Shown one piece after another: positions 1 through 64,000 of a stretch of DNA of 64,000 bases; the first letter of the stretch is position 1, and each line of letters opens with the position of its first letter. The position numbers were made by a program, and so were the translations under genes. The DNA is taken from positions 32,798,001 through 32,862,000 of the forward strand of contig OZ024757.1 of assembly GCA_964016885.1 (NCBI GenBank). The letters are read 5' to 3'. Source of the stretch: Eledone cirrhosa (lineage: Eukaryota). The notes under the pieces were generated by a model. That model was not told where the DNA came from, made no database searches, and saw only the letters and a list, made by a program, of their open reading frames with translations.

Positions 1-430
1 TGTAATGTGGCCGTGTAGGTAACACGGTAAAAACCTCCCAGACCCCACACTGTAAATGTGGTTGGTGTTAGGAAGGGCATCCAGCTGTAGAAAACCTGCC
101 AGACAGTCCACGCTGTAATGTGGCCGTGTAGGTAACACGGTAAAAACCTCCCAGACCCACACTGTAAATGTGGTTGGTGTTAGGAAGGGCATCCAACTGT
201 AGAAAACCTGCCAGACAGTCCACGCTGTAATGTGGCCGTGTAGGTAACACGGTAAAAACCTCCCAGACCCACACTGTAAATGTGGTTGGTGTTAGGAAGG
301 GCATCCAACTGTAGAAAACCTGCCAGACAGTCCTATGCGAGCAAGTCAACCAATCTTGCCTCAAGTGGGAAAAGCCCGTCCAAACCCATGCAAACGTGGA
401 AGATGGACGTTAAACGATGATGATGATGAT
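1..430 (+). mobile_element. SINE (tRNA-headed family A) 3' part with ~113-bp internal segment triplicated; ends in (GAT)n tail
   Basis: TGTAATGTGGCC unit restarts at 1, 114 and 226. Core TGGTGTTAGGAAGGGCATCCAGCTGTAGAAA and tail AACCCATGC..GTGGAAGATGGACGTTAAACGATGATGAT are shared with many copies in the window. Confidence 0.75.
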
Positions 431-857
431 ATATATATCATCATCATCATATATATACATATACATACATATATACATATATATAACATTGAAAAGAAGA
501 CCAAAATATATATATGTATGTATGTATGTATATATTATGTATGTATAATATATACATACATACAGACAGAAAAAACATAGAAAAGCAACAAAGTATAAAC
601 AAAACTAAGTTGGTGAAAGTAAACAAACAGTCTTGACCAGTACTGACCAATACTGCCATAGCTCCTGCTGCCAGAAAAAGCCACTGATATCAATTTTGGA
701 CAGCTTTAGCTTCTCCTACTCCATCTTCTCCCTTTCCACCTCCCCCTACAGTCTTCTTCCAGTCAACCTTTCCTCCCCTCCCCTCCCCCCTGCCCATTGT
801 GCTCTCTCCATGGCTTCCGCTATATAGTAATTCCGGTTGGAACATTAGATCAATGAG

Positions 858-1390
858 ATGGTGGTGGTGGTGGTGGTGGTGGTGTTGTTGGTGGTGGTTG
901 TAGCGATGGTGGTGTTGGTTGTGTTATTGTTGTTGGTGGTTTTAATGGTGTTGATGGTGGTGGTTGTAGTGATGATGGTGATGGGGGAGTTGGTAGTGTT
1001 GTTGGTGGTGGTGGTGGTGGTGGTTGGTGGTGGTGGTAATGGTAGTGTTATTGTTGTTGGTGGTGGTGGTTGTAGTGATGATGGTGATGGGGGAGTTGGT
1101 AGTGTTGTTGTTGGTGGTGGTTGTTAGTGATGGTGGTAATGGTAGTGTTATTGTTGTTGGTGGTGGTGGTTGTAGTGATGGTGGTTTTGGTAATGTTGTT
1201 GGTGGTGGTGGTGGTGTTGTTGGTAATGGTGGTGGTTGTGGTGTTCATAGTGTTGTTGTGGTTGGTGGTTGTGTTGGTAGTGGTAGTAGTGGTGGTGTTA
1301 GTGGTTGCAGTGGTGGTAGTGGTGGTGTTAGTGGTTGCAGTGGTGGTGTTGGTGGTGGTAGTAGTGGTTGCAGTGGTGGTGTTGGTGCTT
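858..1390. repeat. Degenerate (GGT/TGT/AGT)n trinucleotide tract
   Basis: Direct inspection; source of the poly-Val/Gly/Thr pseudo-ORFs. Confidence 0.9.
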
Positions 1391-1581
1391 CGTGTGTACA
1401 AATATATATATATACACATGCATGTGTAAGTGTGTGTGTGTAGGCATATGTGTGTGTGTATATGTGTAGGCATGTATACATGTATGTGCATGTATACACA
1501 GAAGACCCGACCCCCCACCCCCCCCCCCACCGGAACAAGCCGAAGCTGAAGCATATAGACAATATGTGCCCCCACACCCGC

Positions 1582-1853
1582 CCACTGCAAAGTGGTCATG
1601 GAGGTGCCACGGCAAAAAAAGCACCCAGCCCACACTGTAAAGTGGACGTGTAGGCGCCACGGAAAAAAAGCACCCAGCACTCACTGTAAATGAGGTTGGT
1701 GTTAGGAAGGGCATCCAGCTGTAGAAATCAAGTCAGAATCAGTTCCTGTATGAGCAAGACAAGGTCAGCCGACAGGACACTGCCCACAACAGGACAACCC
1801 GTTTAACCCATGCTAGCGTGGAAGAACGGACGTAAAACGATGATGATAATGAT
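1582..1853 (+). mobile_element. SINE family A, 5'-truncated
   Basis: Same core and (GAT)n tail; near-identical to 44580-44893. Confidence 0.75.
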
Positions 1854-2600
1854 GTATATGTGTGTGTATATATGTGTGTATGTGTCAACAACCCACTATT
1901 AGTTCCCAGGAACACCTAGATTTGAAGGTTATGTTTTATGTGAGTTACACAATAAGTGTGGCTAATAGTTTGTTTGACTGTTTCATTAATTCAAGTCAAT
2001 AGACAGTGAACAGTAACATTTCACCTCACTGTAGCACTCAACCTGGTAGAAATGGCAGTCAGATGTCCCTCGAATCACACTCTACTGCCTTAAAAAGGGA
2101 AGAAACATCTTAGTTATTCCACTCCTAGATACACTGTTATCATCATCATCATCGTCATTGTCGTCTGAAATCTATTTTCCATGGTAGCATGAGTTAGATT
2201 GGGTGGTCACATTCTGAGCCTAAACTCGTCAGATGACCATGTCTTGCTCATATGTTCTATTTTGGGGCTTTCTATGGCTGGATGCTCTTCCTAATGCCAA
2301 CTAATTTAAAGCTTGTACAGGGGGCATGGTCTCTACAGCTGGATAGCCTTCCTAAATCCAACCACTTTATAGTGTGTGCTGGGAGCATGGTTTCTACAAT
2401 ATATATATATATTTATATATATATATAAAGCCTGCTTTGTGTCTCCATATATATATATATATGTTTGTATGTATGTAAAGGGTAAACAGAAATAACAAAA
2501 ATAACAAAACAAATGGCTCAGTACATGGAAGAAATATAAGTTTAATGCTTGAAATAGCAGGTAGAGAGTCCTCAATCTGATATATATATATATATATATA

Positions 2601-2794
2601 TAGGAACGAGTAGGACCCCGACGGCTGAGCTCAAGCTGTTTCGACGGCTAATTCTGGACGGCTAATTAGCCATCGAAACGGCTTGAGCTCAGCCGTCAGG
2701 GTCCTACTCGTTCCTATTACCCACTCTACTACCCTGAGTATTGAGTACTTTGGTGCGTTATGGTCCATCTGGTTCCTTACCACATTTCCTTTGT
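2601..2794 (+). mobile_element. Fold-back (hairpin + tail) insertion in (TA)n with partial hammerhead; probable Penelope pLTR derivative
   Basis: Inverted repeat 2601-2716. Contains stem II hairpin + GAAA-CGGCTTGAGCTCAGCCG-TC. The tail ACCCACTCTACTACCC..GAGTACT recurs at 16713-16830, 21244-21360 and 44963-45110. Confidence 0.6.
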
Positions 2795-2837
2795 TATATA
2801 TATATATATAATGGCTGAAACAGGTAAAAGAATATAT

Positions 2838-3000
2838 AGTAATAATTGTTTCTACTTTAGGCACAAGGCCAGCAATTACCCAGTGCATTACTGGTACTTT
2901 ATTTTATCGACCTCGTAAGGATGAAAGGCAAAGTCAACCTCGGCGGGATTTGAACTCAGATCATAAAGGGACGTAACTATGCTGGAAAGCATGGCGTCCG
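2838..3000 (-). mobile_element. SINE family B
   Basis: Reverse complement of GAGTTCAAATCCCGCCGAGGTT..TTTGCCTTTCATCC..GGTCGATAAAATAAAGTACCAG (B-box-like start), as at 32893-33085. Confidence 0.75.
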
Positions 3001-3281
3001 ACAAGAATATATAGTAATAATAATAAATGTGAAGACTTGTACCTTGTGTCCTTCCAAGTCCCAAGATTTTATGGAAATTTGGCTGCTATTTCTAGCAATT
3101 TAAGTGACCTTATAGAGGCTCCGTCATACTGGTTGGTGTTTTTGCTTTTGTTCTCTAAATAGCTCAACTAAAGGGATAATCCATTCATTTAAATAAATTA
3201 ATGTTTCTTAACATTTTGTTTTCACTAATCTTCATTATGAAGCTTGCTGAATAATGTCCATTAATTTTTGGATGTATCTCC

Positions 3282-4240
3282 TCACCACCATTGCCATCAC
3301 CATCACTGCCACCACCACCACCACCACCATCACCACCAACATTGCCACTACCATCACCCTCATCACCATCACCAGTGCCACCACCATTACCATCACCACC
3401 AACACTGCCAACACCATCACTATCACCAATACCACCACCATCACCACCACAACTATCATCACCATCACCACCATCACTGCCATCATCACTACCACCATCT
3501 GTATCCTCTTTACCATCACTACCGTTGCTACCATCAACCGTGTCTTACCCGTCATTACCATTATCACGACCATCGACATTGCCATTACCACCACCACCAT
3601 TACCATCACCACCTTCATCTATATCCTCTTCACCATTGCCATCATTACCGTCACTACCATCAGCTGTGTCTTCACAACCATCACCATTACCACCAATACC
3701 ATCACCAATACCATCACCATCATCACCAATAGCATCACCATCATCATCACCATCATCACCAATACCATCACCATTATCACTAACACAATTATTACCACCA
3801 CTACCATCACCACCACTACCATCACCATTATCACCAATACCATCACCATTATCACTAACACAATTATTACGACCACTACCATCACCATCATCACCACTAC
3901 CATCACCATCATCACCACTACCATCATCATCATCACCACTACCATCACCATCATCACCAATACCATCACCATTATCACTAACAATTATTACCACCACTAC
4001 CATTACCACCACTACCATCACCACCATCACCATTATCACCAATACCATCACCATTATCACCAATACCATCACCATTATCACCAATACCATCACCATTATC
4101 ACCAATACCATCACCATAATTACCAATACCATCACCATAATTATTACTACCATCACCACCCTCACCATTACCACCACCACCACCATCATCACCACCACTC
4201 TCACCATCATCACCACCACCACCACCACCACCATCACCTT
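3282..4240. repeat. (CAC/CAT/TAC)n trinucleotide tract
   Basis: Direct inspection. Confidence 0.9.
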
Positions 4241-4485
4241 TCTATCTACAACTGTGTAGAAATCTGTTATAATTCCATTCAAATTGGAAACATTAAAGGA
4301 ATTATCTTAACTTGTTCTGCTCTCTCCATATTCCTTATGTTTCTAAAGAATCCATCTCTTCTCTTTCTCTCCCCCATCTTTATATATATATGTGTGTATG
4401 TATGTATATATGTGTATGAGAATTGAACTCACAACCTCTCGATTGTAAGGCCAATGCTCTAACCACTAAGCCATGTGCCTCCGTT

Positions 4486-4571
<86 letters not shown>

Positions 4572-4575
<4 letters not shown>

Positions 4576-5881
4576 GTGTGGACGATATTTGTTCGCAATT
4601 TTCAACTGCTAATTTTATGCAAATTTTTTTTACTTCCGTTGTCACTCTTGTCTTCATAAAAACTGACTATATTTCCATTATTTATTTTCAGAATAATTGA
4701 TTATGAATAATTTTGAACCTCCAAATTTGTGGAAGAGACACGGAGTTCTTCTTGGAATCCGCGCCGGGAGGACAAATAAGGAAATTTCAGACTTTCTCAG
4801 CCTTAGCAGGAGAATGGTGGAAAAGGTCAAAAAGGAATTGGAAGATTCAGGATTCGACAACGAAGCAACATCAGAGAGGAAAACACATGATCGACGATCT
4901 GACGCCTACAGAACGCCCGAGTTCGTCGCTGAAGTTCAGGATATCATCAACAATGAACCTAGCAAGTCGATGCGTGCCATTGCAAGGGAGAAAGGCGTGG
5001 ATGAAAAGCTCATTAGGCTGGTGGTACATGAAGACATTCGCTAGGTTTCATATAAAATGAGGAAAGGACAATTTCTGTCAAAAGCGACAAGTCGAAACAC
5101 CGACTGGAGCCAGACATGCTGTGGTTTTTCTCCGACAAGAAAAACTTCTGCCAAGACCAGAAGATCAACTCCCAGAACAACAGGTGGCTTGCTGTCTCAT
5201 CCAAAGACGTGCCCAGAGTCATGCAGACAAAGTTTCCAGCGACAACATTGGTCTTAGGTGTCGTCAGCAGTCAAGGTGACGTCATGCCACCTCACTTCTT
5301 CCCTGAGGGCTTCAAGCTGAACACCAATGGCTACATCCGCGTTCTGAGCAAGGTAGTAAAGCCCTGGAACGACCAGGTAGCTGCAAGTAGGCCGTACGTG
5401 TGGCAGCAAGTTTCAGCGCCCTGCCATACCAGCCGAAAGACCCAAGCCTGGCTGTCAGAACTTCGTCGACCACACTTCACCTGACATCTAGCCTCCCAGC
5501 TCGCCTGACTGCAACCCCCTCGACTTCTTTGTGTGGGGCGCAGTGGAATGAGACACCAACAGATCTAGCTGCAATATAAAAGACGATCTGAAGGCCAGGA
5601 TCACAAGTGCCTTTAGGGGCCTAAGTCGAGGGACAGTGGCGAAGGCCTGTAGCCGGTTCTGAGGCCACCTTGAGGCCATCATCAAAGCCAATGGCGGGTT
5701 TATCGAGTGAAATCGAAAGAACAAGTCATAAAGACAAACTGACCCAAGTTTGATAAATATATCTTAAAAAATAAAACTACTGTGTTATTTTTTCCTAGAC
5801 AGTAATCTTGCAAACAAATAAAACTACTGTGTTATTTTTTCCTAGACAATAATCTTGCAAACAAATATCATCCGCACCCTA
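4572..5881 (+). mobile_element. Defective IS630/Tc1/mariner DNA transposon, probably DD37D (maT) type
   Basis: TIRs CAGGGTGTGGACGATATTTGTTCGCAA (4572) and TTGCAAACAAATATCATCCGCACCCT (ending 5880). Broken transposase with N-terminal HTH region, WFFSDKKNF, VWQQVSAPCHTS and PPSSPDCNPLDFFVWG motifs; stops and frameshifts present. Confidence 0.85.
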
Positions 5882-5887
5882 TATATA

Positions 5888-6220
5888 TCATCATCATCAT
5901 TTTACGTCTGCTTTTCCCTGCTTGCAAGGGTGGGACGGGAACTGATTCTGGCTTGATTTGTACAGCTGGATGCCCTTACTAACACCAACCTCATTTACAG
6001 TGAGTGCTGGGTGCTTTTTTGCCGTGGCACCTCCACGACCACTTTGCAGTGGAATGATAGGGACCCCAGTCCCTATCATCTCATTTCTACAGCTGAGGAA
6101 ACTGGAGCAATGTGAAATAAAGTGTCTTGCTCAAGGAAACAACACATCACCCGGTTTGAGAATTGAACTCGCAACCTTTCGATTGCAAGCCCAATGCTCT
6201 AACCACTAAGCTATGTGCCT
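5888..6220 (-). mobile_element. Full-length tRNA-derived SINE family A
   Basis: Minus-strand head GGCACATAGCTTAGTGGTTAGAGCATTGG..GAGTTCAATTCTC (A and B boxes), shared core, (GAT)n tail. Confidence 0.85.
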
Positions 6221-6989
6221 ATATATATACACACACACACACATATATACATACATACACAAATTTAAATTTTAAAAGACAAACAATGGAGAACATTAGA
6301 TCACCAAGATGACAAAAGAATCTTATCTTAGCATTGTTTGGCTTTCAAAATTTAAATTTGTGTTTTCTATTCAACAATGCTTCAAACAAGCTACAAAATT
6401 CTGATTATATATATATATATTGTCAAAACTTCTGCATGAAAAAATGGAGACACAAACAATTTTGATAGGAAAATAAAACCATGACATCATCTTCACTCAT
6501 CAGCTGTCAAACTGGAATGGATCCAGTATGATTTTTGACTCTGCTAAATCATAACAGGATGTTCAAAGTTAGTTTGTCTTGACTAATTCATTAAATCTGG
6601 TTTTTTTTTGTTTTGTAACGAAGAACTTCATATATAAACAGCTTCTTTGTGTTGTCTATATATCTTGCTGTGGTCAGGGTTGGAAGGAATTTATCATCAC
6701 CATCATCATCATCATAATAATAATCATCATCATCATCTTTACATCCATTTTCCCACGCTTGCATAGGTTGGACGGGTCCTCTTCAGCACAGCATCCCTCC
6801 AGTTGCCACATTCCTTCATTATCTCCTCTGTGAGTGTCAGCAATTTGAGATAATCTCTTACCACCTTAACCCAAGTCTTCCTGAGTCCACCTCTACTGTG
6901 GCTTCCGTCCTCTGGGATTTCCTGGCTCTTCTTCTTCTTCTTCTTTCTTCTCCTCCTCCTCCTCCGCCCCCTCATCCTCCCATTTATTT

Positions 6990-9522
6990 CTGACAGGAGC
7001 AGAGTCCTCAAACACTCCTTCCCGCAGGTCCTGTCAGAAACAATCATCTCCAACTGATGTGGCTGGATCCCCAAGTGAGACCAGCCAAGCTCATGGATGT
7101 TACCCAACCATCTTGCTCGGCATCTACCCCTGGGTCTCCTTCCTGTTGGTTTCGCCCATAAAATCTGTCCAGCGACTCTTTCCTGAGACATTCTAACCAC
7201 ATGGCCACAGTATCGGACCTGTGATCTCTGTCCAGTGACTCTTTCCTGAGACATTCTAACCACATGGCCACAGTATCGGACCTGTGATCTCTGTCCAGCG
7301 ACTCTTTCCTGAGACATTCTAACCACATGGCCACAGTATCGGACCTGTGATCCCTGTCCAGCGACTCTTTCCTGAGACATTCTAACCACATGGCCACAGT
7401 ATCGGACCTGTGATCTCTGTCCAGTGACTCTTTCCTGAGACATTCTAACCACATGGCCACAGTACCGGACCTGTGATCTCTGTCCAGTGACTCTTTCCTG
7501 AGACATTCTAACCACATGGCCACAGTATCGGACCTGTGATCTCTGTCCAGCGACTCTTTCCTGAGACATTCTAACCACATGGCCACAGTATCGGACCTGT
7601 GATCCCTGTCCAGCGACTCTTTCCTGAGACATTCTAACCACATGGCCACAGTATCGGACCTGTGATCTCTGTCCAGTGACTCTTTCCTGAGACATTCTAA
7701 CCACATGGCCACAGTATCGGACCTGTGATCCCTGTCCAGCGACTCTTTCCTGAGACATTCTAACCACATGGCCACAGTATCGGACCTGTGATCTCTGTCC
7801 AGTGACTCTTTCCTGAGACATTCTAACCACATGGCCACAGTACCGGACCTGTGATCTCTGTCCAGTGACTCTTTCCTGAGACATTCTAACCACATGGCCA
7901 CAGTATCGGACCTGTGATCTCTGTCCAGCGACTCTTTCCTGAGACATTCTAACCACATGGCCACAGTATCGGACCTGTGATCCCTGTCCAGCGACTCTTT
8001 CCTGAGACATTCTAACCACATGGCCACAGTATCGGACCTGTGATCTCTGTCCAGTGACTCTTTCCTGAGACATTCTAACCACATGGCCACAGTATCGGAC
8101 CTGTGATCCCTGTCCAGCGACTCTTTCCTGAGACATTCTAACCACATGGCCACAGTATCGGACCTGTGATCTCTGTCCAGTGACTCTTTCCTGAGACATT
8201 CTAACCACATGGCCACAGTATCGGACCTGTGATCTCTGTCCAGCGACTCTTTCCTGAGACATTCTAACCACATGGCCACAGTATCGGACCTGTGATCCCT
8301 GTCCAGCGACTCTTTCCTGAGACATTCTAACCACATGGCCACAGTATCGGACCTGTGATCTCTGTCCAGTGACTCTTTCCTGAGACATTCTAACCACATG
8401 GCCACAGTATCGGACCTGTGATCTCTGTCCAGCGACTCTTTCCTGAGACATTCTAACCACATGGCCACAGTATCGGACCTGTGATCCCTGTCCAGCGACT
8501 CTTTCCTGAGACATTCTAACCACATGGCCACAGTATCGGACCTGTGATCTCTGTCCAGTGACTCTTTCCTGAGACATTCTAACCACATGGCCACAGTATC
8601 GGACCTGTGATCTCTGTCCAGTGACTCTTTCCTGAGACATTCTAACCACATGGCCACAGTATCGGACCTGTGATCTCTGTCCAGTGACTCTTTCCTGAGA
8701 CATTCTAACCACATGGCCACAATATCGGACCTGTGATCTCTGTCCAGCGACTCTTTCCTGAGACATTCTAACCACATGGCCACAGTATCGGACCTGTGAT
8801 CTCTGTCCAGTGACTCTTTCCTGAGACATTCTAACCACATGGCCACAGTATCGGACCTGTGATCCCTGTCCAGCGACTCTTTCCTGAGACATTCTAACCA
8901 CATGGCCACAGTATCGGACCTGTGATCTCTGTCCAGCAACTCTTTCCTGAGACATTCTAACCACATGGCCACAGTATCGGACCTGTGATCTCTGTCCAGC
9001 GACTCTTTCCTGAGACATTCTAACCACATGGCCACAGTATCGGACCTGTGATCTCTGTCCAGCGACTCTTTCCTGAGACATTCTAACCACATGGCCACAG
9101 TATCGGACCTGTGATCTCTGTCCAGCGACTCTTTCCTGAGACATTCTAACCACATGGCCACAGTATCGGACCTGTGATCTCTGTCCAGCAACTCTTTCCT
9201 GAGACATTCTAACCACATGGCCACAATATCGGACCTGTGATCCCTGTCCAGCGACTCTTTCCTGAGACATTCTAACCACATGGCCATAGTATCGGACCTG
9301 TGATCTCTGTCCAGCGACTCTTTCCTGAGACATTCTAACCACATGGCCACAGTATCGGACCTGTGATCTCTGTCCAGTGACTCTTTCCTGAGACATTCTA
9401 ACCACATGGCCATAGTATCGGACCTGTGATCTCTGTCCAGCGACTCTTTCCTGAGACATTCTAACCACATGGCCACAGTATCGGACCTGTGATCTCTCAA
9501 TTTAGAGAAGTAGCAGCTCTAC
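6990..9522 (-). mobile_element. RTE-clade (Rex3/Expander-like) LINE 3' fragment containing an expanded array
   Basis: Minus translation VELLLL*IERSQVRYCGHVVRM...ILWAKPTGRRPRGRCRARW..LGWSHLGIQPHQLE resembles the RTE ORF C-terminus. Confidence 0.75.
7165..9497. repeat. 63-bp minisatellite, ~37 near-identical copies
   Basis: Unit CTGTCCAGYGACTCTTTCCTGAGACATTCTAACCACATGGCCACAGTATCGGACCTGTGATCY. Confidence 0.97.
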
Positions 9523-9870
9523 CTATTAAAGACTAATTAAACACTACCAAGGTAACATTCAAACAACTTTGTTAACATTAGTTTTATCATTTAATGTCCT
9601 GTTTGCATTGTTGTAACTCTCTGAAAAACACACTATTTTCTTCACTTTCCATGATGCTTCAAGCAAACTACAACACTTACATGTATGTATGTATGTATGT
9701 ATGTATGTAATGTATGTATGTATGTAATGTATGTATGTAATGTATGTATGTAATGTATGTATGTATGTAATGTATGTAATGTATGTAATGTATGTATGTA
9801 TGTAATGTATGTATGTAATGTATGTATGTAATGTATGTATGTATGTAATGTATGTAATGTATGTATGTAT

Positions 9871-10780
9871 GTCGGGTCACTCTTGAGTGCTACTGGTAAC
9901 ATGTAACCCAGTACAAGCTGTCGCATGGTCGGTTCGTCGGCGACTAAACTGGCAACCCCACCAAGTTTACTTGATGAGGAAGGTGATTTTGGACACCCTG
10001 CAGGACAAAAATCAAAACCAGACAAAGGGCAGAAGAACTCATAAGAGTCAACGGCCATCCAAAAGTGTGTAAATATGTATATACACATGTACATATGTAT
10101 GTATATGTGTATATGCATGTGTATGTATATGCGCGGGGACATAGAAATAGTCGGGCTGGACACCCGCTCACGTGGTTAAACCACTGGGAGTGAACGACCC
10201 CTAGCCTTTGTCAGGGCATTCTTCTAGGAGAAGGCAACTCAGGAAACTGGGATAACTCCCATATAAAACCTGAGGCTCAGTAGTTACCGATGATGTTGAT
10301 CTTTTCTTCTTTTTGTCGCTCAGTGAGTGGGATTGGCTCAGTGCACAGTCTTTCCTCACTTTAAAAAATATCTTCATGCACAGGCATTGCACGATAGAAT
10401 TAATTAATAATTATTAATTAGGTATGTATGTATGTATGTTTTGTTGTGTTTTTGTGGAGCAAGAGACTCTTAGTCTTCATTAAGCCATCTCTCGAGGAGA
10501 AAGTCACACCTGCAACTTCATTTGCATCCAATGATGTTGACCAGTTCTTCTATTTGGGCAAATGCATTCGATGTTCAGAGAGTGTGATTGGCCTTGTGCC
10601 AAGCCTTTCCTTACTTAAAAAAGCTTCAAGTACAGGCATCGCTTGATATGTGACATTTTTTTGCAATGCATTGCATTGCTGGCCATAGGCAAGCCCCTTA
10701 CAGGACTAAAGAGCCATGTCTGTGATGCTCATACTTAAGTATCAAGCGCTGGCATTACTCGAAATCGAGTTGCAGCCATC
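9871..10780 (+). mobile_element. Degenerate copies of a dispersed LINE-derived element (same family as 11078-11684)
   Basis: Shares GCTACTGGTAACATGTA..GGCGACTAAACTGGCAACCCCACCAAG and the 3' end TACTCGAAA.CGAGTTG.CAGCCA.CAT. Confidence 0.6.
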
Positions 10781-11077
10781 ATATACATAAGTATGTATGT
10801 ATGTATGTGTGTGTGTGTGTGTGTATATATATAGATATATATATATATATTGTTATACGTGTGTATGTATGTGTGTGTGTATATATATATATATTTATTA
10901 AAATAACAGATAAATATTTGCTCTACGGTTCTTATATATTTGATATATATTTATCCTTATCGAGCCCTCTTTGGATTTTAGTCTTCAAATTTATTATTAT
11001 TACTATATATATATATATGTGTGTGTGTGTATGTAAGTATTATGTATGTGTGTATGTATATATGTATGTTTATATGT

Positions 11078-11684
11078 CAGGTCACCAGTTGGTGCTACTG
11101 GTAACATGTATCCCAGTACAACCTGTCTCATGGTCGGGTCGTTGGCGACTAAACTGGCAACCCCACCAAGGTTTCTTGGTGAGGAGGGTGACTTTGGACA
11201 TCCTGCAGGACTAAAAACAAAACCTGTCAAAGGGCAAAGGAGCTCTTAAGAGTCAGTGGCCATCCAAAATCACCGGGAGAGATGACCCCTTAGCCTTTGT
11301 CAAGGCAGAATTCTAGGAGAAGGAAAACTCTGATATAACACCTGCAACTCTGATGGTATCCAATGATGTTGACTTGTTCTTCTTTTTGGTAAATATCATC
11401 TTGGTTAAGAGAGTGGGACTGGCTTTGTGCAGTGCCTTTGTTCACTATAAAAGCTTCACGGCACAGGCATTGCTTTATATCTGGAGATCTCTCTGCATTT
11501 GTCATCACATGGTACCATGGGCCCAGCGCTGTGTGTCAATAATTGTCACAAGTGTAGTGTTTGTACCAGAGTTTTCAAGTCGCTGGCTGGACTAAAAAGT
11601 CACACTCGTTCAGCGCATCGGTAGGAGTTCTCCTACATAGATATAAAGTAGTGGCCATACTCGAAAACGAGTTGGCAGCCACCA
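11078..11684 (+). mobile_element. Non-autonomous LINE derivative ending in a C2H2 zinc-finger coding tail
   Basis: 3' part encodes CHKCSVCTRVFKSLAGLKSHTRSAHR*; near-identical inverted copy at 50128-50525. Confidence 0.65.
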
Positions 11685-11727
11685 TATATGTATGTATGTA
11701 AAATCTAGTAATCAATGGTGAACTTAC

Positions 11728-11815
11728 CTGTTCCCCCTTCTCCCTCCCTACAGGTGTGTACTAAAGCCAAGCCAATAATTCCGATACAGAATAATGACCA
11801 GTGGCTACTTGTCAT
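11728..11815 (-). CDS. Putative first coding exon (signal peptide) of an unidentified secreted or membrane protein
   Basis: Minus strand ATG at 11815 reads MTSSHWSLFCIGIIGLALVHTCREGEGGT, then a consensus donor CAG|GTAAGT (phase 1). Lies in a non-repetitive island. Confidence 0.45.
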
Positions 11816-12003
11816 TGCTGACTACATTCCTGTAGGGATTGCCATGTGACTGGTCAAGCTGGACATAGTGTGTATATATGTGGTTGTATATGTTTGTGGA
11901 CTTCCAAGATCACTAAATCAGAACATTACACACACATGCATACATATAAATATGCATACACATATGCATACACACATATGTATACATACATATATATACA
12001 CAT

Positions 12004-12034
<31 letters not shown>

Positions 12035-12118
12035 GTGAAAACTTGGACGGGAACAAAAACAGAAAGGCAGTACAAATAAATGTTTATTAGGTTCACACTC
12101 TTGAGAGGGGGGGGGGGG

Positions 12119-12147
12119 TGACGTTTCGGGCATAAGCCCTTCATCAG
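12119..12147 (-). ncRNA. Minimal hammerhead core in a pLTR-like fragment (12035-12290)
   Basis: CTGATGA-A-GGGC TTAT GCCC-GAAA-CG-TC, with AATAAA downstream and then (TA)n; stem I not evident. Confidence 0.55.
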
Positions 12148-12924
12148 GAGAAAACTGGGTAGGAAGAGAGTTACGAGGGTGTGTGGGGGAGTGGAGGAGA
12201 GACATTTAGAGAAAAAAAGTGTGGGGGGGGGAAACAGTGGAAGGAGTACAAATAAAAATAAACAAAGATAAACAAAGATAAACAAGTGGTGGAAGGGTGT
12301 GAGGCGTGTAGGGGCGGTGATGGGTGGAGTTGGGAGAGGAAGCGGGGAGAGCTGAAGGTGGTGTTTGTGTATGTGTGTAGGTGGAAGTGTGTATGTGTGT
12401 GTGCGCGTGTGTATGTGAATGTGAGAGTTGGGGGAAGAACGAGGTTCCATGTTCAGGAAAAGGTGTGTGCGTATATATATATATGAAAGAGAGAGAGATG
12501 CATGAATATATATAGAGAGAGAGATAGATATCTGACTACACAAAAATAGAGAGAGAGAGAGGGGGGATAGAGAAAAATGTAGAGTGGCATATTGTCAAGA
12601 GAGATAGAGAAATGTATAAAGTGGTAGATAATCTACACACAGATAGATAAGTAGACAGATAGATAGATATATTTCTTTATTTGCCACAAGAGCGCACAAG
12701 AAAAGGGGTCAATACAAAGACATATGCCGGGGATTTTACATAGTCGCGTAAAAAAATATAAAACAAACAATTATAACAATCGAAATCCCCAATAGGGGGG
12801 AGGCGCCACAAATGGGTTGTTTAATACCCCGTCGATAGAACAACCTCCAACTTCAGGAGCGTGTTGTGCAAGTGTTCCTTTCTTCCTTTTGTTCTCTTCT
12901 TTAACCTACAGGCTTATAAACAGA

Positions 12925-13380
12925 GAAGATAGATAGATAGATAGATAAAGGGCTGGATAGTCAGACTGATAGATAGATAAAGGGCTGGATAGTCAAACTG
13001 ATAGACAGATAGATAGATAGATAAAGGGCTGGATAGTCAGACAGATAGATAGAGGGATAGATAGATAGATAAAGGGCTGGATAGTCAAACTGATAGATAG
13101 ATAGATAAAGGGCCGGATAGTCAGACACAGACAGACAGGTAGATAGATAAATATATAGATAGATAGATAAAGAACCGGACAGACAGACAGATAGATAGGT
13201 AGATAAAGAGCTGGATAGTCAAACTGATAGACAGAGAGACTGGCGGACTGATAGATAGACAGATAGATATCTTTCTTTATTAGCCACAGGGGCACAAAAG
13301 AAGGGGACAAATACAAAGGGGGAAGTTTACATAGATAGATAAAGAACCGGATAGTTAGACAGACAGATAGATAGATTTCA
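12925..13380. repeat. (GATA)n-based compound tandem repeat
   Basis: Repeated GATAGATAAAGGGCTGGATAGTCARAC units. Confidence 0.85.
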
Positions 13381-14448
13381 TTGATAGAAAGTGTGAAATG
13401 TATTGTGGTAAACAGTGCAGAGAGAGAGAGAGAGAGAGAGAGTGAGTGGAGGGTGGAAGCAGTGATAGTAGTAGTAGTTGGTGGTGGGAAGCAGAGAGAA
13501 TGAGAAGAGAATGAGGTGGTAAGAAGCAGAAGCAATGGAAGAAGAAGAGGTGAGAAGCAGAGAGACTATGAGAGGGAGGAAAAGAGAAGGATGTGGAAGG
13601 AGAGGTGGGAAGCAGAGAGAATAGTTTACCTGGAGAAATCAGTCAGTGAACAAATGAGAGAAAGTTATGTATTGTTCAGACACCAATAGTTATTGTACGT
13701 TGTTTACAGTTGGGGAGAGTAGCTGGACTACAGAGGACCTGTGTTAGGTATATATTGTTACCTGTAACACAATGGTGGTGGAGGACCTTACCTGTTAGGT
13801 TTATTGTTACCTGGAGCTCAATGAAGGAACTCAGCTGTGGCTCCCTGGAACACCTGTGTTATACTTAATGTTACCTGTAGCACGACAGAAGACTTCACCT
13901 GTGGCTTCATCAAAGATATCACCTGTGGTTCACTAGAGGACCTATGTTACACTTAATCTTACCTGTAACATGACAGATGACTTCACCTGTGGCTTCATGG
14001 AAGATATCACCTGTGGCTCATTAGAGGACCTATGTAGCATGACTGAGGGCCTATGTTAGATTTATTTTTACCTGTAGAAAGACAGGGGGCTTATGTTCGA
14101 TATACTATCACCATAATCATCATCATCAGCATCAACATTTTACGTCCATTTTGTATGGTTTAGACGGGTCTTCTCCAACACAGTCAATCTCACCTGAACT
14201 TGTTGCCTTCCATCGCTATCACTTGTGGGACATTGAGATCAGCTCTCCCCATTTCTGACCAGGTTTACCCTCGGTCTTCCACTGGGACCACTTGGCCCGT
14301 CTTCACCCAATGTTCATCATTCATACACACACATTCGCCCAAACCTAACGCCCACCATCCATACACACTCACCCCAACGCCCACCATCCATACACACTCA
14401 CCCCAACGCTCACCATCCATACACATTCACCCAACAATAATCATCCAT

Positions 14449-14489
<41 letters not shown>

Positions 14490-15029
14490 TATATATACAT
14501 TATACACACACGACCCAGACAAAATTCAGTATTGTTTATAGGTTTACACTCTTGATTCTATAAACCAAATCTAGGGAGACACAAAACAAAACAAGCCTGA
14601 ACAAAATATAAGCTCCCTTCATATATTTATATAAATCCCTTCATTAATTGTTACCCCCCCCCCCAAAAAAAAAGAAAGGGCTAATAACTACATATAGTAA
14701 CAGAATTAAACATCACAATATCTTCAACTAATTTACAACTAGTCCACTGACTAAGAGTTTAGTATTATTAGTAGTATTATTACTGTTATTTCTTACCAGT
14801 TGTTGTGGTGGTGGTGGCTGGTGGTGGTCATACAAGCAAAAACAATGAAAGGTATTTATGTCTTGTTTTTTTTTGTTTTGTTTTTTTTCAATTTTAATTC
14901 ATGAATTTTTTAATATTTTTCTGGTAATGTCATATTTTTTTCTTTAATTTTTTAAATATCTGTCTTTCTATATCCCTTTGTTTCCTCTTCTCTCTCTCTC
15001 TTATATATATATATATATAACTGTGTCTA

Positions 15030-16022
15030 TATGTCTGTCTATCTGTTTATTTGTCTGACTGTCCATCTATCTATTTGTCTGTATATCTGTCTATCTATCT
15101 ATCTGTCTGTCTGCCTACCCGTTTGCCTATTTGTCTGTCTGTCTGCCTACCCGTCTGCCTATTTGTCTGTCTGTCTGCCTACCCGTCTGCCTATTAGTCT
15201 ATCTGTCTGCCTACCCGTCTGCCTATTAGTCTATCTGTCTGCCTATTTGTCTGTCTGTCTGCCTACCCGTCTGCCTATTAGTCTATCTGTCTGCCTACCC
15301 ATCTGCCTATTAGTCTATCTGTCTGCCTATTTGTCTGTCTGTCTGCCTACCCGTCTGCCTATTAGTCTATCTGTCTGCCTACCCATCTGCCTATTAGTCT
15401 ATCTGTCTGCCTATTTGTCTGTCTGTCTGCCTACCCATCTGCCTATTAGTCTATCTGTCTGCCTACCCATCTGCCTATTAGTCTATCTGTCTGCCTATTT
15501 GTCTGTCTGTCTGCCTACCCGTCTGCCTATTTTTCTGTCTGTCTGCCTACCCATCTGCCTATTAGTCTATCTGTCTGCCTACCCGTCTGCCTATTTGTCT
15601 GTCTGTCTGCCTATTAGTCTGTCTGTCTGCCTATTTGTCTGTCTGTCTGCCTACCCGTCTGTCTGTCTGCCTACCCGTCTGCCTATTTGTCTGTCTGTCT
15701 GCCTACCCGTCTGCCTATTAGTCTATCTGTCTGCCTACCCGTCTGCCTATTAGTCTGTCTGTCTGCCTACCCGTCTGCCTATTTGTCTGTCTGTCTGCCT
15801 ATTAGTCTGTCTGTCTGCCTACCCGTCTGCCTATTAGTCTATCTGTCTGCCTACCCGTCTGCCTATTTGTCTGTCTGTCTGCCTACCCGTCTGCCTATTT
15901 GTCTGTCTGTCTGCCTACCCGTCTGCCTATTAGTCTATATGTCTGCCTATTAGTCTGTCTGTCTGCCTATTAGTCTATCTGTCTGCCTACCCGTCTGCCT
16001 ATTTGTCTGTCTGTCTGCCTAC
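15030..16022. repeat. Compound CTGT/CTGCCTA minisatellite
   Basis: Shuffled units GTCTGCCTACCC, GTCTGCCTATTA, TTTGTCTGTCT. Confidence 0.9.
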
Positions 16023-16145
16023 CTTTTTATTTCTCTATCTGTCCATCTATCTGATAATATGACTGTCTCTCTATCTGTGTGTCTGTTTGTTGGAATGTCT
16101 GTCTGACTGTCTATCCATGTGTCTATAGATATATAATTAGATACT

Positions 16146-16176
<31 letters not shown>

Positions 16177-16892
16177 ATCATCATCATCATTTAACGTCTA
16201 TTTTTCATGCTAGCATGGGTTAGACGGGTTGTTCTACTGTGAGACAAGCCAGGTCCGATGACACTGACTCGTTCATATAGGACTGGTTTTGGCTTGGTTT
16301 CTATGGCTGGATGCCCTTCTTAACACCAACCACATTTACAGTGTGTCCTGGGTGCTTTTTGTTGTGACACCTACACAACCACCTTATAATGTGGACTAAT
16401 ATATATATATATATGTATATATTTCTTCATTGTACTGTGTTATTTGCTTTGTTATTTCTGTTTACTTTTTGCATATATAAATATATATATATATACAGGG
16501 TGTCCCAAAAATGTATACACACTTGGATTACCTGTACAGGCAATATCTATTAGAATCCTGTTGAAGTATGCACACATTTTTGATATCACCCTATTCTGGG
16601 ATCTTCTGAAACTCTTTCAAATATCACGCAGTAGGGTTTGAGCAGTGATTCTTTGCTTAAACTTTAATCTGTACTAATAAATATTTGCTCTACAGGTTTT
16701 ATATATATATATAGGAAAAGAGTCAAGACCCCGTCGGCTGACTCTTTTCCTATTACCCACTCTACTACCCTAAGTATTGAGTACTCTGGTGCGTTATGGT
16801 CCACCTGGTATTTTACCACACCCTCTCTGTTTTATATATATATATATATATTAATTCAAAATATTAATAAATATAGACATTCATGTAATCAA

Positions 16893-16966
16893 ATATATTT
16901 TATTATATATATATTTCGGAGGTACTGCGCTGTTTCCTCAGTACGTCCTCATCAGATAAAATATAT
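16893..16966 (-). ncRNA. Type I hammerhead ribozyme (minus-strand arm)
   Basis: Reverse complement of the motif at 17056-17127, with one extra TA in stem III. Confidence 0.7.
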
Positions 16967-17055
16967 AAATTGATGTATAACATACCTCAACTGTGTTAGC
17001 AGTCAAGACTGGAATTGAACCATCAGCACAGTTGAGGTATGTCATACATCAATTT

Positions 17056-17127
17056 ATATATTTTATCTGATGAGGACGTACTGAGGAAACAGCGCAGTAC
17101 CTCCGAAATATATATAATAAAATATAT
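17056..17127 (+). ncRNA. Type I hammerhead ribozyme with palindromic stem III
   Basis: ATATATTTTAT-CTGATGA-GGACGTACTG..CAGTACCTCC-GAAA-TATATA-TA-ATAAAATATAT: 11-bp stem I, intact core. Confidence 0.75.
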
Positions 17128-17139
17128 TTGATTACATGA

Positions 17140-17510
17140 ATCATCATCATCATCATCATCATCAGGTTTAGCGTCCGTGTTCCACGCTTGCATGGGTTTG
17201 GACGGGGGTTTTCCCACTTGAGGCAAGAGTGGTTGTCTTGCTCGCATAGGACTGTCTGGCGGGTTTTCTACAGTTGGATGCCCTTCCTAACACCAACCAC
17301 ATTTACAGTGTGGGGCTGGGAGGTTTTTACCGTGTTGCCTACACGGCCACATTACAGCGTGGACTGTCTGGCAGGTTTTCTACAGCTGGATGCCCTTCCT
17401 AACACCAACCACATTTACAGTGTGGGGCTGGGAGGTTTTTACCGTGTTGCCTACACGGCCACATTTACAGCGTGGACTGTGTGTTTTTTTGTCGTGACAC
17501 CTACACGATC
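17140..17510 (-). mobile_element. SINE family A (subfamily of 1-430) inserted in the palindrome
   Basis: (ATC)n tail and duplicated ~113-bp internal unit. Confidence 0.75.
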
Positions 17511-17651
17511 TCATTTGTTTCGGCCTGGATGTTGTGGGACCAACATAACTGTACATTGAAAGGGGCGGTGTGGATGGGGTGGAGGTGGTGGGACGGGGGG
17601 GTGTTTTGATAGAGATGCCTACTGAATGTCTATATTTATTAATATTTTGAA

Positions 17652-17707
<56 letters not shown>

Positions 17708-17966
17708 CCTCATCTAGCCTTCTTCAGATCTTGGTATTCTTAATTATTATTACTATATATATTTAAAGAGTATTTACCTATCTGTAAATGTAAATGTATC
17801 AATCTCTCTACATAACTATCTGTCTGTCCATGCACACAAATAAACATTACTTAATTTGAGATAATTTTTGTAAAAAATATTTATTTTTAGTATTTGTGCT
17901 CATACTCTAAGTAATTATTTGAATATATCCTTGTAAAAATGTGTTGTGATGGGTTAATGAAAATCT

Positions 17967-18645
17967 TGGTGTGGTGCGGTGTGATGTGGTGTGGTGTGGT
18001 GTGGTGTGGTGTGGTGTGGTGAGGTGTTGTATGGTGAGGTGTGGTGTGGTGTGGTGTGGTGTGGTGTGGTGTGGTGTGGTGTGGTGTGGTGTGGTGTGGT
18101 GTGGTGTGGTGTGGTGTGGTGTGGTGTGGTGTGGTGTGGTGTGGTGAGGTGTGGTGTGGTGTGGTTTAGTGTGGTGTGGCTTGGTATGGTGTGGTGTGGT
18201 GTGGTTTGGTATGGTGAGGTGTTGTCTAGTGTGGTGTGGTATGGTGAGGTGTTGTCTAGTGTGGTGTGGTATGGTGAGGTGCGGTATGATATGGTGTGGT
18301 GTTATCTGTTGTGGTGTGGTATGGTGAGGTGTGGTGTAGTGGTGGTGAGTGGTGGAGTGATATGTGTGGTGTGGTCTGGTGTGGTTTGTGTAGTGTGATG
18401 TGGTGTGGTCTGGTGTGGTGTGGTTTGGTTTGGTGTTGTCTGGTGTGGTTTGGTCTGGTCTGGTGTGGTTTGGTCTTGTCTGGTCTGGTGGTGTGTTGTG
18501 GTGTGATGGGATGTGATATGATATGATGTGTAGTGTGGTGTGGTGGAGATTTTGGTTAGGGGAGTGGTGTGATGGTAAGGACTGTAGCTGGTAGTATTGT
18601 CTGGTGCAGTGTGATGTAGTGTAGTGTGGTGTGGTGTGGTGGGGG
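17967..18645. repeat. (GGTGT)n pentanucleotide tract
   Basis: Direct inspection; degenerate continuation at 19925-20200. Confidence 0.9.
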
Positions 18646-20539
18646 ATACTGGCTGAAGGAGTGATGGAATTAAAATCTTTGTAAAATGTGTTGTGTTAAT
18701 GAAAATCCATTACTGCCAAGTAGCTGGCCAGTATCTGCTGCTGATGGTGTGGTGATCTTCAATGAAACAGGGAAACTGGGGGGTTCCCTGACCTTCCTTG
18801 ACCAGGGTAACCCCATGAAAAGCTACTGAATTCCTGAACTGTCATTGTTTTTCACTAAATCTTTTTCCCCTTTGGTTTAGTTTTTCATCCAGCTTATCTG
18901 TGCTGTGTTGTTTTTGAAATAATAATGAAAATTATTGTGTACAGTGTTCAGGTGCACTACAGCTCATCAAAGATGCATGTATAGTACATAGAATAATGTA
19001 CAAATATCAGTGTATGAGTCATGATATACACAAAGACACGCATACACATGCGTACGTGTGTATGGAGGGGGAATATCAGGTGTAGTGTTGGAACAAACGT
19101 AATCCAGTCTTTCCAGTCTTCACACATGCTCCACATACAAAGCCCATGTCTTATTGCCATGCAACGTCACACTTCATAAACAGGTATCATACAATTTGCC
19201 CTTTTCTTGCAAAGATAATCCCTTTATTGTTAGCATAGGTGGTAGCTCTCTGAAGTTTTTCTATCTTGTTCTTATTCTAAGTACTATGGTTTCAGAGCAC
19301 TCTCCTCTAATGTTAATTTGGTTCCCTAAGTAACAGAAGCTATCAACTACTTCTTTGGAGCCTTCATTTGATTAGAAAGAGTTTATTTCATTAGGGTTCT
19401 TACTGCTAACTACCCTTGTACATCTGCCATATTAAAAAAATCTCTTTTCTCTGTCCACCTTCCTGTGATCCCTCTACATTTTCCAGTGTACCCAGAATTT
19501 ACATTGGGTGCACTTTCTCCTTTTCTGCAAATTAAACACAGCCACTGCCCATATGGCACTGCAATACCCTAATAGGCTTCTGCCATAATATAGTAGGCTT
19601 CAGCCATACCCCCACCCACCCCCATCATGGTATTGCCATATTCCATGATCTAGCCATACCCCAACAGAATCCTGTCAAACACTAGCAGGGCCCAACCCCA
19701 CCCCATCAAGGGCCTGCAGTACCCCAGTAGAGTCCTGTCATACTCCAGTATGAACCTGTTATACCCCTATAGCATCTTACTATACCTAGCATAGTTCTAC
19801 AATACCTAAGCATGGTTGTACAATGCCCCAGCATGGTCCTGCCTTTGTTCCTCTTTACTAAGACTTTGTGAGATCAATTAAGCAATCCTGAATGTGTGAC
19901 ATGGTTTGACAGAGGACTACAATGGTCTGATCTGGTCTGGTGTGTTGTAGTGGTGTGGTGTAGGGAGCATGGTGAAGTGGAGGACTGGCTGGCTGTGTGG
20001 TCTGGTCTGGTTTGAAGGGGTGTAGTATGGTGTGTTTTGGGGAGGCGTGGTGAAGTGGAGAATTTGCTGGCTGTGTGGTAAGGTCTTGCTCTGGTCTGGT
20101 CTAGTCTGGTGTGATGCATGGGTAGACTGGATGGTGATGTGACTGGTGGCATGATGTGGTGTGGTGGAGGGCTGTGGTTGGTGGTGCGGTGAGGTGTAAT
20201 TAAGGACCATGGTGGGGTAACACAGTTCATATGTCTAGGAAGGCCATAACTCTTAATAATAACTGACACATAGTAGAGGGAATACTTTAAACTTCCTTAC
20301 ATAGAATAAGCCCTCTAGTGACAGAAGTGTGATAAAATACAGCCTATGCATTTTGTAAAGTGATTAGTGAGATAAAAAAAACCTTTTATTCAGCTGCAGA
20401 AACCTTACCAAAAATGGATCATACAAGTGATATGTTAATATCACATTGCAGGCAACCTGTCTAGGAGGGTAGTACCTTTGCATAAAAACTGATACATGAA
20501 AGTTCCTGACTTGGTAGACACCCACAAGATTATTAACCA

Positions 20540-20800
20540 CTTTTCCAACAACAACCCTGAGCACCTTTTTGAATTCCATGTGTCTAACACCCATGAACAT
20601 GCTTACAAAATCAGAAAACAGCACAACTCCCATGACTTTCAATAACATTTTTTTCATGCTCAGAGTTGCTGAAGTATGGAACAAATTACCTGCATCAGTT
20701 GTTAGCTGTCAGGACATTGCATCCTTCAAAACTTCCATGCTTCTCAAAATTCACCAATACTACACCTGATATTACTCCTCCATACACATACGTCTGAGTG
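20540..20800 (+). mobile_element. CR1/L2-like LINE 3' fragment
   Basis: FFMLRVAEVWNKLPASVVSCQDIASFKTSML; related copies at 43705-43995 (-) and 18925-19090 (-). Confidence 0.65.
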
Positions 20801-20997
20801 CATTACTTAGACCTAATTGAAATTATTGTTCTAAGTAATGCACTCAGACATATATTTGTCTCTCCTGTAAAGGAATATTTATCCAAGTAATGATAATTTT
20901 TGTTCGCTGCTGTATAATTTGGACTAACTTCCAGCAACATCAATATAAGCAATTTTTTTCTTCTCTGAAGATTCTATGCAAATATCACTTATAGCAA

Positions 20998-21141
20998 TGT
21001 ATATGTGTGCATACACACTCATATATGTGTGCATACACACTCATATATGTGTGCATACACACTCATATATGTGTGCATACACACTCATATATGTGTGCAT
21101 ACACACTCATATATGTGTGCATACACACTCATATATGTGTG
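20998..21141. repeat. 22-bp minisatellite (ATATATGTGTGCATACACACTC)
   Basis: About six exact copies. Confidence 0.9.
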
Positions 21142-21787
21142 AACTGTTATTTTGTTATTGTATTGATGAAACATCATGTAAGGTGTAAAGTTTGTTTTTA
21201 AATGTATTGCCTTCTCTTCCATTTATTCTGCTTCTATATATATGAAAAGATTCAGGACCCTGACGGCTGAGCTTCGGCCATTTCAACAGCTAGATCCTGA
21301 ATCTTTTCATACCCACTCTACTACCCCAAGTATAGAGTACTCTGGTCTTTACTACACCCTATCATATATATATATATAATTTGTTTTGCAAGGTTTTTGA
21401 TATGAAATCGTGTGTCAAAACAAATATTGTTATACTTGGGGAGGGTCATATTGTTACAATATTGCCAGAAATAATAACAGAACACACTCACTGTTTGGTT
21501 TGGGTTGGTTTTTGCTTCTGTATCTTTTATATCTCCATAGTTAATTTATTTGGCAATCAATGTTTATTATTAATTGACTAACAGTTAAAATACAGCTATA
21601 AATATATATATATATAAGTTCTTTCGTCATACATCTGTTATTATTTCTGGCAATATTATAACAATATGACCCTCCCCAAGTATAACAATATATATAATTT
21701 GATCTGTATATATACTGATATATTTTATTGTACACTTGAGCTGCTTAGCACACAGTTTAATATATATATATATATATATATATATTT

Positions 21788-22048
21788 CTAGGGCGGGTAA
21801 AATTCCCAAGATCCATGGATGAGTTCTCTCCAGCGGTCTCTGCCCCTCATTATCGCTGCCATGTCCTGCATCTCCAACAGACCAGTGTCTGTCCTTAGGG
21901 CATCAACATATGTTAACCTTGGTTTTCCTCTTCCAGTGTGTCCATGTAGGGGCTCCCACAGGAGCACTGAGTGCAATGTCAACTCTGGATGTTGGTGAGC
22001 ATGTCCAGCTAACCTCAGTCTCCTCTGTGTCATTTTAGAGCTGACTTT
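21788..22048 (-). mobile_element. RTE-type LINE 3' fragment in (TA)n
   Basis: QRRLRLAGHAHQHPEL..VLLWEPLHGHTGRGKPRLTYVDAL; same 3' end at 37231. Confidence 0.7.
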
Positions 22049-22069
22049 TATATATATATATATATATAT

Positions 22070-22705
22070 GTGAGAGTCAACTGAAAAGTTAATAAACTGA
22101 CAAAGATACTTTCATGGAATGTGACCAAATTAGGTTTGTTTTTCAACATAGTCCCCCTTGTGGTTGACACACTTCTTCCATCGGAGTTGCAGTGCTTGGA
22201 TCCCATTGGTGAAGAAGCTTTCATCCTGTTGGTAAAAAAAAAAAATCATCAACAGCAGATATGACGTCATCATCTCTGTGATTCTAGTTCCCAGCCAAGT
22301 GTTTTTTCATGTTGGGGAACAGATGATAGTCAGGTGGAGCCAAATCAGGAGAATCGGGAAGAAGATCAACCAGTTCAAAGCCACAGCAACCATTGACACC
22401 AAAGACTTGTGTGCCGGAGTATTGTCGTCATTAAACAAGACCCCTTCCATTAGTTTTCCTTGGCATTTCATCTTAATAGCCTTTCATAACTGCCTCAGCA
22501 AGTTGGCATAGTACTCTTCATTTATGGTGTGGCTCTTTTGAACATAGTTAATAAATAGAATGCCTTTTGCATTCCAAAAAACTGAGGCCATCACCTTCCC
22601 TTCAAATGAAACAGCCTTGGCCTTCTTTGGAGCAGGTGAGGAGGGGTGTTTCCACTGCAAGAATTGTCTCTTTGTCTTTATCTCAAAGTGATGAACCCAA
22701 CAGAA
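22070..22705 (-). pseudogene. Mariner (DD34D-type) transposase remnant
   Basis: WVHHFEIKTKRQFLQWKHPSSPAPKKAKAVSFEGKVMASVFWNAKGILFINY..TINEEYYANLL; its end resembles the MITE at 48242. Confidence 0.8.
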
Positions 22706-23053
22706 AATAATTAATTGCAGAAAATAATTATTTTTCACAATTCTTCAAAGGTTTTGCTCCATCGATCTCATTCTCAGTTTTCTCTTCTCTTCTCTCTCTC
22801 TCTACCCCTGTCATTTCTCAACTCATTCTTTTGACTAACTTCCCTTCTCTCCCTCTCCCTGTTCCTCCATTCAATATAAGGTTATATCTTAACCTGACTT
22901 TTCACTATACATACAGTAATCAGCTGTTTACAGCTACCCACCGTGCTGAGAATCCTACAATTTATGAAAATTCATATATATTTATATAATTGTCTCTCTA
23001 TATATATTTATATATATATATAATGAGGGTAATATTAAATATTATTCAATATT

Positions 23054-24035
<982 letters not shown>

Positions 24036-24606
24036 CACAGTTCAAGAGTAACCAAAAAGAGAGAGATAGGAGAGGAGACGTTGGTGAATTAGTTGGAAAC
24101 CAAAGCATAAAGGCATGTGCTCAATGTGCAATATGCAGTGGAAGGCAGCTAAGTGGCTGGGTTCATGCAGAGGTTAGGTGCACAGAGCTGGAAATATTCA
24201 TTAGTTAAGCAAAACAAGACCACAAATTTCACAAGAAAGACATTATTAAAAGATTGTCAACATATTTTAGTTTGATGTAAGGAATGTAGAGAATAATAAT
24301 AATGTCCGTTTACAATTGTTTCGCTACTCCATATAATATTTCTGGATCAAATGATTATAGATCATTATTGATCTGGTTCAGTTGAAAATAATTAACATAG
24401 GTAAAAATAGAGCAGTTCATCGGAACTTCAAAAGGAATATAAATTAAAATAAGGAAAGAATGTTACCTTGGCAAGCTATTTAGAACACTGGTTTAACCGT
24501 TTTACTTCCCTCCGAAGAAGAGATATTATCTCAAAAATTAAGGACATATCTCCATCTCTCTCTTTAAGATTGGTTACTCTTGAACTGTGTATATATATAT
24601 ATATAT

Positions 24607-24998
24607 ATAAACGTTTGAATATGTATAATAAAGCCAAAACAATGCAGGTATGGACATAGAAAAAAGAATGCAATTGCAAAAGATATTGTTGACAATTCGT
24701 CTTTTACCTTAGATTTATTTTAAACGTCCTTAATTTTCGAGATAATATCTCTTCTTCAGAGGGAAATAAAGGTCTCAAACCAGCGTTCTAAATATCTGGC
24801 TTGGCAAGATATTTAGAACGCTGGTTTGAGACCTTTATTTCCCTCTGAAGATGAGATATTATCTCGAAAATTAAGGACGTTTAAAATAAATCTAAGGTAA
24901 AAGACGAATTGTCAACAATATCTTTTGCAATTGCATTCTTTTTTCTATGTCCATACCTGCATTGTTTTGGCTTTATTATACATATTCAAACGTTTATA
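24607..24998. mobile_element. ~390-bp near-perfect palindrome with a minimal hammerhead in each arm
   Basis: Centre ~24797-24807. CCT-CTGAAGA-W-GAGATATTATCTC-GAAA-AT-TA-AGG at 24842-24876 (+) and 24728-24762 (-); decayed third copy near 24510-24545. Confidence 0.8.
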
Positions 24999-25273
24999 CC
25001 TCATTACACAATGCTTCAAGTGAAATATAACCTCCTCCATATATATATATATATATATAATGTAGAAGGTGAGTTTTATTGTAGCACAATAAAGCAATGC
25101 AAATATTGGATAAGTAGCACTCAACAGTTTATAGGATTGGAGTATAAATAATATAAAATGAAAAGATGGTTAAAAGAGTGTTATATGTAGATTTGACACT
25201 TCACTGCTCGCAAGTGTTTTTTAAGCTTCATATCATGTCTCCCTATTTTACCTGATGAGAACGTAAATATCAT

Positions 25274-25328
25274 CTGATGAGAACGCAAATATCATCCCAT
25301 GATGATATTTGTTTTTGAAATGCGCATA
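25274..25328 (+). ncRNA. Hammerhead-like motif within an inverted-repeat element (25148-25374)
   Basis: CTGATGA-GAACGCAAATATCATC CCAT GATGATATTTGTTTTT-GAAA-TGCGCA-TA; stem I unclear. Confidence 0.5.
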
Positions 25329-25374
25329 ACAACATACATGGAACTCTTTTAACCATCTTTTCATTTTATATTAT

Positions 25375-25708
25375 ATCATCATCATCATCATCATTTAATG
25401 TCCGCTTTTCCCTGCTTGCAAGGGTGGGACGGGAACTGATTCTGGCTTGATTTCTAGAGCTGGATGCCCTTCCTTACACCAACCTCATTTACAGTGAGTG
25501 CTGGGTGCTTTTTTGCCGTGGCACCTCCACGACCACTTTGCAGTGGAATGATAGGGACCCCAGTCCCTATCATCTCATTTCTACAGCTGAGTAAACTGGA
25601 GCAATGTGAAATAAAGTGTCTTACTCAAGGAAACAACACATCACCCGGTCTGAGAATTGAACTCACAACCTTTCGATTGCAAGGCCAATGCTCTAACCAC
25701 TAAGCCAT
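25375..25708 (-). mobile_element. Full-length SINE family A
   Basis: Near-identical to 5888-6220. Confidence 0.85.
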
Positions 25709-25875
25709 ATATATATATATATATATACAGAGAGAAAGAGAAGATCGGGGATCTATTTTTGTCATTTGTTGTGATTCTTTAAATATTTATTTCCATTCTG
25801 CATATTATTTAAAATAATATCTGTTGGGAGATTGCCCATTGACATTATTGAAAGCAACACAAGATTGAAAAATTA

Positions 25876-26113
25876 TCCTCCTCCCCTCTCTTCTTTCCTC
25901 CTCCTCCTCCTCATCATCATCATCATCATCATCACTATCATCGTTACTGTCATCATCATAACCACTATCATCATTACCATCATCATCATCGCCATCATCA
26001 TTACTGTCATCATACCCATTATCATCATTGTCATCATAGTCATCATTGTTGTTACTACTGGTTGTTGTTGTTGTTGTTGTTGTTGTTATTTCTGCTCCTT
26101 TTGTTATTAGCAT

Positions 26114-26159
<46 letters not shown>

Positions 26160-26590
26160 GGTTGTGGAACCATGACAACCAGAAATGTCTTGCAGTATTT
26201 AATTTCTTCCTGTTATGGTCTTGTGTTCAAATTTTGCCAGCAGCGATTGACTTTCGGCTTTTCATCTCTCTGGGATCAATAAACTACAATGTAGCTGTTG
26301 TTGTTGACATTGCTGTTGTTGTTGTTGTTGTTGTTGTTGCTGTTGCTGTTGCTGATGTTGTTGTCGTTGTTGTTGATGTTGCTGGTGTTGTCATTTTTGT
26401 GAGTGCTGTTGTTGATTTTGTTGTTGTTGATGATACTGCTGTTGTTGTTGATGATGATGTTGCTTGTGTTGTCATACTTGCGGGTTCTGTTTTTGTTGCT
26501 AGTGTTGTCATACTTGCAGGTTCTATTGTAGTAGATGATGATGATGCTAGTGTTGTTGTAATTCTTGTGGGTACTTGTTGTTGCTGTTGC
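25876..26590. repeat. (CAT)n and (GTT)n trinucleotide tracts
   Basis: Direct inspection. Confidence 0.9.
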
Positions 26591-29437
26591 TCATCAAAAA
26601 ATATTTACTATCTTCTTGGAAACACCACCCCTCAGACATATAAGCTTTACACAGCTAAATGGACAAAACCCACTGTAGAAATATTTGACGGGTTTCTACT
26701 CCCTCCACCCTTATTTTACAATATTCTGTCAATGTGTGTGAACAACCAAACATAGATAAGTTGAGATAGAAACTGTGTATAAGAGGAATAAACTGTAGTG
26801 TACAGGAGAGAAGACTATGTTGGTGTGGCCATGTTGTGTGTATGAATGATGACCGCTGGGTGAAGAAGTGCCAAGTAATCCCAGTGGAAGGAAGATGCAG
26901 TAGAGGAAGACTACGAAAAGCAATGGGCAGAGGTGGTGAGAGCTGACCTCAGATCGCTGAAGCTCACAGAGGAGATGATGAAGGATTGCGACAAATGGAG
27001 AGATGCTGTGCTGAAGGGGATCCGGGAAAAAGTAGACTTAAAATGACAACGATGATGATGATTCTCAACCACAGTGTCTCTCGACATATCATTCAATCAC
27101 CTTATATGTACACTTCCTCAACCAGGATGTGTTTAACATACTATTAGATTAACCTAATCTCTTTGATCATAAACTTACTATCTTTATATCCTCATGTGTG
27201 GCATTTCTTATCTTATTCTTTCTCTACCTTTTTTCCCACTCATTGTAACTCTTACCCATTCCTCTATCAACTGTATCGATATGATATGTTCGCTATACTT
27301 ATATAAAGTAAACATATAGGTGTTTACATAAGTATCCAACAGTGCTGTACACAGATAAGTACTTGTCAGCACAAGATTTGGGTGCATATATGTTATCAAT
27401 ATATATATCTATATATAGATAGATATATTGATAATATGTGTATAGACAGACTAACTTTAAATATTTTCTTATTTTTTCCCATACTTGTTCAAAAGGCAAA
27501 GTCTTTTTCATATCGAAAATACTTTCCCCATGAGACTTTTTCTGAAATCTCGTTCAGCCATTTGTATGCACTTTTGCCTAAAGATGTGACAAACATCCAT
27601 CGTTTGCACTTGTGCAGGCTTTGTTAACTCGTGAAACCATTAGTTGCAAATTAAATTTTATGTCTGTGATCATAATATATATATATATATTCAGTTATAT
27701 TTAGTGGTTCACCACTGGATAGAACTGGTCATTCTATTTAGTTAACCGTTTAGTTGTTTTAATCAAACCAATAGCATCATCATCATCGTTTAACATCCAT
27801 TTTCCACGCTAGCATGGGTAGAACAGGTTGACCCTTTGGGAGAGCATCAAGTCAGGGGGCCGTGTTTTGCTCACCCAGGGCAGATTTTGACTTGGTTTCT
27901 ACAGCTGGATGTCCTTCCTAACACCATCCACATTAACAGTGTGTGCTGCGTGCTTTTTGTCATGTCACCTACATGACCACTTTACGGTGTGGACAGGGTG
28001 CTTTTGTCTGGACACCCGGGGACATAGATGGTGTGGGATGGAAACTAGGGAAGGAGGCAGAGGAAGCTTGAGGAAATTGCAGACCGTAGGTAATATATAT
28101 ATAGTTGCAGAAGAAAAGGTGCTTATACGTGGTTGTTAAGCTGGTTTGAGCGATCCCAAAACACTTCACATCAGTAGTTTATCCCAGCTAAAAGTTGATT
28201 AGGAGTGATGGAGTATTCATTTATCAAATCAAGAGTAGTTAAGATGAGGTTACTTCACCATAATTGCTTTATTACATGATATATATTTCTGGTACATTGT
28301 TATGCATGTGACTTCATTAGATGCTCATACAATCAAAGGTGTAGTTATGCAATCATGGGGGTATGTAGCTGGTCATGTATTACCATCCAGTTGTGATGCC
28401 AGCAGACATATGACTGCTGGCATCACAGTAATTTTAATTTAGGTGAAAACCCAAAGATAACAATTCAAATTATTTTATTAAATTCTACGTTCATTTCAAT
28501 TTTAATGAAATACAATTAAAAAATCTAAAAATAATGATTTGCAGATTAATTAATTAATCAATCAAATCAATAAAACAGTTGCAATCGCATAAGATAAAAT
28601 CTCACCAGGAGATCAATATTAGATTTGAAGAATGCAAATCCCAAAAGATACCAAGTCATGATAAAATAATTATAGATATTAACCCTTTAGCAGTTACATT
28701 ACATTATATTTACTATTGTATTTTTGTGATAAAAGCTTTATCTCACATAATAATGAATCTATGACATTTTGATATTATTTATTTTGAGAACAATACCTTA
28801 ACATTGTATGAGAGGCCAGTTACAGCTGGTTTGAACAGAAAGAGGTGAGAGAATTCTGGCCAGATACTGGTTAGAAAGCAGTCTTTTTTTTTTTTTAAAT
28901 ACAACAAATATGCAAGACAGGTCATTAGATGTGTTTTAAACATTATGCAATTTGATTAAAGCCATAAAAAGGTCTAATGTAAAGCCATAAGTCCTCCAAG
29001 CTGTAATATATTTTATATATATGAACTCAAATATATTTTTTTAATTACTAAATGTTATGGTCCAATATTTTTTTTTCAATATGACACTATTTTAAACAGT
29101 GTATTTTGACAAATACCATCGTCAAACATGGCTATCAAAGAATTTTTTTTTCCCTTTCTGCCACTGCTCACTCTCCGCTATCTTTCTATTTCTTAATTAA
29201 TTTCTCATTCTATTTTCTGATAAAGGACTAGCACCTGAAACGTTAAGACTCTTTTCCTATTATATCAATATATTTCTTCATTGTACTGTGTTGTTTACTT
29301 TTTATATCTGTTTACCTTTTGCATACATATATATATTTATTTATATATATATATTTCAGATTTTGGTCTTTGTATTTATTATTACTATATATATATATTA
29401 ATAATAAATACAATATATACTATATATATATATATTA

Positions 29438-29753
29438 TGGAGGCACATGGCTTAGTGGTTAGAGCATTGGCCTTGCAATAGAAAGGTTGTGAGTTCAATT
29501 CTCAGACCGGGTGATATTTCACATTGCTCCAGTTTACTCAGCTGTAGAAATGAGATGATAGGAATTGGGGTCCATATCATTCCACTGCAAACTGGTCGTG
29601 GAGGTGCCACGGCAAAAAAGCACCCAGCACTCACTGTAAATGAGGTTGGTGTTAAGAAGGGCATCCAGCTGTAGAAATCAAGCCAGCATCAGTTTCCATC
29701 CCACCCTTGCAAGCAGGGAAAAAGCGGATGTAAAATGAAATGATGATGATGAT
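29438..29753 (+). mobile_element. SINE family A, near full-length
   Basis: TGGCTTAGTGGTTAGAGC (A box), GAGTTCAATTC (B box), core and (GAT)n tail. Confidence 0.85.
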
Positions 29754-29827
29754 ATATATATATATAAAATAATATATAATATACATATACATAAAATAAT
29801 ATATAATATAATATAGAGAGAGAGACG

Positions 29828-29858
<31 letters not shown>

Positions 29859-30489
29859 TTACACACAGAGCCAAGGTAAACCAAATGCTATATCTGATCA
29901 GAGCAGAAATATATATTTTTAGAAAATATGTTTATCCTATAAAAATACATTATTAATTTTTTCTTATTTCTCATTTCTGATTTATTTATAAATATTTATA
30001 AATCTTCCGAGTTACTCAGGCAGTAACTCTGTCTTGTTAACAGGAAAATCTTTTGGCTGATACTGAATAAATTTAATCTTATGACTATTTCTCATATATA
30101 ATGCAAACATCACCTACATCAATTTTGAACTTTAAAATTCTATTCTTTTCTGATATTTTCCTGCACATTATGTATACAGTTGTGCAGGGGTTACATCCCT
30201 AAAGCACCCGCAAAGAGTGAAAAACTACAAATATTTGACGTGGTCCATAAAAATGGCTATAAACATAAAAATATAACGTAAAATATAATAAAAAGGGCGT
30301 CCAAAAAAATAGGCCAGCAAATACGGTATGTTGTCATTTATAATTTAGCGTTAAAAAAATATATATTGCCACAAAATAGCCATTAAAAAAATCGTGGAAG
30401 ACATTTACGATTCCGCAAATATGTGGTGGTTTCCACAAACAATTATTAGTTTGGTTCTAAGGAAAATTCCACGAATAACTAGGATTGCA

Positions 30490-32152
30490 AATGTTGGGAC
30501 CATGAATGTCGGGACTGCGAAGGCCAGGAGTATGAATGTCGGGACTGCGAATGCCAGGGGTATGAATGTCGGGACTGCGAATGTCAGGGGTATGAATGTC
30601 GGGACTGCGAAGGCCAGGGGTATGAATGTTAGGACTGCGAAGGCCAGGGGTATGAATGTCGGGACTGCGAAGGCCAGGGGTATGAATATCGGGACTGCGA
30701 ATGCCAGGGGTATGAATGTCGGGACTGCGAAGGCCAGAGGTATGAATGTCAGGACTGCAAATGCCAGGGGTATGAATGTCGGGACTGCAAAGGCCAGGGG
30801 TATGAATGTCGGGACTGCGAAGGACAGGGGTATGAATGTCAGGACTGCAAATGCCAGGGGTATGAATGTCGGGACTGCGAATGCCAGGGGTATGAATATC
30901 GGGACTGCGAAGGCCAGGGGTATGAATGTCAGGACTGCAAAGGCTAGGGGTATGAATGTCGGGACTGCGAATGCCAGGGGTATGAATGTCGGGACTGCAA
31001 ATGCCAGGGGTATGAATATCGGGACTGCGAATGCCAGGGGTATGAATGTCGGGACTGCGAATGCCAGGGGTATGAATATCGGGACTGCGAATGCCAGGGG
31101 TATCAATGTCAGGACTGCGAAGGCCAGGGGTATGAATGTCAGGACTGCGAAGGCCAGGGGTATGAATGTCAGGACTGCAAAGGCTAGGGGTATGAATGTC
31201 GGGACTGCAAATGCCAGGGGTATGAATGTCGGGACTGCGAATGCCAGGGGTATGAATATCGGGACTGCGAATGCCAGGGGTATGAATGTCGGGACTGCGA
31301 ATGCCAGGGGTATGAATATCGGGACTGCGAATGCCAGGGGTATCAATGTCAGGACTGCGAAGGCCAGGGGTATGAATGTCAGGACTGCGAAGGCCAGGGG
31401 TATGAATGTCAGGACTGCGAAGGCCAGGGGTATGAATGTCGGGACTGCGAAGGCCAGGGGTATGAATGTCGGGACTGCGAAGGCCAGGGGTATGAATGTC
31501 AGGACTGCGAAGGCCAGGGGTATGAATGTCGGGACTGCGAAGGACAGGGGTATGAATGTTGGGCCTGCGAAGGCCAGGGGTATGAATGTCGGGACTGCGA
31601 ATGCCAGGGGTATGAATGTCGGGACTGCGAAGGACAGGGGTATGAATGTCGGGACTGCGAAGGCCAGGGGTATGAATGTCAGGACTGCGAAGGACAGGGG
31701 TATGAATGTCAGGACTGCGAAGGACAGGGGTATGAATGTCAGGACTGCGAAGGACAGGGGTATGAATGTCGGGACTGCGAAGGCCAGGGGTATGAATGTC
31801 AGGACTGCGAAGGCCAGGGGTATGAATGTCAGGACTGCGAAGGCCAGGGGTATGAATGTCAGGACTGCGAAGGACAGGGGTATGAATGTCGGGACTGCGA
31901 AGGCCAGGGGTATGAATGTCAGGACTGCGAAGGACAGGGGTATGAATGTCGGGCCTTCGAAGGCCAGGGGTATGAATGTCGGGACTGCGAATGCCAGGGG
32001 TATGAATGTCGGGCCTGCGAATGCCAGGGGTATGAATGTCGGGACTGCGAAGGCCAGGGGTATGAATGTCGGGACTGCGAAGGCCAGGGGTATGAATGTC
32101 GGGCCTGCGAAGGCCAGGGGTATGAATGTCGGGCCTGCAAATGCCAGGGGTA
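30490..32152. repeat. 30-bp minisatellite, ~55 copies
   Basis: Unit RGGACTGCGAAKGMCAGGGGTATGAATGTC; stop-free on both strands (MNVGTAKARG / PTFIPLAFAV). Confidence 0.97.
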
Positions 32153-32825
32153 CACTATATAATGCAAACACCACCAATATCATTTTTGAACTTTAAAATC
32201 CTATCCTTTACTGATATTTTCCAGCACATTATGTATACTTCAATATGGTTGTCTGGAAAACTGTTGCTTCTCTTCTCTCTTCCATGTAAGTGGTTGCAAC
32301 AATTTATATTACAATTGATATCATCATCATCATCACCATCTATCATCCTGTATCAGTATCATCATGTATCATCATCATCATCACCATCATCTACCATCAT
32401 CATCATCACCATCATCTATCATGTATCAGCATCATCTATCATCCTCATCAGTGTTATCATCATAATCGCCATCACCATCATCATCATCACCACCCTCCTC
32501 GTTGTCATCATCATCGCCATCATCATCTTTGCAATCATCATTATCATTATCATCACCACCATCATCATCATCGTTGCTGTCATTATCATCAATATCATCA
32601 TCAATATCATCATCAATATCATCATCATCATTATCATCATCCTCACTACCATAATCATCACTATGATATGGGTTGGACAGGTCTCCTCCCTACACAACAT
32701 TTTACCACTTGTTGCAGTTCCTTGTCGTCTTCTTGATGTTCAGCATCTTGAGATCAGCTTTCGACACTTCTTCACTTCTCTTGGCACTTCTTTGCCGAAT
32801 TATTGTTATTATTTGTTTTCGCAAG

Positions 32826-33310
32826 GTACCAGTAATGCATTGGGTAATTGCTGGCCTTGTGCCAAAAGTAGAAACAATTATTTGTTTTCGCAAGGGCAGT
32901 GAATTGGCAGTATCGGTAGAGGGTTGGACGCCATGCTTTCTAGCATAGTTACGTCCCTTTACAGTCTGAGTTCAAATCCCGCCGAGGTTAATTTTGCCTT
33001 TCATCCTTACGGGGTCGATAAAATAAAGTACCAGTAATGTACTGGGTAATTGCTGGCCTTGTGCCAAAAGTAGAAACAATTATTTGTTTTCGCAAGGATG
33101 ACACGCAAATTTGTGAAGCATTCCATATTTTTTTTTTTTTTTTTTACTATTATGTTTTGATGTATAGAGTTACAGTCCTTGCCATTCTGAGTTCAAATCC
33201 CGCCGAGGTTAACTTTGCCTTTCATCCTTAGGGGGTCGATAAAATGAAGTACCAGTATTGCACTGGGATAATTGCTGGCCTTGTGCCAAAAGTAGAAACA
33301 ATTATTTGTT
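32826..33310 (+). mobile_element. Cluster of SINE family B (one full copy 32893-33085 plus partial copies)
   Basis: 3' end GTACCAGTA..CTGGGTAATTGCTGGCCTTGTGCCAAAAGTAGAAACAATTATT occurs three times; B-box-like GAGTTCAAATCC. Confidence 0.8.
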
Positions 33311-34820
33311 TTGGGATACTTAAATTATATCTTGTTGATATATAAATTTGATTGACTTCTGTCCATCCATCCGTCCATCACACTACCTGTATGCGTGTTT
33401 GTGTGAATGTATCATCATCATCATCGTTTAACGTCTATCTTCCGTGCTAGCATAGGTTAGACAGGAATTGTCCCACTTGGGGCAAGATTGATCAGGTGAC
33501 CATGTCTCGCTCGTATAGGACTGTATCTGGCAGGTTTTCTACGGCTGGATGCCCTTCCTAACACCAACCACATTTACAGTGTGGACTGGGAGCCTTTTTA
33601 TTGTGTCTCCTACATGACCACTTTACAGCGTATGTGTGTGTAAAAGGAAGGAAGGTTATGTTGAAAAACTATAGCAAAATTGCAGCTGGAGTTTCATTTT
33701 CTACGCTGTGTGTGAGTGTGTTTGTGTGAATGTATGTGTATTTGTGTGAATTTATGTCTGTGAGTGGGTATAAGAGAGATAAACTGTAGTGTGTGGGAGA
33801 GAAGTCTGTGATGCGCATGGAGGATGACCGCTGGATAAAGAAGTGCCAAGAAATCTCAGTGGAAGGAAGACGCAGTAGAGATGCTGCAAAGCATGGCGTC
33901 AGACCCTCTACAGATACTGCCAATCCACCGCCCTTTCCATAATAATTAATAGAAACAATTATAAATCTTAATGCAAGGATAGCTGTTAAAACAACCAAAT
34001 GCTGTCAGTGACAGTATGCAGGTCAGGTAAAAATACCTCTTTAGATAAGAACCTTTATGTTCTAAACACCAGCTTAACTCTTTTGATACAAAACTGCCAT
34101 AAACAATCCATGGTTCTACAATACAAAACTGTTTGTTTCAAAGTGTTTATATTTATCTAAATACTTTCCATCATAATTTTAGATAAGAACCTTTGTTATG
34201 TCCTAAACACTAGTTTAACTCTTTTGGTACCAAACTGCCTAGAATAATCCTAGGTTCTACAAAGGAAAGTTTTAAAATAAGTATTATATTTATCTAAAAA
34301 CTTACCATCATAATTTTAGTTAAGAATCTTTGTTTCTAAACACCAACTTAACTTTTTTGATACCAAACAGCCTGAAAGTATTCCTGGTTCTACAATACTG
34401 CTGGCATGGGTTGGATAGTCTGAGACTGGTTGGGTCAAAGAATCACATTTTCTTTATATGTTCCAAATTTTCTGCCTTAGTTTATTTTTATGTAAGAACC
34501 TTCATTGAGTTATGCTCAAAGCACTAACTTAATCATGAAAAAGTTTGTTACATTACTAAGTATATTAAAAATCATGGTTATCTTCAAAATTATTTGAAAA
34601 TAACAGGTGAGGTATATTCTGGTGTTGAGTTGTTAAAATATGGTAAAAAATAGGTAAACCTTTTAATACCAATCTGCTTAAAACTGCCCTAGATTTATGA
34701 TACAAAACTGAACATTTTAAAATGTTTATCTATATATTAAAACCTTCCATCATAATTTTATTTTAGAAATTGGGGTTAAGTAACATTCTAAATATCAGCT
34801 TATTAATTTAAAAAATTAGC

Positions 34821-35275
34821 TACTCCTAGGTCTCAAATACCCCCCCCCCCCGCGCCTGCTTATTAATATTTCAAATTTCCCCCACCCATCCCCTTATTCC
34901 ACCCCACTTATTAAATTTTGGTAATCTATCTCAGGTGAAATTTTATTTTAAGTGGTAGCATTCCTGCAACAATCAATTTTCTTTATACATTAAAAAACAT
35001 TATACATGGCAAAAAAAAAGTACATTACTAGAAATTCCATATGTTATAAAATAAATAGGATGGGTTGGGGTCTCAATATGTAAACTAAACGACTAATTCT
35101 GGTTTTTAAAAACAATGGGAACAACCCAGAAAAATTACAGATGTTCCGACCCCACCACTTATTCTTAAACCCTCCCCCACGCATTTATTTCAACTGATCC
35201 ACTTATCCCCCCCCCCACACACACACACACGCGCTTATTCCAGCACTACCCCCTATTATTTGGGACCCAAGAGTA
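34821..35275. mobile_element. MITE-like non-autonomous DNA transposon
   Basis: Imperfect TIRs TACTCCTAGGTCTCAAATA / TATTTGGGACCCAAGAGTA. Confidence 0.55.
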
Positions 35276-36004
35276 TTTTATTAAACTCCTCCAAATTTTG
35301 TGTTACTTTCAAAATTAATTGAAATACATAGGCAGTGTTTTTCATTAGAAGTATGGAAATACTGTAATGAAAGGATTAACAATGGTTCGTCTTTGCTATG
35401 GTCATTACTTTTCAGTTGAAGTAAGAACATTTCTTCAATAATACAGTGTCTTTAGATTGTCTTTTTATATTCTTTAGTTGCGAGCAGGCCATTCACTAAT
35501 AATTAATGAATAAACATCATTTATAATTATTTCCAAGAACTATCAGAAATGAAATTCACAGTATCATTTGAAAAAGGAATTAAGATGAAGAAAAGATAGA
35601 AATAGATTCCTCACCAAATCTTAATTATCTCTTCATATTTCTAATAAACATGACAGCCATCATTTGTACTAAATTTCCTCAATGCGTCTAAAAATAGAAC
35701 TCAATGAAAATGACTTTTGGTTTGGACACAAAAATTAAAAGAAAAAATGAAAATATACATCACTTTTAGCTCACATCTAGGAAATATGGTTATTAATATA
35801 AATGAAACAATAGTCGCACATATATGATGTATGTATGTATGTATGTGAGATTGTATTTATGAATTATATATATACATATAGTGAAGAGATAGAATCCTAA
35901 CTGTGAGCCTGGCTGTTTCAACTAATTATCTACCTTTCCAATAGAATCATTTATATGTGTATGTGTGTGTCTATCTATCTATCTATCTATCTCTTACTTC
36001 CTTT

Positions 36005-36049
<45 letters not shown>

Positions 36050-36055
<6 letters not shown>

Positions 36056-36246
36056 CAGTCGATCGACTTTCATCAAATTGGACCTAGGAAACAATGTTTC
36101 CATTGGTCTTTCCAATTGCTAATATATATATATATATTAGCAATTGGAAAGACCAATGGAAACATTGTTTCCTAGATATATATATTAGCAATTGGAAAGA
36201 CCAATGGAACCATTGTTTCCTAGGTCCAATTTGATGAAAGTCGATA
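36050..36246. repeat. Palindromic element centred on (TA)n with a duplicated right arm
   Basis: TCGACTTTCATCAAATTGGACCTAGGAAACAATGTTTCCATTGGTCTTTCCAATTGCTAA and its reverse complement; related copy at 37090-37203. Confidence 0.8.
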
Positions 36247-36591
36247 TATATATATACACTGTAAACGTGGTTGGTGTTATGAAGGGCATCCAGCTGTAGA
36301 AAACCCACCAGACAGTTCTATACGAGCAAGACAACCAATCTTGCCTCACGTGGGACAATTCCTGTCTAAACCCATGCTACCGTGGAAGATAGACGTTAAA
36401 CAATGATGATGATGATATATATATATGAAAAAGATATCGTTTTTTACAAAAACAATATAAAAAATTAGAAACATAGGTGGAGAAGTTAAAAACAGCTCAA
36501 AATACAGTAATTTATTATAATAAACAGTAAAAAAGACGAAACATTTGTAAATCAACATTTAATGTAAAAACGTATTTCGTAATTGCTTTAA

Positions 36592-36656
<65 letters not shown>

Positions 36657-36660
<4 letters not shown>

Positions 36661-37090
36661 TCATCAACGTTTACATCCATTCTTCCATGCTAGCATGGGT
36701 TAGACGGGTTGTCCTGTTGTGGGCAGTGTCCAGTCGGCTGACCTTGTCTTGCTCACTCAAAGAACTGATTCTGGCTTGATTTCTACAGCTGGAAGCCTTT
36801 CCTAACACCAACCTCATTTACAGTGAGTGCTGGGTGCTTTTTTTCCGTGGTGCCTGCATGTCCACTTTACAGTGTGGGCTGGGTGCTTTTTTGCTGTGGC
36901 ACCTCCACAACCACTTTGCAGGGGAATGATAGGGACTCCAGTCCTATCATCTCATTTCTACAGCTGAGTAAACTGGAGCAATGTGAAATAGTGTCTTGCT
37001 CAAGGAAACAACACATCACCCGGTCTGAGAATTGAGCTCACAATCTTTCGATTACAAGCCCAATGCTCTAACCACTAAGCCATGTACCTT
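36657..37090 (-). mobile_element. Full-length SINE family A (long variant)
   Basis: tRNA-like head, core and tail. Confidence 0.8.
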
Positions 37091-37199
37091 CGATCGATTT
37101 TCATCAAATCGGACCAAGGAAACAATGTTTCCATTGGTCTTTCCAATAGCTAATACTATCTATCGGTCACAACTCCATATATCGAAAGTTGATCGACTG

Positions 37200-37230
<31 letters not shown>

Positions 37231-37235
<5 letters not shown>

Positions 37236-37900
37236 GTGCAAAATTCTTGAGATCCATGGACGAGTTCTCTCCAGCAGACTCTATGTCCAGCTAACCCAGT
37301 CTCCTTTGTGTCACTTTTGGGAGGCTCCCGTACAAATCTCAGTTCTTCATCCTCAGTGTATACTGATTAATGTTCAGAGCCATCCTCAACATTCTTGTGT
37401 AACACCCATCCACCATCTGAGTGAGTCTCTTGGTCAGTAGCCAAGTCGCTACACCACATCCATCCAGTGTTGTGCACAGAGCCTTGCCAGGGGTGTAAAG
37501 TTTCAAGGTCGTTAAGGGGAAAACTAGAAGGTGCTCCATAGTTTGTAATTGCCCGCATTGGCAGTTGGAATCATCTTTTGATCTTGTTGGAAATCATGCA
37601 CTCATGAGCATTTCAAGGAGCCAAGTGGGGGAAACTAGGCCCAGTTGCTTAATCTGCTCAACAAGGATGTTGTTGAGACCTTGTTGTTTTGCATGGTTAT
37701 GATTGCTGCCTCTAATTCATTTTTTGTGAAGGGACTTGTGCAGCTGGTGGTTTCTTGGCTGAGCACGCCTGGTATCTTGGGTAAATTTGGTCTCTGAGGA
37801 TGGTGATCTGGGTTACCTCGGCTGTTCAGTAGCAACTGGTAGTCTGTAAGTTGAGACCTTGACTGAGACTTTGTGTAGTCATTTCCCAATATCCGTATAG
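37231..37900 (-). mobile_element. Degraded RTE-type LINE fragments
   Basis: LTQMVDGCYTRMLRMALNI and SPFTKNELEAAIITMQNNK in the minus frames. Confidence 0.55.
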
Positions 37901-38212
37901 CCTTCTAGGGTTTCCTGCTGCTATATGACACTTTCAACCAACTCCTGCCACTTCTTCTACCTGCCCTCCATCATAGAGTTGGTCAGGGTGTCCCCGCATT
38001 CCCAGGTGTCAGTACCAAAGGGGTCATCTTCAAAGAGTTGGGTGTACTCTTCATAAATCTCCTTTGCATCATTGGAGAGGCCCTGGATGTAGTTGGTGTG
38101 ACATCCTTCAGGAATATTCTTCCTATATGGCTAGTTACCTTTTCTACTGTGTGAATGTATGTGTGTATATAAGAGAGTATTGAAGTTTGCTTGAAGCATT
38201 GTGGAATAATAA

Positions 38213-40367
38213 AAAAATTTGGTCATTTTGGAAGCCTCAACAATGCAGATGGGTAAATCTCCGGGTAACAGAATCCGGTGGTGAAGAGAGAGATGTAAGA
38301 GAAAATGTAATGTATAGTGTGTAGAGGAATGTAGGAAAGAGTGGAAAAATAATAACACGAGATAGAGTTACCTTGGAAGAGATTTAAATGTCCCTATATT
38401 TCAGATTTCACGTCCATCAACTGGGGTTTTTTCCAAGGGGGAAAGTTTTTAGTCGGAGAGTAACGGTATGTGGCCTCTGTTGTCCACCGTTTGTGTACAA
38501 CTGAGATATTCTGTAGAGCATGCGTAATAGCTGTGGTCAAGCAAAGGTCGAGGCAGTTCCATATAGTATGGGAGTGGGATGGTGCTTCGCCATCATTCCA
38601 TTATACTACCTATATTCAGTCTTTGATAGTGGCAGTGTTGGTAGTCTGCCTGGTTGTCATTTGTTGGTCGGTGGATGGTGGGTGCACTATACACACAATA
38701 ACAATCATTCGAATGCCACTGTGTATGTGTGTGCATGTGTTGTTGTTTTGTTTGTTTACACCAGCCATCTCGTCTCGCTTCTCTCGGATCGGTTATTTAT
38801 TTGTGGTCCTAGGCGTTTGATCCAAAGTGCTTCCTTGATTCTTAAAGTGCCGACGTTGCGTTCTGTTGCTAACTGGGACAATGGGACTTCCGTCTTTGTT
38901 TCTGCATTTAGTTACGTGTTTCCGGAAAGACGAGGCCTGGATGTTGATGTGCTCCTTGATCCGGATATGTAGTGGCCGGATTGTGCTACCGATATAGTAG
39001 TAGTTGCACTTATCACATTCTACCTTGTATACAACACACGTGAGTAAGCAACAGTTCGTTTGGCGCATTGGACAGTTGCTGAGGGAACACGCGTCAGTCA
39101 ATTTCCCGGGTTTTCTGGAGAGGCATCCCCATAGGGAGGGCCCGAATGGGCCAGGTGGATGTCAAGGGCCTCTCTCCATATAGCCCTGCGGATAGCGTTG
39201 GTGGTTTTCTCGCCCAGGTGCGGGATTTTAAGGAAGCACTTGCCTTGGGTGTCTCTCTGCCTCTTGCACCTGGTATCTCTTACTCTGCTTGTAAGCGAGG
39301 GTGGGTATCAATTCATCTTCAGCACCCTGAGGAACCGCTTGGTGTGGGTGACACCACTCACGGGATCGCTGCATCTGTTTTTAATCCACATGATCTCGTT
39401 CGTGATGTACCCTCTTTTAGCACTGTTAGGGAGGGCAGATTTGTAGTGGACGAACAAGTCCCTGCAGGCTGCCTAGCGGTAGAAGCTGGTGCGGATCCCT
39501 CCCTACTCCGTGATGTTGATTCGGAAGTCGAGGAGGGCAAGGGACCTGTCGTCGTCAGGGTGTTCAACACTGAAGTCAATATTCTCGTCCGTGTTGCTGA
39601 ACATCTTGTAAATCCCGCACGCCATCTCCTGGGAAGACGTGAGGATGTCGTCCACGTATCTTCAGAAGGCGACGGCGTTGGGGTGGCAGGCGTTGAGTGC
39701 CTTGCGCTCGAGGCTGTCCATGTACGAGATCACTAGCACACCAGACAGGCTAGAGCCCATGGGTAGCCCTGTGGTTCGCCGGTATTTTGGTCGAGAAAAC
39801 TGAAATATGTGTTGTCGACGACGACGGATAGGAGCTGGTGGATGTCAGTGGGGGTGAGCTCGAAGCAGTGTAGGTTGGTAGATTGAACACGTTCTATCAG
39901 TATATCGACGGCCGGGACCGAGGTGTAAAGAGCAACCACATCAAGGCTGAAGGCATACCTGTTAGCCTTTCTGGTGTCGGGATCCATTTGATGTAGGTGC
40001 TCCAACACTTCCTCGGAGCTGTTTACGTGTCCCGCAAGGTGTCCAGGAGGGGTCTAAGTATTCTGGCTAGGAGCCTAGCTAGGTCCTTCCACGCTCGATA
40101 CAATAGGCCTGATCTTCAGGTCAGGTCCCTCTTTGTGTCTTTTCACGAGGTGATAGGAGGCGGGTAGTCTGCTGTTCCTGGTGAGGAGGTTGTATCTGAG
40201 CTTCCGCCGGTCACAGATGTTGGTCCAGGTGGCGTTGAGCACGGGAGTGATTCCTGTGACTTTAGAGTAGAGGGTGTTGGAGGGCTAGGGTGTTGTAGGC
40301 CTCTCTGCTGATGACGCAGAAATCTTTTCCCTTGTCAGAGGAGAGGTAGATGAGGTTCCTTGATTTC
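38213..40367 (-). mobile_element. Penelope-like element, 5'-truncated and defective (left arm of giant palindrome)
   Basis: RT motifs SLDVVALYTSVP, GLPMGSSLS, RYVDD; GIY-YIG domain VVYKVECDKCNYYYIGSTIRPLHIRIKEH. Confidence 0.9.
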
Positions 40368-40373
40368 CAATCT

Positions 40374-42535
40374 GAAATCAAGGAACCTCATCTACCTCTC
40401 CTCTGACAAGGGAAAAGATTTCTGCGTCATCAGCAGAGAGGCCTACAACACCCTAGCCCTCCAACACCCTCTACTCTAAAGTCACAGGAATCACTCCCGT
40501 GCTCAACGCCACCTGGACCAACATCTGTGACCGGCGGAAGCTCAGATACAACCTCCTCACCAGGAACAGCAGACTACCCGCCTCCTATCACCTCGTGAAA
40601 AGACACAAAGAGGGACCTGACCTGAAGATCAGGCCTATTGTATCGAGCGTGGAAGGACCTAGCTAGGCTCCTAGCCAGAATACTTAGACCCCTCCTGGAC
40701 ACCTTGCGGGACACGTAAACAGCTCCGAGGAAGTGTTGGAGCACCTACATCAAATTGATCCCGACACCAGAAAGGCTAACAGGTATGCCTTCAGCCTTGA
40801 TGTGGTTGCTCTTTACACCTCGGTCCCGGCCGTCGATATACTGATAGAACGTGTTCAATCTACCAACCTACACTGCTTCGAGCTCACCCCCACTGACATC
40901 CACCAGCTCCTATCCGTCGTCGTCGACAACACATATTTCAGTTTTCTCGACCAAACATACCAGCAAACCACAGGGCTACCCATGGGCTCTAGCCTGTCGG
41001 GTGTGCTAGTGATCTCGTACATGGACAGCCTCGAGCGCAAGGCACTCAACGCCTGCCACCCCAACGCCGTCGCCTTCTGAAGATATGTGGACAACAGCCT
41101 CATCCTCACGTCTTCCCAGGAGATGGCGTGCGGGATTTACAAGATGTTCAGCACCACGGACGAGAATATTGACTTCAGTGTTGAACACCCTGACGACGAC
41201 AGGTCCCTTGCCCTCCTCGACTTCCGAATCAACATCACGGAGCAGGGAGGGATCCACACCAGCTTCTACCGCTAGGCAGCCTGCAGGGACTTGTTCGTCC
41301 ACTACAAATCTGCCCTCCCTAACAGTGCTAAAAGAGGGTACATCACGAACGAGATCATGCTGATTAAAAACAGATGCAGCGATTCCGTGAGTGGTGTCAC
41401 CCACACCAAGCGGTTCCTCAGGGTGCTGAAGATGAATTGATACCCACCCTCGCTTACAAGCAGAGTAAGAGATACCAGGTGCAAGAGGCAGAGAGACACC
41501 CAAGGCAAGTGCTTCCTTAAAATCCCGCACCTGGGCGAGAAAACCACCAACGCTATCCGCAGGGCTATATGGAGAGAGGCCCTTGACATCCACCTGGCCC
41601 ATTCGGGCCCTCCCTATGGGGATGCCTCTCCAGAAAACCCGGGAAATTGACTGACGCGTGTTCCCTCAGCAACTGTCCAATGCGCCAAACGAACTGTTGC
41701 TTACTCACGTGTGTTGTATACAAGGTAGAATGTGATAAGTGCAACTACTACTATATCGGTAGCACAATCCGGCCACTACATATCCGGATCAAGGAGCACA
41801 TCAACATCCAGGCCTCGTCTTTCCGGAAACACGTAACTAAATGCAGAAACAAAGACAGAAGTCCCATTGTCCCAGTTAGCAACAGAACGCAACATCGGCA
41901 CTTTAAGAATCAAGGAAGCACTTTGGATCAAACGCCTAGGACCACAAATAAATAACCGATCCGAGAGAAGCGAGACGAGATGGCTGGTGTAAACAAACGA
42001 AACAACAACACATGCACACACATACACAGTGGCATTCGAATGATTGTTATTGTGTGTATAGTGCACCCACCATCCACCGACCAACAAATGACAACCAGGC
42101 AGACTACCAACACTGCCACTATCAAAGACTGAATATAGGTAGTATAATGGAATGATGGCGAAGCACCATCCCACTCCCATAGTATATGGAACTGCCTCGA
42201 CCTTTGCTTGACCGCAGCTATTACGCATGCTCTACAGAATATCTCAGTTGTACACAAACGGTAGACAACAGAGGCCACATACCGTTACTCTCTGACTAAA
42301 AACTTTCCCCCTCGGAAAAAACCCCAGTTGATGGATGCGAAATCTGAAATCTAGGGACAATTAAATCTCTTCCAAGGTAACTCTATCTCGTGTTATTATT
42401 TTTACACTCTTTCCTACATTCCTCTATACACTATACATTACATTTCCTCTTACATCTCTCTCTTCACCACCGGATTCTGTTACCCGGAGATTTACCCATC
42501 TGCATTGTTGAGGCTTCCAAAATGACCAAATTTTT
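40374..42535 (+). mobile_element. Penelope-like element, 5'-truncated and defective (right arm of giant palindrome)
   Basis: SDKGKDF, RPIVSS, AFSLDVVALYTSVP, QTTGLPMGSSLSG, YVDN, LALLDFRI, GIY-YIG (41647-41955); ends in (TA)n. Confidence 0.9.
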
Positions 42536-42549
42536 ATATATATATATAT

Positions 42550-42726
42550 ATAATAATTGTTTCTACTTTTGGCACAAGTGCATTACTGGTGCATTATTTT
42601 ATCGACCCCGTAAGGATGAAAGGCAAAGTTAACCTCGGCAGGATTTGAACTCAGACCATAAAGGACCATAACTCTATGCTGCAAAGCATGGCGTCCGACC
42701 CTCCACTGATACTGCCAATCCACCGC

Positions 42727-42730
<4 letters not shown>
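42550..42730 (-). mobile_element. SINE family B
   Basis: Reverse complement of the 32893-33085 type. Confidence 0.75.
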
Positions 42731-42764
<34 letters not shown>

Positions 42765-43508
42765 ATAATTGTTTCTACTTTTGGCACAATAGATATAAAT
42801 CATACATACATATATAATACACACTCACATACACATATCTAAATGGCCATTCTACACTATACACCAGTATGCATAGACATCCATATACACAGGTATAAAT
42901 CAATGTGTATGCACACACAAATATATAACCATCGATATGCATATCTAAATACATATTCCCCACTATATATAGACATATATTGACATACAGAAATACACCA
43001 TCATCAATAACAACACACTTCATGTATTCATTGAACACTCCTCTCTCTGTCTCTCTGTCTCTCCCGTCTAGGCAATCTACCAAATTATAAGTTGGATCTC
43101 TCCCCCCCCCCTCTCTCTCTCTCTCTCTCTCATGTGTGTATATATATATATATATAGTGTAGGTGATTCAGTGAATTACTGGTGGTAGTAGCAAAACAAG
43201 CACTTAACCCTTTAATGTTCAAACCGTCCAAAACCGGCCAGAATTCTCTACCTCTTTCTGTTGAAACTGGCTGTAACCGGTCACTCAAACTGATGTTAAG
43301 GTATTGTTCTCAAAATAAATACTTTCAAAATCTTATAGATTCGATATTATGTGAGATAATTATGTGAGGTAAAGCCTTTACCATGAAAATACAATAGTAT
43401 ATATAGAGTAATGTGAATGCTAAAGGGTTAATGTAGAGGCTGAGTGTATATATTCATGAGAATGATGAAGTTTTGTTTACATGTATTTAGATTTTTATTG
43501 TGTATCGA

Positions 43509-43598
43509 CCTGTTACACGCGTTTCACAGAGGATTGGTGCAGGATCACCTATAGAAGTCATGAACACGACTCCATATTCGATCTGCTCTTCAGACTGG
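43509..43598 (-). ncRNA. Type I hammerhead ribozyme with long stem II
   Basis: CCAGT-CTGAAGA-GCAGA..TCTGT-GAAA-CGCGTG-TA-ACAGG; 3' half repeated in inverted orientation at 43639-43658. Confidence 0.6.
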
Positions 43599-44009
43599 CA
43601 ATGTGACAAAAAATATAGTGTTTGTTGTCAGTCTTCTATGAAACATGTGTAACAGGTCATATGTATATATTTATACATATGAATATATATATAATAATAA
43701 TAATAATGAAATTATTGTGTACAGTGCTCAGGTGCACTACAACTCATCAAATGTGTATGTATAGTACATAGAATAATGTACAAATGTCAGGGAAGTGAAT
43801 AGTATATGAGTCATGATATACATGTGTGCGTGTGTATGGAGGGGGAATATTAGGTGTAGTGTTGGCAAATCTCAGGAAGCATGGAGGTTTTAAAGGATGC
43901 AGTGTCTCGACAGCTAACTACTGATGCAGGGAGTTTGTTCCATGCTTCAGCAACTCTGAGCGTGAAAATGTTTCCAAAAGTCCTGGGAGCTGTAGGGGGA
44001 GGGGGGGGT

Positions 44010-44272
44010 ATCATCATCATCATCATCATTTTGCGTCCGCTTTTCCCTGCTTGCAAGGGTGGGACGGGAACTGATACTGGCTTGATTTCTACAGCTGGAT
44101 GCCCTTCCTAACACCAACCTCATTTACAGTGAGTGCTGGGTGCTTTTTTGCCGTGGCACCTACACGACCACTTTGCAGTGGAATGATATGGACCCCAGTC
44201 CCTATCATCTCATTTCTACATATGAGTAAACTGGAGCAATGTGAAATAAAGTGTCTTGCTCAAGGAAACAAC
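44010..44272 (-). mobile_element. SINE family A, head truncated
   Basis: Shared core and tail. Confidence 0.8.
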
Positions 44273-44299
44273 ACGTGTGCGCATATATATAGAGATATA

Positions 44300-44575
44300 C
44301 AGAGAGAGACTGAGCATAAGAGGAATCAAATGCTGCGTGCAGGAGAGGCGGTTACGCTGGTATGGACATGTGATGCGTATGAAGGATGACAGCTGCATAA
44401 AAAGGTGCAGAGCACTAGAAGTTGATGGAAACCGCGGAGTGGGGAGACCCAAGATGACTTGGGATGAGGTGATAAAAGCCGACCTTACCCAACTACACCT
44501 CTCAAAGTCAATGACACACGACCGTGACTTCTGGCGTCACGCAGTAATACAGGGTACCCGACCTCCCATGGGTAC
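44300..44575 (+). mobile_element. RTE LINE 3' fragment
   Basis: ERRLRWYGHVMRMKDDSCIKRCRALEVDGNRGVGRPKMTWDEVIKADL; relatives at 26790-27060, 33780-33880 and 55020-55530. Confidence 0.75.
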
Positions 44576-45152
44576 ATGCTGAAGCATATAAACAATATGC
44601 CCCCCCCCCCCCCCTCCACCGCAAGGTGGCCGTGGAGGTGCCACGGCAAAAAAGCACCCAGCCCACACTGTAAAGTGGACGTGTAGGCGCCACGAAAAAG
44701 CACCCAGCACTCACTGTAAATGAGGTTGGTGTTAGGAAGGGCATCCAGCTGTAGAAATCAAGCCAGATCAGTTCCTGTATGAGCAAGGCATGGTCAGCCG
44801 ACCAGACACTGCCCACAACAGGACAACCCGTCTAACCCATGCTAGCGTGGAAGAACGGACGTAAAACGGTGATGATGATGATGATGATGATGATATACAG
44901 AGGTAATGCCAATGTTAAATGATGATGAAATAAATAAAGATATATATATATATATATATATATGAAAAGATTCAGGACCCTGATGGCTGAGCTCTAGCCA
45001 TTTTGACAGCTAGATCCAAGTTTGGATCTTTTCATATTACCCACTCTACTATCCCAAGTATCGAGTACTCTAGTGGGTTATGGTCTAGCTGCTTTTTACC
45101 ACACTCTATCTGATATATATATATAGACTTCTGTCCTTAGGACGAGTTAAAG

Positions 45153-45290
45153 ATAATTAGTTACAACAGTGACATAATAAACAGGTACTTAAGTTTCGTT
45201 GGGTTATGCAACTCATTCACCCAGTTATAACAGTTGGGGTGTATAACCAAACGAAACTTAAGTACCTGTGTATTATGTCACTGTTGTAAC

Positions 45291-45297
<7 letters not shown>
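45153..45297. repeat. Fold-back element with hammerhead 3' half in each arm
   Basis: Arms of ~55 bp; GAAA-CTTAAG-TA at 45253-45264; abuts (TA)n. Confidence 0.65.
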
Positions 45298-45337
<40 letters not shown>

Positions 45338-45569
45338 ATATATATACACGCACATAGAGAGAGAGGGTGTGTGTGTGTATAAGACAGAGAGAGAGAGAGA
45401 GAGAGAAAATATTGGCAAATGTTCCAGTTGAAATTTATTGCCAGTTTGGCAGTGAGCCCAATATCTGTGAATATTGGTTTTATGTATTGATCTCAAATTA
45501 TTGATTACTCATAATGGTTTTGATTGGACTGTCACTCCGCCACCTTACAATGGCTTACATGCGCATTGT

Positions 45570-46235
45570 TGGTAGTGTAGTTGTTGTTGTTGTTGTTGTT
45601 TTATTGTGGCTCTGCTTGTTTTTGTTGGTATAGTGGTGGTGGCGGTGGTGTTGATTGTGATGATGATAATGGTGGTTGTGGTGGTGATGATGATGCTAGT
45701 GGACACAGTGGTGGTGGTGTTGATTGTGATGATGATAATGGTGGTGGTGGTGGTGATGATGATGATGATGCTAGTGGACACAGTGGTGGTGTTGATTGTT
45801 GATTGTTGTGATGATGATAATGGTGGTGGTGATGATGGTAGTGGAGACAGTGGTGGTGGTGGTAGTGTTGTGATGAGGATAATGGTGATGATGATGATGG
45901 TAGTGGAGATGGTGGTGGTGGTGTTGATTGTTGTGCGGATGATAATGGTGGTGGTAATGATGATGGTAGTGGAGACGGTGGTGGTGGTTGTGTTGATTGT
46001 TGTGCTGATGATAATGGTGGTGATGGTGATGCTTGTTGTGTTGGTATAGTGGTGGTGGTGGTGGTGGTGGTGGCAGTGATTGTTGTGATGATGATAATGG
46101 TGCTGCTGGTGATGGTAGTGGTGGTGGCGGTGGTGTTGATTGTTGTGATGATGATAATGGTGCTGGTGGTGATGATGCTGATTGTTGTGTTGGTATAGTG
46201 GTGGTGGTGATGGTAATGGAGAGAGTGGTGGTGGT
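45570..46235. repeat. (GGT/GAT)n compound tract
   Basis: Direct inspection. Confidence 0.9.
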
Positions 46236-47059
46236 CCTGACAGTGCTGATTGTGTTTTAAGGCTAGGGAAATATCATCATCATCATTTTATGTCTTATTT
46301 TCTTCCATACTTGCATAGGTTAGATGAGTCTTTTCCAGCATAGTCTCCCTGTTTATAGAATGAATAAAAATGTCATTTAAAAAAATCATAAAATAAAACA
46401 TAACATGTATTGATTTTAACCTCAAATCCAAAGTAAGAAAATATACTGTAAAAATACTAAAAAAAAACCCACCAAAACCTCCTTATCAACACAAAACCAC
46501 AGATTGGTAAGCCACAGAACATATTGCAGATGACCAATGTGACTAAATTTAAATGAACTTCATGACCCAAATTTTTATATTGGTCACATGAGCACTACAC
46601 TTTCCCATCAAGCAACTATGCAATTACAATATGGAATCATTGCAAAACGTTTTCATATAGTATATTATATTTGTCATTGTTTAACATCTACTTTCCCTGC
46701 TTGCAAAGTGTAGAGCGCTCAAAGTTGATGGAAGACTTGGGGTGAGTCTAACCTTGCACAATTGCACCTTTCAAAGGCAATGACACAGGACTGTGATTTC
46801 TGGCACTATGCAGTAATACGGAAAACTCGCCTTCCCATATGCAGGAGCTGAGGTATATATCTAGTATGCACCACCTTCCCTCCCATCACCCCACCCCTAT
46901 ATCTACCTCCACAATTCGCCATCCATCCCCTCCACCCAAGTTCCCAATCCACACCATAAAGCAACCATACTGGAGGCACAACAAGTGCCCATCCCACACT
47001 GTAAAGTGGTCGTGTAGGTGTCACAACAAAAAACACCCAGTACGCACTGTATATGTATG

Positions 47060-47104
<45 letters not shown>

Positions 47105-47349
47105 GTATATATGTATATATATATATGTATGTATGTATATATATATATATATATGCATATATATACTGATGAGTCCTTAATAGGACAAAACATTGTTGGC
47201 TAATAAAGACTTTTGATGTATTGAAGGCTTCTTTGGTTTATTTTCATAATTCTTCGGCTCTGTTTAATTACATTGAGCTATACCTTTACTGTCATTTCTA
47301 TAATACGAAGAGGGTGTTTAACTCCAACACACTCTAGTATTTCAATTCT

Positions 47350-47381
<32 letters not shown>

Positions 47382-48241
47382 AATATGAATGAAATGGAAT
47401 TGTCTTAATGCAAATGACTATAACAATACTCAATCATTATAAATAATAGTTGAGAAAATCAGATAAAGTATAGTTGAGTGTGAAGTATCTGCAGGTTCCT
47501 AGTTATTTTAGTAGAGAGGTTCCCCTATGCACCAATCTTTAACACTATATTAACATCTGATGTACATGCCTTCATTTTTCTCTCCCATATCATTAAGTCT
47601 GGTCTGTTATGTTTACCTTTTGTTGGGGTTTTGACTGGAACATTCCACCAGTATTCTTTCATTTGATGTGTATTTATGTCCTCCACATCATTCTAACATA
47701 TGTATATATATGTGTGTGTGTGTGTATACCTGTATGTATGTATGTATGTGTGAGTGAGTAGGTATGTGTGTGTGAGTATGTATGTATGTATATATGTATG
47801 TGTTTATGTATACCTATATGTATGTATACACGTATGTATGTGTGTATGTGTATGTATATCTGTATGTATGTATATATATCTGTATGTATGTGTATTTGTA
47901 TGTATGTGCGTGTGTATGTATCTCTATGTATGTGTGTGTGATTGTATGTATGTGCGTGTATGTATGTATGCATGCGTGTATGTATGTGTATATGGATGTA
48001 TGTATGCGTGTGTGGATGTATGTGTATATGTATGTGTGTATAAATGTATATGTATGTTCATTCTTATACAATCTTTTAGTAGACAACAAAAGAATTGTAT
48101 GACTAAGTGTGACTAATTATCGCAACATTCAGTAAGTCTGCTCTTACTGGGTTGAATGTGTGTGTGTCTGTGTATTTGTGTGTGTGTGTGTGTGTGTATT
48201 GTGTATTTATGTCTGTGTGTGTATATATACATGTATGTATG

Positions 48242-48443
48242 TACAAAGGCCGGCCAAAAAGTTCATAGGCTGACCAAGATACTCTCATGGAATGACCAAA
48301 TGAAATTTTTTTTCAAACATAGTCCCTGGAAAGAAACAATACAGTTATTAATAAGAACAGATGAAATTTATGCATGCAAGATTTCACAGCTCTAGCAGCA
48401 TTCCTTCATAGTCAGCCTATGAAATTTTCAGCTGACCCTCACA
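48242..48443. mobile_element. Mariner-derived MITE
   Basis: Inverted AAAAGTTCATAGGCTGAC / GTCAGCCTATGAAATTTT; left part resembles the mariner end at 22070-22155. Confidence 0.65.
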
Positions 48444-48966
48444 TGTATGTGTGAGTACATATGTGTAAGTATGCATGTGTGTGTGCATGCATTTCTGAGT
48501 ATGTATGACAGGGGCCATTTAGCTCAGTAGTTTAGAGTGCTAGCCAGAATTTGAAATTTACAGAGTTCAATTCATAGGGGTTGCTGGCCCTGTTTTTCTG
48601 TCTATAGGCGTATTTTACCCGATTTTCCATTTGTACATTATTCTCTGTACTATACATGCACTGTTCATGAGTTGTAGTGCACCTGAGCACTGTACACAAC
48701 AATTTCATTCATTAGAGATTACTCCAATTTTCTAAAAACACAGACACATATGTGTATATATATATATATATATATGTGTATATATATATGTGTATATATG
48801 TGTATGTGTATATGTGTATATATCTGTGTATATATATGTATGTGTATATATATATGTGTATATATATATACATATGTATGTGTATATATATATGTGTATA
48901 TATATATATATGTGTATGTGTATATGTGTATATATCTGTGTATATATATATATCTGTGTATATATA

Positions 48967-49013
<47 letters not shown>

Positions 49014-49111
49014 ACTCACAAACACACATACACATGTATAATCCCTATTGAGCCGTCTTTGGATTTTAGCCTTCACTATTATTATTATTATATATATATA
49101 TATATATATAT

Positions 49112-49458
49112 ATCATCATCATTTCATCATTTCATTTTACGTCCACTTTTCCCTGCTGGCAAGGGTGGGACAGGAACTGATTCTGGCTTGGTTTCTACAG
49201 CTGGATGCCCTTCCTAACACCAACCTCATTTACAGTGAGTGCTGGGTGCTTTTTTGCCGTGGCACCTCCACGACCACTTTGCAGTGGAATGATATGGACC
49301 CCAGTCCATATCATCTCATTTCTACAGTTGAGTAAACTGGGGCAATGTGAAATAAAGTGTCTTGCTCAAGGAAACAACACATCACCCGGTCTAAGAATTG
49401 AACTCGCAACTTTTCGATTGCAATGCCAATGCTCTAACCACTAAGCCATGTGCTTCCA
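49112..49458 (-). mobile_element. Full-length SINE family A
   Basis: Near-identical to 5888-6220. Confidence 0.85.
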
Positions 49459-49570
49459 TATATATATAAATATATAACCAAAGATTAATATGGTTCATTG
49501 ATTACTCAATGAATATAGTTTTACAATAGATTAGAAGCACTCTACAAAGAAGTTTTCTGGTGTTATTAAT

Positions 49571-49946
49571 ATTATTCAGAATATTAATAAATGAAAACAT
49601 TCACATAATCAAAATATATGTTTTATTATATATATTTCGAAGGTACTGTGCTGTTTTTTCAGTACGTCCTCATCAGATAAAATACATGAATTGATGTATG
49701 ACATACCTCAACGGTCTTGATGGTACAATTCCAGTATTGGCAGTACTGGAATTGAACCATTCAATTCCAGTACTGCCAATACTGGAATTGAACCATCAAG
49801 ACCATTGAGGTATGTCATACATCAATTCATGTATTTTATCTGATGAGGACGTACTGAAAAAAACAGCACAGTACCTTCGAAATATATATAATAAAACATA
49901 TATTTTGATTATGTGAATGTCTTCATTTATTATTATTCTGAATAAT

Positions 49947-49947
<1 letters not shown>
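49571..49947. mobile_element. Palindromic element with a hammerhead on each strand (family of 16851-17655)
   Basis: Centre ~49758. CTGATGA at 49840 and GAAA at 49879 (+), mirror at 49635-49676 (-). Confidence 0.85.
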
Positions 49948-49977
<30 letters not shown>

Positions 49978-50127
49978 TATATATATTATATATACCAGAA
50001 GCAGTTGTGTAAGCAAGACACGGTCACCTCACTTGACTTGCCCAAATGGGACAACCCGTCCAACCCATGCTAGCATGGAAAAATGGACGTTAAACAGTAA
50101 TGATGATATATATTTATATATATATAC

Positions 50128-50525
50128 ATGGTGGCTGCCAACTCGTTTTCGAGTACGGCCACTACTTTATATCCATGTAGAACCCCTACCGATGCGCTGA
50201 ACGAGTGTGACTTTTTAGTCCAGCCAGCGACTTGAAAACTCTGGTACAAACACTACACTTGTGACAATTATTGAACATAGTGCTGGGCCCATGGTACCAT
50301 GTGACGACAAGTGCAGAGAGATCTCCAGGTATATAGCAATACCTGTGCCGTGAAGCTTTTATAGTGAGCAAAGGCACTGCACAAAGCCAGTCCCACTCTC
50401 TTGACCAAGATGATATTTACCAAAAAGAAGAACAAGTCAACATCATTGGATACCATCAAGGTTGCAGGTGTTATATCAGAGTTTTCCTTCTCCTAGAATT
50501 CTGCCTTGACAAAGGCTAAGGGGGA
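50128..50525 (-). mobile_element. Copy of the zinc-finger-tailed LINE derivative
   Basis: Reverse complement of ~11287-11684. Confidence 0.7.
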
Positions 50526-50832
50526 CGATATATATACATACACACATATATACCTACAAACATACCTACATACACACACACACATGTGCACACACACTAG
50601 GTGATGAGTAGAAATTTAAAGTTTAATTGAAGTCAGGTGGGTGATGTACAGGTGTGCTGTAATTCACATTTAAGCTTGGAGGGCTCTTCTTCACAGTATG
50701 TGAACAGTACTAGTCAATTATTATTAGTAGTAGCATTTTTATTTTGTTTTTTATTGTCTTCAACAGTCATGATTACATAGCAGCAGTTTGGTGGGGTGGT
50801 AGGTGGGGAACTATTTGAAAAATGAGATTTTC

Positions 50833-52350
50833 TGTGTGTGGTATGTGTCTGTGTGGTGTGTGCATGTGTGTGTGTGGTGTGTGTGTGGTATGTGTCTATG
50901 TGTGTGTGTGGTATGTGTCTGTGTGCATGTGTGTGTGTGTGTGTGTGTGTGTGGTGTGCATGTGTGTGTGTGGTATGTGTGCATGTGTGTGTGTGTGGTA
51001 TGTGTCTGTGTGCATGTGTGTGTGTGTGTGGTATGTGTCTGTGCATGTGTGTGTGTGGTGTGTGCATGTGTGTGTGTGGTATGTGTCTGTGCATGTGTGT
51101 GTGTGGTATGTGTCTGTGCATGTGTGTGTGTGGTATGTGTCTGCATGTGTGTGTGTGGTGTGTGCATGTGTGTGTGTGGTATGTATATGTGTGCATGTGT
51201 GTGTGTAGTTTGTGTCTGTGCATGTGTGTGTGTGGTTTGTATGTGTGTGTGGTGTGTGTAGTTTGTATGTATGTGGTTTGGGATGTTGTTGAATGTGTGT
51301 ACATACATATAGTGTGTGTGTTTGTGTGTGATCATGTGGGGGGTCTTTGTGCTATGTGTATGTATGTGGGGCATGTGTGTGTGTACATACATATAGTGTG
51401 TTTGTATGTGATCATTGTGTTGTGTGTGTATGTGTTAGTATGTGATCATTGTGTTGTGTGTGTGTGTATATACATATAGTGTGTGTTTGTGGTCATGTTT
51501 TGTTATTGTGTTGTGTGTGTGTTAGTGTGGTGTATGTGTGTGTGTTTGTATGTATGTTGAATGTGTGTACATACATATAGTGTGTGTATGTATGTATGTT
51601 GAATGTGTGTACATACATATAGTGTGTGTTTGTGGTCATGTCTTGTTTTTTGTGTTGTGTGTGTGGTTAGTATGTGGTGTGTGTGTGTGGTTAGTATGTA
51701 GTGTGTGTGTTAGTGTGGTGTATGTGTGTGTTTGTATGTGTTGAATGTGTGTACATACATATAGTGTGTGGTCATGTGGTGTTTTGTGTTGTGTGTGTAT
51801 GTATGTGTCCAGTATATGTGTGTATGTATGTATGTATGTATGTGTGTGTGTGTTGTATGTATATGTGTGCATGTGGTGTGGGTGTATATATTATAACATT
51901 AATTTCACTTTATACTGTATCTCCCTCTATCTCTAAACCTTTCTCTCTATCCCTTTCTTTATACCTTACTCTTTATCCCTTTCTTTATACCTTACTCTTT
52001 ATCTATACCTTATCCTCTCCCTCTCTCTCACTGTCTCTACACCTTGCTCCCTCTCTCTCACTGTCTCTACACCTTGCTCCCTCCCTCTCTCTCACTGTCT
52101 CTACACCTTGCTTCCCCCTCTCATTGTCTCTATACCTTACTCCCTCTCTCTCATTGTCTCTATACCTTACTCCCTCTCTCTCACTGTATCTACACCTTGC
52201 TCCCTCCCTCTCTCCCTCCCTCTCTCCCTCCCTCTCTCTCACTGTCTCTACACCTTGCTCCCTCTCTCTCACTGTCTCTACACCTTGCTCCCTCTCTCTC
52301 ACTGTCTCTACACCTTGCTCCCTCTCTCTCACTGTCTCTATACCTTACTC
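50833..52350. repeat. (GT)-rich compound tract followed by ~30-bp CT-rich minisatellite (52010-52350)
   Basis: Unit CCCTCTCTCTCACTGTCTCTACACCTTGCT. Confidence 0.9.
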
Positions 52351-52617
52351 TCACCCCTCCTTTATATCTACTATTCTATAAGTTAAACAGTGGAGACATG
52401 TCCACCCTGTATTATTTCTATTTTCAATTCAATGAGACTTTTTTTCTATTAAAACTTGTTTGATTAATTCTTAATGTCCTGTACCACATCAAACCGCATT
52501 AGCAAGACATTCTTGAAAAATACTGAATGGCACTATAACTGCATCCCATAGAAATAAAGTCTTTAGTTTATTCCAAATTTTTACAGCAATCTGTCCATTA
52601 GAAATGATACTATAAAA

Positions 52618-52954
52618 CAGGGGCGTGCAACAGGCTGCCCACAGGCCACAATCCGGCCCTCCAGACCAGCCAGAGTGGCCTGCAATGACCATTTTTAATT
52701 TTTACCTTGTAGGCTTATTTAGAATTTTTTTCGTAACCGTAACACAATTTTCTGTTAGTTGACCTATACTAAAAGGCTTCACCGATAGGGTTATGTGTGT
52801 TATAATTTCCCAGTTCCATGTTATGGAAATAAGTTGTGCTGAATCTTTGGAATAGTGGTTTTTATTAGATTACATATTTTTGACAGTCACTGGCCCTAAT
52901 AGTTGTTCCAATGTTCAAAAGTGACCCACCAATGGAATATGTTGCACACCCCTG
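52618..52954. mobile_element. hAT-type MITE
   Basis: TIRs CAGGGGCGTGCAACA / TGTTGCACACCCCTG; 8-bp TSD CTATAAAA / CTTTAAAA. Confidence 0.8.
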
Positions 52955-54397
52955 CTTTAAAACATCTAAATTGACAAACCCAACAATCTGTCCATTAGTA
53001 AAGATACTATAAACATTTGAATTAACAAACCTGTTTTTAGATATCTTCAGCTAAATCATTACAGGATATTCAGAGTTAATACTGTAAAATTTCATAACAA
53101 TCTGTCCATTTGTAAAGACGCTATAATCATTTGAATTAACAAACCAAATTTTAATCTTTTAAACTAAATTATTACAAGATGTTCATAGTTAATACTGCAA
53201 ATGTTCACATAATCAGTCTTTTAGTAAAGATACTATAAATATTTTTATGACAAACTCACTTTTAGATATTTTCTGCTAAATCATTACAAAATGTTAATAG
53301 TTATAGTACAAACAATGAAACAAACAAACACACACAAAAAATAAAACCCTCTTTACACATCATAAAAATAATGTACAATAAATTTCCCACACCGGATTTA
53401 ACATGTTTGTTAATCTTGTGAACAATGGAAGTGAAGCTTTGAAAGTTGGCCTTTTGTGCCAGAGGTTCATTTCTCATTGTCTAAGAACTTCTCAAAGTTT
53501 ATTACTGATGAAAACTGTTGAGGGTTTATTACTATCTTAAGGCCATCACAAGCTTTGTGACATGACAAAATATGTTAGCTGTTATAGCTTTATTTCTACA
53601 ACCACTATTTTATATTTTTTAATTCTTGGTATCAATGTACCTTGAATCATAAAGGGTTGTGGTGTATGTGTGGTGTGGTGAGGGGCTGAAAGTGTGGAGC
53701 AGTATACCACCTCCCTCCAAAGGGTTTTTGGAGAGTGTTGCTGGGTAGAGCAGTATATCAGCCCCCTCCAAAAGGTTTTTTTTTGGGGGGGGGGGGGCTT
53801 TAGGGGGAAACAGTGTACTACCTTTTTCCATCCACCTCACTCCCGAGCCAGGACTACTACTACTGCTGCTGTTGTTCTAAAGTCCCAACACAACACTTGA
53901 AAGAGCAGGCATGATCAATGGGATTCCAGTCACGACCATCCTGTCTTTTTATTTTTTTCAGACATATTGTATCAAGGACTACATCACTACCTTAATGTAA
54001 CTTTCCTTTTGTGAAATGGCACAGTTCAATTTGTGGGAAATTTGGCTGCTAATTTTAGCAGGTGAAGCCAACTACTGTGATTTTATACCCTAGCAACTGT
54101 ACGATACCATAGCTATCCGCCACACTATTTCTATATCATAGCAACAGTGGAAGTATTTACCTATACTTTTATTGCTGTATCCCAAAACAGAGTAAATCCC
54201 TGAATCTACCTTCTTGTTTCTGGACCCCTAACTGTACAAATATTTCCAGTTCTCTCTAGCATTTAACCCTTTAGTATTTACATTATTCTATATATACTAT
54301 TGTATTTTCATGGTAAACACTTGGACGTTAAACGATGATGATCATGATATATATATATATATTTATATATATACACACACACATATGTATATATATA

Positions 54398-54730
54398 TCA
54401 TCATCATCATTTGACGTTCCCTTTTCCCTGCTTGCAAGGGTGGGACGGGAACTGATTCTGGCTTGATTTCTACAGCTGAATGCCCTTCCTAACACCAACC
54501 TCATTTACAGTGAGTGCTGGGTGCTTTTTTGCCGTGGCACCTCCACGACCAATTTACAGTGGAATGATAGGGACCCCAGTCCCTATCATCTCATTTCTAC
54601 AGCTGAGTAAACTGGAGCAATGTGAAATAAAGTGTCTTGCTCAAGGAAACAACACATCACCCGGTCTGAGAATTGAACTCACAACCTTTCGATTGCTAGC
54701 CCAATGCTCTAACAACTAAGCCATGTGCCA
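54398..54730 (-). mobile_element. Full-length SINE family A
   Basis: Near-identical to 25375-25708. Confidence 0.85.
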
Positions 54731-56799
54731 TATATATATAAGCAAATGAATGAGTGGATGAGTTACAAGCCGTTAAAACATTTCTTTAACGGCTTGTAAC
54801 TCTTTTGTTCACTCATTCATTTGCTTATTCCATCTCTGCTTAAACCTTACGCAGAATATTAACCTTCTCTAATATTTAACCCTGTTAACCCAAGCATCGA
54901 GCACACTATGCTTTGGCTATTGACATGTAGTATTCTGTATCACACTTCTTTGTATCTCTCCGCTTCATCCTCTCCTAAGATATTTAAACCCTATTATTAT
55001 ATATATATATATATATCATCATCATTTTACGTCCCTGCTTGCAAGAGTTGGACAGGTCCTATTCAGCACAGCATCTCTCCACTTGTCACGGTCCTTCGTC
55101 ATCTCCTCGGTGAGGTCTGTTCTCTCCACCTCCACCTATGTTTTTCGTGGTCTACCTCTACTGTGTCTTCCTTCTACTGAGATTTCTTGGCACTTCTTTA
55201 CTCAGTGGTTATCCTCCATGCGCATCACATGTCCATACCATCTCAGCCTTATCCCTCTTATACCCAGTTTCTTTCTCAACTCGTCTATGCTTGGTTGTTG
55301 ACATTGCACTTCCAACGGAGCATACTTGCTTCATTTCTCTCCAGCCATCGCATATCTTCTGCAGTTGCTGCCCATGTCTCACTATCATGCAGCAGCATCG
55401 CGCATCTCACACAGGCATCATATAACCTCCATTTTTCCATGCTTGTATGGGTTGGACAGGTCCTTTTCAGCACAGCATCTCTCCACTCGCCACAATCCTT
55501 TGTCATCTCTTCCAGCCACAAGTCTCACCAGTAGTTTGCAAAAGATTGTCATGGAAGAATTTTCAATTGTCCTCTACATTTTATGTATCTAGCTCATCAC
55601 CCCCTCATCATCAAATGCATCCCTTAGGGTCTTTCTCAGCCTATATTTAACCAAAAGGTCCTTTAGCTTCCAAATCCTCCGTCTCCATGTTTTCTGGCAT
55701 ATCTTGTTCTGTCTTGTGTTTATTTTGCTGTCACTAATAACTAACTTGTGTTGGGAAACACATTCTTCCCCAAGGAAGGCCTTAGTATTTATTACAATCC
55801 GTTTATCTCGTTATTTATCAGGGTGTTTTTTGTCACGTCACCAACACAAACCTTTTACAGAGTGGACTGGGTGCTTTTTGTTGTGTCACCAATATGACAA
55901 CCTTATAGAATGGACTGTGTGCTTTTTGTCATGAGACATACACAACCACCTTATATGGTGGACTGGGTGCTTATTTTTCACTTCAGCATGATATATGTAG
56001 ATAATGATATATATATACAAGATGGTGTAGGACAAAACAAAGGAGAGACACAATAGAAACCTAGTCACTGAGGAGGTCACAGAATGTGTGACAAAAGAGC
56101 TTTGACAATATATAAACAACCATCTGGTTATCGAACCAACCAACCAACCATCCGGAAATGTATAATAAATTGAAGTGAAAACTAACAGGTGCATGTGTTT
56201 TTATTGGCAGCATGACCCTCCCAAAGTATAACAATATATATATATATATAATATACTCACTCACATGCATACATAGATATTTATACATGCTTATACTGAC
56301 GGTCATGGGAATGAATATGTAATATTACAGTAAAAATTAATTTAATAATAATTTTTTAAGGCCATGTCAGAGTTTACTTACCCTGTTATGTCACCTGTGT
56401 ATTCATTGTGTCACCAGACAAGACTCTCCTACACCCTACCCTTTCCTTAGAAATCCATGTCCTTGAACCAATGTAGGAACATCATAAATTTATATTTACA
56501 GAAGATATAAAGGATGATGGGAAAATTTGGTAAAGTTTTCAGTTGTGAAAACTGCACATGGTTGTTGAAAAGTTAGCAAAAATAGGCATGTTTTATTGTT
56601 TCCTTTACCTGTATATGTGTTGTATGTGTTGGTGCACTTAGATGGAAGTGTGTGTATGTCAGCATAACATATACATACATTCATGTACATATATATCTCC
56701 TACATACACACACACACATATCCATGCACCTCTTAACTCAATATAGACCCCACACACCCTACTCCATCCTCCCATTTCCATCCACTGTGTTGGTGACCT

Positions 56800-57333
56800 G
56801 ACAAAAAGCACCCGGTCCACACTGTAAAAGTGGTCATGTAGGAGACACGATAAAAAGGCTCCCAATACACACTGTAAAGTGGTCATGTAGCAGACACGAT
56901 AAAAAGGCTCCCAGTCCACACTGTAAAGTGGTCATGTAGCAGACATGATAAAAAGGCTCCCAGTCCACACTGTAAAGTGGTCATGTAGCAGACACGATAA
57001 AAAGGCTCCCAGTCCACACTGTAAAAGTGGTCATGTAGGAGACAGGGTAAAAAGGCTCCCAGTACACACTGTAAAGTGGTCATGTAGGAGACATGATAAA
57101 AAGGCTCCCAGTCCACACTGTAAAGTGGTCATGTAGGAAACAGGGTAAAAAGGCTCCCAGTCCACACTGTAAATGTGGTTGGTGTTAGGAAGGGCATCCA
57201 GCCATAGAAAACCTGCCAGAGACAGGTCCATACAAGTGAGACATGGTCTCCTGACCAATCCCGCATCAATTGGAACAAAACCATCTAACCCATGCTAGCG
57301 TGGAAGATGGACATTAAACGATGATAATGATGA
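56800..57333 (+). mobile_element. SINE family A variant with ~52-bp internal unit repeated about seven times
   Basis: CACACTGTAAAGTGGTCATGTAGSAGACACGATAAAAAGGCTCCCAGTC repeats, then core and tail. Confidence 0.8.
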
Positions 57334-57609
57334 TATATATATACAGAGAGAGAGAGAGAGAGAGAGCACCCCTCACCCCACCTTGCTTGTCTGTTTGAGC
57401 ACTTGGTACATGTTGAGAAACACTATAAAGAACATGTAAGTGAAAGGCAATTATACATATATATGTGTGTGTGTGTATGTATATATGTGTGTGTATGTAT
57501 ATAAGTGTGTGTGTATGTATATATATGTGTGTGTATGTATATGTGTATATATATATATGTGTGTATGTGTGCGTGTGTGTGTATATATATATAAAAATAT
57601 AAATATAAA

Positions 57610-57643
<34 letters not shown>

Positions 57644-58365
57644 CATAATATATTAATAAATGGAAACTATATTTATAAAACCATATTTATTTTATTATAC
57701 ATATTTCAAGGGCCACCAAGGCAAATTATGGTGCGCTTTCATCAGATAAAATAGAGATTTGTTTTATAAATAAATATTGACATACCCGGAAAAAAAGACA
57801 ACCTTAACGGTTGGAGCTTCCTGGATAGTGGAGATATTACATTTATTGAGGGTGATAGGAAATTATGAGTGAGTATGCAAATGAGTGTCCGAAAGGTTGA
57901 AAAGATAACGGTTTATTTAAATTAAACTGTTGGAAGAAGGTGATATGTGAGGGAGAGAGAAAAAAAGAAAAAAAGAAGAAAGAAATGAGAAAGATAGAAG
58001 AGGAAAGAATGAACGATTATATATATATTGACAGTGAAAATAGCGTGCATAAGAGATGAGTTTCAAGAGTTTAAGCTTGTTGAATCCCAACAAATTAAAT
58101 ATAACCTCTGCATATATATATACATATATGTAGGGATATATACTTTATTATTATTATTCTCCTCTTGGTCGAGATAAAATTTGGTCGTTTTGACTGCTGC
58201 TATTTATAGTGGTAGTAGACTGACCCCCCTGCCTCTGCTTCTATCTTTACACACGGCACTGGACAGAATTGCTTCCACATCATTCATTCTCATCTCGGGA
58301 ACAATTTTGAATAGCGCCAGTTCGTAATTTGAACTCGGGAATTTTATATTCTCCGAGTGAAAAGA

Positions 58366-58452
58366 ACCTTCTGACGAGAGTTTATCTTTTCAATGGAAGG
58401 CCGCAAGGACTGTCCATTTATTTTTGAGACTCGAAACCGATTCGGTAAAGGT
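58366..58452 (+). ncRNA. Complete type I hammerhead ribozyme motif
   Basis: ACCTT-CTGACGA-GAGTTT..AGACTC-GAAA-CCG ATT CGG-TA-AAGGT. Stems I, II and III all pair; GUA cleavage triplet ends at 58447. Confidence 0.7.
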
Positions 58453-58520
58453 AACCATAGTGAGTACAGTGAATTTTTTTTTTATTTATTTTGAAACTTT
58501 TTCTTATTTGCTAAACCTTG

Positions 58521-58591
<71 letters not shown>

Positions 58592-58843
58592 TATAAATGA
58601 AACAAACAAAACACAGGAGGCAAATTTATATATATATTACAAATATTTGTTTGTATTTTTCTATTATACCATTGTACTCTCCTAATGAAGGGGTAATGTC
58701 TGGTACATTGAACTCCTATTTTTCTCTCTTTCATCTTAGCGTGAACCTAATAACATTAATTGTTTCATATCTCTGTGTTTACCTTATATATACATATACC
58801 TTATATATACATACATATGTATATGTGTGTGTGTGTATATATA

Positions 58844-58887
<44 letters not shown>

Positions 58888-59104
58888 TTTCTCCATAAAT
58901 TATATCACTGATTTAAAATCACTCATCATTTTCTTACAAAAAAAAATGTGTGAAACGCAGCATGGCCAGGTAATTCGGCTAGTATATATATATATATATA
59001 TATCATCATCATCATCATCATCGTCTAACGTCCATTTTCCACATTAGCATGGGTTTTATATATATATGTATATATATAATATTTAGCCTGAATAAAACGA
59101 GTAC

Positions 59105-59143
<39 letters not shown>

Positions 59144-60954
59144 ATTATAATTATATATATTGATATTATTTTTATTCTTTTAGTAGGTTCGAGAAACTGT
59201 AAAGTGAAGTTAATCCCTTTAGGACAAATGGAATATCTTTCATTCAATTCCATCCTTTACAACTTGAAGACTGGTTCTTTTCAAAGGAATTTCATTGGAA
59301 ATTGTTACATTTTAACATGACACCACTGCTACGGTCACCATTGCCACCGCTGGCTAATTTAACCCTCTTAACAGCATGGCTACATCATAGCATGGGCAGT
59401 TAACTTTAGTTTGTTCTTCTATCAACCCCTTCCAACACCTCTACGTCGTTTACCAAGATGTCTTCTTCTTCAACTGTGTACTGCTGCCAACTGATCAATA
59501 TGATGTCACAGCAAACAGATCAAAGTTCTCTGAAGTCTTTGAAAGATTTTGACCTGTCCTTTGAACACAGCTTGGCTCCTGCCACTCTGATTTCCCTGTC
59601 GTATGGATTTTTATTTTTACTGACATGATTTGTCATCATTACTAATACCATTATTAATATTATTATCATTATTATTATAGAAAGCATTATTATTATTATT
59701 ATTATTATTACCATCATCATCATTATGAATCTGCAATCAAACAAAGGAATATAAATATTAGGGAAATTAAAAAAAAACTCTAATAATAATAAATTATATA
59801 AACTAATAAAAAGACAAAAACAAGCAAACAGTGATGCCAAAGCAAGTGTCATAACAAAAATAATAATAATTGATTTTTTTTTTCTTTAGAGGATATTGTT
59901 GATGAGAGGGAGATAACCTTTAAATTACAAACAATCTTGGTCAATGAGGACTGACCTGGAAACTATTGTCATTTCACAAATTATCAAACAACAGTAAAAA
60001 AGAAAAGAAATGAAAAAAAAAAACAATAGTACCAAATCAAATTCAGGATTCATTTTTTAATGTCATCAGTGATAATTATAATTTTAAAACAAGCACTGAA
60101 ACAAAAATTTCTTTAAGCTGCTTCTTTTTCTTCACCCACTTATTCCTGAGAGGGTCGTGGGGGCAGAGTCCTCAAACACTCCTTCCAGTGGGTCCTGTCA
60201 GAAGCAACCGTTTCCAACTGTTCATGGATGACCAAGTTCATGGATGATAGAATTACATTATAAATTTATATGAAATATAGTATCTTGTTGTAAGCTGAAA
60301 TAACCTGAATGATGTTTTGTCAAAAACCAATGAGAAACCACTTAAGAGGTAGTTTGCAAAAATTATATCACAGAAGAAAATTTTATTTTACATTTGGTGA
60401 AGCCCAAGTAATAATGTTATATACATTTTAAGGAGAGGTATTGTCAATTTAATTGATTTTCAGTGATTGGTGTGCTACGGTATTTTTCTCAGCCTCCACA
60501 AGAAAGATAAAAGGCAAAGTCAGCCTTGGCAGGATTTGAACTCAAATGTAAAAGTGTGTAATTACACATTGCAAGGCATTCATTTATAACCTGTTCCTCT
60601 ACTGTTTAAGCTCGTAATGTCCTGTACCACATCAAACAACATTTGCAAGACATTCTTGAAAAGTACAAAGCTGCATTATGACTACAGCATATTAAAATTG
60701 TATGTCTTTACTTTGATACTGCAAGTTTCACAACGATCTGTCTGCTAGTAAAGACATTATAAACATTGGAATTAACAAACCTTTTTTTAGAGCTATTTTC
60801 TGCAAAATCATTACAGGATGTTAAGACTTAAGCTATTCATTGCTTTTGTACTCTGAGCATTAATAAGAGAATAAGACTGTCTGCTCATTTTGGCTCTTTC
60901 ATTTCATCTCATACCGTTATAGATCAGTAAGGAGGGACTTTAATTCTCTCCAAA

Positions 60955-62151
60955 ATGGAATCAAACAATCTTGTACCATCTGAGATATCATCAGGGTTTA
61001 TTTACACACTGTCGATGGCCCTTGTGATTGAGTGTATTGGAGGTTTGGTTTGTAATTTCATCGTCCTCATCACATATCACAAAAGCTTCAAGATCCAAAA
61101 GACAGAAAACTTCCTCATCATTAACTTAAACATTGTTGATATTCTCATTTGTGTCACAGCCATTCCTCTCACACTCGTCCTACTACAGAGCTACCATGAA
61201 CAATATTACATCCTGCCATGTTTCTTCCACCAAGCTAATATCACATTTGTTAGTACGGCCAGTGCTATTTCTCTGCTCACCATCAGCATTGACCGGTATG
61301 AAGCCGTAGTAACACCATTAAGGAAAAAAGTTATCCAAACCAATATTAAAAAGACTCTTCTTGCCATTTGGACAAGCTCCTTATTTGGGTTGTGTTCCCC
61401 CTTTATTGGGGTCGACTTTTCTTCGTTGCCACCAATAACAGATCTACATCCATCCACCTCATCTTCAATATCGCCAAATTCAAATTCTTCAAACTCATCA
61501 TTCCATGAACTTCACAAAACCTTCACCAGTTCTGAAGATGTAACAGTGTCTGGCGGAGGTGTGAGTTGGCACTGGAAGCTGCATACATGCCAACACTTCA
61601 TATATTCAGCACATTTATTCCCTTTCCACGACATTTACTTCATGTTTTTCTTCTTCCTCTGCATGACAGGCATGGTTGTCTGCTACTACTACATATTTCG
61701 AGTTGCCAAACAACGACTCGCTGTCCGTTTGGCCTTGATTCGGGCCACATTGGCCTTCACAGGGGGCAGCACTAGTGAGGAATCAATTTGGAAACTGCAA
61801 GACCGCCGTCTCACCAAGATGACCCTTGCCATTGTTTCATCATTCGTCATATGCTGGGGACCCCATATAATTATTTCCTGTATTGGTCTCGCCCTCCACG
61901 ACATCACAGCAGAGATGCTACGCTTCATTGGACTTGCAGTTGCTTTCTCAACTGCGCTGTTGCACCCACTGCTTTACACGTTCATGCGACAAGACTTCCA
62001 GCATGCTCTCAGAAGCAAGTGGATGACACAGAAAGTACTGAGGAGGAATTTCAGGAATCGCAAAATTGGGACTGATGCTTCTGCTGCACAAAATGGAAGC
62101 ATCTGGACCTTGACCAGGGACACTATCAATGACACAACATCTGCAGGTTGA
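60955..62151 (+). CDS. GPR22: Class A orphan GPCR, GPR22-like; intronless coding region
   Basis: 398-aa ORF with seven hydrophobic segments, NLNIVDILICVTAIPLT, CFFHQA, IDRY, CWGP and LLHPLLYTFMRQDFQ (HPxxY replacing NPxxY, as I recall for GPR22). Plausible splice acceptor TATAG at 60918-60922 just upstream of the ATG. Confidence 0.85.
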   Translation: MESNNLVPSEISSGFIYTLSMALVIECIGGLVCNFIVLITYHKSFKIQKTENFLIINLNIVDILICVTAIPLTLVLLQSYHEQYYILPCFFHQANITFVSTASAISLLTISIDRYEAVVTPLRKKVIQTNIKKTLLAIWTSSLFGLCSPFIGVDFSSLPPITDLHPSTSSSISPNSNSSNSSFHELHKTFTSSEDVTVSGGGVSWHWKLHTCQHFIYSAHLFPFHDIYFMFFFFLCMTGMVVCYYYIFRVAKQRLAVRLALIRATLAFTGGSTSEESIWKLQDRRLTKMTLAIVSSFVICWGPHIIISCIGLALHDITAEMLRFIGLAVAFSTALLHPLLYTFMRQDFQHALRSKWMTQKVLRRNFRNRKIGTDASAAQNGSIWTLTRDTINDTTSAG

Positions 62152-62569
62152 TGGCTATCAGTGGCTGGAATGATGGCTATCAGTAGCTAGATTGATGGCT
62201 ATTGGTAGCCATCAGTGGCTTGAATGATAGATGGATTGATGGCTATTTATAATGCAAATGGTGTCTGGATGGATGGACGGAATCACGGCTATCAAGACTG
62301 GATTAATGGCTGTCAATGGTTGGACAGATGGCCTGGTTGATAGCTAGCTCAATGGCTGGACAGATGGCCTGGTTGATAGCTAGCTCAATGGCTGAATCGA
62401 TGGCTTGATTTACGGCTATTGATGGCTAGATTGACGACTTCGAATGATAGTTATTGATGGTTGGGTTAATGGTTTGAATGCTGGAGAGATGGCAAGATTG
62501 TTGGCTGTCAATGGTTGTATTGAAAAATACAAAAGATACACATTAAACTGTACAGATGTTAACTTATAC

Positions 62570-62600
62570 ACATACAAGATATGTACAGACAATAATATTA

Positions 62601-62631
<31 letters not shown>

Positions 62632-63207
62632 ACATATGTACAGATGATAATATTGACACACACACACACAACATATGTACAGACAATGATATTCACACAC
62701 ACACACACACAACATATGTACAGATGATAATATTGACACACACACACACACAACATATGTACAGACAATGATATTCACACACACACACACAACTTATGTA
62801 CAGATGGTAATATTGACATACACATACACAACATATGTACAGACAATGATATTCACACACACACACACAACTTATGTACAGACAATGATATTCACACACA
62901 CACACACAACATATGTACAGACAATGATATTCACACACACACACACACAACATATGTACAGACAATGATATTCACACACACACACACACAACATATGTAC
63001 AGACAATGATATTCACACACACACACACACAACATATGTACAGATGGTAATATTGACACACACACACACACACTGACACTGATATTCACACACACACACA
63101 CACATTGTATATACAGGCAATAATATTCACACACAATATATATGTACTGGCAATAAATAATATTGACACACACGTACACATACAACATATGTACAGACAA
63201 TGGTATT

Positions 63208-63240
<33 letters not shown>

Positions 63241-63720
63241 CATATGTACAGACAGTAATATCCATACACACACACATACACATAACAGAATAATATCCAC
63301 ACATATCCATACACACACATACATATAACAGTCAATAATATTCACAAGCACACACATACAATAAGATTCACACACACATACAATAATATTCACACTCACA
63401 TACACACACATGCAATAATATTCACACACACACATGTAATAATATTCACACACACACACATGCAATAATATTCACACACACATGCAATAAGATTCAGACT
63501 CACATACAATAATATTCACACACACACACATGCAATAATATTCACACTCACATACAATAATATTCACACACACACACATGCAATAATATTCACACTCACA
63601 TACACACATGCAATAAGATTCACACACACATACAATAATTGTTTCTACAAGGCCAGCAATTACCCAGTGCATTACTGGTACTTTATACAATAATATTCAC
63701 ACACACATACAATAATATTC
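62570..63720. repeat. CA-containing minisatellites downstream of the GPCR
   Basis: Units ACAACATATGTACAGACAATGATATTC(AC)n and CAATAATATTC(AC)n. Confidence 0.9.
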
Positions 63721-64000
63721 ACATACACACAATAGTACTCACATACACACAACACACAATAATATTTACTCACACATACACACAAAGACATGCCCAGGCA
63801 GTAAGACATACAGACATACAGATGGTACACTAATACACATACATTCCTCCCCCAACACAGGCAATAACATTAAAGTAATATTTTTATCCATATTGTTGTT
63901 AAAACAGAGACAAAAAAAGCATCTTTTACCATTTTTTTTAATTTCAATAAAATAATTTATATGAAGTTTTCACAATCCAAGAATTGGATTTTCTGTGTCA

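Follow-up and report, generated by a model that had tools for sequence, protein, structure and literature searches.

An inverted repeat with a hammerhead motif on each strand in Eledone cirrhosa, probably the 5'-truncated end of a Penelope-like element (PLE)

Architecture of locus A and its hammerhead motifs

We analysed a 64,000-nt window of the Eledone cirrhosa assembly (contig OZ024757.1; the whole stretch of DNA under study), which contains a head-to-head palindrome, hereafter locus A, set in a (TA)n target. The left part of the target (16833-16851) is followed by the left arm (16852-17003, - strand), which is the end of the element in antisense with its 3' end at the (TA)n. Beyond an apparent 31-nt loop (16996-17026), the right arm lies on the + strand in a proximal part (17004-17141) and a distal part (17623-17654), and the right part of the target occupies 17655-17705. 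A gapped alignment of 16879-16990 with 17032-17141 gives 109 matches, one mismatch and one gap of a single TA unit (99% identity); without gaps, complementarity between 16895-16995 and 17027-17127 is 95%. Across an insert in the right arm, the outermost 51 nt match without exception (16833-16883 with 17623-17673; 100% complementarity). A previous sequence-only reading of this DNA had described a mirror-image stretch with a hammerhead motif per strand, and the near-identical arms and their (TA)n setting confirm that it is real. No target duplication could be read inside the (TA)n at locus A or at the related copy B (see below), and neither locus includes a direct (head-to-tail) copy of the kind seen as a pseudo-LTR partial tandem.

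The right arm is split by a 481-bp SINE-family insert (17142-17622, - strand), flanked by a 5-bp target duplication, TGAAT, at 17137-17141 (+) and 17623-17627. The insert body and its (ATG)n tail match a repeat with dozens of matches in the window. This copy includes a 112-bp internal duplication and has no tRNA-like head (A or B box); among five relatives scanned, an A box was found in two and a B-box-like match in two. Thus, the proposal that a SINE interrupted the right arm with duplication of TGAAT stands as to the insertion and the duplication, but the inserted copy lacks a tRNA head. Because the insert and its duplication are confined to one arm, the palindrome is a genomic feature that predates the insert, as had been claimed, and is no product of the reads. 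Elsewhere in the window, tRNA-like heads occur at 4416-4473, 36655-37095 and 49020-49460 (all - strand), and the latter two run into the same SINE body as the right-arm insert.

At the centre of locus A, the left arm ends at ACTGC (16999-17003, antisense) and the right arm starts 5 nt later, at 17004. The sequence at 17004-17026 is ordinary family sequence in the right arm, and its mirror is missing from the left arm, which lacks about 20 nt near the centre (the mirror of 17007-17026). The apparent loop is composed of the inversion junction (16996-17003) and this unpaired family sequence. A second reading of the centre has a 2-nt loop (17005-17006) and 15 nt replaced by 4. Under either reading, it is likely that the original loop was tiny and that the 31-nt spacer is mostly family sequence. 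The loop of about 30 nt noted previously is therefore present as a spacer, but it is not a neutral loop, consisting mostly of family sequence lost from the left arm.

Each arm contains a type I hammerhead motif. In the right arm (17056-17127, +), an 11-bp stem I pairs 17056-17066 with 17117-17127, the core comprises CUGAUGA (17067-17073) and GAA (17105-17107), and stem II (17074-17104) consists of 3 bp, a C.C mismatch, 6 bp and an 11-nt loop. The self-complementary 8-nt helix III (17108-17115) precedes a predicted cut after A17116. The left-arm motif (16893-16966, -) has its core from 16955 and a predicted cut after 16904; its helix III is one TA unit longer, a 10-nt palindrome. Full cores are read from the centre outward on both strands, in agreement with the description of two intact type I hammerheads with an 11-bp stem I. 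The type I core (C3 U4 G5 A6 N7 G8 A9, G12 A13 A14, A15.1-U16.1, H17) is present in both arms of A, both arms of copy B and a diverged relative, copy C. A strict scan yielded six type I motifs in the window; 200 local shuffles contained 0.03 on average, and 194 of them had none. At locus A, Rfam returned no hammerhead family, either at the gathering threshold or among 12 matches with E up to 10; its matches there were sub-threshold miRNA-type hairpins only. A single, unrelated type I motif lies at 58362-58456 (+), with 4 bp in helix III and a long insertion in stem II; its monomer has a predicted fold of -21.6 kcal/mol, and it has no other copy in the window.

To describe the RNAs that locus A might yield, we used folding predictions. 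In a single-arm RNA of A, helices I and II are predicted to form (pair probabilities 0.62-1.00) and helix III is not (0.00), while two copies cofold as a double hammerhead joined by a helix III of 8 intermolecular base pairs (-37.6 versus 2 x -15.7 kcal/mol). The A hammerhead is accordingly predicted to cleave solely when dimerised through helix III; since the two motifs lie on opposite strands, they cannot dimerise within one RNA. An RNA reading through both arms is predicted to fold into a hairpin of -187 kcal/mol in which the sampled pairs of stems I, II and III are each at 0.00. Because such a read-through RNA would form this long hairpin, the locus A copy is likely dead. For copies B and C, the minimum-energy structures of monomers and dimers showed no clean double-hammerhead fold.

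Related copies in the window and in sequencing reads

Copy B (49477-49946) is a head-to-head palindrome of the same family as A, with hammerheads at 49676 (-) and 49840 (+). Its left arm runs to 49744 and includes a 96-nt tail (49477-49572) that is present in this arm only and ends at TA-rich DNA; its right arm runs from 49772, and both arms begin at ACTGC. The centres of the two palindromes differ: A has a single junction, while B has a nested sense-then-antisense insert (49745-49771), a 27-nt double fold-back of 15 nt sense and 12 nt antisense of the adjacent sequence with a 3-nt loop. The arms are 99-100% identical within A or B and 88-93% identical between A and B, and they cluster by locus. 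This pattern is expected if each palindrome was made from one template. Copy C (57640-57790, bounds approximate; - strand) is a diverged single-arm relative that ends in (TA)n, with a hammerhead core at 57745 and no inverted arm. All five arm ends of A, B and C abut TA-rich runs.

Pairing in helices I and II is largely kept in these copies. Six base pairs of helix I are invariant across five rows (two each from A and B, one from copy C). Stem II of copy C has a different sequence in which pairing is kept through five double changes, with A-U at 10.1-11.1 in place of G-C. Across helices I and II, 96% of cells are paired, and the five double changes all come from copy C, so that the covariation reflects one diverged copy among five rows, and in that copy three of the nine pairs of stem II form only with a one-base bulge.

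Neither A nor B contains an RT or endonuclease ORF. Copy B has a 32-codon frame that starts at an ATG at 49600 (-), approximately 22 nt past the cut site, and continues through the tail. This frame has no homologue among 1.84 billion proteins, and its best match to 38 PLE-like proteins has an E of 0.083. A frame in the right arm of A, containing LNHQ, stops at the TGA at 17033-17035, and its resemblance to PLE C-termini is weak. Based on the sequence, this TGA is possibly the end of a putative parent ORF. Read variants in 17009-17035 fall at first, second and third codon positions 5, 1 and 4 times, which is coding-leaning but not significant (p ~0.1, by hand).

Four of 23 sequencing runs, all from one study, held 55-84% of the locus words and were mapped on 16970-17141. 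The mapped pieces comprise 1184, 61 and 8 contigs (X1 being the set of 1184) and 1675 raw reads, mostly 82-99% alike. The hammerhead-repeat family is therefore large and diverged. Loose ends before 17004 in X1 (29 contigs) and X4 (4 contigs) agree in 24 of 30 letters by eye, which indicates that longer copies exist, that the family extends 5' and that A and B are 5'-truncated. In other loose ends, antisense tail is joined to sense arm, at 17004 in X5 (3 contigs) and at 17062 in X4 (1 contig). The two loose-end motifs each match the tail of B once in the window, so that the tail is family sequence. Of four opposite-strand joints among the reads, one has a forced orientation. The joint 17021/17059 (60 raw reads with 2 starts, X21) is head-to-head with another pivot, given that X21 has no depth left of 17000; the joint 17028/17087 may be locus A's own centre, and joints in RAD libraries can be chimeras. 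At a further X4 loose end, past 17036, two contigs share 17004-17036 and diverge right after the TGA at 17033-17035. This might fit a related family that shares the end of the ORF and not the sequence downstream.

The reads also show which positions of the motif vary. Among the 40 of 64 variant rows listed, none falls on the 12 hammerhead core positions; variation is seen at the free N7, in the loop of stem II and at position 17112 of helix III. A G at 17112 accounts for 56% of depth in X1, 66% in X4, 43% in X21 and 0% in X5, related families such as that of copy C being included, and copy C itself has G at the equivalent position. By inspection, G17112 breaks the TA run and keeps the 8-bp dimer helix via two G.U pairs. 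The available part of PMC4209133 describes PLE hammerheads with a palindromic helix III that act as dimers and have low activity. The suggestion that stem III imitates the (TA)n target is thus not needed: a palindromic helix III is a known dimer-forming feature of PLE hammerheads, and relatives often have G17112, in which the TA run is broken and dimer pairing is kept. Within the A subfamily, the TA run of helix III may have a targeting role.

A PLE of another family serves as a control within the window. This element (38209-42539) is a 5'-truncated and decayed RT + GIY-YIG PLE arranged head-to-head over 4.3 kb; its loop is 6 nt and its arms share 98.7% identity. From the centre outward, each arm contains a decayed RT and then a GIY-YIG domain (Pfam RVT_1, E 9e-5; GIY-YIG, E 0.004; both under curated cut-offs). 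The RT piece matches 37 proteins among 323 candidates, and all three that were scanned carry RT followed by GIY-YIG. One of these three aligns to both arms (tblastn E 3e-100 and 1e-81). Because this palindrome has the geometry of A, a protein-coding PLE in the same genome leaves the head-to-head shape. As a parent of A it was rejected, as it has no DNA similarity to the A family. The element also contains a cysteine-rich linker and, near 42325-42357, a degenerate hammerhead-like motif. Adjoining it at 37900-38140 (-) is a decayed coding fragment, which by eye we take to resemble a LINE reverse-transcriptase ORF. Nearby, another small repeat (36052-36245 and 37093-37202) is present around (TA)n as inverted copies, both tail-to-tail and nested, and a motif scan found no hammerhead core in it.

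Origin of the palindrome

Altogether, locus A is probably a 5'-truncated PLE end (a pseudo-LTR) and was likely inverted when its first-strand cDNA snapped back and templated its own copy during insertion. Because the parent RT-endonuclease gene of the A family was not found, we infer PLE membership, for which several hallmarks are present: a sense hammerhead with a palindromic helix III near the 3' end, an inverted 5'-truncated copy (A and B), a one-sided 3' tail (left arm of B, absent in A) and a (TA)n or AT-rich target. The available part of PMC8557442 describes PLEs with an inverted 5'-truncated copy at the 5' end, a 30-40-bp tail that is often at one end, and (TA)n targets, and it names the origin of the inverted copies as a remaining task. 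PMC3846280, again in the portion available, describes head-to-head inverted pseudo-LTRs whose junction palindromes were read as self-priming on an antisense template, and a TATATATA together with an initiator-like TCACT motif in one pseudo-LTR. The 96-nt tail of B speaks against a snap-back PLE end, as the tails that the available text of PMC8557442 describes for PLEs are 30-40 bp.

In the snap-back reading, a PLE GIY-YIG endonuclease would nick (TA)n, and the RT would use this nick to prime copying of the element RNA from either of two 3' start sites, one of which includes the tail. In both A and B, synthesis would halt at the same site, ACTGC, which lies approximately 70 nt 5' of the hammerhead core. 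The 3' end of the cDNA would then fold back via a 3-5-nt loop and prime its own copy, once in A and twice in B, and the hairpin would next be attached to the opposite end of the target and resolved to give a palindrome of double-stranded DNA. Later, about 20 nt would have been lost from the left arm of A, and the SINE would have inserted into its right arm. Near-identical arms could also be obtained through homogenisation by gene conversion.

The same PLE end might instead have been inverted by twin priming, where a dimeric RT-endonuclease would prime both target strands, using two RNA copies, and two cDNA 3' ends would be joined mid-way. In the available part of PMC11167929, a PLE protein, modelled as a dimer, acts in vitro on both target strands, cutting and extending each, with AT-rich targets and two RT starts bounding the tail. 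The loose ends at 17004 and 17062, as arms with non-overlapping content, fit twin priming or a later deletion better than simple snap-back. Conversely, the centre of B is a nested sense-then-antisense copy, as successive fold-backs leave, and the 3-nt loop of B and the 6-nt loop of the large PLE would require two independent cDNAs to stop at nearly the same base. We consider twin priming rather unlikely for locus A. That locus A is a PLE end, by snap-back or twin priming taken together, is highly probable.

The palindrome might itself be mobile, a retrozyme-like element of hairpin or ambisense type that makes use of both hammerheads. Two of the three family-related copies in the window are palindromic, with both cores intact and the same ACTGC pivot. 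The centres and ends, however, differ between A and B, the arms cluster by locus, folding predictions for the read-through RNA leave no hammerhead, the same shape is seen in a protein-coding PLE from a different family, and copy C has no inverted arm. Such a mobile palindrome is very unlikely. The sequence-only reading had implied a hairpin element of its own kind in which both ribozymes function, and this is not supported: the arms are one duplicated sequence, the predicted read-through hairpin abolishes the hammerhead fold, and the geometry is that of the published PLE inversion. The two A hammerheads are likely one motif that was duplicated, the second being a passenger of the inversion, and A is likely a known class of insertion product carrying a known PLE hammerhead and not a new two-way ribozyme element. 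For comparison, the available part of PMC11167929 reports the hammerhead to be dispensable for insertion in vitro.

We give little credence to a further variant, a non-autonomous mini-PLE that would prefer to fold back at ACTGC, a site that in longer copies lies within an initiator-like TCACT, and whose palindromes would be transcribed on both strands, outward from the centre. If it were true, two near-identical RNAs would be partners in a trans double hammerhead, and ribozyme activation would depend on inverted insertion in place of a tandem array; such an insertion could be re-mobilised.

A non-PLE hammerhead repeat (a non-LTR retrozyme or SINE-like element) that was inverted later by fold-back repair at an AT-rich fragile site is likewise very unlikely. 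No parent ORF was found in the window or by the protein search with the tail frame, and type I hammerheads occur in retrozymes too (available parts of PMC7229834 and PMC6765202). Against this, A is not part of a head-to-tail array, B has a one-sided tail, the 3' ends of both palindromes lie exactly at (TA)n, and the pivot is inside the element and not in the flank. Finally, a fold-back artefact of reads or assembly is hardly credible: none of the listed contigs from the four mapped runs spanned the whole centre of locus A and depth at 16970-16993 was zero in all four (a mirror match to 17029-17052 may explain this), but the SINE with its duplication is in one arm only, the arms differ by an arm-specific substitution and a TA indel, the centre is asymmetric, and 4 of 23 runs hold most of the locus words (one study, which may include the source sample).

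Relation to known systems and other features of the window

The closest likeness is to the insertion units of endonuclease-positive PLEs, as far as the available parts of PMC3846280 and PMC8557442 describe them. Shared features are the head-to-head inversion, junction palindromes, 3' ends facing outward, a one-sided tail, a (TA)n target and a sense hammerhead near the 3' end. Unlike these units, the A and B copies have no ORF, the tail is 96 nt instead of 30-40, and B has a double fold-back. The motifs also resemble PLE type I hammerheads in the available part of PMC4209133, with an intact core, an enlarged helix II, G10.1-C11.1 (A and B), a palindromic helix III, a predicted dimer, and motifs on opposite strands approximately 110 bp apart; that source reports opposite-strand hammerhead pairs ~100-700 bp apart in Schistosoma mansoni. 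They differ from the hammerheads described there in the longer helix I of A (11 bp), the 8-10-nt AU palindrome of helix III, the lack of an unpaired base between A9 and stem II, and the A-U at 10.1-11.1 in copy C.

The family is also similar to non-LTR retrozymes, which are short, non-coding and low in GC, carry a type I hammerhead and have a proposed PLE origin (available parts of PMC7229834 and bioRxiv 10.64898/2026.07.22.740005). Retrozymes are tandem in the available descriptions (PMC7229834, PMC6765202, bioRxiv 10.64898/2026.07.22.740005), and unlike non-LTR retrozymes, with their head-to-tail arrays and circular RNA, A is inverted, and each strand of A and B has a single motif. PLEs occur in an octopus genome according to PMC13282606, the available text of which has no mention of hammerheads. 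The literature passages covered contain no description of A's particular family, which the supplements of PMC4209133 and PMC8557442 may include. Motif scans of viral contigs gave 0 and 0 loci, and those of metagenome contigs gave 0 and then 3. We rejected these three as chance matches, as they had no blastn match to the family and no hammerhead fold, and two of the three lay in long ORFs.

MITE and foldback DNA transposons are short palindromic non-coding insertions at TA, and A is such an insertion in form. Unlike in these transposons, the ends vary between and within copies (those of B differ by 96 nt, and C is single-armed), the centres of A and B differ, and a ribozyme motif is carried. 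Hammerheads on both strands are a screen criterion for viroid-like RNAs. Locus A, as read here, calls for caution: in an animal genome, inversion of a PLE is enough to place a hammerhead on each strand. In A and B the inversion junction can be read base by base, including two successive fold-backs in B, and a census of A's large family could separate snap-back from twin priming.

The window includes other features. A 406-codon open frame at 60931-62148 (+) matches rhodopsin-family seven-transmembrane receptors (Pfam 7tm_1, E 1.6e-26), and long tandem arrays at 6742-9518 and 30355-32193 yield repetitive open frames.
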